A stretch of 64,000 nt of DNA from positions 288,001 to 352,000 of the forward strand of contig CAVUWV010000001.1 in NCBI GenBank assembly GCA_963745075.1, given 5' to 3'. The stretch comes from Candidatus Hydrogenedentota bacterium (GTDB lineage Bacteria; Hydrogenedentota; Hydrogenedentia; Hydrogenedentales; SLHB01). The notes under the pieces were generated by a model. That model saw only the letters and a program-made list of their open reading frames with translations, was not told the origin of the DNA and searched no databases. The translations under genes were made by a program, and so were the position numbers. Shown here piece by piece: positions 1-64,000 of this stretch (positions are counted from its first letter, which is position 1; every line of letters starts with the position of its first letter).

Positions 1-1830
1 AAACCGGAGAGGACGGGGCATTCACGCTTTCCGGCTTACTTGCGGGCTCGTACGACTTGGATTTGATGCCGCCCGATACCGAGCGTTTCATTCATCCATT
101 GCCTCCCAACGACCGGCTTGACGTGGTTTGGGGGGAGACCAGATCGGGGCTTCAATTGGTTTTGGACCTCGGGATCTCCATATCCGGCACGTGTATGACC
201 GTGCGGGCCAGCCGATAGGGGACGCTTATGTGCAAGGTGGAGGAAGCTACGCGCGAACGAAGGGCGACGGTTCGTACCAACTCACGGGACTGACTCCTGA
301 CCGCTGTGAAATCTCGGTTCGCCATGATGAATACGTTGACAACAGGTTACCCCAAGTGGCGGCGGGCAGCACCGGCATCGACTTCATACTGGAGCGCCGA
401 GGCGCGATTGAAGGTCAGGTTATCGACGCCTTGACGGGGCAACCTATCGAGCGCTTCAGAATTACGCATTTCCCCGAGCCATACACGCCCTTCTATCCCG
501 GTTGGGAACGAGACCTGAAGGAACAGTCCGACCCGAACGGTGCGTTTCGCATCGCCAACGTCACTCCCGGAGCGGCGAAGGTCGTCGTTCTGGCGGAGGG
601 CTACCTGCAAGCCGATGTCGATGTGGAGAAGGTGCTCACCTGGACAGACCGTGAAGGATGTCGTAATCCGCCTACAGCCAGGACTGACCCTGGAAGGCCG
701 CGTCGTCGATACCAACGGCCGTCCCCTCTCAAACGTCGGGATAATCCCAAGTACGGTGCGCCCAGGATTTCCGATACCGCCAACCATCACTACGCGAACC
801 GGCGATGACGGAACATTTGTCTTGACGGGCTTGTCGGAAGAGACTATGACAGTCGCAGCCGTACTGCCCGGGATACGCGCCCTCTGTTGAATCCGTCTCC
901 GTCGCGCCGGCGCGAATGAACCGACGTGACGATTACGTTGGCTTCAGGGGCAGCCATTCACGGCACGATGTACGTTAACGGGGTGCCGTCGCCGGAAAAG
1001 TCGTCCGAATTGCACGCGTCTGCGCAGATCGGTGATGCACCGCAGACGACAACAACTTCAAACGGCGGCTACCACTTCGCTGAAGTTCCCCCCGGAGAGG
1101 TGATTGTTTTGGCGACCCTTGACGGCGATTTGACGCAACCGTTGACTCAATATCGCACGCTCAGCCAAAGAGCAATAGTCTCGGACGGACAGTCCTTGAT
1201 TTTGGATTTCCGCTATACCGCTGGCAACGCGTCAGTCGAAGGAGGTCGTAACCGATAGAGCTGAGCCCATCGCAGTGCGCAGGTCACACTCCTCGTGGAT
1301 ACCTCGTCTGGGAAGGAGGAGCATTCATACGGACGATGAACCCGGAAGACAACAGGCATTTCCGATTCGCTGGTTGTACCCGCAGGATCCGCTCAGCTCA
1401 ACGGTCACCGAACAAGTGGACACAATAACCGGCGCAGTTCTTTCGACATAGGCAAAGGCGAGGCCGTCACAAAAGATATCGACTTCGCTGAAGGCCGCGC
1501 AAGTATTCAGGCCAGGGTTACCGGCCTGCAACCCGAGGAGAAGATGATGCTCGTGGCGATCCGGGGCGAAATCGAGGCCGGCGAGTATACGGAGTCCCTG
1601 TCGGAAGTGTTGCGGCGGTACGGTCCTCAAACCGCCGGGCGAAAGTCAACAAGTCGAAAACGGCGACTGCGACTGGTACGGACTCGAGCCCGAGTCGCTA
1701 CACCATCGTCTCCGCGGTTTCCACGGGCGTTTCCGGCGCCATTCTGGTTGACGCCACGACTCCCTTTACCCTCGTTCCCATCGAGGTCGATGGCAAGACA
1801 ACGCAATTGATTGACATTGCCGCGCGGTAG
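1..1830 (+). pseudogene. 3' part of a large carboxypeptidase-regulatory-like (beta-sandwich) repeat protein, broken by several frameshifts
   Basis: Consecutive ORF pieces in different frames (128-808, 540-890, 926-1258 and onward to TAG at 1828-1830) repeat motifs such as GAIEGQVIDALTGQPI, LEGRVVDTNGRPL and TGDDGTFVLTGL. The breaks may be assembly indels. Confidence 0.6.
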
Positions 1831-2079
1831 CGCCGGACTAGTGCCCTGAGTTTCAAGTTCCTTCCCAATGATCCCGCGCCATGGGCAATCGAAAGTTCCC
1901 CTTGGAGGACGGGCCGACAAAAGTGAAAAGACTGCGGGACACGGACAATTCAGTGTGAACCGAAAACGCTGTAGTCGTCGGCACGGCGGCAAAACTACGA
2001 CCATTTCGGCACATATTGTCTCTGGAGGTCCTTGCTGTCCCTACTGTCTCTGAAACGCCCGGCCAGACTTCTGTCGGCC

Positions 2080-2799
2080 CTATCGTTGAAAGGGATTCAG
2101 GGGGTTGTTCCCATCCAATCGTCGATGTGGCGTATAGAACGGACTAGGAACCGGTCTCATAATCTTCGCCAACATCCCCTCAAAATCCGCGCGCCACGAC
2201 GCAGACAAACCATCAACGCGCAGCACCTTCTCGATGCCCTCCCGATTGCCATTGTCGAAAAACCGTACGTGATTGGCGAATTGAACCGTGACTTGTTCCG
2301 GGTCGAGTCGCATGAGTTCGATGGGATCGCCCGCGGCGAGTTCGCCTTCTTCCACGACGCGGAGGTAGAAGCCGGAGCGTTCGCTTTCGAGGAAGAGTTT
2401 GACGATCTCGGGCATGCCCATGCGGATGCCGAGTTTGAAACAGGGCTGGCGCGGTTGCGTGACCTGGACCACGGCGGTTCCGACGCGAAAAACGTCGCCG
2501 ATATGGACCTCCGTTTCGAGCAGGCCTTCGGTTGTAAGGTTCTCCCCGAACTGGCCAAAGGTGAAATCGCTGCGGTCCAGTTGCTCGCGCCAATAGGCGT
2601 AGTGTTCGTAGGGATAGGCGTAGACAGCCTTGTCCGCGCCGCCGTGGTAGCGCGGGTCGGCCTGGCCGTCGCCGTCGAGATTATGCTTGGGCAGCGTGAT
2701 TCGGCCCGACACCGGGCTCTTGAAGATGCCGGTCATAACCGGTCCCTTCGGGCCCTCTACTTCACGGGGCGTGCCGACGTTTAGTGATACCAGGTGCAT
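2080..2799 (-). CDS. MOSC domain protein (YiiM-like, with C-terminal 3-alpha region)
   Basis: Motifs GDGQAD..HGG.DKAV, FGENLT, VTQPRQPCFKL and SGFYLRVVEEG. Confidence 0.9.
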   Translation of the reverse strand: MHLVSLNVGTPREVEGPKGPVMTGIFKSPVSGRITLPKHNLDGDGQADPRYHGGADKAVYAYPYEHYAYWREQLDRSDFTFGQFGENLTTEGLLETEVHIGDVFRVGTAVVQVTQPRQPCFKLGIRMGMPEIVKLFLESERSGFYLRVVEEGELAAGDPIELMRLDPEQVTVQFANHVRFFDNGNREGIEKVLRVDGLSASWRADFEGMLAKIMRPVPSPFYTPHRRLDGNNPLNPFQR

Positions 2800-2844
2800 G
2801 TTGTAAATCCGTTAGGTGGTTTAATCTCTCAATTCAAGAGAATA

Positions 2845-3002
2845 CACAGCCGAGGGCGGCTGTGCCACACTCGCTTGTCCAATAGTCAATCTTTCGGTTA
2901 CCTGTCGCTGTGATTGGTTAGGCCAGTACCTCTGACGGAATGGGATTGCACGACGTATTTACACTAAGACGTGTGGCACAGCCACGCCACGGCGTGACTG
3001 TG
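2845..3002. repeat. Inverted REP doublet (CACAGCCG..GGCGGCTGTGCCACAC family) with 100-bp spacing
   Basis: 2845-2870 reads cacagccgagggcggctgtgccacac; the inverted variant at 2971-3002 reads gtgtggcacagccacgccacggcgtgactgtg. The same motif recurs at 12370 and 29098-29937. Confidence 0.8.
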
Positions 3003-3045
3003 GTCTTTGAGGCATGAAATTCAATTCCGACCGTGGTTCCTTGAC

Positions 3046-3815
3046 TCACTCCATCTCCACATACCGGCGTGCCCACGCGGCAATCACTTCGCCGGCGTAC
3101 CGGGCATCGGCCTCTTTGCTCAACAGAGTGGTCGGCCGTGTCCAGACTCACAAAACTCTTCGGATGCCGCGCCGCCTCGAAGAGCTTCGCCCGCGTTATC
3201 GATGTGGACCGTCGTGTCCTCCGGCGAATGCAGGATCAGCAAAGCCCGGCCAAGATTCGCGACTACTTCATTCCAGTTGTCGTGGCGCAGGCTCTCCAGG
3301 AATTCCCGCCGGATCGTATACGTCTGCCCACCGATGGTGACTTCCGCCGCACCCGTCTTCTCGATGTCCTCATTCACCCGCGACAAGAGGTCGGCGAGAC
3401 TTCCCGGGCTATGCGGCGCCGCCAAGGTAACGACGGCCGTGCACGCCGGGATGAACTCCGCCGCCTGCAACACCGCCGCTCCTCCCAGCGAATGCCCCAG
3501 CAACAGGTTGGGCGCGGCGTAGTGCTGCTCCATGTACCGGGCTGCCGCCAACAGGTCCTCCACATTCGACGTAAACGTGGTCTCCTCGAATTCGCCGCCG
3601 CTTTGTCCAAGCCCGGTAAAGTCGAAGCGGAACACGCCCCACCCACGGTCGGTCAACGTCCGCGCGATGTTCACGAGGCCTTTGTAGTCCTTCGAACAGG
3701 TGAAGCAGTGGGCGATGAGCGCGTAGGCGCCCGGGTCCCCTGAGTCGGGATGGTCGATACGAGCGGCCAGTGCATGCCCATCGCTGCCTGCGAATTCTAT
3801 GGAGGTTGTCTTCAT
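3046..3815 (-). CDS. Alpha/beta hydrolase like the N-terminal domain of OsmC-fused esterases; frameshifts near the 3' end
   Basis: AHCFTCSKD, RFDFTGLGQS.G, GHSLGG and LLILHSPED. The expected tail (HPKSFVSLDTADH...IAAWARRYVEME*) continues in other frames to the stop at 3046. No OsmC domain follows. Confidence 0.8.
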
Positions 3816-4249
3816 ATTATCTTCCGCCTAACCAGAACGATTCCCCAGTAGGAATTCGTATGTCTGTCAAAAATCCGTCAAGCGAAAACATCCCGTGGTC
3901 CCCAGGGTTTCGAGAATTTGGAATTGGGCTCACGTGATGCGAAACGCGAATTCAACGGTTTCGTTCCCGTGAAACGCTTGATAATCGGTGGTTTGATCCC
4001 GACGAATTCGCAATTGCATTCGGGCAATTCCAAGGAATGACACTCCGTCATTTCCTCCCACTCTAAGCAGTTCGTCGAGGACAATTATTGACGGCATAAA
4101 CTCAAGCATCACGTTTGTTTCTCTTTCAGTATCGTCTATATGCGCCTGCGATTCCGCAGCACAGACGTTGATATACTCCTCCTCACAGATGCCGGCGGCT
4201 GGTCACAGCCTTTGTGCCGGGGCCAACCATAACACAAGGAAACGCTGCC

Positions 4250-5236
<987 letters not shown>

Positions 5237-5547
5237 GGCGCCTTCGGGTATCCCCGTTTAACGGGCATAATCTTGACCGATCCGGCGTTGTCAATGCAGA
5301 GTATTGACCGTATTGGGGTCTTTCCCCCGCTTGAATGAAGCCGGGAATTTGGCCTACAATACCGTTTTTCCAAGCGTAACCGATTTCATTGCAAGGCACG
5401 CGGAGAAAGTCGGGCGCCGGCGAGGGGCCAGGTCGTGAGTACCGAGGCATACCCGGCGCAGGGCAGATAGTCAGACGCGGTACCGGGTCCCGTCGGTAGG
5501 CGTCCGTCCTCGGACGCACCCAAATTCCCCTATGAGGTGAGCGAATC

Positions 5548-8229
5548 GTGGCAACCAACGTAGAAGAATACGATGTAGACGAGATTGTCGAGGCCGAGAC
5601 ACGCGAGTGGCTCCAATCCCTCAATTACGTCATCGAGAACGAGGGTGCGGACCGGGTAATCCATATTCTGCGTCAGTTGCAGATTCGAGCCCAGGCCGCC
5701 GGGGTCAAGTTTCCATTCACGGCCAACACGCCCTATGTAAACACCATTCGGCCCGAAGACCAGCCATCGTATCCCGGCAGTCGCGAAATCGAGCGGCGGA
5801 TCAAGAGCATCATCCGATGGAACGCCATGGCCATGGTCGTGCGGGCCAATCGCGAGGAACACGGCATCGGCGGTCACATTTCGACGTACGCGTCCGCCGC
5901 GACGTTGTACGAAGTCGGTTTCAACCACTTCTTCCGGGGCACCGGCAAGGATCACAGCGGCGATCAGGTCTACTTTCAGGGCCATGCCTCCCCCGGGATC
6001 TATTCGAGGGCCTTCCTCGAAGGCCGATTGTCCATCGAGCAACTCGAAAACTTCCGGGCGGAGTTGCAGCCGGGTGGAGGATTGTCATCCTATCCGCACC
6101 CCTGGCTCATGCCCGAGTTCTGGCAATTCCCGACGGTCTCCATGGGGCTGGGTCCCATCATGGCCATTTACCAGGCCCGCTTTAACCGCTATCTCGAAGA
6201 CCGGGGTCTCAAAAAGGACAACGGGAACAAGGTCTGGGCGTTCCTCGGCGACGGCGAAACCGACGAACCGGAAACCCTGGGCGCGATTACGTTGGCCGCG
6301 CGCGAGAAACTCGACAATCTAATCTTCGTCATCAACTGCAATCTCCAGCGCCTGGACGGCCCCGTCCGCGGGAACGGAAAGATCATTCAGGAATTGGAAG
6401 CCATCTTCCGCGGCGCCGGCTGGAACGTCATCAAGGTGGTCTGGAGCAGCGAATGGGATCCCCTGCTGTCCCAGGATACCCAGGGGCTCCTCGTGAAGCG
6501 GATGGGCGAAGTCGTTGACGGCCAGTACCAGAAATATACGGTCGAAGACGGAAAATACATTCGCGAACATTTCCTCAACGGCGATCCGCGGCTGCTCAAT
6601 CTCGCCCGGGGTCTCACGGACGAACAACTCCGCAAAATCAAACGCGGCGGTCACGATCCCGAGAAGGTCTACGCCGCGTATCACGCCGCCGTTAACCATC
6701 AGGGTCAGCCGACGGTCATTCTCGCGAAGACGATTAAAGGCTACGGCCTCGGCGAGAGTGGTGAAGGCAAGAACATCACCCATCAGCAGAAGAAACTGAA
6801 CGAAGACGAACTGCGCGAATTTCGTACCCGCTTCGGGATTCCGATTTCCGATGAAGACGTGGCCCGCGCGCCCTTCTACCGGCCCGCCGAGAACAGCCCC
6901 GAAATGGTCTACCTTCGCGAGCGGCGTGATTCGTTGGGCGGGTACATGCCCACGCGTGCCACCTCATGTCAGCCCTTCGAGATGCCCGACCCCGCTGCCT
7001 TCGAAGAGTTTCACGAGGGTTCCGACGACCGCACCTTCTCCACAACCTTCGCATTCGTGCGGATATTGGCGAAGCTGCTCCGCGATAAGAAGATGGGCAA
7101 ATACGTCGTGCCGATCGTTCCGGACGAGGCGCGCACGTTCGGGATGGAATCCCTGTTCCGCCAGGTTGGCATCTACGCGCACGGGGGACAACTCTACGAG
7201 CCGGTCGATTCCGACAGCCTCATCTATTACAAGGAAGCCAAGGACGGACAAATCCTCGAAGAAGGGATTACCGAGGCCGGTTCCATGTCGTCATTCATCG
7301 CCGCGGGCACGGCCTATTCAACGCACGGCATTCCCATGCTTCCGTTCTTCATCTTCTACTCCATGTTCGGATTTCAGCGCATCGGCGACCTGATGTGGGC
7401 AGCGGGAGATACCCGCTGCCGGGGATTTCTGCTGGGCGCCACAGCGGGCCGCACCACGCTCGCCGGCGAAGGCTTGCAGCACCAGGACGGCAACAGCCAC
7501 CTGCTGGCCAGCACCATTCCGAATCTCGTCACCTACGACCCCGCGTTCGCCTACGAACTGGCGGTCATCCTGAAAGACGGTATCCGCCGCATGTACCAGG
7601 AACAGGAAAGCATCTTCTACTACATCACCGTCGGCAACGAGCCGTATGCAATGCCCGCCATGCCGGAGGGGTGCGAAGATGGCATCCTCAAAGGCATGTA
7701 CAAATTCCGCGCGGCAACGGACAAAAAGACCAAGTTGAAGGCGCAGATTCTCGGCAGTGGTTCCATTATGAACGAGGCGTTGAAAGCCCAAGAGATCCTC
7801 GCCGCGGACTACGGGGTCGCGGCCGATGTATGGAGCGTCACGAGCTACAAGGAACTGCGCCGCGACGCACTGGAATGCGAGCGCTGGAATATGCTGAATC
7901 CCGGCGCGAAAAAACAGAAACCCTACGTGGCCGAATGTCTCGAGGGCGAACAGGGCGTGGTGGTCGCGGCTTCGGACTACGTGCAGGCGCTGCCGGACAT
8001 GCTGGGCCGATGGGTTCCCCAGCGGCTCGTTTCTCTCGGCACGGATGGATTCGGCCGCAGCGAATCGCGCCGCGCGTTGCGCGATTTCTTTGAGGTCGAC
8101 GCGCGGTTCATCACGCTCGGGACCCTTCACGGTCTCGCGCAAGAGGGCAAGATCAAGCCGGACGTGCTGCAAAAGGCAATCAAACAACTCGAAATCGACC
8201 CCAAAAAGCCCAATCCCTTGCGCGACTAA
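5548..8229 (+). CDS. aceE: Pyruvate dehydrogenase E1, homodimeric type
   Basis: 893 aa; GGHISTYAS, SSYPHPWLMP, TPP motif GDGETDEPE...NCNLQRLDGPV, GEGLQHQDG. Confidence 0.97.
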   Translation: MATNVEEYDVDEIVEAETREWLQSLNYVIENEGADRVIHILRQLQIRAQAAGVKFPFTANTPYVNTIRPEDQPSYPGSREIERRIKSIIRWNAMAMVVRANREEHGIGGHISTYASAATLYEVGFNHFFRGTGKDHSGDQVYFQGHASPGIYSRAFLEGRLSIEQLENFRAELQPGGGLSSYPHPWLMPEFWQFPTVSMGLGPIMAIYQARFNRYLEDRGLKKDNGNKVWAFLGDGETDEPETLGAITLAAREKLDNLIFVINCNLQRLDGPVRGNGKIIQELEAIFRGAGWNVIKVVWSSEWDPLLSQDTQGLLVKRMGEVVDGQYQKYTVEDGKYIREHFLNGDPRLLNLARGLTDEQLRKIKRGGHDPEKVYAAYHAAVNHQGQPTVILAKTIKGYGLGESGEGKNITHQQKKLNEDELREFRTRFGIPISDEDVARAPFYRPAENSPEMVYLRERRDSLGGYMPTRATSCQPFEMPDPAAFEEFHEGSDDRTFSTTFAFVRILAKLLRDKKMGKYVVPIVPDEARTFGMESLFRQVGIYAHGGQLYEPVDSDSLIYYKEAKDGQILEEGITEAGSMSSFIAAGTAYSTHGIPMLPFFIFYSMFGFQRIGDLMWAAGDTRCRGFLLGATAGRTTLAGEGLQHQDGNSHLLASTIPNLVTYDPAFAYELAVILKDGIRRMYQEQESIFYYITVGNEPYAMPAMPEGCEDGILKGMYKFRAATDKKTKLKAQILGSGSIMNEALKAQEILAADYGVAADVWSVTSYKELRRDALECERWNMLNPGAKKQKPYVAECLEGEQGVVVAASDYVQALPDMLGRWVPQRLVSLGTDGFGRSESRRALRDFFEVDARFITLGTLHGLAQEGKIKPDVLQKAIKQLEIDPKKPNPLRD

Positions 8230-8302
8230 TATTGCGGATGAATGCAGTGGAAGCAGAGGGCCCACGAATCGGAAGAGGTTCCAACGACCATAGGATAGAC
8301 TG

Positions 8303-9673
8303 ATGGCTACAGAATTCAAATTGCCGGCACTCGCCGAAAACGTTGACGAAGTCAACGTGACGAAGATATTTGTCTCCGAAGGCGACGAAATCCAAAAGGA
8401 TCAGCCCGTACTCGAGATCGAAACGGATAAGGCCGCCGCCGAAGTTCCGTCCGACGTGAGCGGCACGATTTCCGAGATTCGTGCGAAAGAAGGTTCTCCC
8501 CTGCGCGTGGGGGACGTGGTCCTCGTCGTGAAGGATGGGGCCGGCGCAAAGAAGAAAGACGAGGCCCCTGCCAAAGAGGAACTCAAAGAAGAGGAACCGA
8601 AGGCGGTAGAGCGAAAGCCGGAAGAACCCAAGGCCAAACAAGAGAAACCGAAACCGGCGGCCGAGGAGCCCCCAAAACAGCCCGAACCGCAAGCCGCTGA
8701 AGAGGCCCCGGCCGAACCGGAGCCGCCCCAAGAAACCCCTCCGGCGCCCGCGCGCCGTGCCGGTAGCGGTCCCGTGCCGGCAGCGCCGAGTGTGCGCCGT
8801 TTGGCCCGCGAGATCGGCGTGGACGTTACCGAGGTGCCGGGTTCCGGTCCTGGCGGTCGCATCTCCATGGACGACGTCAAGAACTACGCGCGTCGCGTCA
8901 ATACCGACGTGCGCGGTCTCTCCGGCGGCGTAGTTTCGATTCGCACGCCCTTGCCGGATTTCACCCGGTGGGGTGAAGTCGAGCGTCAGGCGATGAACAG
9001 CGTGCGCCGACGCACCGCCGAAAACATGGCCACTTCGTGGTCGACGGTTCCGCACGTGACGCAATTCGACAAGGCCGACGTGACCCAGCTCGAGGAACTG
9101 CGGAAGCGCTATGGCAAACGCGTCGAAGCGCAGGGCGGAAAACTGACCGCAACGGCTATCCTCGTGAAGGTCTTGGCCAGCGCGCTGAAGAAGTTTCCCC
9201 AGTTCAACGCCAGCATCGACCTCGCGAACAACGAAATCGTCTACAAGCAGTATTACAACATCGGTGTCGCGGTGGATACGGACCGCGGACTGTTGGTCCC
9301 CGTCATTCACAACGCCGACCGAAAGAACATCGTCGAGATCGCGGTCGAACTCAGCGGCCTCGCCGAGCGCGCGCGGCAGCGCAAAAGCAAGATCGAAGAA
9401 ATGCAGGGCGGCACGTTTACCGTCAGCAATCTGGGCGGCATCGGCGGTACCGCGTTTACGCCCATCGTCAACCCTCCCGAAGTGGCGATTCTCGGTGTGT
9501 CGCGATCCACGGTCGAGCCGGTCTTTGTAGATGGCGCATTCATCCCGCGCACGTTGCTTCCGTTATCCTTGTCCTACGATCATCGCGTGATCGACGGGGC
9601 CGACGGCGCGCGGTTCCTGCGTTGGGTAATTGAAGCATTGGAGCAACCCTTCCTCCTGTTCCTGGAGGGGTGA
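8303..9673 (+). CDS. aceF: Dihydrolipoamide acetyltransferase E2 (single lipoyl domain)
   Basis: Lipoyl motif ETDKA, Pro/Glu/Ala linker, PSVRRLARE binding domain and catalytic DHRVIDG; lies between aceE and lpdA. Confidence 0.95.
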   Translation: MATEFKLPALAENVDEVNVTKIFVSEGDEIQKDQPVLEIETDKAAAEVPSDVSGTISEIRAKEGSPLRVGDVVLVVKDGAGAKKKDEAPAKEELKEEEPKAVERKPEEPKAKQEKPKPAAEEPPKQPEPQAAEEAPAEPEPPQETPPAPARRAGSGPVPAAPSVRRLAREIGVDVTEVPGSGPGGRISMDDVKNYARRVNTDVRGLSGGVVSIRTPLPDFTRWGEVERQAMNSVRRRTAENMATSWSTVPHVTQFDKADVTQLEELRKRYGKRVEAQGGKLTATAILVKVLASALKKFPQFNASIDLANNEIVYKQYYNIGVAVDTDRGLLVPVIHNADRKNIVEIAVELSGLAERARQRKSKIEEMQGGTFTVSNLGGIGGTAFTPIVNPPEVAILGVSRSTVEPVFVDGAFIPRTLLPLSLSYDHRVIDGADGARFLRWVIEALEQPFLLFLEG

Positions 9674-9850
9674 CGAATATCACTTCTATGCGCGCGCCTG
9701 CGTGCGAATTGACCCTCTTCGAGTTCCGTCAATCCGCCGGGCAAAAGACCGGGCGCGCGGTACTGCATACTGGCAAGGTCGTTCAGCAATCGCTGAACGC
9801 GACCGGCGCGACGCGGCACTGCCGCCCGCCGCGCTACAGCGGGATACACT

Positions 9851-11287
9851 ATGAGTGACACGAACGGAAAACACGGGAAGAAAGTGACGGTTATCGGCGG
9901 CGGCCCCGGTGGGTACGCTGCCGCATTCAAGGCAGCCGATCTCGGGCTCGACACGACCATCGTTGACTTGGAGCCGAATCCCGGCGGCGTCTGCCTCTAT
10001 CGCGGGTGCATCCCCTCCAAGGCGCTGCTGCACGTCGCCGAGGTCTTGACCGATGCGCGCGAAGCCGAGTACTGGGGCATCAAGTTCCAGAAACCGAAAA
10101 TCGACCTCGACAAAATGCGCGCGAGCAAGGACGCCGTCGTCGGCAAGATGACGGGCGGGCTCGGCCAGCTTTGCAAAGCCCGGAAAATTACCTTCGTTCA
10201 AGGCCGGGCCAGCTTCGAGGATTCCAATACGATCAAAGTGACGGATGACAAGGGCAAGGAACAAATCCTGAAGACGGATTACACCATCCTTGCCGCCGGC
10301 TCCCGACCGGCATCGTTGCCCGATCTCTATCTCGAATCCGATGCCCTTCTAAACTCGACGACCGCCCTCCAGATTGAAACTATCCCGAAAACCATGCTGG
10401 TCATTGGCGGCGGGTACATCGGCCTCGAACTGGGCTCCGTGTACGCCGCACTCGGCAGCAAGGTCACCGTCGTCGAGATGACCGGCTCGCTCCTACCCGG
10501 CGCGGACACCGACCTCGTCGCCGTCTTAAACAAGCGAATGGAGAAAGTCTTCCAATCCATCCTCCTCAACACGAAGGTCGCGGAATTGAAGCAAGTCTCG
10601 GGCGGCATCGCCGTCACGTTTACCTCGGAAGACGGCAAGGAACGGACGGAGACGTTCGAGCGCGTGCTGGTCAGTATTGGCCGCAAACCCAATTCCAGCG
10701 GTTTAACCCTCAACAATACCGGCGTCACCGTAAACTCTCGGGGATTCGTCGAAGTCGACGCGCAACGGCGGACCAACGATCCCGCCATCTTCGCCATCGG
10801 CGATATCGTGGGCGAGCCCATGCTGGCCCATAAAGCCTCCCACGAAGGCCGCGTCGCGGCCGAGGTCATTGCCGGACACAATGTCGCTTTCGAGCCCTTG
10901 GCGATCCCGGCGGTCGTGTTTACCGATCCCGAGTTAGCGTGGTGCGGTCTCACCGAGAAACAGGCCCAGCAGCAAAACCGGAAAGTGCACATCGCCCGGT
11001 TCCCCTGGGGCGCGTCGGGCCGGGCCTCGACCTTGCATCGAGACGACGGACTCACCAAAATCATTACAGACCCGGATACGGATCAGGTCCTGGGCGTGGG
11101 GATCGTCGGGCCGGGAGCGGGCGAACTCATCGCCCAGGGGGTGATCGCCATCGAGATGGGCGCGACGGCGGAAGACATCGGACTAACCATCCATCCGCAC
11201 CCGACGCTCAGCGAGACGATCATGGAATCCGCCGACCTGATCTTTGGTCAGGGCACGCACGTGTACCGGCCGGCTGGAAAGGACTAG
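9851..11287 (+). CDS. lpdA: Dihydrolipoamide dehydrogenase E3
   Basis: GGGPGG, GGVCLYRGCIPSK, GGGYIG and HPHPTLSE. Confidence 0.97.
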   Translation: MSDTNGKHGKKVTVIGGGPGGYAAAFKAADLGLDTTIVDLEPNPGGVCLYRGCIPSKALLHVAEVLTDAREAEYWGIKFQKPKIDLDKMRASKDAVVGKMTGGLGQLCKARKITFVQGRASFEDSNTIKVTDDKGKEQILKTDYTILAAGSRPASLPDLYLESDALLNSTTALQIETIPKTMLVIGGGYIGLELGSVYAALGSKVTVVEMTGSLLPGADTDLVAVLNKRMEKVFQSILLNTKVAELKQVSGGIAVTFTSEDGKERTETFERVLVSIGRKPNSSGLTLNNTGVTVNSRGFVEVDAQRRTNDPAIFAIGDIVGEPMLAHKASHEGRVAAEVIAGHNVAFEPLAIPAVVFTDPELAWCGLTEKQAQQQNRKVHIARFPWGASGRASTLHRDDGLTKIITDPDTDQVLGVGIVGPGAGELIAQGVIAIEMGATAEDIGLTIHPHPTLSETIMESADLIFGQGTHVYRPAGKD

Positions 11288-11301
11288 AGTATTTTAACTT
11301 T

Positions 11302-11503
11302 TTCCGTGTCCTCTTAATCGTACTTCGTACTCGGTCTCGTACTCGTACTCGAAGAGATGAAGAGTCTTGGCGCGGTGGAGAAACGACGTGTTGGGTCAGC
11401 CAAACCGCAACGTTTCTCGCCCGATGCTCCGAGTACGAGTACGAAGTACGAGAGCGAGTACGTGAGGTCAGCGGCGCTTACGAGAAAACTCAAACTGCTC
11501 TAG
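11302..11503. repeat. Dispersed ~170-200-bp hairpin element (MITE-like or structured RNA), copy 1
   Basis: Homologous to the reverse complements of 54547-54739 and 55982-56149; internal inverted repeat tcgtacttcgtactc/gagtacgaagtacga. Confidence 0.75.
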
Positions 11504-11556
11504 TCCGAGACGGGTAGGGGCCATCGTTTCGAAGAAAAGCGTACGCGGGGTTGCCG

Positions 11557-12321
11557 ATGTATCAGGATAAGAAGGTGGTCGTCGTCATGCCCGCCTACAA
11601 CGCGGCAGCGACGTTGCGCAAGACCTACGACGAAGTAATGGCGCAAGGCATCGTCGATCTCGTCATCGTCGTGGACGACGCAAGTGGCGACGAGACGCTC
11701 GCCATTGCCGAATCGCTCCCCAACACCCAAGTGCACCGCCACGAACGAAACCGCGGCTACGGCGGCAATCAGAAGACCTGTTACCGGCTGGCGATGGACG
11801 CAGGCGGCGACATCATCATCATGGTCCACCCCGATTATCAGTACACACCGAAACTCATTCCCGCCATGGCGGCCATCATCGGCAACGGACTCTACGACTG
11901 CGTGCTGGGTTCCCGCATTCTCGGCGGCTACGCCCTGCGCGGCGGCATGCCCTATTGGCGGTACGTTGCCAACCGTTTTCTCACCTTCGCCGGCAACCTG
12001 ATCATGGGCGCTAAACTGTCGGAGTTTCACACCGGTTACCGGGCCTTTTCCCGCAAGTTGCTGGAAAACCTCCCGATTGACGTCAATTCCGACGACTTCG
12101 TTTTCGACAATCAGATGTTGGCCCAAATCCTCTGGCAAGGCTACGGAATCGCCGAAGTGACCTGCCCGACCCAATACTTCGCCGAAGCCTCGTCCATCAA
12201 TTTTGCCCGGAGCGTGAAGTACGGGTTCGGCTGCCTCGGCACGGCGATGCTCTACCGGCTGGCCCGCATGGGCTTGCTGCGCTCGTCCCTGTTTCCGGTC
12301 CGCGTGGATCGCGTCCCGTAG
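11557..12321 (+). CDS. Glycosyltransferase family 2 (polyprenol-phosphate glycosyltransferase-like)
   Basis: VVMPAYN, VVDDAS.D, NRGYGGNQK, HPDYQY and TGYRAFSR. Confidence 0.92.
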   Translation: MYQDKKVVVVMPAYNAAATLRKTYDEVMAQGIVDLVIVVDDASGDETLAIAESLPNTQVHRHERNRGYGGNQKTCYRLAMDAGGDIIIMVHPDYQYTPKLIPAMAAIIGNGLYDCVLGSRILGGYALRGGMPYWRYVANRFLTFAGNLIMGAKLSEFHTGYRAFSRKLLENLPIDVNSDDFVFDNQMLAQILWQGYGIAEVTCPTQYFAEASSINFARSVKYGFGCLGTAMLYRLARMGLLRSSLFPVRVDRVP

Positions 12322-12369
12322 ACTTCCCGTCAGCCTTAACCTCTAACCCCACAGTCGGCGGAGCTAGAG

Positions 12370-12395
12370 GTGTGGCACAGCCGCCCCCGGCTGTG
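12370..12395. repeat. REP palindrome gtgtggcacagccgcccccggctgtg
   Basis: Identical to the REP in each 229-bp array unit. Confidence 0.8.
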
Positions 12396-12515
12396 GTCTC
12401 TTCGAGTATCAAGCGTTCGGCAAATGATTTCGTGTACAATGTCTCCATCGGCGCAGGTTCACTGCCGCCGGGAATATTCCTGCTGTCTGGAACGTCTTTG
12501 TTCCTAACGGTTTAA

Positions 12516-14336
12516 TTGACAGACATAAGGATCCCATTCGTGCTGAATTCCAGCCTGACGCATACAAATCACGGTCACGTTTTGTCCATTCTCCTGCTCC
12601 TGATGATTGCCGGAACGGCTCTCGCCGCCGATCCCAATCCGCCGACCATCCATTCCAATCAGGGCGCCTGGCCGATCCGCCGCCAGTGGAACGTCGCGGA
12701 GACCCACCACTACGCCCAGTGGGTGGAAAACATTTACCGGATGAAGACCAAGGGCAACGTGGAACAGCGGACCGCGAAGCTGGAACGCATTCTCACCGAT
12801 CCCGAGATGAATCTGCTCGAACAGCCGGAGTTTGCGGGGGAGGGGAGCAATCCCCAACTGCCGAAGAGCACCATCCGTTTCCTGCACGCGGTCACCGACT
12901 GCGCCAAACTTACGCAGACGCTGCCGGCCTACTACGCGTACCGCCGCGCCTTGCCCTGGATGATGACCTACGTCACACCGGTGAAGGGCGATCCGCGCAT
13001 TTCGCCCAACAACATCCCCGTCGGGTATGAGAGCAGCTTCACCAGCTCCTCACCCGATGCCTTCTTCAAAGCGGCCGTGGGCGGCTACGGTTCGGGCAAC
13101 TACCGCGTGGAACCGAATAACAAAAATTCCCAGTGGTCCGACTCCGTACCCGTCGCCATCAATCGCGAATACCTGTTGCCCGGATGCATGAACTACACCG
13201 ACGGCCACTGCCTGATCCTGGGCGAGGTCGACAAGTATGGCGAATTGAAATTCCTCAATGCCAGCACCACCGTTACCAAGGACATCTTCACGTACAACGG
13301 CATGAATACCGTGGTCGGCGTAACGCCCTTGAACCGGGACGACCCCGTCCATCCCCTGGAAGGCTGTTTCCAGGGCCTCCGCGTGATGCGGTATCCCATT
13401 GCCGAAACGGACAGTTCGGGCCGTGTCATCAAGGTGCGCCGCCGTACCGACGAGGAAATGCAGGAGTTCGGCATGTCCATCGAGGAATACGCGAAGGTCG
13501 CCGACATGGTGAACGGTCAAAAGATCGTCGAAGACGGCTATACCCTGCAAAGTTTCCACGAGTTCATCCGGTACCGCATGAAGACCGTCGATCGGATCTG
13601 TCCCGCGCAATTCATAAAAGAGTACACGGATGAAATGCTGGACATGTGGAAGGCCCGCGAGGTCTTCGTGCAAGAGGCCTGGCAGGACGTCCAGAAGAAC
13701 GGGCACATTGTCTATCCCGAGGAACGGTCAGACGAGAATATCTTCCAGGCCAAAGGACGATGGGAGACGTGGAGTTCCCCTTCGTCCGACGTTGACCGCC
13801 GCACCAAGTATTTCTATCTCGCCGACTGGATGGACAATGCCATTCGCTGGTTCGAGTCCCAGCCCCAGTTGGTCGATCTCACCGGTTTCGAAAAATACGA
13901 CATCAAGACCTCTTCGGATTTGGCGCTCGCGATTGTGAAAGAAAAGAATCGCCTTTTTGCCGAGCGCTCCATACAGTACACGAATTCCGTGGGGGAAAAG
14001 GTCACCCTGACCTTGACCGATATCGAAAATCGGCTCTACGACCTTTCCTTCGATCCGAACCATCCCCCGGAACTGCGCTGGGGCGCGCCAAAGGATAGCG
14101 AGGAACGTGCTACGGCGAAAGACTCATATACCCCGGTACCGGACGGGACCAAGATCCCCATGGAAGAATCGTATTACCTGGAAACGTACTACCGGACCGT
14201 CTGCGAGCGCGAGACGGAGATCAGTTGCCTGCGGGGCATGTTCACCGTCGGGTTTCCGGTTCGGGACAAATTCAACGCCCAGCTCGCCAAATGGATGGAC
14301 GATTCCGTGAAGGTGGAACAACTGGCGGCGCGATAG
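12516..14336 (+). CDS. Secreted protein of unknown function, paralogue 1 (putative papain/NlpC-P60-like Cys-His enzyme)
   Basis: Signal-peptide-like N-terminus (true start may be later); colinear with the next ORF; motifs TDCAKL and DGHCLIL...FLNAS. Confidence 0.75.
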   Translation: MTDIRIPFVLNSSLTHTNHGHVLSILLLLMIAGTALAADPNPPTIHSNQGAWPIRRQWNVAETHHYAQWVENIYRMKTKGNVEQRTAKLERILTDPEMNLLEQPEFAGEGSNPQLPKSTIRFLHAVTDCAKLTQTLPAYYAYRRALPWMMTYVTPVKGDPRISPNNIPVGYESSFTSSSPDAFFKAAVGGYGSGNYRVEPNNKNSQWSDSVPVAINREYLLPGCMNYTDGHCLILGEVDKYGELKFLNASTTVTKDIFTYNGMNTVVGVTPLNRDDPVHPLEGCFQGLRVMRYPIAETDSSGRVIKVRRRTDEEMQEFGMSIEEYAKVADMVNGQKIVEDGYTLQSFHEFIRYRMKTVDRICPAQFIKEYTDEMLDMWKAREVFVQEAWQDVQKNGHIVYPEERSDENIFQAKGRWETWSSPSSDVDRRTKYFYLADWMDNAIRWFESQPQLVDLTGFEKYDIKTSSDLALAIVKEKNRLFAERSIQYTNSVGEKVTLTLTDIENRLYDLSFDPNHPPELRWGAPKDSEERATAKDSYTPVPDGTKIPMEESYYLETYYRTVCERETEISCLRGMFTVGFPVRDKFNAQLAKWMDDSVKVEQLAAR

Positions 14337-14475
14337 CGCCTTACGTTGTGTGCGGCGGTCCCGCGCACCACCATATTCGGTAGTAATCTAGGGTAATCTC
14401 TTGTCTTTTTGACGGTTTTCATTTACACTCGGATACAGGTTCGCGGATTCGAATTCATCGTCGGGGAACACACGC

Positions 14476-16365
14476 ATGTCGCATGCTGCACGCCTTATCG
14501 TTCTCACATGTTTTACTGGCCTGACCGCCTGCGCGGCGTTCGCCCAAACTGCCGACCCGAACCCGCCATCCATCCACAGTGACCATGGCGCCTGGCCCAT
14601 TTGCCGGCAATGGAATGTCGCCGAAACCCATCACTACGCGAAGTGGATCAATCACATCTACCAAATGAAAACCGAGGGAACCCCCGCCCAGCGCCGGGCC
14701 AAATTGGAGCGCGTCCTGACCGACCCCGAGATGAACCTGCTGCTGGACCCGGCGTTTGCGGGCGAACAGGCAAATCCGCAACTGGATCTCGGCGTCATCC
14801 GGGCCATGCACTCGATCTTGGATTGCGGCAAGTTGACGGTCGCGCTGTCCTCGTACTACTCGTATCGCCGGGGCCTTCCATGGTTGGTGTCGTACGTGCG
14901 GTCCAGCGGCGGGGACCTGCGAACCTCGGCCTACAACATCCCGATGGGCATCTACAGTTCGTTCGATTGCGATTCACCGGCGGAATTCTTTGTGAATGCC
15001 GTGACGGGCTTTTGCACCGGGAACTTCCGGGTCGAACCGTTCAACACGAACTCCGAGCTATCCGACACGGTGCCCGTCGCCATCGATCCCAAATACCTCA
15101 TTCCGGGCGCGCTCCAGTATCTCGACGGTCATGTGTTGATCCTGGCCGACGTAGACAAGCACGGCGAACTGCGTTTTATTGACGCGACCACCGCGGCGTC
15201 GCGCGACATCTACGCGTTTAACGGACTCAATGCGGTCATGGGAATTCCCGCGAAAAATTCCAACCGGTCCGGCAATGAATACGCGGGGTGCTTCCAAGGC
15301 CTTCGCGTTTTCCGGTACCCCATCGCGATCACCGACGAGACCGGGAAGGTGATCGGCGTGCGACGCCGCACCGACGACGAAATGAAAGCGTTCGGCTACT
15401 CGACCGAGCAGTACGATTACATCGAACGCATCGTGCGCCATGAGCCCATCGTCGAGAACGGCGTGGCGTTAACGAGTTTTCACGAGTTCATCGAGATGCG
15501 CATGCGGACTACGCAGCGCGTCGCGCCGGTCGAGTTTATCAAGTCGTATGCAGACGCGCTGCTGGACCTGTTCGCCATGCGCGAGACCTTCGTGCAGGAC
15601 GGCTGGCACAACGTCCTGGCCAACGGTCCCATCCCTTTTCCCGAGAAGAGCCGCACCGAGAATGTCTTCGACGCCGGCGGGCGCTGGGGCGCCTGGACCT
15701 CGGCGTCGTCGGACGTTGATTTGCGCACGCGCTACTACTACCTCGCGGACTGGATGGACAATGTCATCCGCTGGTACGAGCGTCAACCCGAATACGTGGA
15801 CTTGACGGGATTGGAGAAATACTACGTCGCGGATCAGGGCAATCTCGCCTACGCGCTCATGGCGGAGAAACGGCGTATTTTCAAAAGCCGAAAATTCACG
15901 TACACGAATTCGCAGGGCAACCCCGTGACCCTGACGCTCTACGACCTCGAAAAGCGATTGTACGACCTGTCCTTCGACCCGAATCAACCGCCCGAGCTGC
16001 GCTGGGGCGCCCCCATCGGCAGCGCGGAGTACCGAACGGCGCCTGAGATGTCCACGCCGCTTCCCGACGGCGGACAATTGGCCATGGCCGACGCGTACCG
16101 CCGGGAAGGGTACTACCGATCCCTCGGCCAGCGCGAGACGACCGAGAGCTATCTCCAGGACATGTTCACCTCAGGTTACCCCGTTCGAGAGAAATTCGAC
16201 GGCCAACTCGCCAAATGGACCAACATGGCGGAGCCTGTGCCGCCGCTCATTCCGTCCGGCGTGCGGATTGCCGAACTCCGCAAAGGCTGGGAGTCCCGGC
16301 AGCCCGGCCGCATTCGAGCCGCGTCCCGCGAAGGGCACTATCCGGCCGCCGCAACCGTGAACTGA
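14476..16365 (+). CDS. Secreted protein of unknown function, paralogue 2
   Basis: Signal peptide; shares ADPNPP.IHS, RQWNVAETHHYA.W, DC.KL, DGH.LIL and LYDLSFDPN.PPELRWGAP with paralogue 1. Confidence 0.75.
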   Translation: MSHAARLIVLTCFTGLTACAAFAQTADPNPPSIHSDHGAWPICRQWNVAETHHYAKWINHIYQMKTEGTPAQRRAKLERVLTDPEMNLLLDPAFAGEQANPQLDLGVIRAMHSILDCGKLTVALSSYYSYRRGLPWLVSYVRSSGGDLRTSAYNIPMGIYSSFDCDSPAEFFVNAVTGFCTGNFRVEPFNTNSELSDTVPVAIDPKYLIPGALQYLDGHVLILADVDKHGELRFIDATTAASRDIYAFNGLNAVMGIPAKNSNRSGNEYAGCFQGLRVFRYPIAITDETGKVIGVRRRTDDEMKAFGYSTEQYDYIERIVRHEPIVENGVALTSFHEFIEMRMRTTQRVAPVEFIKSYADALLDLFAMRETFVQDGWHNVLANGPIPFPEKSRTENVFDAGGRWGAWTSASSDVDLRTRYYYLADWMDNVIRWYERQPEYVDLTGLEKYYVADQGNLAYALMAEKRRIFKSRKFTYTNSQGNPVTLTLYDLEKRLYDLSFDPNQPPELRWGAPIGSAEYRTAPEMSTPLPDGGQLAMADAYRREGYYRSLGQRETTESYLQDMFTSGYPVREKFDGQLAKWTNMAEPVPPLIPSGVRIAELRKGWESRQPGRIRAASREGHYPAAATVN

Positions 16366-16524
16366 TTCCTGAGACGCGCGCCGGCGCGGCAATCCGAAGC
16401 GGTCGTCACCATTCCGCCATTGAAGATGCAACCGACAAGAGGCGCGGCTGCGATTGCTGCGCCGGAAGAGGAATGCAGACCTGGCCGAAAACCTGCAAAA
16501 ACACCAATCGATCCGGTCTCGCCG

Positions 16525-16560
16525 CTCCCCCTTTGAAGGGGGATTAAGGGGGATGTTCTT
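16525..16560. repeat. REP-like palindrome ctccccctttgaaggggga family, copy 1
   Basis: 35/36 identical to 57358-57393; a degenerate copy lies near 2079-2112. Confidence 0.75.
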
Positions 16561-16606
16561 CACACGTCTTGACTTCTATAGACCCTGTCATTGAAGGAGG
16601 AAACCC

Positions 16607-17635
16607 ATGCGCCGTGTTTTGGCCTGTACGCTGCTCCTGGTGCTGTGCGCTGCATGCGCCCACCATCCCATCGACCATGCATCGCCCCGCAGCCTCTTCC
16701 CGACGCCGTCGAACAGCAAGCCGCGACCCGATTACTTCAACCAGTCGTACGGGCCCTACGAGCGCAATGTGCTTGACCTGTGGCAAGCGAAGTCCGACCG
16801 GCCCACACCCGTCATGATCTTCTTCCACGGCGGAGGCTTCGTTGGCGGAGACAAGTGGACGCTCGCCCCTCAGTATCTCCAGGACTGCCTCGATGCTGGG
16901 ATTTCCGTGGCGAGTGCCAACTACCGATTGGCCACGCAGGCGCCGTATCCCGCGCCAATGCTCGACGGCGCACGGGCCGTGCAATACCTTCGGTATCGCG
17001 CGAAAGACTGGAACCTCGATCCCAAGCGCATCGCCGTCTCCGGCGACTCCGCCGGAGCAGGCATTTCGCTTTGGATCGCCTTTCACGACGACCTCCGTCA
17101 GCCATGGTCCAAGGATCGGGTCTTGCGCAAATCAACGCGGGTCACCTGCGCGTGCGTGTTCGGCGCCCAGTCCTTCTACGACCCGCGCGTCATACGCCGC
17201 GAAATCGGCGGACGTTCCTACGAGCACCCCGCGCTCACGTCTTTCTACGGAATCACCTTGCAGGAACTGGACACGCCGTCGGCGTACCGGCTTTACGAAG
17301 ATGCGTCCGCCATCAACCACGTAACCGCGGACGACCCGCCGGTCATCATGTATTACTACGAAGACTGGGCCAAGCCGGTGCCCGGTCCGAACCCGAACGC
17401 CACGCTGTACTTCCCGGACTTTGGAAAGCCCATCAAGGGCTACGGCCGCCCCGGCGAACGGATCCATCACCCGCGATTCGGCACGGCGTTGAAGGAAGTT
17501 CTCGACCCCCTGGGTATCGAATGCATCCTGCTCCACCGGAACGATTTCCCCGACCCGCGCAAAGCCGAGGACGCCGCCGGCACCGAAATGGTGAAATTCA
17601 TGCTCCGGCAGTTTGGAATGATCGACTCCGGGTAG
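16607..17635 (+). CDS. Exported alpha/beta hydrolase (esterase/lipase, HGGG class)
   Basis: Signal or lipoprotein-like N-terminus, FFHGGGF, ANYRL and nucleophile elbow GDSAG; RBS AAGGAGG. Confidence 0.88.
   Translation: MRRVLACTLLLVLCAACAHHPIDHASPRSLFPTPSNSKPRPDYFNQSYGPYERNVLDLWQAKSDRPTPVMIFFHGGGFVGGDKWTLAPQYLQDCLDAGISVASANYRLATQAPYPAPMLDGARAVQYLRYRAKDWNLDPKRIAVSGDSAGAGISLWIAFHDDLRQPWSKDRVLRKSTRVTCACVFGAQSFYDPRVIRREIGGRSYEHPALTSFYGITLQELDTPSAYRLYEDASAINHVTADDPPVIMYYYEDWAKPVPGPNPNATLYFPDFGKPIKGYGRPGERIHHPRFGTALKEVLDPLGIECILLHRNDFPDPRKAEDAAGTEMVKFMLRQFGMIDSG
17584..17614 (+). repeat. 31-bp direct repeat, left copy, inside the hydrolase 3' end
   Basis: cgaaatggtgaaattcatgctccggcagttt; 30/31 identical to 26109-26139. 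Confidence 0.85.
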
Positions 17636-17823
17636 GCCCCGTTCCCAGGCGTTAATCCGTTGCCAGTCGGTGGCTTATCGCACGGGACATGGGGGCCGCT
17701 ATCACCTTCCTTTCGCAGAATAATCCTGTTTCGATTATCAGCATTCTCTGCTAGAATATCAGACGGGTGCGTATACTCATTTTCAAGCCGAACTGATAGG
17801 CGTGTCGGCGACAACAATGTAGC

Positions 17824-18411
17824 ATGAGCGATATGACCCAAGTTCTTTCTCACATTGCATCGGGGGATCCGACTGCATCTGACCAACTCCTGCCCCTCGT
17901 CTACGCGGAACTGCGCCGTCTGGCCCGCGCGAGGCTCGCCCGGGAGCGGCCCGGGCATACCCTCCAGGCGACCGAGTTGGTGCACGAAGCCTACCTTCGA
18001 TTGGTGAACGTGGAGGATGCCGTACATTGGGACTCAAGGGGGCACTTCTTTGCCGCGGCTGCCGAAGCGATGCGCCGTATCCTGGTCGATCATGCACGCC
18101 GTAAGCAGCGGTTGAAGCACGGCCGGGGCCTTGAGCGTGTGGAGGGGGACAAAGTCGCTGCTCCGCAGCACGATTCGAGCGACGACCTCCTGAGCCTGGA
18201 CGAGGCGCTTGCCAAATTTGCGGCTGCGGACCCGAAGAAGGCGGAGTTGGTAAAGCTGCGGTTCTTTGCGGGGATGACCATTCCCGAAGCTGCGGAAATT
18301 CTCCACATCTCGCATGCCACGGCCGAACGATACTGGACTTACGCGCGCGCCTGGCTTTTCAGCGAACTCGGAGGTGGCGGGCGTCCGGAGGGGGAATCGG
18401 AGCACCACTGA
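17824..18411 (+). CDS. ECF sigma factor, TIGR02999-like kinase-associated type
   Basis: LLPLVYAELRRLA, HTLQATELVHEAYLRL, HFFAAAAEAMRRILVDHAR and LVKLRFFAG. Confidence 0.93.
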   Translation: MSDMTQVLSHIASGDPTASDQLLPLVYAELRRLARARLARERPGHTLQATELVHEAYLRLVNVEDAVHWDSRGHFFAAAAEAMRRILVDHARRKQRLKHGRGLERVEGDKVAAPQHDSSDDLLSLDEALAKFAAADPKKAELVKLRFFAGMTIPEAAEILHISHATAERYWTYARAWLFSELGGGGRPEGESEHH

Positions 18412-18474
18412 GGGGATTGGCGTCAATTCAGCGCATTATGTGTTGCCGGGCAATTTGAGGGGGGCCCGGGGACG

Positions 18475-21400
18475 ATGTCATCAGAAGATTCACACGTCGA
18501 GACCATCTTCTTCGCCGTACTCGAACGCCCTGAACCCGAGCGTGCAGCCTACCTGAGGGAAATGTGCGGCGCGGACACCGCCCTGCGACTCCGGGTCGAG
18601 GACTTGCTTCAGGCCCAGGCGCACCTGCAGGACTTCATGGAAACGCCCGCGGCAGACGGTATGCCCTTGGCCGATGTCGTGGACGCCGCCGACATACCCG
18701 CGTCCGCCGAAGAACCCGGCACCGTCATCGATCGCTACACCCTGCTCGAAGTGATTGGCGAAGGCGGCTTCGGCGTCGTCTATCTGGCCTCCCAAACGGA
18801 ACCCATTCGGCGGCTGGTCGCGTTGAAAATCATCAAGCCGGGGATGGACACCAAGGAGGTCATTGCCCGGTTCGAAGTGGAACGGCAAGCCCTCGCCCTC
18901 ATGGACCATCCGAATATCGCCCGCGTACTGGACGCGGGGACGACCGCCTCGGGCCGGCCGTATTTCGCCATGGACCTCGTCGAGGGGGTCGGGATCACCG
19001 AGTATTGCGACCAGTGCAATCTCGCCACGCACCAGCGTCTTGAACTCTTCATTCAGGTCTGCCGCGCCGTTCAGCACGCCCACCACAAAGGGGTCATCCA
19101 CCGCGACCTGAAACCCTCCAACATCCTAATCGCGATGCAGGACGGTCGCCCGGTTCCAAAGATCATCGACTTCGGCGTCGCCAAGGCCCTCAATCAGCGG
19201 CTCACCGAGCAGTCTCTCTTGACGGCCGGCACGGAGGTTCTCGGCACCCCCCTGTATATGAGCCCGGAACAGGCCGAACAACGGCCGCAGGATGTGGACA
19301 CGCGTAGCGACATCTATTCGCTGGGGGTACTCCTGTATGAACTACTCACCGGTACAACGCCATTGACGAAAGAGCAGGCGAAAGAGGCGAACTACGACGA
19401 ACTTCGACAGCTGATCCGCGAGGAACAACCGCCGACGCCCAGTTCACGCATCAGCACACTCGGAGCGACCGCACCGATAGTCGCTGAACGGCGCCGGACC
19501 GACCCGCGCAGTCTCTGGCAAATGGTCCACGGCGACCTCGACTGGGTTGTGATGAAAGCCTTGGAAAAAGACCCCGTCCGGCGCTACCAGACAGCCAATG
19601 CCTTGGCCGCCGATGTAGAGCGTTATCTTGACAGCATGCCCGTTGAAGCGCGTCCCCCTTCAGTCTGGTACCGGTTCCGCAAGTTCACACAGCGCAACAG
19701 CGGCGTGCTAAGCGCCGCCGTCGCCATTCTGATGACCGTCCTCATCGGGCTGACGGCGAGCACCATATTGGTCGTGCAGCAACGCAATATCGCGCGGGCG
19801 CAAGCCGCCCGGGCCAGCGCCGCCGCGGTGCGCGAAAGCGAGGCGGCGGATCGTGCCGAGTCGGCGGCCACCGAAGCCCATCGGGAACGGGAGCAGGCCC
19901 TACAAGCCCGCAATGTCGCGCTGGAAAACCTCTACTACGCGGACATGCACCTAGCGCTGCAAGACTGGTATGCGGGGAACATCGACCGCATGCGCGAAAT
20001 TGTCGATGCGCATGTCCCTAAACCGGAGGAGCCGGATCTCCGGGGTTGGGAGTGGTATTACCTTTCCGCGCTGTGCCATGCCGACACAGATACTCTTCGA
20101 GGGCACACTGCATCCGTGAACTCGATCGCCATGAGTCCAGACGGCAGCCGGTTGGCCTCCGCCAGCGCCGACGGCACCGTCCGTATATGGGACGTGGCAA
20201 CAGGACGTGAACTCGAGGACCAGCGTCTGCGCGAGGCTGGGGCGAGCTTTGTGGCGTGGCTCCCCGGCGGCAACACAGCCGTCGCGACCGCCGGAAGTGG
20301 GCGGGCCAACATCTGGGACCTGACCACAGGCGCCCCCCGCCAGGTTTTGGACTGTAAGCAGCATGTGCCCTGCATGGCTTTGAGTCCGAGCGGGCAGTAT
20401 CTGGCCGTCGCCGTTACCAAAGTTGGTGGAGAAATCAGTACAACTGCGACGGGACGTATATACATCTGGGACACGACCTCCGGCAAGCGCGTGCAGGATT
20501 TGGTGGGGAATGGTGCAATGGTCTGCTCTATGGCCTGGAGTCCCGAAGGCCATTACCTCGCCGTCGGCAGGAATTGGCCGGGATTCGTCGAGATCTGGGA
20601 ACCCACCACGTGGGAGCGGGTTGACTACACGCAGGTGCACGGCCACGGGGTCGGTGCCGTGGCCTGGAGTCCCGATGGCCGGTATTTAGCGTCAAGTAGC
20701 AATGATCAGACGATTAGCGTTCGGGAAGCCGGCACCTGGAAAACCCTCTACACGATTTCCGGGGCGCACCGGGGCGTCATCAATGCCCTGTGCTGGAGCG
20801 GCGACAGCACCCAGATCATGTCCGGAGGCGACGACGGGCTGTTGAAGATTTGGGATGGAGCGACGGGTCGTGCAGTGACTACCGTGCCTGCTCGGCAGCG
20901 TCCCATCAACTGTATCGTTTGGGATGACCAAAACCACGCCTTCTTGTATTCCGGCACTGAGGCCTGGATCGGCCGCTGCGACCCGGCAGTTGAACGCGAG
21001 AGCCGCACCGTCGCGGGTCGGGAATACCTCGGCTGGAGCCCCGACGGCAAGCTATTTGCCGCGTGGGGACCAGACCGGAATCCCGACACTCGAACCATAG
21101 ACGTTTTCGACGCCACGACAGGCCAGCGTCAGTTCAGTCTGCCGAACCATAGTCCAGGCGGCGTAGGCTTGGAATGGAGTCCGGATGGAACCAGATTAGC
21201 CGTAAACCACATGGGCGTGGTTGTGTGGGATCTGTCCACGCGGGAAAAATCTTTCCACGCGTTAGAGCGCGCCAGTCCCCGAGCTTCCGCGTGGCGGCCG
21301 GACGGGCGCGTGTTGGCGGTGGCCGGCCTGGACAATATCGTATATCTCCTCGACGCGATTTCGGGAACAACGCTGCACGAACTCCGCGGCCACACCATAG

Positions 21401-21900
21401 GCGTCACGGCGATCGTGTGGAAGCCGGACGGATCACTGATCGCATCGGGCGGGTGGACCGACGAAGTCAAGGTTTGGGATCCGGAGACGGGGCGGCTGGT
21501 GCTCGACCTGAAACGGCCGCACGTCGGCGCGGACGGCCACCACGGCGTCTGCTGGAGCCCTTCCGGAGACCGGTTGGCTTCCGGATGCTCGAATGGGGAA
21601 ATCCTGCTCTGGGACGCGGCGACCGGCGAAGAGCTGCACCGTTTACGAGGCCACACGTCAATGGTTCGGACGATTGCCTGGAGCCCGGACGGCACCCGCC
21701 TTGCCAGTGGAGGCTACGACCGCTACGTCAAGATCTGGGACCCGGCGACCGGCAGGGAGATGCTCAGTTTGCCCGGGCACGAAAGCTCGATCGATTCCAT
21801 AGCCTGGAGCCCGGATGGTCGGCAACTCGCCACTGGCGACATCCTAAAGCTTCGTATATGGGATGCTTCCGCCGGATATCAGTTGGCTAAGGAAAAGTAA
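18475..21900 (+). CDS. Ser/Thr protein kinase with hydrophobic segment and C-terminal WD40 repeats
   Basis: GEGGFG, VALK, HRDLKPSN, DFG and GTPLYMSPE; hydrophobic stretch near aa 411-434; many GH...WSPDG...WD repeats. Confidence 0.95.
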   Translation: MSSEDSHVETIFFAVLERPEPERAAYLREMCGADTALRLRVEDLLQAQAHLQDFMETPAADGMPLADVVDAADIPASAEEPGTVIDRYTLLEVIGEGGFGVVYLASQTEPIRRLVALKIIKPGMDTKEVIARFEVERQALALMDHPNIARVLDAGTTASGRPYFAMDLVEGVGITEYCDQCNLATHQRLELFIQVCRAVQHAHHKGVIHRDLKPSNILIAMQDGRPVPKIIDFGVAKALNQRLTEQSLLTAGTEVLGTPLYMSPEQAEQRPQDVDTRSDIYSLGVLLYELLTGTTPLTKEQAKEANYDELRQLIREEQPPTPSSRISTLGATAPIVAERRRTDPRSLWQMVHGDLDWVVMKALEKDPVRRYQTANALAADVERYLDSMPVEARPPSVWYRFRKFTQRNSGVLSAAVAILMTVLIGLTASTILVVQQRNIARAQAARASAAAVRESEAADRAESAATEAHREREQALQARNVALENLYYADMHLALQDWYAGNIDRMREIVDAHVPKPEEPDLRGWEWYYLSALCHADTDTLRGHTASVNSIAMSPDGSRLASASADGTVRIWDVATGRELEDQRLREAGASFVAWLPGGNTAVATAGSGRANIWDLTTGAPRQVLDCKQHVPCMALSPSGQYLAVAVTKVGGEISTTATGRIYIWDTTSGKRVQDLVGNGAMVCSMAWSPEGHYLAVGRNWPGFVEIWEPTTWERVDYTQVHGHGVGAVAWSPDGRYLASSSNDQTISVREAGTWKTLYTISGAHRGVINALCWSGDSTQIMSGGDDGLLKIWDGATGRAVTTVPARQRPINCIVWDDQNHAFLYSGTEAWIGRCDPAVERESRTVAGREYLGWSPDGKLFAAWGPDRNPDTRTIDVFDATTGQRQFSLPNHSPGGVGLEWSPDGTRLAVNHMGVVVWDLSTREKSFHALERASPRASAWRPDGRVLAVAGLDNIVYLLDAISGTTLHELRGHTIGVTAIVWKPDGSLIASGGWTDEVKVWDPETGRLVLDLKRPHVGADGHHGVCWSPSGDRLASGCSNGEILLWDAATGEELHRLRGHTSMVRTIAWSPDGTRLASGGYDRYVKIWDPATGREMLSLPGHESSIDSIAWSPDGRQLATGDILKLRIWDASAGYQLAKEK

Positions 21901-21937
21901 AGTGTGCTACCCGCGTTTCCGCGCGGTCACAAAATAG

Positions 21938-21983
21938 AAAAAGGCCGGTGAGTCCAAGGCCGCCAAGCAAAGCACTCACCGGC
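21938..21983. terminator. Hairpin (10-bp stem gccggtgagt/actcaccggc) with upstream A-run
   Basis: Perfect inverted repeat just after the kinase stop. The U-tail would be on the minus strand and the loop is 20 nt, so function is uncertain. Confidence 0.35.
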
Positions 21984-22241
21984 GCGGCCCAGCCCGGGCG
22001 CACATGCGCGCACCCGGCCCGAGGGCTTTGTACGTTCAGCGTAGCGCAGATGGGCCATTTCCTCAAGGAGAAAGGAAGACAGGAAAGAGTTTGAGACAAG
22101 ACTCGAACAGGCCGCTCTGCGTTCCATTTGATGATCCAGTTTACAGGAGTACCGATGGTTCGGAACTCACCCGATACTGCCATGCGTGGCAGCTTGCTCG
22201 ACGGCGGATAATCCGCGCCGAGACAAGAAAGGAGTAGGGAA

Positions 22242-23663
22242 TTGGATACGAAAGGAGATTTGACTAAAGGTCTGATCGTGCCGGTCATGGTCATCGCGGC
22301 AATATTGGGGACTTCCGTTGTCGAAGTGGCTCACGCCGAAGACTATCTGATCGTTGCCACGGGGGATGACCTCCCCAAGGGCCTCGAAGCGGCCGTCGAA
22401 GCTGCTGGTGGTGTCGTGAAGCACCGGATGGACAAGATCGGATTGGCCGTCGCCGAGTCGGAAAACCCCGGTTTTGCGGAAGCGGCCTCGGCCATACCGG
22501 GGCTTCAGTATGTGACGCCGGATATCGAGATTCAGGCTTGGGGGACGGAATTTGTGCCGGTTTCCGGTGGCCAGGAGAACGGGGCTCAAGACTACTCGAA
22601 CCTGCAATGGCCGTTGGATGCGATGCAGGTTCGGGAGGCTTGGCAAGCGCTTGAAGCAGCCGGAAATCCCGGAGCGCGCGGTGCCGGTGTCCGAGTAGCC
22701 GTCATAGACCAGGGCATCGATACCGATCACCCGGATTTGGCGCCGAACCTGAATCTGGAATTGAGCCGCAGCTTTGTCGACGAACCACTCGAGCATCAGC
22801 TCGGCGGCCCGGTTCCGTTCAGCCACGGCACCTTCGTGTCCTGCATCATCGCGGGGGCCGATGACGGGGCGGGCATTGTGGGCGTTGTTCCGGAAGCGGA
22901 ACTCGTCCATCTGAAGTGCGGCAGGGATCTCACGGGCACACTGCCGAGTTCGGCCGTCCTGGAGGGAATCTACTATGCAGCGAACATCGGTGCCGACGTC
23001 ATCAACATGAGCATCGCCGGCTGCTTTCTCAAGTCCGGATACTACTTTTCCTCCATCAACCCCTATCGTGGGTTTTACGTCCAGGCCAATACGGTTGCAG
23101 CGGTGGTAATCGCCGAAAAGCGGGCAATAGCATATGCCCAAAAGATGGGCGCGACGGTGGTGGCGTGTGCCGGTAACGATGCGGTGGACCGGGACAAAAC
23201 GTGGGACTTGGTCCTTTGGCCCGGCGATTTGCCCAATGTCATCGAGGTGTCCGCCACAGGACCTAGAGGATGGTTCTACGATCAAAACACCGACCTTGAC
23301 GTGCCGGCGGAGTATACGAACTACGGTCAGTCGGTCATCGATCTCGCCGGGCCCGGCGGCTCCTACTTCCCGTGCTGGGTATCCGCCGACGGTTATCCCG
23401 GGACCACGCCCTGGTGGGCCTACGACTTGGTCATCAGCGCCACCCACGACGACAGTTGGGGATGGGCGGGCGGCACCAGCTTCTCCAGCCCGTACGTAGC
23501 GGGTGTCGCCGCTCTGGTCATTGCGGCCAATGGCGGCAGTATGCACCCGGACCACGTCCGTACCATCCTCGAGCAATCCGCCGATGACCTCGGCAAACCC
23601 GGAAACGACGACTACTACGGCGCCGGTCGTGTCAACGCGCTGAAGGCGGTTACCTTGAAGTAA
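22242..23663 (+). CDS. Secreted subtilisin-like S8 serine peptidase
   Basis: Catalytic motifs VAVIDQG, SHGTFV and GTSFSSP; oxyanion AGND; signal peptide and propeptide. Start may be the TTG at 22260. Confidence 0.92.
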   Translation: MDTKGDLTKGLIVPVMVIAAILGTSVVEVAHAEDYLIVATGDDLPKGLEAAVEAAGGVVKHRMDKIGLAVAESENPGFAEAASAIPGLQYVTPDIEIQAWGTEFVPVSGGQENGAQDYSNLQWPLDAMQVREAWQALEAAGNPGARGAGVRVAVIDQGIDTDHPDLAPNLNLELSRSFVDEPLEHQLGGPVPFSHGTFVSCIIAGADDGAGIVGVVPEAELVHLKCGRDLTGTLPSSAVLEGIYYAANIGADVINMSIAGCFLKSGYYFSSINPYRGFYVQANTVAAVVIAEKRAIAYAQKMGATVVACAGNDAVDRDKTWDLVLWPGDLPNVIEVSATGPRGWFYDQNTDLDVPAEYTNYGQSVIDLAGPGGSYFPCWVSADGYPGTTPWWAYDLVISATHDDSWGWAGGTSFSSPYVAGVAALVIAANGGSMHPDHVRTILEQSADDLGKPGNDDYYGAGRVNALKAVTLK

Positions 23664-23825
23664 CGTCGAAGATACGTCGGCCCAGGTGCGTGGTAGGAGG
23701 ACAAGAACGGTCACGACAACAGATACACATCGTATACGCTGCCGCGCGATTTCGATTAATCGGGTGGAAACGCGGGGGGCAGGTTTAACGGAATTGCAAC
23801 GACCATTTCGAAAGGAGACGGAAAA

Positions 23826-25265
23826 ATGAAGAAACGTAGCTGTTGTATCATCGCGGCCGTTTCGGTGGCGGCCGCCTCACTCCTCTGTCTCACGCAAAGC
23901 GCGTGGGCAGCAGACATAACCGTGAACGCCGGCGACGACCTTCAAGCGGCCATCGACGCGGCGGCCTCCGGCGACACCCTCTACCTCGCGGCGGGGACAT
24001 TCCAAGGCGGATTCGTCGTCGCCGGTAAAACACTCACCATCGTCGGCACGGCGGCGGACGCGGCCAACTGGGACATCCAGACCGCTCTCGACGGCCAAGG
24101 CAGCCAGACCGTGATGATGGTCGCGCCCGGCGCCGACGTGACGCTCTGCGCGCTGGTGATCGAGAACGGGTTCAGCGCTCTTCCGGGCGGAGGCGTGTGG
24201 AACATGGGCACGCTGACCGTCTTGAAGTGTGAGTTCGATGGGTGCTACTCCAACCTCGCCGGCGGCGCGATCATGAACTCGGGCACGCTGCAGGTCGACG
24301 GGTGCGCATTCGTGTCCAACTCGGGCCGTGCCGGCGGTGCGATCTCCAACGGCGGCCAGTTCCCCGCACCCGCTCCCGGAATCGCCGCGGTGATCGCGAA
24401 CTCCGATTTCCGCGACGGTTTCGCGCTCCTCGGCGGCGCCATTTGGAACGTCGAGCAGCTTACCATGGCAAACGACGTGCTAATCGGGAACTCGGCCATC
24501 GCGTTCGGCGGCGGGCTTCTCAATGTGGGTGAAGGCGGCGTCTACAACTGCACGTTTACCTTGAACGGCGCCAATGTCGGCGGGGGCATCTGCAACGGCC
24601 TGGCGGGCTATGCGGCCACGCTGAACGCAGTGAACTGCATACTCTGGCAGGATACGGCGTCAACCGCTGCTCCTGAGGTCGGATTTCACCCGGATCCCTC
24701 CGTCGTCGGGACCGTCGCGTACAGCGACGTGCAAGGCGGAATCCCCATTGAAGCGACAGACGGCGGCGGCAACATTAACGCCGACCCGCAACTTGTCGAC
24801 TCGGTGTATCCGGTGTACACGTCTCCCTGCATCAACACCGGAGACGACTCCGTCGTCAGCGCCGCCAACGGCTACCCGCAAGTGACCGGCCAGTATGTCG
24901 ACATGCTGAACAACCCACGGATTTCGGGCGGCGTGGTCGACATGGGCGCCGTTGAGCTCCAGTCCGTGCTGACCGTCTCCGGCGTGAACGTCATGCCCCG
25001 CAATGACAAGGTCGTCACCGTCACCGTGCAGATCGGCAATCCCAACGAGGACACCGCCTATGACGTGACCGTGACCGCGGCCAGCCTCAACGGCTCGGAC
25101 ACCAACTCGCCACTACCGCTGGTCTACGGCGCGATCAAACCGGGAGACAGCAAGAAATGCACCCTCCAGTTCAAGGAGGTCCCCTCGGGCGATCAGCTCC
25201 TAACCGTTCGCGGCACGTCCTCGCTGGGCGCTTTCGTCGTCACGCAGACGGTGACAGTACCTTAA
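23826..25265 (+). CDS. Secreted right-handed beta-helix (Pmp-like GGAI repeat) protein with choice-of-anchor-Q-like motif and C-terminal Ig-like domain
   Basis: Signal peptide, LQAAIDAA.SGDT, repeated GGAI/GGG.N, SPCINTGD...NPRISGGVVDMGAVE. Confidence 0.8.
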   Translation: MKKRSCCIIAAVSVAAASLLCLTQSAWAADITVNAGDDLQAAIDAAASGDTLYLAAGTFQGGFVVAGKTLTIVGTAADAANWDIQTALDGQGSQTVMMVAPGADVTLCALVIENGFSALPGGGVWNMGTLTVLKCEFDGCYSNLAGGAIMNSGTLQVDGCAFVSNSGRAGGAISNGGQFPAPAPGIAAVIANSDFRDGFALLGGAIWNVEQLTMANDVLIGNSAIAFGGGLLNVGEGGVYNCTFTLNGANVGGGICNGLAGYAATLNAVNCILWQDTASTAAPEVGFHPDPSVVGTVAYSDVQGGIPIEATDGGGNINADPQLVDSVYPVYTSPCINTGDDSVVSAANGYPQVTGQYVDMLNNPRISGGVVDMGAVELQSVLTVSGVNVMPRNDKVVTVTVQIGNPNEDTAYDVTVTAASLNGSDTNSPLPLVYGAIKPGDSKKCTLQFKEVPSGDQLLTVRGTSSLGAFVVTQTVTVP

Positions 25266-25397
25266 CGCACGGAGCCACCGGTCTCAGCGGCGGAGGCCCG
25301 TACAACCGGATCCGCGCCCGGCCGCAGGTCCGCGCGACTGGCGCGGATGCCCAATGAAGCCTCGACGCGGACCGGAACAGATGAAAGGAGGCGTGTC

Positions 25398-25859
25398 ATG
25401 TTCAAGAAGAACACAGTGGGGTGGGCGGTCGTGTTGCTTGCCTTGGCTGCGGTTGTGGCGGCGGGTCCGTCAGCCGTGGGCAAGGGCTTCAAGAGCAACT
25501 GGCCTTCGAAAGCCAGCTGCAACCTGCTCCCAACGGCCGTGGAGCCTCACGCTTCAGGCCGGGCCAATGTCACTGACGTGACGTTTCCACCCCCGGATTG
25601 GTGGGCCCCTCCGTACGGAACGCTGGCGGTCACCGGCAGAGGTCTGACGCCCGGTGAAACCTACTCCGTAACGTACTGCGGCTACTACGGCTGGAACACG
25701 TACTACTCCGGAGACGCCGACAAGAAAGGCAATCTGTACCCGCCGGTGCAGTCCATCGATTTGGCCTACGTGGTCCCAGTGATCATTGCCAATGCCAATG
25801 GTGAAACTGTGCTCGAGGGAACGGTCGTCCTTCACCGGGACTTGCCGGAACCTTCCTGA
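25398..25859 (+). CDS. Small secreted hypothetical protein
   Basis: RBS GAAAGGAGG before ATG 25398; signal-peptide-like N-terminus. Confidence 0.65.
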   Translation: MFKKNTVGWAVVLLALAAVVAAGPSAVGKGFKSNWPSKASCNLLPTAVEPHASGRANVTDVTFPPPDWWAPPYGTLAVTGRGLTPGETYSVTYCGYYGWNTYYSGDADKKGNLYPPVQSIDLAYVVPVIIANANGETVLEGTVVLHRDLPEPS

Positions 25860-26108
25860 GGAACGGGAGCGGCCGGGGAGGCCAAGGCGCCAACCCAGAC
25901 CCTCCCCGGTCGAAACAGCTCAAAAGAGTACCAGTTGTTGGGGGATTCTGATATTCATCGAGGGCACTTCCTGTCGCGACAATCACGACCCCATGTGGAT
26001 CGCTACCCAGTTCGAAATTCTTGCTTTAGGCTCGTTGACAAACTCGGCAATCGGCATGACACCTTCGTGCAATTGGACCGGGTTCCGGCTCCATCGTCCG
26101 GCCCGCCA

Positions 26109-26160
26109 CGAAATGGTGCAATTCATGCTCCGGCAGTTTAAGATGGGCAATGCGGAATAG
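26109..26160 (+). repeat. Right copy of the 31-bp repeat, continuing as an orphan alternative hydrolase C-terminus (EMVQFMLRQFKMGNAE*)
   Basis: Matches the hydrolase end EMVKFMLRQFGMIDSG* in frame and has the same distance to the stop codon. Confidence 0.8.
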
Positions 26161-26187
26161 TACGGACTGCGTAATTAAGGAGGGGAT

Positions 26188-26928
26188 ATGCGTATTCAAG
26201 TGCACATGCTTTTGATGATGGGGGGCATGGTGACGGCGGCGGTGGTAATGGCGGCGCCCGCGCACGCGGAAGACCCGGGGCCGGTCAAATGTCTCATGAT
26301 GGGGATGGGCCCTCACGGCGAAGTCACGATGACCGACGTGTTGGCGGACATTAAAGCCAACTATCCGACGGTGGAGATCACCGCGACGGAAAACGTGGAC
26401 GATCTCAAGATCGAGAATCTCAAGAATTATGACGTATTGCTCATGGTCCAGATGAAGGTGGACAACAACCCGCCGGATTTCGTGAAAGAGTCGATCCCGC
26501 AGTTCTTGAAAGACGGCGGCGGTCTCGTCGTGACGCACTTCGCCGTGGCGAATGTGCAGGAGTGGCGGGACTCCATCGACATCTTCGGCGCGATGTGGGT
26601 GAACGGCAAATCGACCCACCTCCCGTATCACGAGTTCAGCGTCGATATAACGAACGAGGCCCATCCGATCCTGGAAGGCGTCAAGCCCTTTACGACGAAC
26701 GACGAACTCTATTTCAATCTCCTCATGCGCCCGGACATGAACGTGATCATGACGGCCGACGAGGAACGCTTCGGACACACGGTCGCCGAGCCCATGCTCG
26801 CGACGCACTACGTGGAAAACGCGCGCTGCGTGTATTTCGCTCTCGGCCATGACGTGAAGTCGTGCGAACCGCCCCAGTACCGGCAAATCCTCGTGCAGTC
26901 CATCGAATGGGCCGCGTGCCGCCGGTAG
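26188..26928 (+). CDS. Exported ThuA-like (class I glutamine amidotransferase fold) protein
   Basis: Signal peptide; FLKDGGGLVVTH, HPILEGV..F...DELY and YFALGHD. Confidence 0.85.
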   Translation: MRIQVHMLLMMGGMVTAAVVMAAPAHAEDPGPVKCLMMGMGPHGEVTMTDVLADIKANYPTVEITATENVDDLKIENLKNYDVLLMVQMKVDNNPPDFVKESIPQFLKDGGGLVVTHFAVANVQEWRDSIDIFGAMWVNGKSTHLPYHEFSVDITNEAHPILEGVKPFTTNDELYFNLLMRPDMNVIMTADEERFGHTVAEPMLATHYVENARCVYFALGHDVKSCEPPQYRQILVQSIEWAACRR

Positions 26929-26952
26929 ATTTCGACATATTGTTGGCATTGG

Positions 26953-27822
26953 TTGCGGCGGCGTCCGATTCTATTCGACAGGACGCCGCCGGTTTTTGAA
27001 ATGAGGGAACCGTCACGCGCGCGAGTGCGTCTCGATGTTTTTGAAGGCTGCTGCGAGGGATTTATCAAGTTGCTTGGCACGTTGGCACAAATCGCTATCG
27101 TTTCCGCGAGTCTTTGGCTTCTTATGTCGCACGGGTTGCCGGTTGAACCGGCCGCATTCGCTCCCACCCCCGAACTCGCGTATGCGTTGCAAACTCCCTT
27201 CGCCTCGGAGACGAAGGCAGAAAGCGCGGATCAGCTGAAACAACTCGGCATTGTGTTGAGGATGTTCGCGAACGAGAGTCGCGGTGAGGTGTTTCCGTCG
27301 CTCGATTCGCGCCCGGGAAACCTGATGATGCGGGCCTCGGAAATCTTTCCCGAGTATGTCGTGGACACGTCCGTTTTCGTGTCTCCTGCCTATCCGGACG
27401 CTGCCAGGCTCAAGGAACAAGCCGCGCAGAAACCGCTATCGCTAATCGACGACCGCAGCTATTGGTACCTTGGCTATGCGATACTCAATGAAGATCGGGG
27501 TCTTTCCTTCATTGAAGGCTATCGGAAAGCAGTCGAGGAAGAGGGCGTTCCCACGGATGATCTCAAGGCGTCCGGCGGCGCGATATACCGCCTTCGGGAA
27601 GGCGTCGAACGGATTCTCATTTCAGACATCAACAATCCGGACGCGGCGGCGCAAGTCCGCTCCCGGATCCCCGTTATGATCGAGCGTCCGGAACTCGAAG
27701 GCGGCGGTTCCAATGTGCTGTTTCTCGACGGACGCGTCGTGTTCATGAAGTATCCCGGACCGTTCCCCATGACGAAGAAGTTTATCGAGGCGCTGAAGTC
27801 ACTGGATGAATTGAAGCCGTGA
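26953..27822 (+). CDS. DUF1559/H-X9-DG-CTERM-like protein (start uncertain)
   Basis: QLKQLGIVLRMFANES.G..FP, IYRLREGVERILI.DINNP and GGSNVLFLDGRV.F..YP. Confidence 0.7.
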   Translation: MRRRPILFDRTPPVFEMREPSRARVRLDVFEGCCEGFIKLLGTLAQIAIVSASLWLLMSHGLPVEPAAFAPTPELAYALQTPFASETKAESADQLKQLGIVLRMFANESRGEVFPSLDSRPGNLMMRASEIFPEYVVDTSVFVSPAYPDAARLKEQAAQKPLSLIDDRSYWYLGYAILNEDRGLSFIEGYRKAVEEEGVPTDDLKASGGAIYRLREGVERILISDINNPDAAAQVRSRIPVMIERPELEGGGSNVLFLDGRVVFMKYPGPFPMTKKFIEALKSLDELKP

Positions 27823-28709
27823 AATCTGCAAGTGCAGTGCTTTTCAACAGGAGAGCCACCGTGTTGACGACGATCCTGATCACGATGTTGTCCGTTCAAT
27901 CCGGCGCAGAACCGACCACCGAAGAACCTCCCGCACAGCCGATCCGGCTCGCGCTCATGCACGGCGTGCCGGTGAAGTGGGACGTGGACGCCAACTTCAA
28001 GGTTTTTCTTGGCTGTCTGGAGCAAGCCTCGTCCGATCGCGCCGACATCTTCATCACGCCGGAGTGCTGGCTGGACGGCTACGCTGCGCCGGACAAGACA
28101 TCCACCCCGGAGAAGCTGCGGACCATCGCCCAGGACATGGACGCCAGCCCCTTCATCCAGCGCGTCGCGAAAGAGGCCAAAGATCGTTCCATGATGATCT
28201 GCTTCGGATTCACCTCGCTGGAGGACGGCAAGATTTACAACACGTCCGGTCTTTGGGATGCCGAAGGCAACCGGATCGGCGTGTATCACAAGACCCATTT
28301 ACAGGCCCACGATCTGCAATTCAGTTTCGGACAGAGCATCCCGGTTTGGCCGTCGAAATACGGACCCCTCGGCATGATGATCTGCGCCGACCGCCGCTGG
28401 CCCGAAACGGTCCGCACCCTGCGCCTCGAAGGGGCGAAACTCATCCTAAACCCCACCTATGGCTTCCACGGCGACATGAACACGGCCATCATGCGGACCC
28501 GGTCTTTCGAGAACCAATGCTTCATCGCGTTCACCCACCCGGAAGAAAGCCTCGTAACGGGACCCAAAGGCCAGATTCTCGCCCAGTGGACGGGCTCCGA
28601 CCCCGGGGTCCTCGTCTGTGAAATCGACTTGTCCCTGGCCAAAGACGACAACCACCTCCACGACCGCCGCCCCGAACTCTACGGCATCATCACGCAACAA
28701 GGGAAGTGA
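27819..28709 (+). CDS. Carbon-nitrogen hydrolase (nitrilase family)
   Basis: Triad motifs TPEC, YHKTHL and ICADRRWPE; C-terminal DRRPELY. Confidence 0.9.
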   Translation: MKSASAVLFNRRATVLTTILITMLSVQSGAEPTTEEPPAQPIRLALMHGVPVKWDVDANFKVFLGCLEQASSDRADIFITPECWLDGYAAPDKTSTPEKLRTIAQDMDASPFIQRVAKEAKDRSMMICFGFTSLEDGKIYNTSGLWDAEGNRIGVYHKTHLQAHDLQFSFGQSIPVWPSKYGPLGMMICADRRWPETVRTLRLEGAKLILNPTYGFHGDMNTAIMRTRSFENQCFIAFTHPEESLVTGPKGQILAQWTGSDPGVLVCEIDLSLAKDDNHLHDRRPELYGIITQQGK

Positions 28710-28754
28710 AGCCTAACCAGACTTGCAGAAAGTGCGAAAGGGTTCGAACTGGGG

Positions 28755-28773
28755 CACGGGCGTCTCGCCCGTG
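28755..28773. repeat. REP-like palindrome gcacgggcgtctcgcccgtg
   Basis: Short GC-rich hairpin cacgggcg/cgcccgtg downstream of the nitrilase gene. Confidence 0.55.
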
Positions 28774-28866
28774 TTCTTCATTTGAGAAACCCGCAATGTG
28801 CGATCGGAGAGTGACAGAACCCGAAGGAGTCGCAACAGAAAGCTCAGTTCCCGATCGTGAACTGTG

Positions 28867-28920
28867 GTCCATATCGTCCATACTGTCCATATCGTCCATA
28901 AGGTCCATAAGGTCCATAAG
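28867..28920. repeat. Nonamer tandem repeat (GTCCATANN)x6
   Basis: gtccatatc gtccatact gtccatatc gtccataag gtccataag gtccataag; related tracts near 56339-56372 and 57243-57275. Confidence 0.85.
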
Positions 28921-29210
28921 AACCTTCCGACCCTGCACAAATCTGGCAGCCTCAACCGTGGGTAGGGAAAGACGAACGGGGCAGCGGACGCATCGCGGAG
29001 GGGCATGAGCAAGGACCACGCAGAACTACTGCGGCGATTCTATGAGTCCAACCGCGCCGAACGGGTAGCCGATCCCGCGCGTCAATGTCAGGCAGATCAC
29101 AGGTGGAGGCACCTGTGCAACACGGCAAACTGAACTTGTATGATTCCTGGATTATCGATCCGAATTTCTGACAATTCCAAAAGATGCTGATTGGAAAACC
29201 GGATACTCAA

Positions 29211-30038
29211 TGCTGACCCGAAACGTGTGGCACAGCCGCCCCCGGCTGTGGTCTTTCAAAAATCCCCGGGCATCCGCCTCGGATACTCGCTCAACTCCAG
29301 CAATGCATACAGCAACAGCCCAACCCCGTCCGTCGACTCGTAGTACGGTTTGACGACACCTATCCCGCACAACAGACGGAACGTTCCGTTCAAATCGCTG
29401 GCAATTCCGAATGCGTCAATTGTAAGACCCAAAACTTAGTGCTGACCCGAAACGTGTGGCACAGCCGCCCCCGGCTGTGGTCTTTCAAAAATCCCCCGGC
29501 ATCCGCTTCGGATACTCGCTCAACTCCAGCAATGCATACAGCAACAGCCCAACCCCGTCCGTCGATTCGTAGTACGGTTTGACGACACCTATCCCGCACA
29601 ACAGACGGAACGTTCCGTTCAAATCGCTGGCAATTCCGAATGCGTCAATTGTAAGACCCAAAACTTAGTGCTGACCCGAAACGTGTGGCACAGCCGCCCC
29701 CGGCTGTGGTCTTTCAAAAATCCCCGGGCATCCGCCTCGGATACTCGCTCAACTCCAGCAACGCATACAGCAACAGCCCAACCCCGTCCGTCGATTCGTA
29801 GTACGGTTTGACGACACCTATCCCGCACAACAGACGGAACGTTCCGTTCAAATCGCTGGCAATTCCGAATGCGTCAATTGTAAGACCCAAAACTTAGTGC
29901 TGACCCGAAACGTGTGGCACAGCCGCCCCCGGCTGTGGTCTTTCAAAAATCCCCGGGCATCCGCTTCGGGTACTCGCTCAACTCCAGCAATGCATACAGC
30001 AACAACCCAACCCCATCCGTCGACTCGTAATACGGCTT
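29211..30038. repeat. 229-bp tandem array: 96-bp copies of the neighbouring gene's 3' end alternating with an invariant 133-bp REP-containing segment
   Basis: Unit starts at 29211, 29440, 29669 and 29898. Gene-end copies lie at 29256-29351, 29485-29580 and 29714-29809; the live gene end is 29943-30038. Confidence 0.95.
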
Positions 30039-31450
30039 CGCCGGATGCCCCTTGAACCAGCCGTTCACGTACAACTTGTCGATGGCCTCATCCGCCAGAT
30101 CGATCGCCGTCTCCAAATCAGCCGGGTCCCCCGTCGCGTAATGCAAGTGCAGAAAAAACGAGATCGCCCGGCCGTAATTCTCCGCGTACGTGCCGCCCGT
30201 TTGTTCCGCTTCCGGCAGACATTCCAACAGTTCCTTCTTCCAGCGACGCCCGATCTGCGGCGGGAGGCTCTCGCGGATGTTCTCCGCCCAGTGCCGGGCG
30301 CTCTCCAATGCGTCCGGATCGCCGGTCAGTTCATACGCGTAGATCGACGTCTGCGCCGCGATCATCGGGAATTCATACGAAAACATCACCGTGCGCCAGA
30401 TGTCGATGTAGCCAACCGGCTTCCACAAGTCGTAATGATCGTCCATCTGCTGGTCCATCACCGGCGTCCCGTCGAGCGCCAGCATCGCCCGCCACTGATG
30501 CGCGTCCCCGTCCCAGCCGTATTTCAAGTAGGCCTTGATGTAGGCGAGAGCCACGTCTTGAAACCAGGGGTCGCCCGTCAACTCATACGCCCGCAACAAC
30601 GCCGCCGCATGGGGTCCCGTGATCGTCGTGAAGCAATGGTTCGCGTCGTACCGGTCGCCCGTGCTCGGTGCGTCGGGCGCCAGATTGGTTTCCGGATTGC
30701 GCGCGTTCCAGTGCCGGCCCGCCACGATCTTGCCCACGACAGATACTTCGGATCGCCTGTCTTGCCGTACATGAACGCGAAGGCCTGCAACATAGGATCC
30801 GCCCGCGAACGCAAAATCGCACCCCACGCTCTTGTCATCGTGGCGATTGAACAGGCCCGTCTCCTTGTCCACCACGTGCCATTCCCAGATCCCCTCGACC
30901 TCTTGGCGGAACAGGTCCGGCGTCACGCGCCACATCCGCTCCCATTCCGGCAGGAGCACCAGAATCTCGTGAGGACCCTTGCCGTCCTGGTCACCCCCGG
31001 GCGCGTCCGTGTACGCGTCGTAGAAGATATGCGAACCCCAGGCCAACATGCCGTTCTCTTTTCGCGAACGCTCGAAGAAGACGCGGACGTAGTCGTCACA
31101 GGCCTGCCGCGTACCGGTCGTCGCCCGGTGAGGTCGCTCAGCGCGTAAAGCGTCCGCAGCAAGGGCTGGTCTTCCCAAAGGTCGCTTCCCGCAGGATTTC
31201 GCCGATGCTGGCGCTCCTCACACCGGATATATCCGTCGAGGGGAAGTGGTTCCCGGGGCGATTCGCCCGTGCTCACGTCGATAATGCTCATGAAAAGCGG
31301 CGTGGAAAGGTCCCCATAATGATCGCGGCCGTATTCCAGCATATGGTCCGCCTGCGACTGGACGCAGGCTCGATACGTACCGGCCTTGTCCGCAGGGACC
31401 TGGCCCAAGACCGAAGCCCAGAGCAGTGCGGCGGCGACAGCGACGCGCAT
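29943..31450 (-). CDS. Secreted (alpha/alpha)-toroid protein resembling family-2 periplasmic pectate lyases; frameshifted as given
   Basis: GGAGG RBS and signal peptide at 31450; DQPLLRTLYALSDLTG and GMLAWGSHIFYD resemble PL2 motifs; reading-frame breaks near 31120 and 30730-30785. Confidence 0.6.
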
Positions 31451-31776
31451 GGACGGAACTCCTCCCCGCAATTGGTGTTAAGTGTATTAGACCACACTCC
31501 AATCTTGTGATACCACGACTGCGCATACCGAAACGTTGTGGAAAGTAACAATCCTGGGGTAATTGACCGAATATGCGAGAACTTCCGAATGTAGAGAATG
31601 CTGTCAAACAAATGGCAGCTTTCGCCGTTCTATGCAGAAGCGTCAAACTTACAGGATCTTTAGCGATTCTCAACGCCGGTCCGTGACATAGATCGCAATA
31701 TAAGGGAAATTATAGATATTAGTTCTGGACAATCCCAGGCTCTTCTGATATGCTATCAGTAGAAAGGGTGTCAAAA

Positions 31777-32205
31777 ATGCCAAAGTACGATGTGAATGTA
31801 GCATGGGATGATCCGTTCGACCATCTGGCCAATCGACGCGAGTCGGAGCGGTTCGATTTCCGGATCAAAATGTCTATTGCCGTCGAGCAAGCGGGAACGC
31901 GTTCGAGGCTGGTGGGGCCCGGAATCGTGCGCAATATTTCTCTGTCCGGCGCCAGCTTGGTGACCAAGCACGCGCTTGCGCCACGCCAGCGTATCACACT
32001 CGCGATTCCCACGAAGCGGTTCAAAGTGGCCGAATGTCTACCCGCGTATTTTATGGGTACCGCCGACGTCATACGCGTCGAGCCGCGTGATGACTCCACG
32101 ATTCGTGCCGCGATCCGGTTCGGCGATTCCTTCACCCAGAACATGGATTTCTCGGTGTTTATCCGTGAGCTGTACGCCGTGCGGCATACCCTCGCCGTCG
32201 ACTGA
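31777..32205 (+). CDS. Stand-alone PilZ domain protein
   Basis: c-di-GMP motifs RRESER (RxxxR) and NISLSG (D/NxSxxG). Confidence 0.85.
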   Translation: MPKYDVNVAWDDPFDHLANRRESERFDFRIKMSIAVEQAGTRSRLVGPGIVRNISLSGASLVTKHALAPRQRITLAIPTKRFKVAECLPAYFMGTADVIRVEPRDDSTIRAAIRFGDSFTQNMDFSVFIRELYAVRHTLAVD

Positions 32206-32228
32206 CGAGAAGCCCTAGCAAACCTTGG

Positions 32229-32267
32229 ACCGCGTATCGAAGTATCTTCGATGCGTGGTTTTCTTTT
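32229..32267 (+). terminator. Rho-independent terminator after the PilZ gene
   Basis: 14-bp stem accgcgtatcgaag/cttcgatgcgtggt (two G-U pairs) followed by tttctttt. Confidence 0.75.
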
Positions 32268-32581
32268 GTGCCGGCGCGCTTACACCCTGCCACAACACTC
32301 TCGAATACGATTACGAGTCGTCATGAAAGGCCTTTCACCGAGAAATGATGTAAATAGGACCTTCTTCTCCAACGGCCCGTGCGCGGATGGAAACAAAGTA
32401 GGATGAATGATTCCCGTCCTACAAGATCGTCTCGACTCGCTGCATTCGACTCCCGGGCACCGGATTCGGCATAATCCTGCCTTATTTGCGCAGCACTCGA
32501 TTTGCGCGTGGTGCATTTCCCCCTTGCGCCGCGGTCTCATCACCGCTGCATCTCCCTCGAAGCCAACACAGGAGGAATCCC

Positions 32582-33925
32582 GTGGAAGGAAGACTGAATC
32601 ACGACCAACGAATCTGGCGCTGGAAGATCCTGTTCTCCACCTACATCGCGTACGGCGGATACTACCTCACACGCAAAGTCTTCACCATCTGCAAGACATC
32701 CATTGCGGGCGATTTCGGCTGGCAATTGGAAAGCACCGCCCACATCTGGGCGGCGTTCCTCCTCGCGTACATGATTGGCCAGTTCATCAACAGCTTTATC
32801 GGGCGCAAGTGGGGCCCGCGCGTGCTGCTGCTGGGGGGGCTGGGGATATCCATCTGTATTAACGTCGTTTTCGGTTTCGCCAATTCGTTCGCCACCTTCC
32901 TGGTCTTCATGTTCTTTAACGGACTCGTTCAGGCCAGTGGGTGGCCCGGGGTCGTGGGAGGTATCTCCCATTGGCTGCGCAACAAAGAGCGCGGAACGAT
33001 CATGGGGTTCTGGTCGACGAACTACGTCGTCGGGAACATGGTCGTGAAATCGGCCGGCGCCATGCTGCTCGCGGCCTACGGCTGGCGCTACGCCTTCTGG
33101 GGAATGACACTTCTTACCGTCGGCGTATGGCTGGTCATATACTTCTGGCAAAGAAACAAGCCGGAAGACGTTGGCCTGGACCCGATCGTGGAAAAACGCG
33201 AGGAAGACGGCCGCGCCGTGCGCGCCTCGGAAGAAGAGCACATCAGCACCGCGCACTACTTCCAATTGGCGTTTCACCCGGTGGTCTTGACCATGGGGGT
33301 TAGTTATTTCTGCATCAAGTTTCTGCGGTATGCCTTGGACTCCTGGCTGCCCGCATTTCTGAACATTCAAGGACTCGACGTGGGCCGCGCCGGCTTGTAT
33401 TCGTCAATCTTCGACTGGACCGGCCTTGGCGGCGCTATCGTCGCCGGCTGGGCGCTGGATCGCATCTTTCGCGGCAACTGGGCGATGCTCTGTTTCACCA
33501 TGAGTCTCGGGATGATCTTTGGGTACATGGCCGTCATCTATGTCGGGTCTAACCCGGTGTTGATCGCCCTCTGCTTCGGGATTGTCGGGTTCATGATTTA
33601 CGGGCCTGACACCATCCTTTGTGGGGCGGCATCGGTGACCGTGGCCGGCGAGGCGAACGGCGTCGCGGTCGCGGGACTGGTCAACGGGATAGCCAGCTTT
33701 GGTCCCGTGATCCAGGAGGAAGTCATTGGATGGCTGGTCAGCGGCGATCAGATGGCGGGCATTCGCAACACCAACCGCCTGGCCCTCGGAATGAGCGTTG
33801 CCTTTTCGCTATTGATGATCGTAATGATGTGGCGGCTGCATATCACGCACAAAGGCCATCGCGAGCGTGACGAGTTGGCCCAACTCAAGTCCGAAGTCGC
33901 GGAGGCAAATGAGGGTGAGCAGTAA
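32582..33925 (+). CDS. MFS transporter, organophosphate:Pi antiporter (GlpT/UhpT) family; probable 2-aminoethylphosphonate importer
   Basis: [30 protein letters not shown] and [15 protein letters not shown] after AGGAGG; overlaps the phnW start. Confidence 0.88.
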
Positions 33926-35065
33926 CATCCCCAATTGGAAAGACAAGATCCTCTTCACCCCCGGCCCATTGACCACCAGCCGGACGGTGAAACAGGCCAT
34001 GCTGCGCGACCTGGGTTCGCGGGACTTCGCGTTTATCGAATTGGTCAAAGATATCGCGACGCCGGTTGGTCGCGTTAGGCGAATGTACGGACGGGACCTA
34101 CGAAGCGGTCCTGATGCAGGGAAGCGGCACGTTCTCAATCGAGGCGGTGTTGTCCTCCGCAGTCGCGCCGGACGGGAAAGTCCTGGTCATCGTCAACGGC
34201 GCGTACGGGAAGCGCATGATCCAGATGCTCAAGACCTTGAAGATCGACCACGCCGTGCTGGAATGTTCCGAAGACGAGACGCCCGATGTGCGATGCGGTC
34301 GATAAGGCGTTGAAAAACGATCCCTCCATTTCGTTTGTCGCCGTGGTGCATTGCGAGACCACGACGGGCATCATCAATCCCATCCGCGAAATCGGGGGAC
34401 TCGCGCAACGCCGCCGGTGCCACCTATTTCGTCGATGCCATGAGCAGTTTCGGCGCCGTCCCGCTCAACGTTGCCGAGTCAATATCGACTACCTGGTTTC
34501 GTCCGCGAACAAGTGCATCGAAGGGGTCCCCGGATTCGGGTTCGTGCTCGCGCGGCGGGAAACGCTGCGCGCAACCGAGGGGTTCGCACGCAGTCTCAGC
34601 CTGGACCTTCTGTCCCAATGGCGCGGACTGGAAGGCAACGGCCAGTTCCGGTTCACGCCGCCGACCCACGCGCTGCTGGCCTTCCATCAGGCCCTTCTCG
34701 AGTTGGAGGCGGAGGGTGGAGTCGCTGGCCGCGCGGACCGCTACCGCACCAACTACGATGCGCTGCTCCACGGCATGCGCGAAATGGGCTTCGACGAATA
34801 CCTGGCGCCAGAGCGCCAAGGATACATCATCACCTCGTTCCGCTACCCGTCGCATTCGAATTTCACCTTCGACGAATTCTACGCGCGGCTCAATGACAAG
34901 GGCTACGTGATCTATCCCGGCAAAGTCAGCAACGCCGATTGCTTCCGCATCGGAAACATCGGAAGAATCTTCGAACAGGACGTCCGCGATTTGCTCCGGG
35001 CAATTCGCGAGACGTTGTCAGAAATGGGTATCGAACTGCAAGCGCAATACACGAGTGTGCACTGA
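33909..35065 (+). CDS. phnW: 2-aminoethylphosphonate-pyruvate transaminase, with several frameshifts as given
   Basis: Pieces in three frames: [61 protein letters not shown] and IYPGK. Confidence 0.88.
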
Positions 35066-35101
35066 CGCCGTGTTATCGGAATAAACTGGAGTAGCTGCTT
35101 C

Positions 35102-35932
35102 ATGAGTTTTACCTTTGGCCGTTCCTACCGTGGACCCGTCAAAGCCGCCGTATTCGACTGGGCCGGCACCACCGTCGACTACGGGTGCTGCGCACCAGCC
35201 GCCGTGTTTATCGACGTTTTCTCCAAGCGCGGCATCTCCGTTACCCAGGGACAGGCCCGCGAACCCATGGGGATGCACAAGCGCGACCACATCCGCGTCA
35301 TGTCGGAAATGGAGCCGATCGCGCAGCAGTGGGAGGAGGCACATGGCCACCGTCCCACCGAGGAAGACGTCGAGTCCATGTTCACGGAATTCGTGCCCAT
35401 GCAGGTCGCCTGCATCGCCGACCACGCGGATATCATCCCCGGCACCCTCGAAACCATGGCCGAATTTCGCACGCAAGGGCTGGGTATCGGCAGTACCACC
35501 GGCTACAACAACGAGATGATGGACATCCTCGTCCCGAAAGCCGCCGAAGGAGGCTACAAGCCCGACGTGATCGTGTGCGTTACCGATGTTCCCGCCGGTC
35601 GTCCCGCCCCGTGGATGGCCCTGGAGGCGGCGAAGCAACTCGGCGTCTATCCGATGGAATCCGTGGTGAAAGTGGGGGACACCATCGCCGACATCGAAGA
35701 GGGTCTCAACGCCGGCATGTGGACGGTCGCTGTCGTCGAGCACGGGAACGAGGTCGGCTTGTCGGAATCGGACCTGGCCCTGCTCTCCCATGACGACCGC
35801 ATGGCCAAGTTCGCAAAGGCGCGCCAGCGCTTGCAGAAAGCCTGCGCCCACTACGTCGTGGATACCATTGCCGAAGTGCCGTCCGTGGTCAAGGCGATCA
35901 ACGAACGATTGGCGCGCGGCGAACAACCCTGA
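35102..35932 (+). CDS. phnX: Phosphonoacetaldehyde hydrolase
   Basis: FDWAGTTVDYG, AREPMGMHKRDHI, GRPAPWM and KVGDT. Confidence 0.95.
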   Translation: MSFTFGRSYRGPVKAAVFDWAGTTVDYGCCAPAAVFIDVFSKRGISVTQGQAREPMGMHKRDHIRVMSEMEPIAQQWEEAHGHRPTEEDVESMFTEFVPMQVACIADHADIIPGTLETMAEFRTQGLGIGSTTGYNNEMMDILVPKAAEGGYKPDVIVCVTDVPAGRPAPWMALEAAKQLGVYPMESVVKVGDTIADIEEGLNAGMWTVAVVEHGNEVGLSESDLALLSHDDRMAKFAKARQRLQKACAHYVVDTIAEVPSVVKAINERLARGEQP

Positions 35933-35963
35933 CCCGAAGCTATAGCCCTCGTTCCCCACATGC

Positions 35964-36033
35964 ATCGTACTCGTGCTCGTAATCGTACTCGTGCTCGTAC
36001 TCGTACTCGTAATCGTACTCGTAATCGTAATCG
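35964..36033. repeat. Degenerate hexamer tract (C/A)TCGT(A/G)
   Basis: About 11-12 units; a TCCGTG-rich tract follows near 36084-36112. Confidence 0.85.
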
Positions 36034-36213
36034 ACCCCAATTCCGCCTCGCCCCACGAAACCTCACCAGCAAATCTCCCTGTAGTCCGTGAGCGTCCGTG
36101 TCCGTCCGTGTCATTTTCCGGTTCTTCTCTCCTGGAACAGTCTGACCTCCGCACGTGTTCATTCCCTATGAGCGGGTTATCGGCCGCCACGACCGAATTC
36201 CTGGAGGTACATC

Positions 36214-36564
36214 ATGTCCATTGTCCTCAAACGCGCGTACGATCCCCCAGCGAAAAACGACGGCACGCGCGTGCTCGTGGACCGGCTCTGGCCCCGCGGC
36301 GTGTCGAAAGAAGACGCGAGAATCGACCGGTGGCTGAAGGAAATCGCGCCAAGCAATGAATTGCGCAAATGGTTCGGGCATGACCCCGGCCGCTGGAAAG
36401 AATTCAAGACGCGGTACCGGAAGGAACTTGACGACCGGTCCCAGCAAGTCGAGGAGTTGCGAGCATTGGTGAAAAAAGGCCGGGTGACGCTGGTCTATTC
36501 CGCCAAGGATACGGAACGTAACAACGCGGTAGTATTGCGAGAGTATCTGGAAGAGCGGCGCTAA
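36214..36564 (+). CDS. DUF488 (YeaO-like) protein
   Basis: [31 protein letters not shown] and NNAVVL. Confidence 0.92.
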
Positions 36565-36607
36565 CCGCGTCTGTTAAATCGCGTGACGCCCACTCTTGAA
36601 ATACGCG

Positions 36608-37156
36608 CTAACCGCCCTCCACTTCCGTATCCATATACGCGCGCGACCCCGTCGTTTCCCGTTGTCCCTGGTACTTGCCCTTATACGGAGTTTCCACAGG
36701 TCCGTCGGACAACGCGATCACGAGTTGGCAGATGCGCCTTCCCGCTTCGATACGCATGGGAGCATGGTTCGCGTTGAAGAGTTCGAGCGTAATCGCCCCT
36801 TCAAACCCCGGATCGACCCACCCCGCATTCTGAATGAACAAGCCGAGACGCCCAATCGAACTACGGCCCTCCACAAACGCCGTCAAATAATCCGGCAGCG
36901 TGATCACCTCGCGGGTTGTTGCCAGCACGAAGCCATGCGCGGGGATCACAAAGGACGTGTCTTCCACCCGCTCGTACTCGATGGGTGACGACATGGAGTA
37001 CATCCCGTCCGTTGTGCGGGGCGTGAGAAAACTGGTCCCCAAACGAAGATCGACCGAAGCCGGTCCGATTTGGATCGGCTCCAGTGGCTCGATGCCCAAA
37101 TCGCCGCTCTTCAGCAATTCCTTGATTCTGCGGTCCGGAAGGATCACCCCGTGCAT
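36608..37156 (-). CDS. dcd: dCTP deaminase
   Basis: PASVDLRLG, EGRSSIGRLGL, AGWVDPGFEG.ITLE and GKYQGQ. Confidence 0.93.
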   Translation of the reverse strand: MHGVILPDRRIKELLKSGDLGIEPLEPIQIGPASVDLRLGTSFLTPRTTDGMYSMSSPIEYERVEDTSFVIPAHGFVLATTREVITLPDYLTAFVEGRSSIGRLGLFIQNAGWVDPGFEGAITLELFNANHAPMRIEAGRRICQLVIALSDGPVETPYKGKYQGQRETTGSRAYMDTEVEGG

Positions 37157-37257
37157 TCCTTGATGGTATTTGCCGCGCCCGCAGGCGTAGCATCCCGGGT
37201 GGCGCTATTCTACAAATGCAGGCCTACGAAGGCAAGAATCTTGGACTCTCAGCCCGT

Positions 37258-37716
37258 TTAGCGATCGGGGAAAATCTGTGCGATCACCTCGGATCGGTAC
37301 TCGAAAATGCGTTCCAGATCGCGCCGGACGTAGAGGCCATGGGCGACGCGTCCCAATGGGCCGAAGGGCAACGCGTAACGGACCTCGTCGCCGATGACCG
37401 TACCTCCGTCGTCTTCCCGGAAGGTGTGGGTGTGATGCCAGAACCGATACGGTCCCTTAAGCTGCTCGTCCACGAAGCGGCGGGGCGGCTCGTACGCCGT
37501 AATCAGCGTGCGCCAGTGAAGAGAGATCCCCAAGACCTTTAAGGTGTAATCGATTAGCCGGCCTTCTTTCATGGCGATGGGGGAGGGGGTCAGAATTCGG
37601 AACCCCAGCGACGGCGGCGTGATTCGTTGGAGATTCTCCGGTTTCGCGAAGAACACGAACACCTCTTCCGAGGAATACGGTACGTGCTGTTCCCGCACAA
37701 GCGAGTAGACCTTCAT
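37258..37716 (-). CDS. SRPBCC family protein
   Basis: VFVFFAKPENLQRITPP and FVDEQLKGPYRFWHHTH. Confidence 0.88.
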   Translation of the reverse strand: MKVYSLVREQHVPYSSEEVFVFFAKPENLQRITPPSLGFRILTPSPIAMKEGRLIDYTLKVLGISLHWRTLITAYEPPRRFVDEQLKGPYRFWHHTHTFREDDGGTVIGDEVRYALPFGPLGRVAHGLYVRRDLERIFEYRSEVIAQIFPDR

Positions 37717-38363
37717 TGGCTATCCGAATCGCCGCGTGACTGCGCGGCTGGCTCGCCGGCGAGTGGCGAATTTGGCAACGATCGCTTCTCGACGGGATGC
37801 ACGGCGCGATCGACTGCGAGGCAAACCGCTTCAATCGACTTCGGGTCCGCGCCACCCGCGTACCGAAATGAGACGATCCCCTCGGTGTCCACGACAAATA
37901 CATTCGCTCGTCCTGCAGTGCATGCGAAATTGGATGTGACGGTCCCGTCCCAGTCCAGCATGATTGGGCGTTTCGCATTTCGTTTGAAGAAGAAGCGTAC
38001 CACCCCACGCATAAGAGACGGCACCGCGCTCAGGTCCGCTACGCCATCGATGTCGATACGGTTCTGGTAACGATCGTACAACGGAAGCACCCATCCCTCG
38101 ACCTGTTCCGATCCGGCCTTATCGGCGAAGAGCAGCACGCTCACTCTCGCCTTTGGAAACGTATAGTTGTGAGCGTCTCCGAACTGGTCCTCCAGCGCGA
38201 AGGGTTCTACACGCACGGGCGCCGGATGGTCGGCGCGAATCTCCAGGCGAAGCTCCGGCGCGGCGAACTCCTCGGCCAGGCCGGCCTCGTGAGAATCTGC
38301 GCCTGAGAAAACGTAGGCGCAAAGCGAAGCGAGGGCGAGTGACAAAATTCTTTCGTGCGACAT
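37713..38363 (-). CDS. Exported thioredoxin-fold (AhpC/YtfJ-like) protein without CxxC
   Basis: Signal peptide; FALEDQFG, IMLDWDG.V and VFVVDTEGIV. Confidence 0.65.
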   Translation of the reverse strand: MSHERILSLALASLCAYVFSGADSHEAGLAEEFAAPELRLEIRADHPAPVRVEPFALEDQFGDAHNYTFPKARVSVLLFADKAGSEQVEGWVLPLYDRYQNRIDIDGVADLSAVPSLMRGVVRFFFKRNAKRPIMLDWDGTVTSNFACTAGRANVFVVDTEGIVSFRYAGGADPKSIEAVCLAVDRAVHPVEKRSLPNSPLAGEPAAQSRGDSDSQ

Positions 38364-38385
38364 TGGCGTTCCGACGCGGGCGGAA

Positions 38386-38556
38386 TCAGAGGCCCGCAAT
38401 CAGCGACAACAGGTCGGTGATGAAGTAGAAGAACCGGTAAAACTCGTCGCGAAAGTATGCGCCCAGTTCAAAGAGATAGCTCAAGGTTATATTGCTGAAA
38501 AAGCCGCTTGATGCCTGTCGCGGAAGCCGGTTCGCAGGAATGGTGGTTCGCCGCAT
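38386..38556 (-). CDS. Putative 56-aa small protein
   Basis: AGGAG RBS before ATG 38556; co-oriented between hemB and the next gene; MRRTTIPANRLPRQASSGFFSNITLSYLFELGAYFRDEFYRFFYFITDLLSLIAGL. Confidence 0.5.
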   Translation of the reverse strand: MRRTTIPANRLPRQASSGFFSNITLSYLFELGAYFRDEFYRFFYFITDLLSLIAGL

Positions 38557-38594
38557 AGTCTCAAGTCTCCTCGCGATTGTGGGCAGGGTCGCAC

Positions 38595-39584
38595 TTATTC
38601 GCTGAGCCACCCCGCCGCGTCCTTTGCCCAATACGTCAGGATTATCGATGCGCCCGCCCGCCGTATCGCGGTCAGGACTTCCAGCGCGGCGCGCTTCTCT
38701 TCGAGCCAACCGGCCGCGGCCGCCGCTTTAACCATCGAAAACTCGCCCGACACGTGATACGCCGCGACCGGCACGTCGAAACTTTCCGCCGCCATCTTGA
38801 TGATATCCAGATAGGCCAACGCGGGCTTCACCATGACGATATCCGCGCCCTCCTCGATGTCCAGCGCAATCTCCCGTTCGGCTTCCCGCGCGTTCGGCGG
38901 GTCCATTTGATAGGTCGTGCGATCGCCGAATTGAGGCGGGGATTCCGCAGCATCGCGAAACGGACCATAGAACGCCGACGCATACTTGGCGCTGTACGCC
39001 ATGATGGGGATATCCTCGAATCCACACTCATCCAGTCCGTCGCGAATGGCCGCCACACGCCCGTCCATCATATCCGACGGGGCCACCATGTCCGCCCCCG
39101 CACGGGCATGCGCCACGGCTTCCTTCACGAGCAACGGCAGCGTCGCGTCGTTATTCACGTCCTCGGCGCCGTCCGGCCGCGTGTGGACGATCCCGCAGTG
39201 GCCGTGATCGGTGTATTCGCACAAGCATACATCGGTGATGACGCAGACGTCCGGGCACGCTTTCTTGATGCCCTCGATTGCCTGACAGACAATCGCATCA
39301 TCGCTGTAGGCTTGCGTGCCGGTGGCGTCCTTGGATTCCGGAATACCAAACAAGATCACCGCCGGGACTCCGGCCTGTTCGATGTCCTTGACCTCTTCGA
39401 CCAGCGTATCCACCGAGAACTGATAGTTTCCCGGCATCGACTTAATCTCGTGTTTCACGCCGGACCCGGGCCGAACGAACAGCGGCATGATCAGGTTATT
39501 CGCCGACACGGTGGTTTCGCGTACCATACGGCGAAGCGGGGCCGTCCGCCGAAGGCGTCGCATGCGCACAATCGGATACGTCAC
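38595..39584 (-). CDS. hemB: Porphobilinogen synthase
   Basis: RMRRLRR, DVCLCEYTDHGHCG, APSDMMDG and MVKPA. Confidence 0.97.
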   Translation of the reverse strand: MTYPIVRMRRLRRTAPLRRMVRETTVSANNLIMPLFVRPGSGVKHEIKSMPGNYQFSVDTLVEEVKDIEQAGVPAVILFGIPESKDATGTQAYSDDAIVCQAIEGIKKACPDVCVITDVCLCEYTDHGHCGIVHTRPDGAEDVNNDATLPLLVKEAVAHARAGADMVAPSDMMDGRVAAIRDGLDECGFEDIPIMAYSAKYASAFYGPFRDAAESPPQFGDRTTYQMDPPNAREAEREIALDIEEGADIVMVKPALAYLDIIKMAAESFDVPVAAYHVSGEFSMVKAAAAAGWLEEKRAALEVLTAIRRAGASIILTYWAKDAAGWLSE

Positions 39585-39618
39585 AATCTGCTCCTTACTT
39601 GAATGCCTCGCCGATAGT

Positions 39619-41133
39619 TTACCGGCGCCGCATACCTTCTACAATGGCGTCGACAAAGCTGGGAATGTCGTGGGTGGCCGGTTCAATCGTCACGGGCATG
39701 GCAAGGCTGTTTGCAGTTTCGGCGGTAATGGGGCCGATCGCGCCAAAGGTCGCCGTCCCTTTCAATTGTTCCACCCGCGCGGGACCCAGAATCTCGTGGA
39801 AGTTCCGGGCGGTCGAGGAACTGGTAAAGGTGACCAATGCGGGCCGATAGGCCATCAACCGTTCCGACAGAGTCTCCGAGGTCCGTGGAACGACCGTACG
39901 ATAGGCCACCAATTCCGTCACTTCCGCGCCACGTTTCCGCAGTTCGTTCGGAAGAAAGCTCCGCGCGATGTCCGCGCGCGGCAGGAGAAACCGTTTGCCC
40001 TCCAAGTCCGGCTCGTGTTCGTGTAACGCCGCCATCAGCTCTTCGGCCACGTACTTCTCCGGCATTAGATCCACGCGCAGGAAACGCTTCTTGACCGCCT
40101 CCGCGGTCGCCGATCCAATCACGCACAGCCGAACGCCCGCCAAATCCCGTGCATCCTGTCCCAGTTCGTCGAGACGCTCGAACAGCATCTCGACGCCATT
40201 CACACTGGTCAACACGATCCAGTCGTAGTTTCCCACGTAGTCGAAGGACTCCACCTGCGTCGGCGGCTCAATGGCGATGGTGGGGAATTCAAATATGTCG
40301 GCGCCGAGTTCCTGCAACTGACGCACGAGGTCGCTGGCTTGCGCACGCGCCCGCGTTACCACGATGCGCCGTCCAAACAACGGCCGGCTCTCAAACCACG
40401 CCAATGAGTCGTGCAACGAAACAACGTTTCCGACCACGATCACCGCGGGTGGCTGTAATCCCTCTTCGGACGCTTTGGCTGCAATATCTTCTAACGTTCC
40501 ACGGACGGTCCGTTGTTTGGGATCGGTTCCCCATTGGATGACCGCAGCCGGCGTGTTTGACGGGCGACCGAGCGCGACGAGTTGCTGTACGATCCGGGAA
40601 AGATTGCGGACGCCCATATAGAACACGAGCGTTCCCTGCACGAGAATATCCGTCAGGCTTTCATCGTCCGATTCCAGGATTTCCGCGTCATGCCCGGTGA
40701 TCAGCGTGTAGGACGTTGAGAGGCCGCGATGCGTCACCGGTATGCCGGCGTAGGCAGGCGCCGCGATCCCCGCCGTAATTCCCGGCACGATTTCAAAGGA
40801 AATCCCCGCCTCGGCCAGCGCCAGCGCTTCTTCACCGCCCCGGCCGAAAACAAAGGGGTCGCCGCCCTTGAGTCGCACAACCCGCATGCCCTGCGCAGCC
40901 TGCTCCCGCATGACCCGGTTGATCTCATCCTGCAACAGCGTGTGGCGGTCCGTCGCCTTGCCCGCGAAGATGTGTTCGGCGTTCGGCGCGTGTTCGAGGA
41001 GAGCCTCATTGGCCAGCGAATCGTAGATCACCACGTCCGCGTGTTCGAGACACTCGCGTCCCCGCACCGTCAGCAGGCCCGGATCGCCGGGGCCTGCGCC
41101 TACCAGCCATACCTTGCCGTGCCGTGCATTCAT
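39619..41133 (-). CDS. cobA/hemD: Fused uroporphyrinogen-III C-methyltransferase / uroporphyrinogen-III synthase
   Basis: LVGAGPGDPGLLT and RLKGGDPFVFGRGGEE, then HemD motifs VVTRARAQA, TSVNGV and FTSSST; ATG overlaps the hemC stop. Confidence 0.95.
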   Translation of the reverse strand: MNARHGKVWLVGAGPGDPGLLTVRGRECLEHADVVIYDSLANEALLEHAPNAEHIFAGKATDRHTLLQDEINRVMREQAAQGMRVVRLKGGDPFVFGRGGEEALALAEAGISFEIVPGITAGIAAPAYAGIPVTHRGLSTSYTLITGHDAEILESDDESLTDILVQGTLVFYMGVRNLSRIVQQLVALGRPSNTPAAVIQWGTDPKQRTVRGTLEDIAAKASEEGLQPPAVIVVGNVVSLHDSLAWFESRPLFGRRIVVTRARAQASDLVRQLQELGADIFEFPTIAIEPPTQVESFDYVGNYDWIVLTSVNGVEMLFERLDELGQDARDLAGVRLCVIGSATAEAVKKRFLRVDLMPEKYVAEELMAALHEHEPDLEGKRFLLPRADIARSFLPNELRKRGAEVTELVAYRTVVPRTSETLSERLMAYRPALVTFTSSSTARNFHEILGPARVEQLKGTATFGAIGPITAETANSLAMPVTIEPATHDIPSFVDAIVEGMRRR

Positions 41134-42050
41134 CGCGTTGCCGCAATCAGTTCCGAAGCGCCTTGTTCGAGGAGACGATTTGCCGCGGCACGCCCTAGCT
41201 CTTCCGCATCCGCCGCCTGTCCGTCGCACTCCGCGCGCAGGGCGGTCGTGCCGTCCAAGCTGCACACGCATGCCGTGAGGTGAAGTTTGGTTCCGGTCAA
41301 CCGCGCGAGCGCCCCGATCGGCACCTGGCATCCGCCCTCCAACGCCGCCAGACAGGACCGCTCAGCCGTCGTTTCGATCGTCGCCGTCGGGTCCGCGACC
41401 GATTCGAGGATCGTACGGGTGTCGTCATCGTCGCTCCGGATCTCGATGCCCAATGCGCCCTGTGCCGGTGCGGGCACCATGATATCTTCGGTGAGACGCG
41501 AGCGAATCGCATCGAAAAGCCCCAGACGTTCCAGCCCAGCGCAAGCGAGAATGGCGGCATCGACAACACCTTCCTGGACCTTGCGCAGGCGCGTCTCCAC
41601 GTTACCGCGCAGATCTTTGACCTGCAAGTCCGGTCTGCGCGCCAGCACCTGGGCCTGCCGCCGCAAGCTCGACGTGCCTACCTTGGCGCCCGCCGGCATG
41701 TCGTCGAGATCGTTCCACTTCGCGCACACAAAAGCATCGTAGGGAATCTCGCGCGCGGGTACCGCCGCCAGCATCAAGCCATCCGGAAACTCGGTGGGCA
41801 AATCCTTGAGACTGTGCACGGCGAGGTCCACCTGCTTCTCGATCAACGCAACTTCGAGTTCCTTCGTGAAAAGCCCCTTGCCGCCAATCTTGGCCAGCGG
41901 CACGTCGAGAATCTTGTCGCCCTTCGTGTGAATGATTTCGACGTCGATGGTTAACCCGGGGTTCGCATCCCGGAGCGCGTCCGCTATCGCGTGCGACTGC
42001 ACCAAGGCCAATTGACTGCCACGGGAACCGATGATCAAGCTGGACTTCAC
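41130..42050 (-). CDS. hemC: Hydroxymethylbilane synthase
   Basis: GSRGSQLA, GKGLFTKE, VHSLKD, GTSSLRR and LEGGCQVP. Confidence 0.97.
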   Translation of the reverse strand: MKSSLIIGSRGSQLALVQSHAIADALRDANPGLTIDVEIIHTKGDKILDVPLAKIGGKGLFTKELEVALIEKQVDLAVHSLKDLPTEFPDGLMLAAVPAREIPYDAFVCAKWNDLDDMPAGAKVGTSSLRRQAQVLARRPDLQVKDLRGNVETRLRKVQEGVVDAAILACAGLERLGLFDAIRSRLTEDIMVPAPAQGALGIEIRSDDDDTRTILESVADPTATIETTAERSCLAALEGGCQVPIGALARLTGTKLHLTACVCSLDGTTALRAECDGQAADAEELGRAAANRLLEQGASELIAATR

Positions 42051-43318
42051 GGGGACTCCTTCAAACCAAATAACCGTTTCACCAGATGCAGCACCTTGTG
42101 CGGATCTTCATCCGTCACTTCGCGCTTCAGTTGCCGCATCGGGCGCTGCAGGATGGTGTTTACGATGCGTTTCGTCAGATACGCAATTTCATCGCGTTGC
42201 ATATCGGTCAACTCCGGCAGGGAAGCGAGCGTCTTCTGCAACTCGCGTTCACGGATGCCGTTCAGTTCTTCCGCCATGGAAACAATCGTCGGCTCCGCCA
42301 CTAATCCCTGGAGCCACGCCCAGAATTGATCGACGCCGGCATCGACGATTTGGATGCACCGGTCGATCTCCTGGCGCCGCGCCTCCATATTGGCATCGGC
42401 CACTTGCTGGAGATCGTCCACGTCGTACAAATACACGTTGTCCATCTTCTTCACCGCGGGATCGATGTTGCGCGGAACCGCGATGTCGATGGCGAACATG
42501 GGCGCCTGCGACCGTTTCTTCAATGCTCCCAAAAATTCGTCAGGACCCAGAATGTACGACGGTGCGGCCGTAGACGCGATCACGATATCGGCCCGGGGCA
42601 GGTTCTCGTGAAACGCCTCGAAGGGTACCGGCTCGCCCCGGACCGCCTCCGCCAGCTTGACCGCCTTCTCATGACTGCGGTTGACCAGCAGCACGTTTTC
42701 AACCCCACGCGACACCAGGTTCTTCAAGGTCAGCTCGCCCATTTTCCCAGACCCGACCACCATGACGGTCTTTCCAGCCAGGTCCATGAAAATGGATACC
42801 GCAAGGTCGACCGCCACGCTCCCGATGGATACCTTGCCTTCATTGATACTGCTCTTAGAACGGACATTCTTCGCGACGGAAAACGCTTTCTGAAAGAGGG
42901 CGCTGGTCACCTTGTCCGTCGCTTGTTCGGCCTGCGCCGCCAGGTACGCGTCATGCACCTGACCGAGAATCTGGCCCTCCCCTACGACGAGGCTGTCGAG
43001 GCTGGATGCGACGCGAAAAAGATGCCCCGCGGCCTCCCGGCCCTGGTACTCGTAGAGATTGGATTTGAACTCGGTCTCAGCGACGCGATGCCACTCGGCC
43101 AGGAATTGGCGGATACGAACGGCGAGATCCGCCGTGTCCGCGGCGTGGGCGTAAACCTCCACGCGATTGCACGTGCTCAAAATCACAACACCCGCATCGT
43201 CGAGCGCCTTGCGCAAGGCCAGCAGCGCGTTGGGCAACTCCTTCTCGGGGAAATGCAAACGCTCCCGCAGTTCCACCGGGCTTGAGTGATGACTCAATCC
43301 GACGACCACCACGTTCAT
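42047..43318 (-). CDS. hemA: Glutamyl-tRNA reductase
   Basis: LSTCNRVE, SLDSLVVGE.QILGQV and DIAVPRNI; ATG 43318 overlaps the upstream stop. Confidence 0.96.
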   Translation of the reverse strand: MNVVVVGLSHHSSPVELRERLHFPEKELPNALLALRKALDDAGVVILSTCNRVEVYAHAADTADLAVRIRQFLAEWHRVAETEFKSNLYEYQGREAAGHLFRVASSLDSLVVGEGQILGQVHDAYLAAQAEQATDKVTSALFQKAFSVAKNVRSKSSINEGKVSIGSVAVDLAVSIFMDLAGKTVMVVGSGKMGELTLKNLVSRGVENVLLVNRSHEKAVKLAEAVRGEPVPFEAFHENLPRADIVIASTAAPSYILGPDEFLGALKKRSQAPMFAIDIAVPRNIDPAVKKMDNVYLYDVDDLQQVADANMEARRQEIDRCIQIVDAGVDQFWAWLQGLVAEPTIVSMAEELNGIRERELQKTLASLPELTDMQRDEIAYLTKRIVNTILQRPMRQLKREVTDEDPHKVLHLVKRLFGLKESP

Positions 43319-44163
43319 TGCGTCCCTCTCCAGAAGTTGGCGTCCTGGAGATGAACGAGTCCCAGGACCATGTAGGACGCGAGCAATGCGCCAAACCCGA
43401 TAAACACAAGGTACGCGAGCTTCTGCCCACGCAGCCGCCCCATCCGGCGCGTATGAAAAGCGACCGAATACAGGATGACCATGAAGAATGCACGAACAAT
43501 TTTGGCAGACAGCCACCATCGTGCGCCCAGTTCGTCGTGATCGAAGTAGGCCCAGATGAACCCCAGCACAAACGTGATGGCAAAGAAAACGTATCCATAC
43601 GTAATCAGTTTGAGCAGGGAGCGATCCAGTTGCTCCAGCGAGGGAAGCTTATGGAAGAGCCGGGTCGTGTGCAGCCGTTTGAGGTTGCGCGCCTGGAACA
43701 CGTAGGCAACGCTCGTCAGGCTGGCCACGAAAAACAACGAATACGCCAGGAACGCGAGTCCCACGTGCACCGCCAGAAACACCCCGTTGAGTGCCTTCGG
43801 CTCCTCATGCAAAAACGAGTGATCGGAAACCGCATTGTAGAAATACAGCGCCGCCAAAGCCGGAACGTAAAACGACAACAGGGGCCGAACATTGTTGCTG
43901 TGCACGATATACAGGGCGATCACCGTGCCTAACAGCACGAACAAATTGAGCGAATCCCCCATCGTCGTCAGCGGCAACAGGCCGAACATGCTCCAGCGGA
44001 TAATGAACAGGACGAGCAACAACGCGCATCCCGCCGCCATCAGCCCGCTCAGCGTGGACAAGGTCCGCGTACTACCAGCCCGCAAATACACGAGTGCGAG
44101 AATTCCGGCGCTCAGATACAAGGCCAGTCCCGCGAAGAATAAGATGTCTACCGTAAGTGTCAT
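43315..44163 (-). CDS. Cytochrome c assembly family (CcsA/HemX-like) membrane protein
   Basis: About 8 hydrophobic segments; HVGLAFLAY, LPSLEQLD and GFIWA...WW..K. Confidence 0.85.
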   Translation of the reverse strand: MTLTVDILFFAGLALYLSAGILALVYLRAGSTRTLSTLSGLMAAGCALLLVLFIIRWSMFGLLPLTTMGDSLNLFVLLGTVIALYIVHSNNVRPLLSFYVPALAALYFYNAVSDHSFLHEEPKALNGVFLAVHVGLAFLAYSLFFVASLTSVAYVFQARNLKRLHTTRLFHKLPSLEQLDRSLLKLITYGYVFFAITFVLGFIWAYFDHDELGARWWLSAKIVRAFFMVILYSVAFHTRRMGRLRGQKLAYLVFIGFGALLASYMVLGLVHLQDANFWRGTQ

Positions 44164-44419
44164 GGCTCCGTGCTCGAATCATGCTCCGGTTGGTTCCGTC
44201 TCGCTGCCTGGAGGTTCTGGAAACTGCGGTTAGTTGCAGGTTTGCGGACCTCCCGGAACTTCTCGCGAACGAATCGGAATTGCAGCCCACATTTCGCCCC
44301 TAGGATACCACATCTTACGACAGCGACACGACTTGCCCAAAGATGAAACGTGCCGGTCGCGATGACCGTATTTACGGCAGGTGAGCACCCGTCTCACATT
44401 CATCACACCCACACTCCTA

Positions 44420-44604
44420 CTCGCAATCGCAATCGTACAATCGTACTCGTACTCGTACTCGTACTCGTACTCGCAATCGCAATCGCAATCGCAATCGCAA
44501 TCGTACTCGTACTCGCAATCGTACTCGTACTCGCAATCGTACTCGTAATCGATCGTAATCGTAATCGTAATCGTAATCGTAATCGTAATCGTAATCGTAA
44601 TCGT
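44420..44604. repeat. Long hexamer tandem tract (C/A)TCG(T/C)A, about 30 units
   Basis: Direct reading; produces spurious low-complexity ORFs in several frames. Confidence 0.92.
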
Positions 44605-44842
44605 CCGTGTAGGTCCGGCAAATCCACCCAATCGCTATCGCAATGTGTAATCTCCGTAAGCCTAATCGGGCCGCAGTGGGTTGACCGGGGCACGCGTCAC
44701 CCGTACCGTCGGTACCCGGCCATCACCCTGCTTCGTCACCGATTACTCGGGAAGGATAATCATAATGCTCCGTTCGTTGTCCCTATGTTCCGTCGTTCTC
44801 TCCACGCGTGCGGTTGCGGTCAGCCCTCCGTCGAATGGACGT

Positions 44843-45121
44843 ATGACCTGGAAAAACCAGCCGCGGCGCCGCGCCCTGTACCTGCTCCAGGCCGAGATTG
44901 ACCGGGCCCGCCACGAGGGCCGTGACGGTGATGCCGAATCTGCGCAAGCGCTTTTGAATGAGGCGGTTATGAATGTTGCGTGCTGGCAGGTGGGCACCAT
45001 CGATGAGATTACGCGCTTCACCCGCGACGACGAAATCGATTTCGACCAACTACGCGATTACCGGACGCGTATCGCTCTCGAAATCATGCGCTTACGCGGT
45101 ATTACCCCCCCAGCGGAATGA
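44843..45121 (+). CDS. Small helical hypothetical protein
   Basis: 92-aa ORF (MTWKNQPRRRALYLLQAEIDRAR...) with protein-like composition; start uncertain. Confidence 0.55.
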   Translation: MTWKNQPRRRALYLLQAEIDRARHEGRDGDAESAQALLNEAVMNVACWQVGTIDEITRFTRDDEIDFDQLRDYRTRIALEIMRLRGITPPAE

Positions 45122-45283
45122 GCGTCTCTGTTCGCCTGCGTGACGCGTCCCAAAAACAGCGGGCCAAGTCGTTATTCCAGTGCATTAAACCACTTGCGGA
45201 TGTAATGGCGCCTCTTCGCCATTGTACGTATAATAGAGGATTGCGGGAGGGACCCCAGTGCTTGACGTTTTTGGTTCAGTGAG

Positions 45284-47005
45284 GTGCATGCTGTGACGAC
45301 GCTCCGCTCGCTCAGTCCGCGTGGGTCCGTTCTTCTCCTGGCAGCGGGTATCATGCTCATGGCCGGTCCGTCGCCGTGTGCCTGGGCTGACGCCGCCATC
45401 AACATCCGAAACGCCTCCGGGTTTCCCGTCAGTACCACCGTGGTGGGCGTGAATTTCAGCTCGACGGACGACGCCGTGGCCGTTAATTTCCGGGTGAATT
45501 ACGATCCTACCAAGCTGAAATACGTCTCTGCCGAGGCCGGTTCTGCAACCGAAGCCGCTGATAAGGAAGTCGCGGACGAAGAACCATCGAACGGCGTCGT
45601 GTCCATCGTCATATTCGGGTTGAACGATAATGTCATTCCCAGCGGCCGGATCGTGAACCTGCTTTTCATCATCAAGAGCACCGCCACCGTCGGTCAAAAC
45701 CTCGCGCTCGTGGGATCGAATCAGGCTTCAACGGACACCAACGCGCAGCCGATTGCCACGACCATATCGGATGGCGCCATTTCCGTGACGCAGTGCACCG
45801 CTCCCGACGCGCCCACCGCATTCCACGCCAGCGACGGCGATTATGGGGACCACGTCGAGCTTTCGTGGAACGCCGCAAACGGCGCCGCTACCTACACGGT
45901 GTATCGAAACAGCAGCAATAATTTCGCCACTGCAACGCTGCTTGCGGTTACTACGGAAACGGAATACAACGACTACGGCGCTGCCGCTGCGACATTGCAA
46001 TCGTCCGGGGGGTGTGGCTCTAGCTCCACACTGTCGTTTACCAGCCATTACTACTGGGTTGTGGCCAATAACCTATGCGATAAGAGCGACCCCGTCGGCG
46101 CCGATTCGGGGTTCCGCGGCGGCTCCAAGTCAATCGCCTCGGCTATCACGTATGAAACGGTGCTTCCCCAAGGAGATATCGCACCGGAGGACACACTCGC
46201 GATCCGGCTCCGCGCCGATGCGCCCATCGTTTCGGTCTGGGGGTACGTTACCGCCACAAACTTCGAAGATTCGGCAGTGGATTGGGTCCCGGTTCCCGGG
46301 ACCGAAACCGGTGATGGCTGGGTCACGTATCGGCCCTCCGGCGTCTGGTTCCCCGGGGAACTGGTCACCATGATCGTCGGCGGCGAGACCACCGCCGGTG
46401 ATTCCGTGGGTCCATTGTCGTATGCATTCACGGTTCAAGAAGACGTGGCGGCAAAGGCCGCCGCTTCGGTCCAGCAGCCCCAGTACTCCGCATTCGACGG
46501 CAAAGGGCTGCTTTCGGCCAATGAAGACCAAAGCGCTTCGAGTTTGACCGAAGCGACCGAAACCCTGCTTGACTTGCCGGGCGCCGTTACCGGCACGTAC
46601 CGCATTGTCCCCGACGGTCCTTACACCGTTCCGCAACGCGTATGGATTCCGGTGCCGGGCGATGTTTCCGCCGATGCGCTGTCCCCCTATTACTTCCACG
46701 GGAATGGCGCACATGGCGCCTGGTATCCGGGGCAAAACGTGGAAGGCTGGCTGGCGCCGGGCAGTTCGTTGGTGCTGGACCTCAACGGCACGACCTACTA
46801 CGGTATTCTGGTCAATCACGGCGGTACCGTTGCCCTGGGGTTGCGCGATGCCCCTACACTTCCCGCAAACGCCTCCATGTCTCCATCCGACCAACTCTTC
46901 GCCGGATTCCCCGAAAATGTGCTCCTGCTGGCCCTCGTGCTCGCGATTCTTGGGCTGTCCCAGATCCGTTCCAACCGCCGCCGCCGCACCCTTCCCACGA
47001 ACTAA
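45284..47005 (+). CDS. Surface protein: cohesin-like domain, FN3-like domain and C-terminal membrane anchor
   Basis: Signal peptide; NFRVNYDPTKLKYVS...G cohesin-like motif; ASDG.Y.DHVELSW...YTVYR...YYWV; hydrophobic tail followed by RRRR. Confidence 0.75.
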   Translation: MHAVTTLRSLSPRGSVLLLAAGIMLMAGPSPCAWADAAINIRNASGFPVSTTVVGVNFSSTDDAVAVNFRVNYDPTKLKYVSAEAGSATEAADKEVADEEPSNGVVSIVIFGLNDNVIPSGRIVNLLFIIKSTATVGQNLALVGSNQASTDTNAQPIATTISDGAISVTQCTAPDAPTAFHASDGDYGDHVELSWNAANGAATYTVYRNSSNNFATATLLAVTTETEYNDYGAAAATLQSSGGCGSSSTLSFTSHYYWVVANNLCDKSDPVGADSGFRGGSKSIASAITYETVLPQGDIAPEDTLAIRLRADAPIVSVWGYVTATNFEDSAVDWVPVPGTETGDGWVTYRPSGVWFPGELVTMIVGGETTAGDSVGPLSYAFTVQEDVAAKAAASVQQPQYSAFDGKGLLSANEDQSASSLTEATETLLDLPGAVTGTYRIVPDGPYTVPQRVWIPVPGDVSADALSPYYFHGNGAHGAWYPGQNVEGWLAPGSSLVLDLNGTTYYGILVNHGGTVALGLRDAPTLPANASMSPSDQLFAGFPENVLLLALVLAILGLSQIRSNRRRRTLPTN

Positions 47006-47479
47006 CCAAAAACCACAGTCGAAGTGATGGTCCCGTTCAGCTCCGCCTTTTCGTGTCACACGCGCGGCGTGGCAGTGATCTTCCGGCTAAAACCGCCATG
47101 GTCTCGTTCAACTCCCGTCTCCAAGTTGAGTGCCCCTGCCCCACAACCCCCCCCTCACGGTCCTTTGGACAAAGTCTCTGCAAGTTGCTGTTTTTGAATG
47201 CCCTTGTCCGGTAGCGCCCGCAACACCTGCATCCCGTTTCAAATCTCAAATTTGAAAATTCTTTCTCCCCTCTTAAATCGGTGCAAATCCGTGTAATCTG
47301 TGGACCACCACTCTTGTGTTTATCTGCGAGCATCTGCGCCATCTGCGGTCAAGCTCTTTCTCCTTCGTTGCGCCGATGCTGCGATAAGTCGTTCAAATTA
47401 CGTCGCGGTGATCCCGTGCGGGGCCACAATTCACCTTCCTGCGGCTTCGTCATAACCCAATTTGTGGGCATATTTTGCG

Positions 47480-47508
47480 TTGACAACCGCTATATGTTGT
47501 GGTATCGT
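47480..47508 (+). promoter_or_regulatory. Sigma70-type promoter upstream of fliQ
   Basis: TTGACA (47480-47485), 17-bp spacer, then TGn-TATCGT (47503-47508). Confidence 0.6.
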
Positions 47509-47607
47509 GCCCATTAGCGGATTTAGGCCTCTATGGGTTGGATGGGATCTCCAAGTAATCGCCTAAATCATTGGGGTGGAATAGTTTCGCGTAAAAGGGC
47601 TCGCACG

Positions 47608-47877
47608 ATGAACGCGGATACCGTATTGGATTTGGGCCGCAACGCCATGTACATCACGCTACTGGTGTCCGCGCCCATGCTGCTCTCCGGCATGATCGTC
47701 GGATTGCTGATCAGCGTCTTTCAGTCCGTCACGCAAATCCAGGAAATCACCCTCACCTTTGTCCCCAAGATTATCGTCGTCATGGTGGCGTTTGCGATCT
47801 TCATGCCCTGGATGCTTTCGCTATTGTTGACCTTCGTACGTCCCTTGTTTGGTGATTTTCATGTGCTCGTGCTGTAA
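47608..47877 (+). CDS. fliQ: Flagellar export protein FliQ
   Basis: VGLLISVFQSVTQIQEITLTFVPK; 89 aa. Confidence 0.95.
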   Translation: MNADTVLDLGRNAMYITLLVSAPMLLSGMIVGLLISVFQSVTQIQEITLTFVPKIIVVMVAFAIFMPWMLSLLLTFVRPLFGDFHVLVL

Positions 47878-47906
47878 CACAGCCCTAGCTGCGCGCGGAT
47901 TCCTGT

Positions 47907-48677
47907 ATGGTTTTTGAGGTCGAGGTATTCAAAGTCTTCTTGCTCGTACTGGCCCGTTTCAGCGGTCTCATGGTGTCGGCGCCGGTGCTGAGTTCCCGCA
48001 ACTTCCCGGTCATGGTCAAGGCCGGTCTTGCCGCACTGTCCGCCATTCTCATTACCCCCACGATCCCGCAATTCGGAACGACGCTGCCGGACGATCCCGT
48101 CGCGTTCGCGCTGATGGGAGCCGGAGAGTTCTCGATCGGATTGCTGATGGGATTCACGATGACCCTCGTCTTCGCCGCCATTCAGGTGGCCGGTCAATTG
48201 TTGGATATGTTGACGGGCTTTGCCCTGATGAACGTGTTCAATCCGGCCCTCGAGACGCAAGTGCCCATCTTCGGCTTCTTCCTGTTCATCATGGCCGCGC
48301 TGTACCTCCTGCTCTTGAACGGACACCACGTCATGATCCGCGCCATGGCCATGTCGTTCCAGCGCGTCCCGTTGGGCGGCTTTGTCCTCGATCCAGCGCT
48401 CCTGCGGGAAGTCAGCACCTGGGGTCGCCTCATGTTCTACGACGGCCTCATGATCGCCGCCCCCGTGGCCGGCGCGCTGTTGTTGGCCTACGTCACCATG
48501 GGGCTCCTGGGACGCCTCGTGCCCCAGATTCACCTGTTTGTGGTCGGCTTTCCGTTAACCATCGCGATGGGGCTGCTCTTGGTGGCCTTCTCTTTGTCGA
48601 TGTACTTCCATTATCTCGACAACATGTTTGTCCAAATGTTCCGTAACGTCAACACCGTAATGCGGGCAATGAGTTAG
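47907..48677 (+). CDS. fliR: Flagellar export protein FliR
   Basis: Hydrophobic 256 aa; AGQLLD..TGF, NGHH and RLVPQI.LFVVGFP. Confidence 0.95.
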   Translation: MVFEVEVFKVFLLVLARFSGLMVSAPVLSSRNFPVMVKAGLAALSAILITPTIPQFGTTLPDDPVAFALMGAGEFSIGLLMGFTMTLVFAAIQVAGQLLDMLTGFALMNVFNPALETQVPIFGFFLFIMAALYLLLLNGHHVMIRAMAMSFQRVPLGGFVLDPALLREVSTWGRLMFYDGLMIAAPVAGALLLAYVTMGLLGRLVPQIHLFVVGFPLTIAMGLLLVAFSLSMYFHYLDNMFVQMFRNVNTVMRAMS

Positions 48678-48684
48678 CGATACC

Positions 48685-49797
48685 ATGGCAGAAGATTCCG
48701 GCGGCGAAAAAAGCTTACCAGCTTCCCAAACGAAGATTCAGAAAGCCCGGGAAGATGGAAACGTCCCCAAAAGCCAGGACTTGGGATCCGCCTGGTCGTT
48801 GCTGGTTGCGCTCATCGCCTTGTGGTACCTGGGTCCCGACCTCTTTCAAAACATGCTCGACGCAACGCGCCACTACTTCGCCAACTTCGCCCACGTAGAG
48901 ATGGGGCCCGACACTTTCCACTTGCTTGGGTTGGATGCCATGCAGCGCATGGCAATTATCTTGTTGCCCTTCGCCATTGCCGTGACCGTGGCGGGTCTTG
49001 CCTTGAACGTAATTCAGGTCGGCTTTCTCTTTTCGCCGAAAGCGATACAACCAAAGTTGGAGCGGCTCAATCCGCTCGCCGGATTCAAAAAGTTCTTCAG
49101 CGGGCGCAGCGCTTTTGAACTGCTCAAGTCCGTCCTCAAACTGACCGTCGTGTCGATCATCGTCTACTACACCATCCGCGACCGTTGGGGCGAGCTGGTT
49201 TCCACCATGCACCTGTTTCCCGCTGCGATGACGGTCGTCGTGGCCAAGCTGGTGGGCTTGGTCTGGTTCCGGTCGGTACTGGCTATGCTCGTCCTCGGTA
49301 TCCTGGATTACGGCTTTCAGCGGTGGCAATACGGCCGGGATCTCATGATGACGGTCCAGGAAGCCAAGGAAGAGATGAAGCAACTGGAAGGCGATCCGCG
49401 TATCAAGCAGCGCATTCGCCAAATCCAGCGTCAGATGGCCATGAAACGAATGATGGCCGAGGTGCCCGAAGCGGACGTTGTCATCACCAACCCGATTCGC
49501 TTCGCCGTGGCGCTTCGCTACGACGTGAATACGATGGAAGCGCCCGTCGTGGTCGCCAAGGGCGCACGCTTACTGGCAAAGCGCATCCGCGAAATCGCCG
49601 AAGAGCACGACGTGCCCATCGTGGAAAAACCAGAACTGGCGCGCGCGCTCTTCAAAAACATCGACGTCGGCCAATCCGTGCCGGAACACCTCTTCCGCGC
49701 CGTGGCCGAAGTGCTGGCCTTCGTGTACAAGATCGACCGGCGCGAAGAGAAGCGCCGTGAACGGGCCGCGACGGCGACCGCGCCGGCCCATGGGTAA
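48685..49797 (+). CDS. flhB: Flagellar export protein FlhB
   Basis: KAREDGNVPKS, EGDP.IK, DVVITNPIRFAVAL and VVAKG. Confidence 0.95.
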   Translation: MAEDSGGEKSLPASQTKIQKAREDGNVPKSQDLGSAWSLLVALIALWYLGPDLFQNMLDATRHYFANFAHVEMGPDTFHLLGLDAMQRMAIILLPFAIAVTVAGLALNVIQVGFLFSPKAIQPKLERLNPLAGFKKFFSGRSAFELLKSVLKLTVVSIIVYYTIRDRWGELVSTMHLFPAAMTVVVAKLVGLVWFRSVLAMLVLGILDYGFQRWQYGRDLMMTVQEAKEEMKQLEGDPRIKQRIRQIQRQMAMKRMMAEVPEADVVITNPIRFAVALRYDVNTMEAPVVVAKGARLLAKRIREIAEEHDVPIVEKPELARALFKNIDVGQSVPEHLFRAVAEVLAFVYKIDRREEKRRERAATATAPAHG

Positions 49798-49819
49798 TCG
49801 GGCAGAGGAATAGGAAGAA

Positions 49820-51901
49820 GTGGCAGCGACACAACCAGAACTCGCCGCACCGCGATGGAACCTGATGCGCAATCAGGATATCGCGTTGGCGCTCTGCGTG
49901 GTCGTGATCCTGCTGGTGCTGGTTATTCCAATTCCCACGTGGACGCTCGATATCCTCCTCACGTTGAATATCTCCCTCGCGGTCGTCGTGTTGATGGCGA
50001 CCATCTACCTCCAGCGTCCCGTCGAGTTCGCCGTGTTTCCCTCCATGTTGCTCATGCTGACCCTGTTCCGGCTGAGTCTGAACGTGGCCTCGACCCGTCT
50101 CATTCTCGCCAATGCCAACGCGGGCCAGGTAATCAGCGCTTTCGGCGGGTTCGTCACCAGCGGCAGCTACGTCGTCGGTATTGTGATCTTCTCCATCCTG
50201 GTCGTAATCCAATTCGTGGTCATTACCCGAGGCGCGACGCGCATTTCCGAAGTGGCCGCCCGCTTCACCTTGGATGCCATGCCGGGCAAGCAGATGGGCG
50301 TGGATGCCGATCTGAACGCGGGGCTTATCACCGAAGATCAGGCCCGCGAACGCCGCCGGTCCATCGAAAAGGAAGCCGACTTCTACGGCGCCATGGACGG
50401 TGCCACCAAGTTCGTTCGAGGCGACGCCATTGCCGGGATCATCATCACGCTGGTGAACATCATCGGAGGATTGATCATCGGAACCGTCTTGCAGGGGCGT
50501 CCCGTCGTTGAATCGCTTCAGGTGTACACCAACCTCACCATCGGCGACGGCCTCGTGTCCCAGGTTCCCGCGCTGGTCATCTCCACCGCGGCCGGTCTCA
50601 TCGTTACGCGGACGGTTTCGGAGGACCACCTCGGATTTGACCTTTCTCGCCAGCTCATGCGGTATCCGCGCGCCCTCGGACTCAGCGCGATTCTCCTGGG
50701 CTTCATGGGAATCGTCCCAGGGATGCCGACGGTGCCCTTCCTGGGCGTTGCAATGCTCCTGGGTATCTTGGCGTTCCAATCGGGACAGACCATACAGCGC
50801 GAGCGGGAAACCATGCAGGCCCGTGAAGCGGCGACGGAAGAAGCGGCCGCGACCGAAGAACCCGCGCGCACGGAGGACCTGCTGACTATCGATCCACTCA
50901 AAATCGAACTCGGATACGGCCTCATTGCACTGGCCGACCCAAAACAGGGCGGCGACCTTCTCACGCGCATCCAGGTGATTCGACAGCAGATGGCTACCAA
51001 GATGGGCTTCATCGTGCCCGTCGTCCGTATCGTCGACAATATGCGGCTGCGCCCAAACGAATACCGAATCAAGTTGCGCGAAGCCGAGATCGCGCGCTTC
51101 GAACTCATGCCCGAACATTACCTCGCCATGAGTTCGGGTCTGGTCGACGAGGAAATCGACGGCATCGACACACAAGAGCCGGCGTTCGGCTTGAAGGCGA
51201 CATGGGTATCACAAGCCCAACGCGACCGCGCCGAGCGGTTGGGCTACACCATCGTCGAACCTTCGGCGGTGTTGGCCACACACCTCACCGAAATCCTCAT
51301 GACCTACGCGCCCGACCTGCTGACGCGCCAGGACACGCAGAACCTCATCGAACACATCAAGGAATCCGCCAAGAGCGTCGTCGAAGAACTCCTGCCCAAC
51401 GTGCTGTCGCTGGGCGAAGTGCAGAAGGTCCTGCAAAACCTCCTGCGCGAACGGGTCTCCGTACGAAACCTCGAATCTATTCTCGAAGTATTGGCGGACT
51501 TCGGACCCCGCACACGCGACATCGAAGTGCTCACGGAATATGCCCGCCACGCGCTGGCCCGCCAGATCTGTGTCGAGTATGCGGACGAAGAAGCCGTCCT
51601 CCGCGTGGTCACCCTGTCGCCGGAGATCGAGCGGGAAATCCTCGAAGCCGTCCGCAAAGCCGAAACGGGCGAGTACATCCCCATCGAGCCCGGCCGTGCC
51701 GACGATTTGGCCCGCAAGACCGTGCAGGCGGTGCAACCGCTCGTGCTCGGTGGGCAGGACCCGATCGTCCTCACGTCGGCTCAGGTGCGCCGCTATTTCA
51801 AACGCGTGGTTGAACGGCAGATGCCGAAAATTGTCGTGCTTTCCTACAACGAAATCGATCCCGCCGTGCGGCTCGAGAGCGAAGGGCAGGTGAGCGACTA
51901 G
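49820..51901 (+). CDS. flhA: Flagellar export protein FlhA
   Basis: RISEVAARFTLDAMPGKQM, FYGAMDGATKFVRGDA and VLSYNEI. Confidence 0.97.
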   Translation: MAATQPELAAPRWNLMRNQDIALALCVVVILLVLVIPIPTWTLDILLTLNISLAVVVLMATIYLQRPVEFAVFPSMLLMLTLFRLSLNVASTRLILANANAGQVISAFGGFVTSGSYVVGIVIFSILVVIQFVVITRGATRISEVAARFTLDAMPGKQMGVDADLNAGLITEDQARERRRSIEKEADFYGAMDGATKFVRGDAIAGIIITLVNIIGGLIIGTVLQGRPVVESLQVYTNLTIGDGLVSQVPALVISTAAGLIVTRTVSEDHLGFDLSRQLMRYPRALGLSAILLGFMGIVPGMPTVPFLGVAMLLGILAFQSGQTIQRERETMQAREAATEEAAATEEPARTEDLLTIDPLKIELGYGLIALADPKQGGDLLTRIQVIRQQMATKMGFIVPVVRIVDNMRLRPNEYRIKLREAEIARFELMPEHYLAMSSGLVDEEIDGIDTQEPAFGLKATWVSQAQRDRAERLGYTIVEPSAVLATHLTEILMTYAPDLLTRQDTQNLIEHIKESAKSVVEELLPNVLSLGEVQKVLQNLLRERVSVRNLESILEVLADFGPRTRDIEVLTEYARHALARQICVEYADEEAVLRVVTLSPEIEREILEAVRKAETGEYIPIEPGRADDLARKTVQAVQPLVLGGQDPIVLTSAQVRRYFKRVVERQMPKIVVLSYNEIDPAVRLESEGQVSD

Positions 51902-51902
51902 T

Positions 51903-53249
51903 ATGGGGCAGGAATTCCATCGGTTCAGAGCGGCCTCACTCGATGAAGCCTACCAGCTCATGCGCGCGCGCCTGGGTGCGGAAGCCATCGTTGTTCGCAC
52001 GACCCAAGTGAAGGAGGGAGGCGTGCTCGGATTGTTTGGGAAGCGCCTTGTGGAACTGACCGCCACGGCGCCCGTTCCCGTTGCGAATGCCAACCGCAAA
52101 CGCAGCGCGGTCGAGAAACGGTACGCGAGCGCATCGTGGCAGAAGAAGGAAAAGGCCATGGAAGTGCCGCGCAGCGCCGTCATGGGTTCGGATCGCGCGG
52201 TAGAAGACTCCGTCGCCTACTTCCAGCAACTCGTTAGCGACGCACAAAAACGAATCGGTGTCCGCCAGCCGGTAGACGCGGCCGCCGGTCAGGGGAATGA
52301 AGCCGTTGCGCCGGTGATTCCGTTCCGACGTCCGGCCAAAGAGCCGCAATCGAACGACGGGGTCCGGCGCGAGTTGCGCGAGTTGCGCGAACTGGTCGAG
52401 GTGCTCGTCGCGGAAGCCCCGGGAACCGGAGTTCCCGCCGAGTGCGCGCCGTGGTACAAGGCCCTCATCGATTCCGGTGTGTCGCGTAAGGCCGCCGCGG
52501 GGCTCGTTGCGGCCGCGGTGCGCGACAGCGATTTGGAATTGATGCGCGACCCCAAAATCCTCGCCCAGCGGATTGCCTTCGAGATCCGCAAGCAGATCCA
52601 AGTAACCGGCGGCATCGGCCTCAACGCCGGCGCCTGCCACAAGGTGGCCCTTGTGGGCGCGACCGGCGTGGGCAAGACGACCAGCCTTGCAAAACTGGCC
52701 GCCCAGTTCGCCGTTCGCGAGCGCGCCAAAGTCGCCCTCGTCACCGCCGACACCTACCGCGTGGCCGCGCCCGAGCAGTTGCGCGTCTATGCAAATATCA
52801 TCGGGATCCCCCTCCACGTGGTGAACGACGCGGCGGAAATGCGGGATACCCTGCGCAAACTCCGCGACTACGACCTTGTCCTGATCGACACGGCGGGGGG
52901 GAGCCAGTTCAACAAAGGACAACTCCGCGAACTTCGTGATATGCTGGAGGCCGCGCAACCCAACGAGACGATGCTCGTTCTGGGCGCCAATACGCAGCTC
53001 GATGACCTGCGCCAGATCGTGCAGAATTTCGCGCCGCTCCGGCCAACCTCGTTGTTCTTCTCGAAGCTCGACGAGACGCGCCGCTACGGCGGCGTCTATA
53101 CCGTGCTAGCGGAAACGGGGTTGCCGCTCGGGTATTTCAGTGTGGGACAAAACGTGCCCGACGACCTGATCCTGGCCCAGCCGGGGATGGTCGCGGATGT
53201 CGTACTCAATGGCAAGGCAACGCAACTGGGTTCGGGAACAAAACGCTAA
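51903..53249 (+). CDS. flhF: SRP-family GTPase FlhF
   Basis: GATGVGKTT, DTYRVAA.EQL, DTAG, SKLDE and GQNVPDD. Confidence 0.95.
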   Translation: MGQEFHRFRAASLDEAYQLMRARLGAEAIVVRTTQVKEGGVLGLFGKRLVELTATAPVPVANANRKRSAVEKRYASASWQKKEKAMEVPRSAVMGSDRAVEDSVAYFQQLVSDAQKRIGVRQPVDAAAGQGNEAVAPVIPFRRPAKEPQSNDGVRRELRELRELVEVLVAEAPGTGVPAECAPWYKALIDSGVSRKAAAGLVAAAVRDSDLELMRDPKILAQRIAFEIRKQIQVTGGIGLNAGACHKVALVGATGVGKTTSLAKLAAQFAVRERAKVALVTADTYRVAAPEQLRVYANIIGIPLHVVNDAAEMRDTLRKLRDYDLVLIDTAGGSQFNKGQLRELRDMLEAAQPNETMLVLGANTQLDDLRQIVQNFAPLRPTSLFFSKLDETRRYGGVYTVLAETGLPLGYFSVGQNVPDDLILAQPGMVADVVLNGKATQLGSGTKR

Positions 53250-53276
53250 CTTCGGCGCAGCGCGTCGCAACATAGG

Positions 53277-54155
53277 GTGATTCCAATCGTGGCAGATCAG
53301 GCGCAAAACCTACGGGAATTCGTTCGGCAACAACAGCGCGGCGCCCGCGTGCTCGCGGTCACCAGCGGGAAAGGCGGGGTCGGCAAAACCAACACCAGCA
53401 TCAACCTCGCCATCGCGCTGGCGGCCAAAGGTAAAGCCGTCTCCGTGATCGACGCCGACCTGGGGTTGGCCAACGTCGAGGTCCTGCTGGGCCTCAACTC
53501 GCTCTACAACCTCCAGCACGTCATCACCGGCGAGCGCTCCATGCTCGACGTCTTGACCCAGGGTCCCGGTGGCATCAACGTTGTGCCCGGCAGCTCCGGC
53601 ATCGCCCGCCTCGCGGACATGGGACCCAACGCGCGCCAGAATGTCCTCGATGGCCTCGAACAGCTCCAGGACAGCAGCGATTTCATCGTCATCGACACCA
53701 TGGCCGGTATCGGGCAAAACGCCGTTGCTTTCGCGGCCGCCGCGGACGAAATCCTCCTCGTGACCACGCCCGAGCCGTCGTCCATCGTCGACGCCTACGC
53801 CATGATCAAGACCGTCTACCAGACCCGCGACGATGCCGTGTTCCGCCTCATCGTGAACATGGCCCTGAACGAAGCCCAGGCCCGTGCCGTCGCCACCAAG
53901 ATGTCCCACGTCGCCCAGCAGTTCCTGGGCCGCAAGATTTCCTACCTCGGCTACCTCCCCCGCGACCCCCACGTCGCCCAAGCCGTCATGCAATCCACCC
54001 CCTTCAGCCTCCGCTACCCCAGCTGCTCCGCCGCGAAAAACATGAAAGACCTCGCTACCCGCATCGAACAACAGCGCCTCGACCAGCCCGGCCAATCCCG
54101 CGCCGGCTTCTTCCGCCGCATCGCCGAAAACCTCGGCCTCGCCAGCAACGGCTAG
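53277..54155 (+). CDS. flhG: MinD/ParA-family ATPase FlhG (FleN)
   Basis: DQAQNLR, SGKGGVGKT, DADLGLAN and TPEPSSI.DAYA; follows flhF. Confidence 0.93.
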   Translation: MIPIVADQAQNLREFVRQQQRGARVLAVTSGKGGVGKTNTSINLAIALAAKGKAVSVIDADLGLANVEVLLGLNSLYNLQHVITGERSMLDVLTQGPGGINVVPGSSGIARLADMGPNARQNVLDGLEQLQDSSDFIVIDTMAGIGQNAVAFAAAADEILLVTTPEPSSIVDAYAMIKTVYQTRDDAVFRLIVNMALNEAQARAVATKMSHVAQQFLGRKISYLGYLPRDPHVAQAVMQSTPFSLRYPSCSAAKNMKDLATRIEQQRLDQPGQSRAGFFRRIAENLGLASNG

Positions 54156-54288
54156 GCAGCAAACACATTCGTCCACGCCATGGTGAAGAAAGCACTGCCA
54201 GATCCACGCCCTCGTCAGACAAGGTCATTTGCAGCCTTAGCGACCGGCAAGAATCCGTTAACGAAGCTCGAATACGAGATGTTGTTCT

Positions 54289-54373
54289 GCCCTTTCAGGG
54301 CGGTCCACTTGGGGGATGCGTTTGTCCCAGGGCGTTGCCCTGGGCTGCCATGTCACGGCCCTTCGGGCCTGAA
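54289..54373. repeat. Composite tri-hairpin REP (GCCCTTTCAGGGC...CCCAGGGCGTTGCCCTGGG...GCCCTTCGGGCC), copy A
   Basis: Homologous to 55409-55492 and 56177-56259, and inverted at 54847-54927. Confidence 0.85.
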
Positions 54374-54546
54374 GAATACCGCCGGGAAGCGCTTCTTCAG
54401 ATAGGTCGTGCTTTATTCGGGTGCTACTTGGCCACTTTCAAAGCCTGCTCGTGTGGCGATGATTTTGGCTCGTTGAAGGACGAAGCCCAATGGACGGCAG
54501 ATCCCGCGGACGTCACGCGTTATCACTACGCTATGGTGAAGCACGA

Positions 54547-54739
54547 CTAGAGCGGCTAAAGTTCTCTCGTAGCCGTTTCTGACCTCTCGTACTCGTTCTC
54601 GCACTTCGTACTCATACCGGGGTCGCCGAGCGGGTAGAGAATGCAATTTGGATAACCCAACACGCCATTTCTCCATCCTGCCAAGACTATGCGCTTCGTT
54701 GAAAACGAGTACGAAGTGCGATTGAGAGGTCACAAGAAG
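54547..54739. repeat. Dispersed hairpin element, copy 2
   Basis: Reverse complement aligns with 11302-11503. Confidence 0.7.
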
Positions 54740-54846
54740 ACGTAAAACGCACTACCTGCAATTGAATTAATGTCGAGAATGCCGACTCCGCCGACCAAGT
54801 CGAGAATGTCGTCCCAACGACGCGGGAACTACTTCGTATGGAATTC

Positions 54847-55492
54847 GCCCCGAAGGGGCTTTAACATGACAGCCTAGGGCAACGCCCTGGGATCCGAATC
54901 GTCTCTCTTTGTAAGCCCTGAAAGGGCGAAACAGGAGCAATCAGATGGCGCAATCCCTGTCAATGAACCTACTCCATCTCATCTACAGCACCAAAAACCG
55001 CGAAGCCTGCCTCACCGACGAAATCCGCCCAAAACTCTTCGCATACCAATCGGGTATTCTCAAAGAATTGGACAGCGCCGCTATCGTTATTGGTGGCACA
55101 GAAGACCATCTTCATGCGCTGTTCACGTTGTCGAAGACCCGCGCCTTGTGCGATGTCGTCGAGGAGGTGAAAAAGGGATCGTCCAAATGGCTCAAAACCC
55201 AGGGCTCGGAATTCGCCGGCTTCCATTGGCAAAACGGCTATGGTGCATTCTCCTTGAGCGAGTCTCACGTGGCCAAGGCCCGCCGTTACATTGAAAGGCA
55301 AGAAGAACACCACCGCACGCTGACGTTCCAGGAAGGATTCCGTTTGTTTCTGAAACGGTATCGCATTGAATATGACGAACGTTACGTCTGGGACTGACGC
55401 CCTGTCCTGCCCTTTCAGGGCGATCACCATGGGGGTGCCGTTATCCCAGGGCGTTGCCCTGGGCTGCCATGACTTGGCCCTTCGGGCCTGAA
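54847..55492 (+). mobile_element. IS200-family/REP-associated HUH transposase flanked by inverted composite REPs
   Basis: Inverted REP copies at 54847-54927 and 55409-55492 bracket the tnpA gene; no tnpB. Confidence 0.8.
54945..55397 (+). CDS. tnpA: IS200/IS605-family Y1 transposase
   Basis: HLIYSTKNR, HUH motif DHLH, WQNGYGAFS and catalytic Tyr in RYIERQEEHH. Confidence 0.93.
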   Translation: MAQSLSMNLLHLIYSTKNREACLTDEIRPKLFAYQSGILKELDSAAIVIGGTEDHLHALFTLSKTRALCDVVEEVKKGSSKWLKTQGSEFAGFHWQNGYGAFSLSESHVAKARRYIERQEEHHRTLTFQEGFRLFLKRYRIEYDERYVWD

Positions 55493-55845
55493 AGGCCCCA
55501 AACATGATAGCCCGGGACTCATATGACTTGGCCTTTGGGCCTGCGAAAAGGCCCCAAACATGATAGCCCGGGGCTCATATGACTTGGCCTTTCGGGCCTG
55601 AAAGGCCCTAAACATGATAGCCCGGGGCTCATTATGACTTGGCCTTTCGGGCCTGAAAGGCCCCAAACATGATAGCCCGGGGCTCATATGACTTGGCCTT
55701 TCGGGCCTGAAAGGCCCCAAACATGATAGCCCGGGACTCATATGACTTGGCCTTTCGGGCCTGAAAGGCCCCAAACATGATAGCCCGGGGCTCATATGAC
55801 TTGGCCTTTCGGGCCTGAAAGGCCCCAAACATGATAGCCCGGGGC
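55469..55845. repeat. Tandem array of seven ~54-bp palindrome-containing units
   Basis: Unit atgacttggcctttcgggcctgaaaggccccaaacatgatagcccggggctcat starts at 55469, 55523, 55579, 55634, 55688, 55742 and 55796. Confidence 0.95.
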
Positions 55846-55981
55846 AGAGCGAAGCGTCGCCCCGGGTACTTGGTATTCCCAAGAACATGAGCGCTGAAAG
55901 TGCGATACAAAGGGCGCGCTCGCAGCGATCGGACGGCCGACATTTATGGTCGCAAATCGCGAGAGTGATCGCGGGGTTTTC

Positions 55982-56149
55982 GAGCAGTTTGAGTCTTCTC
56001 GTAGCCGCCGCTGCCCTTACGTACTCGTTCTCGTACTCGAATCGTCGAGCGGGTAGGGTTGCGGTTTGGCCAACCCAACACGTCGTTCCTCCGCTGTGTC
56101 AAAACTTTGCATCTCGTCGAGTACGAAGTACGATTAAGAGGACACGGAA
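55982..56149. repeat. Dispersed hairpin element, copy 3
   Basis: Reverse complement begins ttccgtgtcctcttaatcgtacttcgtactcg, as at 11302, and ends actcaaactgctc. Confidence 0.8.
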
Positions 56150-56176
56150 GCAGTTAAGATGCCCGAGCCTCGTCCT

Positions 56177-56259
56177 GCCCTTTCAGGGCGATCGACATGG
56201 GGTGCCGTTATCCCAGGGCGTTGCACCGGGCTACCATGTCTTGACCCTTCGGGCCGGAA
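56177..56259. repeat. Composite tri-hairpin REP, copy D
   Basis: Close match to 55409-55492. Confidence 0.8.
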
Positions 56260-56399
56260 GCGCGGAGAGTAACATCGTCGGGGTGCCGAGTGATATCGGG
56301 CGGCTTGTGGAGTGGCATTCGTTTACGCGGCACATAGCGTCCATCACGTCTATTCAGTCCATATTGTCCATTTTGTGGCCAGGCGCGCAGCTGCTCCGC

Positions 56400-57137
56400 C
56401 TACATCCTGAACCGCTCGCCCAAATACGCCCGTCGCACCGTCTCATTCGCGACGATCTCCTCCGGCGTCCCCGCGCAGATGATCTTCCCTTCTTCGATGA
56501 TGTAAGCGCGATCGGTGATTTCGAGCGTGTCGCGCACGTTGTGGTCGGTGATGAGAACGCCGATCTCGATCTTCTTCAGCGCCTGCACGATGTCCTGCAA
56601 ATCCGCGACCGCGATGGGGTCGATCCCCGCGAAAGGTTCGTCGAGCAGAAACACCTTCGGCGCAGTGACGAGCGCGCGGCATATTTCCGTGCGTCGCCGT
56701 TCGCCGCCCGACAGGGTATACGCCAGGTTATCCGCGCGGTCCGCGATGTTGAGATCCTGCATGAGTTGATCGGCCCGTTCCCGGCGTTGGGACCGGCTCA
56801 TGGACTTGTGCTCGAGGACGGCCATGAGGTTCTGGCGCACCGTGAGCTTGCGAAACACAGACGGTTCCTGGGGCAGGTAGGCCATGCCCGCCCGCGCCCG
56901 GCGGTACATGGGATACTTGGTCACGTCCTGGCCGGAAAACCAGATGCTGCCCTTCGTGGGACGCAGCATGCCGACCGCCATGCGGAACGTAGTCGTCTTG
57001 CCCGCGCCGTTGGGTCCCAGCAGGCCGACCACCTCGCCGGGGTTCACCTCGATCGACACGTCGTTCACCACGACACGCCGTTTGAACCGTTTGACCAACC
57101 CGTCCGCTCTTAAAAGGGGCGCTCCATTACCCGCCAC
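56400..57137 (-). CDS. lptB: LPS export ABC ATPase
   Basis: GPNGAGKTT, YLPQEPSVFRKL, LSGGERRR, LDEPFAGIDP and ITDHNVR. Confidence 0.96.
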   Translation of the reverse strand: MAGNGAPLLRADGLVKRFKRRVVVNDVSIEVNPGEVVGLLGPNGAGKTTTFRMAVGMLRPTKGSIWFSGQDVTKYPMYRRARAGMAYLPQEPSVFRKLTVRQNLMAVLEHKSMSRSQRRERADQLMQDLNIADRADNLAYTLSGGERRRTEICRALVTAPKVFLLDEPFAGIDPIAVADLQDIVQALKKIEIGVLITDHNVRDTLEITDRAYIIEEGKIICAGTPEEIVANETVRRAYLGERFRM

Positions 57138-57357
57138 GAATCTCGTTCTCCTTCAGTAAGCCGTAATTTGCATAGACGTACAGGCGCGCTCGCGACATGG
57201 ACTATAGAGACAAGTCGCACGGACAATTGCCGCGCCCTTTTCGTCCATAGTGTCCATAGTGTCCATTTCGTCCAACGCGCTGTCTCAACTGTCCTTCTCC
57301 GTCGGCTTCCCCTGGCGTCCCTGTCGTCCCTGAAACCTCCGCTTCGGCTTCTGCCCC

Positions 57358-57393
57358 CTCCCCCTTTGAAGGGGGATCAAGGGGGATGTTCTT
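57358..57393. repeat. REP-like palindrome ctccccctttgaaggggga family, copy 2
   Basis: Matches 16525-16560. Confidence 0.75.
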
Positions 57394-57403
57394 TCCGTTC
57401 CGT

Positions 57404-58819
57404 CTATTGCTGCGCAGGCGTCTCGCCTTCGTCCGGTTTGCCGAGTCTGCGTTGGTCCATTTCTTCGATTGACGTGCCCTGCATGCTCATGTTGCCCGTG
57501 ACGAGATCATAGACCACCCGTTTCGCGGTCGCGCCAGTGAGCCCGGGTTGGCTGCCTTTCACGTTACCCGTAAACGTCAGCGTGTTACTCGCCATGTCCA
57601 AATCCGCCGAGTCGGATTCGATATCGGTCGTCGGCCCGTCGACTTTCACGTCGCCCGTCATGACGATGCGGTCGGGCGTCGGCTTGTCCGCGGAATACGC
57701 GAAGGTCAGTTCCCTCGCATCGAGCGCCAGTGGCGGCGCGTCTTCTTCTTTCCCGTGCATGAGGAGCTGCACCCCGCCACGCATCCAGTTCAGCTTTCCC
57801 GCTGTCATGGATACTTCCGGCGCCTTTTCGATGTCCATCTTCGAGAAGGGACTCGTGGACTCCTCGTTCGCCCCTTCGTCCGCTCCCTCGGCCGGTGCGG
57901 GTTCACCGATATCGAGCCCTTGCGCGCGGAGGTTCGTCATTTCCGCATCACCCGTATCGAGGTTATAGGTCAGTTTGTCCGTATCAAAGGTCTCGATCTG
58001 TTCGGTCTTTCCCTTCACGTTCCCGGTAAACTCGAGGCGCTTCTTCCCGAGGTCGAGGTCCGCCTTTTCGGAACGGATGTCCCCCTGGGGGCCGTCCACC
58101 CGCACGTTGCTGCGCATCTGAATCGCGGCCGGCTGCCCGGACGGAGACCATGCAATCCCCACGTTCGCAGCACTGAGTTTGAGTCGCTGCGCGCCGGACG
58201 TGGCCGGTTGCAGCGTGATCGACACGCCGCCCGACATCCGATCGACCTGCCCGTCGTTGAAACTCACCGCGCCCGCGCGGTCGATATCCATCTGCGAATA
58301 GTCCGTCTCGCCTGACGCGCCCTCTCCGCCGCCGATTTCGATGCCCGTCGCGCGAAGGTTGACCATCTGCGAATCGCCGGAATTCAGGTCGTACACGATC
58401 TCGTCCGCCTCAAACGAAGCGATCTGTTCGGAACTCCCGCTCACGTTTCCGGTAAACGTCAGCAGGCCCGCCTTCATATCGAGTACCGCCTGGCTGGATT
58501 GGATGTCGCCCTGTGGGCTGTCGACGCGGACTTGATCCTTGAGATTGATGCGCGTGGGTGAGTTGCCTCCGTCCTCGGGCCACACAAAAGAAATCTCCTG
58601 CGCGCCGAGCCGCATGGGCCGTACCGAATCGTCCGCGCCGCGCAATACGATCTCCACGCCGCCCGAGATGGTTTCCAGGCGCGAATCCTTGAATTCGACC
58701 CGCGGCGCCGGTTTCTGGATGTCGATATAGGTGTAGTTCGTCGAACCAACCTGTGCGGCCGCGAGCGGCAGCATGGCAAGTGCGGCGACATAGATAGCCG
58801 ATCGGGTTCGGACACTCAT
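57404..58819 (-). CDS. lptA: LptA/OstA-like periplasmic protein with three tandem beta-jellyroll repeats
   Basis: Signal peptide; three repeats of GGV...V.VD.P..DI.S..A.LD.....L.FTGNV.G...Y.L.(S/T)G; position between lptC-like and lptB. Confidence 0.75.
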   Translation of the reverse strand: MSVRTRSAIYVAALAMLPLAAAQVGSTNYTYIDIQKPAPRVEFKDSRLETISGGVEIVLRGADDSVRPMRLGAQEISFVWPEDGGNSPTRINLKDQVRVDSPQGDIQSSQAVLDMKAGLLTFTGNVSGSSEQIASFEADEIVYDLNSGDSQMVNLRATGIEIGGGEGASGETDYSQMDIDRAGAVSFNDGQVDRMSGGVSITLQPATSGAQRLKLSAANVGIAWSPSGQPAAIQMRSNVRVDGPQGDIRSEKADLDLGKKRLEFTGNVKGKTEQIETFDTDKLTYNLDTGDAEMTNLRAQGLDIGEPAPAEGADEGANEESTSPFSKMDIEKAPEVSMTAGKLNWMRGGVQLLMHGKEEDAPPLALDARELTFAYSADKPTPDRIVMTGDVKVDGPTTDIESDSADLDMASNTLTFTGNVKGSQPGLTGATAKRVVYDLVTGNMSMQGTSIEEMDQRRLGKPDEGETPAQQ

Positions 58820-59415
58820 GGCGACGTCTCCCGTTGCTCAAGGCTCACCGTGCCGGTCACGCCGTCGAGAAGCAGCGTTTTCGAATCCGCATGGTACTCC
58901 ATGCCCTGCGCGGATAGTTTCGTTTCGCCGTCGGTCACGGTGAGAGGGCTCCCCGAACGGGCCGTGCCGTCCTTGTTCGTCCACTCCATGTCTTGCAGTT
59001 CCACATGCTGAGGTCCGAGATCCACCGTGACCCCGTCCCGCAACGAGGCCGTATCGGCTTTCTCGTCAAACTCGGCGCTGCCGGCTTCAAACTTCGTTGG
59101 CTGGCCGTCCAAATCGTAAATGATCGCTGTCGCGGGCGTCAGCGCCCACCGCCCATCTTCCATCAGAGAACACTGGGGCGACGATATCTCGAAACTGGCG
59201 CCCCGCGATTCACCGCCTGCCATGTCGGGGCGAAACGCGCGTAACGTCATGCTCCCGCTCATACTGACTTGCGCATCCTCTTTCGGCCTCGTTGTCCCGG
59301 CAGGCGTAGAAGCGCTCGAAGACTCGGGCGTTTCCACCGGCGCCGTACTGGACTTGTTACAGGCGGAAGTCGCAAGCAGGAACGCGCACGCCGCGAGTGC
59401 GTTTGCCGTCCTCAT
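58816..59415 (-). CDS. lptC: LptC-like protein with lipoprotein-type signal
   Basis: LATSAC lipobox-like motif; beta-rich domain ending LSAQGMEY......LLL..V.G; operon position. Confidence 0.65.
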   Translation of the reverse strand: MRTANALAACAFLLATSACNKSSTAPVETPESSSASTPAGTTRPKEDAQVSMSGSMTLRAFRPDMAGGESRGASFEISSPQCSLMEDGRWALTPATAIIYDLDGQPTKFEAGSAEFDEKADTASLRDGVTVDLGPQHVELQDMEWTNKDGTARSGSPLTVTDGETKLSAQGMEYHADSKTLLLDGVTGTVSLEQRETSP

Positions 59416-60185
59416 GGCTGCACCTTTTCATTCTTGCGAAACACCGCTTTTAGTCCCTTCAGAGTCAGCAAGGGGTCGACATGATCGATCTTTCCACTGA
59501 TCTTGGCGATCAATCCGGCAAAACCGCCAGTCGCCACCACCGTCGGTTTTGCGTTCATTTCCTCCGCTATTCGACCGATGAGCCCGTCCACGAGATCCGT
59601 GTATCCATACGTGAGACCCGCCCGGATATGGGAGATCGTGTCTTTGCCAATGACCGTGTCCGGCCGCGCAATCTCCACACGGGGCAGCTTCGCGCACTTC
59701 TCGAAAAGCGCGTCCGCCGAAATCTGTAACCCCGGGACGATCACGCCGCCGCGATACTCCCGATCCGCAGACAGCGCGTCGAACGTAGTGGCAGTCCCGA
59801 AATCCACAACAATCAGCGGTCCCTCATATTCTTCGACAGCGGCGACGGCATTGACGATGCGGTCCGCGCCCACCTCTTTCGGATTGTCGACCTGGATCAC
59901 GATCCCGGTCCGGATGCCGGGCCCCACGAAAAGCGGCTTCACGTCGAAGGCGTTCTTGCACACCACTTCCAACTCGTGGTTGAACTGCGGCACCACGCTG
60001 GATATGCAGCAGCCGTTCACCGCCTTCGGGTCGATCCCGCGCTCCCTAAATAACATGGTATAGAGTACGAGCAACTCGTCGGCGGTTCGGTACGAAGTGA
60101 CCAGCCGCCAATCCGCCTGGAGCGTGTCGCCCTGGTACAGACCAAGGACGGTGTGGGAGTTGCCCACGTCAATGACCAGCAACAT
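59412..60185 (-). CDS. coaX: Type III pantothenate kinase
   Basis: IDVGNS, SSVVP, VGADR, VDFGTATT and ATGG. Confidence 0.95.
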   Translation of the reverse strand: MLLVIDVGNSHTVLGLYQGDTLQADWRLVTSYRTADELLVLYTMLFRERGIDPKAVNGCCISSVVPQFNHELEVVCKNAFDVKPLFVGPGIRTGIVIQVDNPKEVGADRIVNAVAAVEEYEGPLIVVDFGTATTFDALSADREYRGGVIVPGLQISADALFEKCAKLPRVEIARPDTVIGKDTISHIRAGLTYGYTDLVDGLIGRIAEEMNAKPTVVATGGFAGLIAKISGKIDHVDPLLTLKGLKAVFRKNEKVQP

Positions 60186-60190
60186 GGCGG

Positions 60191-60931
60191 TTATGCTCCG
60201 TCCAACTCGATGATTTCTCCGAGCAGAATGCGTTCCCGTCCCAGTGGCGTCTCAACCACCAAGGCCCCGTCGCGTTCCACCGATTGCACCACACCCTCGC
60301 GGCCTTCATGCCGAATCCGGCGGCCCACGATGCCGCACGCCTCCGCCCACTCGGTGTGCACGCGATCCAATTGCCCTGCTCGCAATACTAAAATTCGTTC
60401 GTCGAGCCGCGTCAAAACGTCCCGCAGCAGCGTGCTCCGTTCGCAATCGCGGCCCGAAGCCAGTTCCACCGAGGTGGCCTTCTCGCGCAACTCGATGGGG
60501 AAGTCGTCTTCCGTGTGGTGCACGTTGATGCCGATACCCAGCGCGGTCCGGCCACGCCGGCCTTCAACGAGCACCCCGGAGACTTTGCGTCCATTCAAGA
60601 GTACGTCGTTCGGCCATTTGACGATGGCGTGACCCCATCCCTTCAAAACATCCCGGATAGCCAGCGGCGCCACAAACGCCAAGCCTTCCTGGGGTTTCTC
60701 GAACACGACGCTGAACCACAACCCCAAACCGGGTTCGCTGTGCCACGAGCGCCCGTGCCGCCCGCGCCCTGCCCATTGCATGTCTGCCACCACGACGAGC
60801 CCGTCGCCGCCCAACGTCAAGGCGCGGTCGTTGGTTGACGTGATTTCCTCATACACGAGCACCCGAGAGCCGACAAAGGTCGTATTCAAGGGAGTCGCCA
60901 GGGTGAGCGGCTTTCTAATGGTCTTAGACAT
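60191..60931 (-). CDS. birA: Biotin-protein ligase without N-terminal HTH
   Basis: STND, GRGRHGRSW.S, KWPND and GIGIN. Confidence 0.93.
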   Translation of the reverse strand: MSKTIRKPLTLATPLNTTFVGSRVLVYEEITSTNDRALTLGGDGLVVVADMQWAGRGRHGRSWHSEPGLGLWFSVVFEKPQEGLAFVAPLAIRDVLKGWGHAIVKWPNDVLLNGRKVSGVLVEGRRGRTALGIGINVHHTEDDFPIELREKATSVELASGRDCERSTLLRDVLTRLDERILVLRAGQLDRVHTEWAEACGIVGRRIRHEGREGVVQSVERDGALVVETPLGRERILLGEIIELDGA

Positions 60932-61778
60932 TCGAGATTTCGAGCGAGAAGTCCACCGCCGGCGCGGAATGGGTCAGTGCGCCAATGGAAATCACGTGGA
61001 CTCCCGTCTCGGCAATCGCACGCAAACGTTCTACATTAACGTTTCCGCTCGCTTCGAGGACGACTTTGTGGCCGTTCGACCGTTGCGCCGCTTCGCGCAT
61101 ATCGTCAAGGCCCATGTTGTCCAGCAGAATCGCATCCGCACCGCACTTCAGGGCTTCGTCAAACTCGTCGAGGCTTCGTACTTCGACACCCACTTTCATA
61201 AGATGATGGGTGCCCTTAATCGCGCGCGTCACCGCCTCGGTTACGCCCCCCGCCGCCGTGATGTGGTTCTCCTTGATCAGGACGCCGTCAAACAGGGCAA
61301 ATCGATGGTTCGCCCCTCCCCCGTGGATGACCGCCCGCTTTTCGAGGTTTCGCATCAGGGGAGTCGTCTTACGCGTATCGCAGACCCGCACGCCCAAATC
61401 CTGCACCTCACGGACGAATTTGGCCGTAAAGGTCGCGACGCCGGAGAGGCGCTGTACGAAATTCAGTGCCACCCGCTCGCCGGCCAGCACACCACGCGTG
61501 ATTCCGGAAAACAACGCAACATCCTGCCCCGCAGCGAATTGGGTGCCGTCCTCCAGGGAATACCAGTCCGCGATCTCGGCCCCGGACTCCTCGAATACCG
61601 TGCGAAGAATCGTGATCCCGCTGAGCACGCCTTCCTGCTTGGCGAACAGGCGCGCCTTGCACCGCACATTCGGGGGTACGGTGGCGTTTGTCGTGATATC
61701 GCCCTGACCGATGTCCTCCACGAGGGCATCGCGGACCAATGTTCGGAAACCAAGCATTCCAGCAACTCCAAGATCCAA
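60924..61778 (-). CDS. nadC: Quinolinate phosphoribosyltransferase
   Basis: EDIGQGDITT, DTRKTTP, NHRFAL, IKENH, LLDNM and EASG. Confidence 0.95.
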   Translation of the reverse strand: MDLGVAGMLGFRTLVRDALVEDIGQGDITTNATVPPNVRCKARLFAKQEGVLSGITILRTVFEESGAEIADWYSLEDGTQFAAGQDVALFSGITRGVLAGERVALNFVQRLSGVATFTAKFVREVQDLGVRVCDTRKTTPLMRNLEKRAVIHGGGANHRFALFDGVLIKENHITAAGGVTEAVTRAIKGTHHLMKVGVEVRSLDEFDEALKCGADAILLDNMGLDDMREAAQRSNGHKVVLEASGNVNVERLRAIAETGVHVISIGALTHSAPAVDFSLEISNV

Positions 61779-61892
61779 GCGCGCAAGTGTAGCATGAAAC
61801 GGGCAAAAATTTCGATATCTTCGCCGCCGTCAGGTGCAATCCTCCCCGCAACCATCACCCTGAAAAACGGCTGTTGACCGCCAATCTCACAT

Positions 61893-61957
61893 TCGTCGTG
61901 CTCGTGCTCGTGTAGGTCCGTGCTCGTGTAGGTCCGTGCTCGTCCGTGAAGGTCCGG
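61893..61957. repeat. CTCGTG/GTCCGTG short-repeat tract
   Basis: Ends cgtccgtgaaggtccgg, nearly the same as cgtccgtgtaggtccgg at the end of the 44.4-kb tract. Confidence 0.7.
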
Positions 61958-61958
61958 G

Positions 61959-63401
61959 TCAGTCCGGGTCCGCCAAAAAACTTCTCACAGTCTCAATCAT
62001 CTCCGCCCGGGGCACGGTCACCTGCCCGGTCTTGCCCGCCTGCCGGTAAGCCTCCCGATCCGTGATTTCCTCACGCTCGCGCTTGCCCGCGAAAAGGTCC
62101 TTCACCGAGACGACGCCCGCCGCCAGTTCGTCCCCACCGACAATCACGGCCACCGGAATTTCGTAGTGGTCCGCATGCGAGAGCTGCGCCTTCATGTTCT
62201 TCTTCTTGCCGAAATAGGCTTCCGCGCGGATTCCAGCCGCGCGCAATTCCGACGCGATCTTCAAGGATTCCGCCTCCGGTACGCCGCCCAAGCTGACCAC
62301 CAGGGCCTGAACGGTGCTTCGTTCTGTCGGCACCAGCCCGAGATGCTTGAGCGCCGCCAGGAGCCGATCCAACCCGACCGACATACCCGTGCTGGGAATT
62401 GCGCGGTCCATGAATCGCGATACAAGCCCGTCGTACCGCCCGCCGCCCATCACCGAGCCAAACTCCGGCGCGCTGGGCAGCACCGTCTCGAAAACGGGGC
62501 CCGTGTAGTAGTCCAGACCGCGCGCGAGGCTGGGGTCGAACACGGCATGTTCTTCGCGGACCCCCAGGGCCTCAAGCCCCTCAGCCAGCGCCTTCATTTC
62601 TGTGACCGCCTCGGCCGACGCTTCGGTCTCGGGGAGAGCGGCCGCCAGTCGGTCGACGACTTCCAGACGTGTCCCGCCCTTCAGGCCGACGAAGGTGACC
62701 ACCTTCTCGATGGTTTCGGCGTCCAACCCGGCACCGGGAATCGGATCGCCTGAATCGTCGATACGTCCCGGTCCCAGTTCAAGACGAACGTTGTCCATTC
62801 CGACCTTGGCCAGCTTGTCGATGACGCGCAGCACGTGCTTCTGCCGATCGAGATCGTCAATGCCGCAACTCGCCAAAAGCGCGTCAATTACCTTGCGGTT
62901 GTTAATCACCACGCGATACTCACGCACGCCCAGCGCGTCCATCACCTCGCACATGATCGAGACGATCTCCGCATCCACCGCCACCGACTGCGAACCCGCC
63001 GCGTCAATGTCGAACTGGGTGAACTGCCGGAACCGTCCGGGCCCGGGCTTGTCCGCGCGCCAGACCGGGCCGATGGCGTAGCGCCGAAACGGCGCTTTCA
63101 ACTTATCCGGATACTGTGCCAGCAACCGCGCGAATGGCACCGTCAGGTCGAACCGCATGGCGATGGGTTCGCCTTCCGGACTTTCCTGCCGGAACAGTTC
63201 CTTGTTCGTCTCCTCGCCGCCCGTTCCCAGCAACACATCCAGATGCTCCAACGCCGGCGTCTCCAACGGCGCGAACCCGTATTTCTGAAACACCCCTTCG
63301 ATGGCAGCGATCACCGCCTTGCGCGGAAGTAAGTCCTCCGGCAGGAGGTCCTGAAACCCTTTTAACGTGCGCGGTTCTACCCACTGATTCGTCTCGGACA
63401 T
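61959..63401 (-). CDS. hisS: Histidine-tRNA ligase
   Basis: RFDLTVP, GRFRQFTQFD, RGLDYYTG and GGGRYDGL. Confidence 0.97.
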   Translation of the reverse strand: MSETNQWVEPRTLKGFQDLLPEDLLPRKAVIAAIEGVFQKYGFAPLETPALEHLDVLLGTGGEETNKELFRQESPEGEPIAMRFDLTVPFARLLAQYPDKLKAPFRRYAIGPVWRADKPGPGRFRQFTQFDIDAAGSQSVAVDAEIVSIMCEVMDALGVREYRVVINNRKVIDALLASCGIDDLDRQKHVLRVIDKLAKVGMDNVRLELGPGRIDDSGDPIPGAGLDAETIEKVVTFVGLKGGTRLEVVDRLAAALPETEASAEAVTEMKALAEGLEALGVREEHAVFDPSLARGLDYYTGPVFETVLPSAPEFGSVMGGGRYDGLVSRFMDRAIPSTGMSVGLDRLLAALKHLGLVPTERSTVQALVVSLGGVPEAESLKIASELRAAGIRAEAYFGKKKNMKAQLSHADHYEIPVAVIVGGDELAAGVVSVKDLFAGKREREEITDREAYRQAGKTGQVTVPRAEMIETVRSFLADPD

Positions 63402-63662
63402 GGAACGATTCTCTTTCTCAGACGTAGGAGTTTGCCAAGAAACAACGCGGTCGGAACTATCGCCCGCGCGATCATGCGGAACATACCGCCCCCGCAACCA
63501 TCATGCAGGGAACCAAGACCCAAGTATACCGCGTCCCATGCACACAGGCCAAACGTGGCAGAGGTGCCGTTTGAATCGTTAGAATATCTCACTCGATACC
63601 AATGTTGATCTTCTCATCCCTCGACCAGCGCAGGTAAACAACGCGAAAGGAGAATTCTTCTG

Positions 63663-64000
63663 ATGGCTAAGGCGAAAGCCGGCGCCCCTCGGGTGGCCGT
63701 GATTATGGGGAGCAAAAGCGACTGGGGCTGCATGCAAAAGACCAGCGACATGCTGAAAGAACTGGCGATCGCACACGAGTGTCGCGTGTTGTCCGCGCAC
63801 CGGACGCCCGACGAACTGTTCGCCTATGTGGCGGATGCCGAGCAACGCGGCGTGCAGGTGTTTATCGCGGCGGCAGGCGGTGCGGCGCACTTGGCCGGCG
63901 TGATCGCCGCGAAGACCACGAAACCCGTGCTGGGCGTCCCCATGCAGTCCAAATCGCTTCAGGGGCTGGACTCCCTGTTGTCCATGGTGCAGATGCCGAA
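63663..64000 (+). CDS. purE: N5-CAIR mutase (runs off the window end)
   Basis: Manual translation: IMGSKSDW, VLSAHRTP, AAAGGAAHLAG, PVLGVP and GLDSLLSMVQMP. Confidence 0.95.
   Translation, partial: MAKAKAGAPRVAVIMGSKSDWGCMQKTSDMLKELAIAHECRVLSAHRTPDELFAYVADAEQRGVQVFIAAAGGAAHLAGVIAAKTTKPVLGVPMQSKSLQGLDSLLSMVQMP

Follow-up and report, generated by a model that had tools for sequence, protein, structure and literature searches.

A REP-linked tandem array of probably allelic gene 3' ends behind a PL2-like gene of a Hydrogenedentota bacterium

The closest described systems are the REP sequences and the transposases associated with them, and the background of the RAYT/REP family is given in PMC6006769. 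For TnpA-REP/RAYT, the excision of circles, local rolling-circle-like amplification, and the capture of flanking genes or gene fragments have been proposed (PMC3333891, PMC2817692), and how BIME recombination mediated by TnpA-REP proceeds in cells, and how often, is stated to be unknown (PMC3333891). With another RAYT, cleavage in vitro occurred at CC as directed by a GTGG guide (PMC8266576). Literature searches found no paper on REP in the lineage studied here and none describing REP clusters that contain arrays of allelic gene ends, the searched literature being thin in subscription papers. Supplementary Figure S7 of PMC3333891 may contain comparable captures, which bears on the novelty of the present locus.

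The window, which is the whole stretch of 64,000 nucleotides that was analysed, carries an array of this kind behind a PL2-like gene. Tandem Repeats Finder delimits the tandem array to 29211-30035, with a period of 229, 3.6 copies, 97% matches, and 0 indels. On the minus strand, the last 32 codons of the PL2-like gene are followed by three further copies, termed c1, c2, and c3, and the three 133-nt non-coding segments show zero differences. An earlier note on this DNA had reported three extra gene ends at 229-bp spacing and identical 133-bp non-coding parts, and both observations are borne out. The array has no open reading frame of 80 amino acids, with 133 non-coding bases between the gene ends. 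The features of the locus, in window coordinates, are listed below.

27819..28709, plus strand, convergent carbon-nitrogen hydrolase gene (context)
29098..29121, minus strand, inverted second REP arm, degenerate, an older variant also present in congener G005
29122..29226, minus strand, linker Y, 105 nt, the resident linker
29227..29250, plus strand, fourth REP arm; read on the minus strand, it forms the left arm of the terminal doublet
29256..29351, minus strand, gene-end copy c3; 6 differences from the gene
29352..29455, minus strand, linker X, third copy
29456..29479, plus strand, third REP arm
29485..29580, minus strand, gene-end copy c2; 7 differences from the gene
29581..29684, minus strand, linker X, second copy
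29685..29708, plus strand, second REP arm
29714..29809, minus strand, gene-end copy c1; 8 differences from the gene, junction site counted
29810..29913, minus strand, linker X, first copy; a REP-doublet linker, the same in all three units
29914..29937, plus strand, REP arm, first of four identical (GTGG guide and 8-bp hairpin)
29943..30038, minus strand, the gene's own last 31 codons and stop
29943..31471, minus strand, PL2-like gene, Pfam Pectate_lyase_2 (PF06917, E 4e-22), start approximate

The hairpin of the array is a REP, with a GTGG tetranucleotide at its 5' foot and an 8-bp stem. The genome that harbors the array (G000) contains 40 REP arms, among which the variant of the array is the commonest (19/40), and 12 inverted REP doublets were found in it, 10 of them with linkers of 97-106 nt. 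Among five congeners, exact matches to the REP pattern number 136 in G001 and 208 in G002, with none in G003-G005. The cognate RAYT gene (G000:C30:60270-61235) is a Y1 transposase gene placed between two doublets of the GTGG REP, an arrangement that constitutes a REPtron; it scores over the cut-off for PF01797 and reaches 93.3 bits for NF047646 against a cut-off of 80. Homologues that are 66-67% identical occur in G001 and G002, the two congeners with the REP pattern, and the G000 query gave no match in G003, G004, or G005. The REP arms, the doublets, and the RAYT gene elsewhere in the genome support the proposal that the repeated unit is REP-linked.

The array is closed after c3 by a terminal doublet (29098-29250) consisting of an arm, the 105-nt linker Y, and an inverted degenerate arm; this is a pair of inverted REPs at a conserved distance, as in REPINs. 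The repeated unit contains a single arm, the inverted arm being present once, at the array end, and it is not the head-to-tail module of two inverted REPs by which BIMEs are recognized. The array behaves in a BIME-like manner but is a cluster of singleton arms. Folding of the 229-nt unit is no better than that of shuffled sequences (z -1.21), an Rfam search of 28500-32000 returned nothing below E 0.25 apart from one chance match at that value, and a promoter and terminator scan gave nothing above chance. A mini-protein encoded by each copy was considered on account of a 59-codon open frame through linker X, and was rejected, as the linker part is invariant and shows no sign of translation. As separate observations, a Y1 transposase gene (PF01797) at 54972-55845 of the window precedes 6.9 tandem copies of a palindromic 54-bp unit, which represents a second family of REP-like repeats, and the linker of a GTGG REP doublet at G000:C1:114298-114570 holds ∼5 tandem 32-bp units made of half the hairpin and the linker start.

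The repeated non-coding part consists of the first arm and linker X. A doublet behind the same gene is found in G005, where it is orthologous, and in G002 with another linker, and none was seen there in G003 and G004. Linker Y is identical to the linker after the orthologous gene in G005 at 68/105 positions in an ungapped alignment. Comparison of these sequences points firmly to a locus that ancestrally ends in a REP doublet, composed of an arm, a linker of ∼105 nt, and an inverted arm. Linkers X and Y are 60% alike, with their first 16 nt identical, and X scores 69 against Y and 69 against the G005 linker, as compared with at most 49 against nine other linkers of the genome. This likeness is confined to the first 64 nt of X; the last 47 nt resemble neither Y nor the linker of G005 (scores -3 and 6), and hence the identification of X as a full linker of this locus rests on its length and end motif.

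Linker X ends 100-111 nt from the arm, at one of two linker-end-like candidate places that are 11 nt apart. The outer candidate is a CCGT common to the gene, the end of Y, and the end of the G005 linker, and the other, 11 nt earlier, is a motif resembling the common linker end of the congeners. At either candidate, the unit stops where the second arm should start. The junction has 4 nt of microhomology. CC is present at both partners of the outer candidate, a dinucleotide common at 60% G+C, and the junction, as read from the sequence, may reflect cleavage after C and is equally compatible with slippage. A CT cleavage site as in the E. coli RAYT was dropped and is not retained at the junction.

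The gene-derived segments differ at nine sites, which in gene coordinates are 30036, 30030, 30024, 30015, 30005, 29991, 29970, 29965, and 29955. All nine had been noticed previously as sites at which the gene and every copy differ from one another, but only four of them (30024, 29991, 29965, and 29955) vary among the copies, and the remaining five (30036, 30030, 30015, 30005, and 29970) separate the gene from all three copies, so that one foreign allele suffices for them. Located at the junction, site 30036 (K aag/aaa) may originate from the linker rather than from an allele; it was set aside, leaving 8 sites for the synonymy test. In post hoc tests, made on a locus chosen for its pattern, the probability of at least seven of these 8 sites being synonymous is 0.003 under the observed mix of transitions and transversions, and the four fixed gene-versus-copy sites are all synonymous (P 0.022). 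With the copies considered alone, and under the same post hoc reservation, all four sites fall in the coding part (P 0.03) and at least three of the four are synonymous (P 0.10), a signal that by itself is modest. The non-coding DNA comparable for the gene-versus-copy sites is 45 nt, not 133.

Both the gene and the copies carry changes relative to the congeners. Since changes lie on both lineages and the fixed differences are synonymous only, descent of the copies from a functional gene end, as had been proposed, is supported. At sites 30024 and 29965, each of the four possible two-site combinations occurs, suggesting either recombination among the copies or consensus mosaics.

Same-orientation arm pairs of G001 and G002 were surveyed at 18 loci (19 pairs, with two duplicate loci left out), drawn from 150 of 344 matches and from gap-limited searches, and hence not a random sample. 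Among the pairs examined, 16/19 enclose 96-110 nt; the extra linker matches its neighbour by 60% or less in 13/19 (two comparisons end at contig ends) and by 82-93% in 6/19; and in 12/19 the linker-end motif is followed by 4-13 nt. An arm with a full linker and a short flank, often with a foreign linker, is, as far as these alignments can tell, the usual extra module in the genus. The unit of the window differs from such modules in its ∼100 nt of coding flank; no long coding flank was found in the congener arm pairs, where the shared flank is at most 10 nt in 18/19. Directly repeated arms 165-225 nt apart are present in two of 133 genomes of the order, as the array described here and as a 120-bp array in G002. 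Searches for direct arm repeats in the five congeners, systematic from 105-nt gaps upward, yielded 10 at 105-165 nt, 0 at 225-285 nt, and two composite clusters at 285-345 nt. The G002 array (L083:1377-1764, contig G002:C313) has three copies of a 120-bp linker-plus-arm unit; over ∼30 nt its first linker is unlike those that follow, which recalls on a small scale the relation of linkers X and Y.

Displaced gene ends were also sought throughout the genome. The 15,204 open frames of 150 codons or more were scanned for 3' ends recurring within 1.5 kb, which gave 16 hits; four of these were inspected besides the array locus. At G000:C31:229284-230530 (minus strand; gene stop 230438), the last 93 nt of an argS-like gene, which we take to be argS from its C-terminal motif, recur 1154 bp downstream with 9 differences, of which 7 are synonymous (P 0.005). 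The distal copy is the displaced original, since it is followed by the neighbour seen in 4/4 congeners. The island between the two ends comprises 1061 nt of non-coding DNA, of which 78% consists of repeats that also occur at other places in the genome; no recombinase gene is evident in it. The repeats of this island belong to other families. Near position 327934 of contig C10 (G000, minus strand), the decayed last codons of a presumably clpP-like gene lie 843 bp downstream of it, with what we take to be a methyltransferase-like ORF between; this may be an older, third gene-end displacement.

Tandem arrays of other kinds are present in the same genome. At G000:C8:264473-265178, there are 9.4 copies of a 75-bp unit formed by the first part of the adjacent tRNA-Asn gene and a hairpin; the hairpin is confined to this array (9 copies), and beyond the array lies one more decayed tRNA fragment. 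Tandem duplications of 131-386 bp lie beside other palindromic repeats at C24:453365-453924, C36:281716-282266, C20:152558-152924, and C24:478397-479151 of G000, and the 386-bp pair among them has many small indels and may be an assembly artefact.

The best explanation of the array, with a probability of roughly 0.55, is a BIME-like amplification at a REP doublet that included the coding flank, in which a module from a second functional allele was amplified and recombined. The anatomy of the array and its two-allele signal are observed directly, and from them we infer three steps. In the first, a module consisting of gene end, arm, and X would have been cut from the same locus in another allele, at the 5' foot of the second arm and ∼100 nt inside the gene. 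The likeliest agent would be RAYT cleavage with joining as a single-strand circle, an alternative being template switching stalled by the hairpin. Recombination of the module into the resident locus would then produce the order gene, arm, X, spare end, arm, Y, arm. In the second step, the module would have been amplified locally and recently to three units, hence the identity of X in all of them. In the third, the four 141-nt homologous blocks would undergo unequal exchange and conversion with one another and with alleles of the gene present in the population, synonymous variants would thereby be shuffled into the spare ends, and X would have stayed constant because it had no close homologue for recombination. 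The spare copies are probably non-functional, and crossovers can swap copies into the gene; it is more likely that the copies are remnants still undergoing recombination than that they record captured alleles in order. In favour of the explanation are the synonymous excess (P 0.003), the displaced argS end, and the public run X1 described below, which has the identical unit and a new haplotype. Linkers X and Y differ by 40%, as linkers of different species do, in comparison with the 6-8 differences in 96 nt of the gene ends, so that fast linker turnover or later homogenisation is needed, and this counts against the explanation, as do the two junction candidates, the dissimilar last 47 nt of X, the short flanks of the congener triplets, the other repeat families at argS, the low depth of X1, and the indel errors of the assembly.

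It is possible, although less probable, that the array and the second allele are real and that the four among-copy sites are consensus or polishing mosaics derived from the reads of co-occurring strains. Such reads would match the 96-nt gene end of any copy and not linker X, and a constant linker with synonymous variants is exactly what would be predicted; the among-copy pattern is accounted for well. Residual indels in the assembly are in keeping with this alternative: 5 frameshifts were counted relative to G003 in 69 genes (90.7 kb), and the PL2-like gene has four single-base indels relative to three congeners at 30731-31123 of the window, which judging from the alignments are probably assembly errors. 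The indel errors suggest a long-read assembly, in which case the array was spanned by reads and the base-level consensus remained open to strain-variant mosaics. Also in keeping with it, site 29955 falls within a C/G homopolymer boundary, and the variants call for single-site patches, c3 having the gene's base at 30024 with copy-type bases 6 and 9 nt to either side. Separately from the array, an aminotransferase-like gene near ∼34300 is split over two frames, probably by an assembly error. Against the polishing alternative, the three 229-bp units contain 0 indels, and the argS pair, which has unique flanks, displays the same synonymous pattern.

Further evidence comes from X1, one public run that contains a small share of the window stretch; it consists of contigs at a depth of ∼3. 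Eleven contigs of X1 align to 26000-34000, eight of which are considered here. A contig over 29802-29939 matches in 138 nt with 0 differences, covering the arm, linker X, and a few gene-end bases, and this unit contig ends just before variable site 30030. A second contig, over 29910-30036 (127 nt), has two differences from the gene, one of them the copy-type base at 30005. Over the gene-end span of that contig, the window copies have 6-8 differences from the gene and all carry the copy-type base at 30030 and 30015; the X1 gene-end contig therefore matches none of the four ends. In X1, the unit and REP pieces reached assembly with high identity, whereas the single-copy DNA of the 8-kb stretch did not, a pattern consistent with a real multi-copy unit and further haplotypes. 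A further haplotype within one 31-mer span, together with a unit contig that stops exactly before 30030, argues against polishing as the source of the among-copy variants.

An in-place duplication by slippage at the REP hairpin, followed by neutral mutation and unequal crossover with no foreign allele involved, is unlikely. The 4-nt microhomology at the junction and the several other repeat-adjacent tandem arrays in the genome would be expected from such a process, and four mutations and one crossover explain the among-copy sites, for which P is only 0.03 and 0.10. However, X should then equal Y, and the two are 60% alike; moreover, the four fixed differences are all synonymous (P 0.022) and lie on both lineages relative to the congeners.

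The model of the earlier note, in which a constant REP unit integrated repeatedly, brought a different natural allele in each event, and left an ordered record, is quite unlikely. It finds agreement in the constancy of the non-coding part against a variable, mostly synonymous coding part, in the new haplotype beside an identical unit in X1, and in the single displacement at argS. Yet all copies, including c3, which in this model is the resident allele, share the base at the five sites that differ from the gene, no polymorphism is seen in the 133 non-coding bases expected to travel with each allele, and the four-gamete pattern indicates variants that recombine. One capture per copy is unlikely on these grounds, and the claim that each copy is its own captured allele is not supported. 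No integrase or att-like element was found near the array among the ORFs inspected. Among 40 related loci of this gene, a near-identical gene-end repeat was seen at 0/32 of those with at least 400 nt downstream, and five loci have a second protein-level match. In a search for alleles of the same species, the exact degenerate gene-end pattern had no match in metagenome contigs, from which records of the own genome were possibly excluded, and a protein scan gave 28 loci that are 50-72% identical. A CRISPR-like acquisition array was rejected, as what varies here is the end of a single host gene, present in near-identical copies that show a four-gamete pattern. Finally, that the array is nonexistent and the assembler stacked strain haplotypes of one gene end is hardly credible, even for an assembly with indel errors, because stacking cannot produce the junction of linker X with the gene, X1 assembles only unit and REP pieces at high identity as for a multi-copy unit, and equivalent arm-linker repeats exist in the congeners.

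A wider role for the preferred BIME-like amplification is conceivable but doubtful: RAYT-cut single-strand circles carrying arm, linker, and gene 3' end might move between strains and re-enter at the same gene, making REP doublets integrase-free devices for swapping and stockpiling allelic gene ends, here three times and possibly once at argS. Because the locus has a defined natural junction, a cognate RAYT known by name, and numerous counterparts with short flanks in G001 and G002, assays in vitro could address its cut sites directly. Should the spare ends indeed exchange with the gene, mosaic gene ends would to a small extent arise from REP activity; should the variation among the copies instead stem from consensus errors, what remains is an ordinary REP cluster that holds a single displaced allele.

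Comparison with the described systems places the locus closest to BIME amplification (Ton-Hoang et al., PMC3333891; Nunvar et al., PMC2817692), with which it has in common head-to-tail modules of REP and linker and a gene for a Y1 HUH transposase that lies between REPs of the same kind. Unlike these BIMEs, the module of the array has one arm rather than an inverted pair, its guide is GTGG, and what it has captured as flank is the 3' end of the neighbouring gene itself, from a different allele. The REPINs and tandem REPIN clusters of Pseudomonas fluorescens SBW25 (PMC3116915, PMC3337134) likewise pair inverted REPs across spacers that are conserved in length and variable in sequence, form tandem units in which flanking DNA is included, and have REPINs inserted into or next to REPINs; in contrast, the array repeats only one arm, and its flank is coding. 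Tandem REP clusters with flanking DNA also occur among the GTAG/GTRG REPs (Di Nocera et al., PMC3733652), although allelic, synonymous gene ends within the units are not described in the excerpted text. At icd/icdC of E. coli (PMC13626634), prophage e14 has left a spare 3' end downstream of the gene; it differs from the gene by synonymous and conservative changes, and recombination can return it to the gene. The array similarly has displaced, mostly synonymous ends downstream of an intact gene, but lacks the integrase and cargo between the ends; a 15-kb prophage separates them in e14, whereas the array has a 133-nt non-coding REP unit, no recombinase gene, and three spare ends. In view of the flank-capturing BIME amplification already published in PMC3333891, the locus is a genuine and for the most part explicable form of REP/BIME amplification whose cargo is an allelic gene end.
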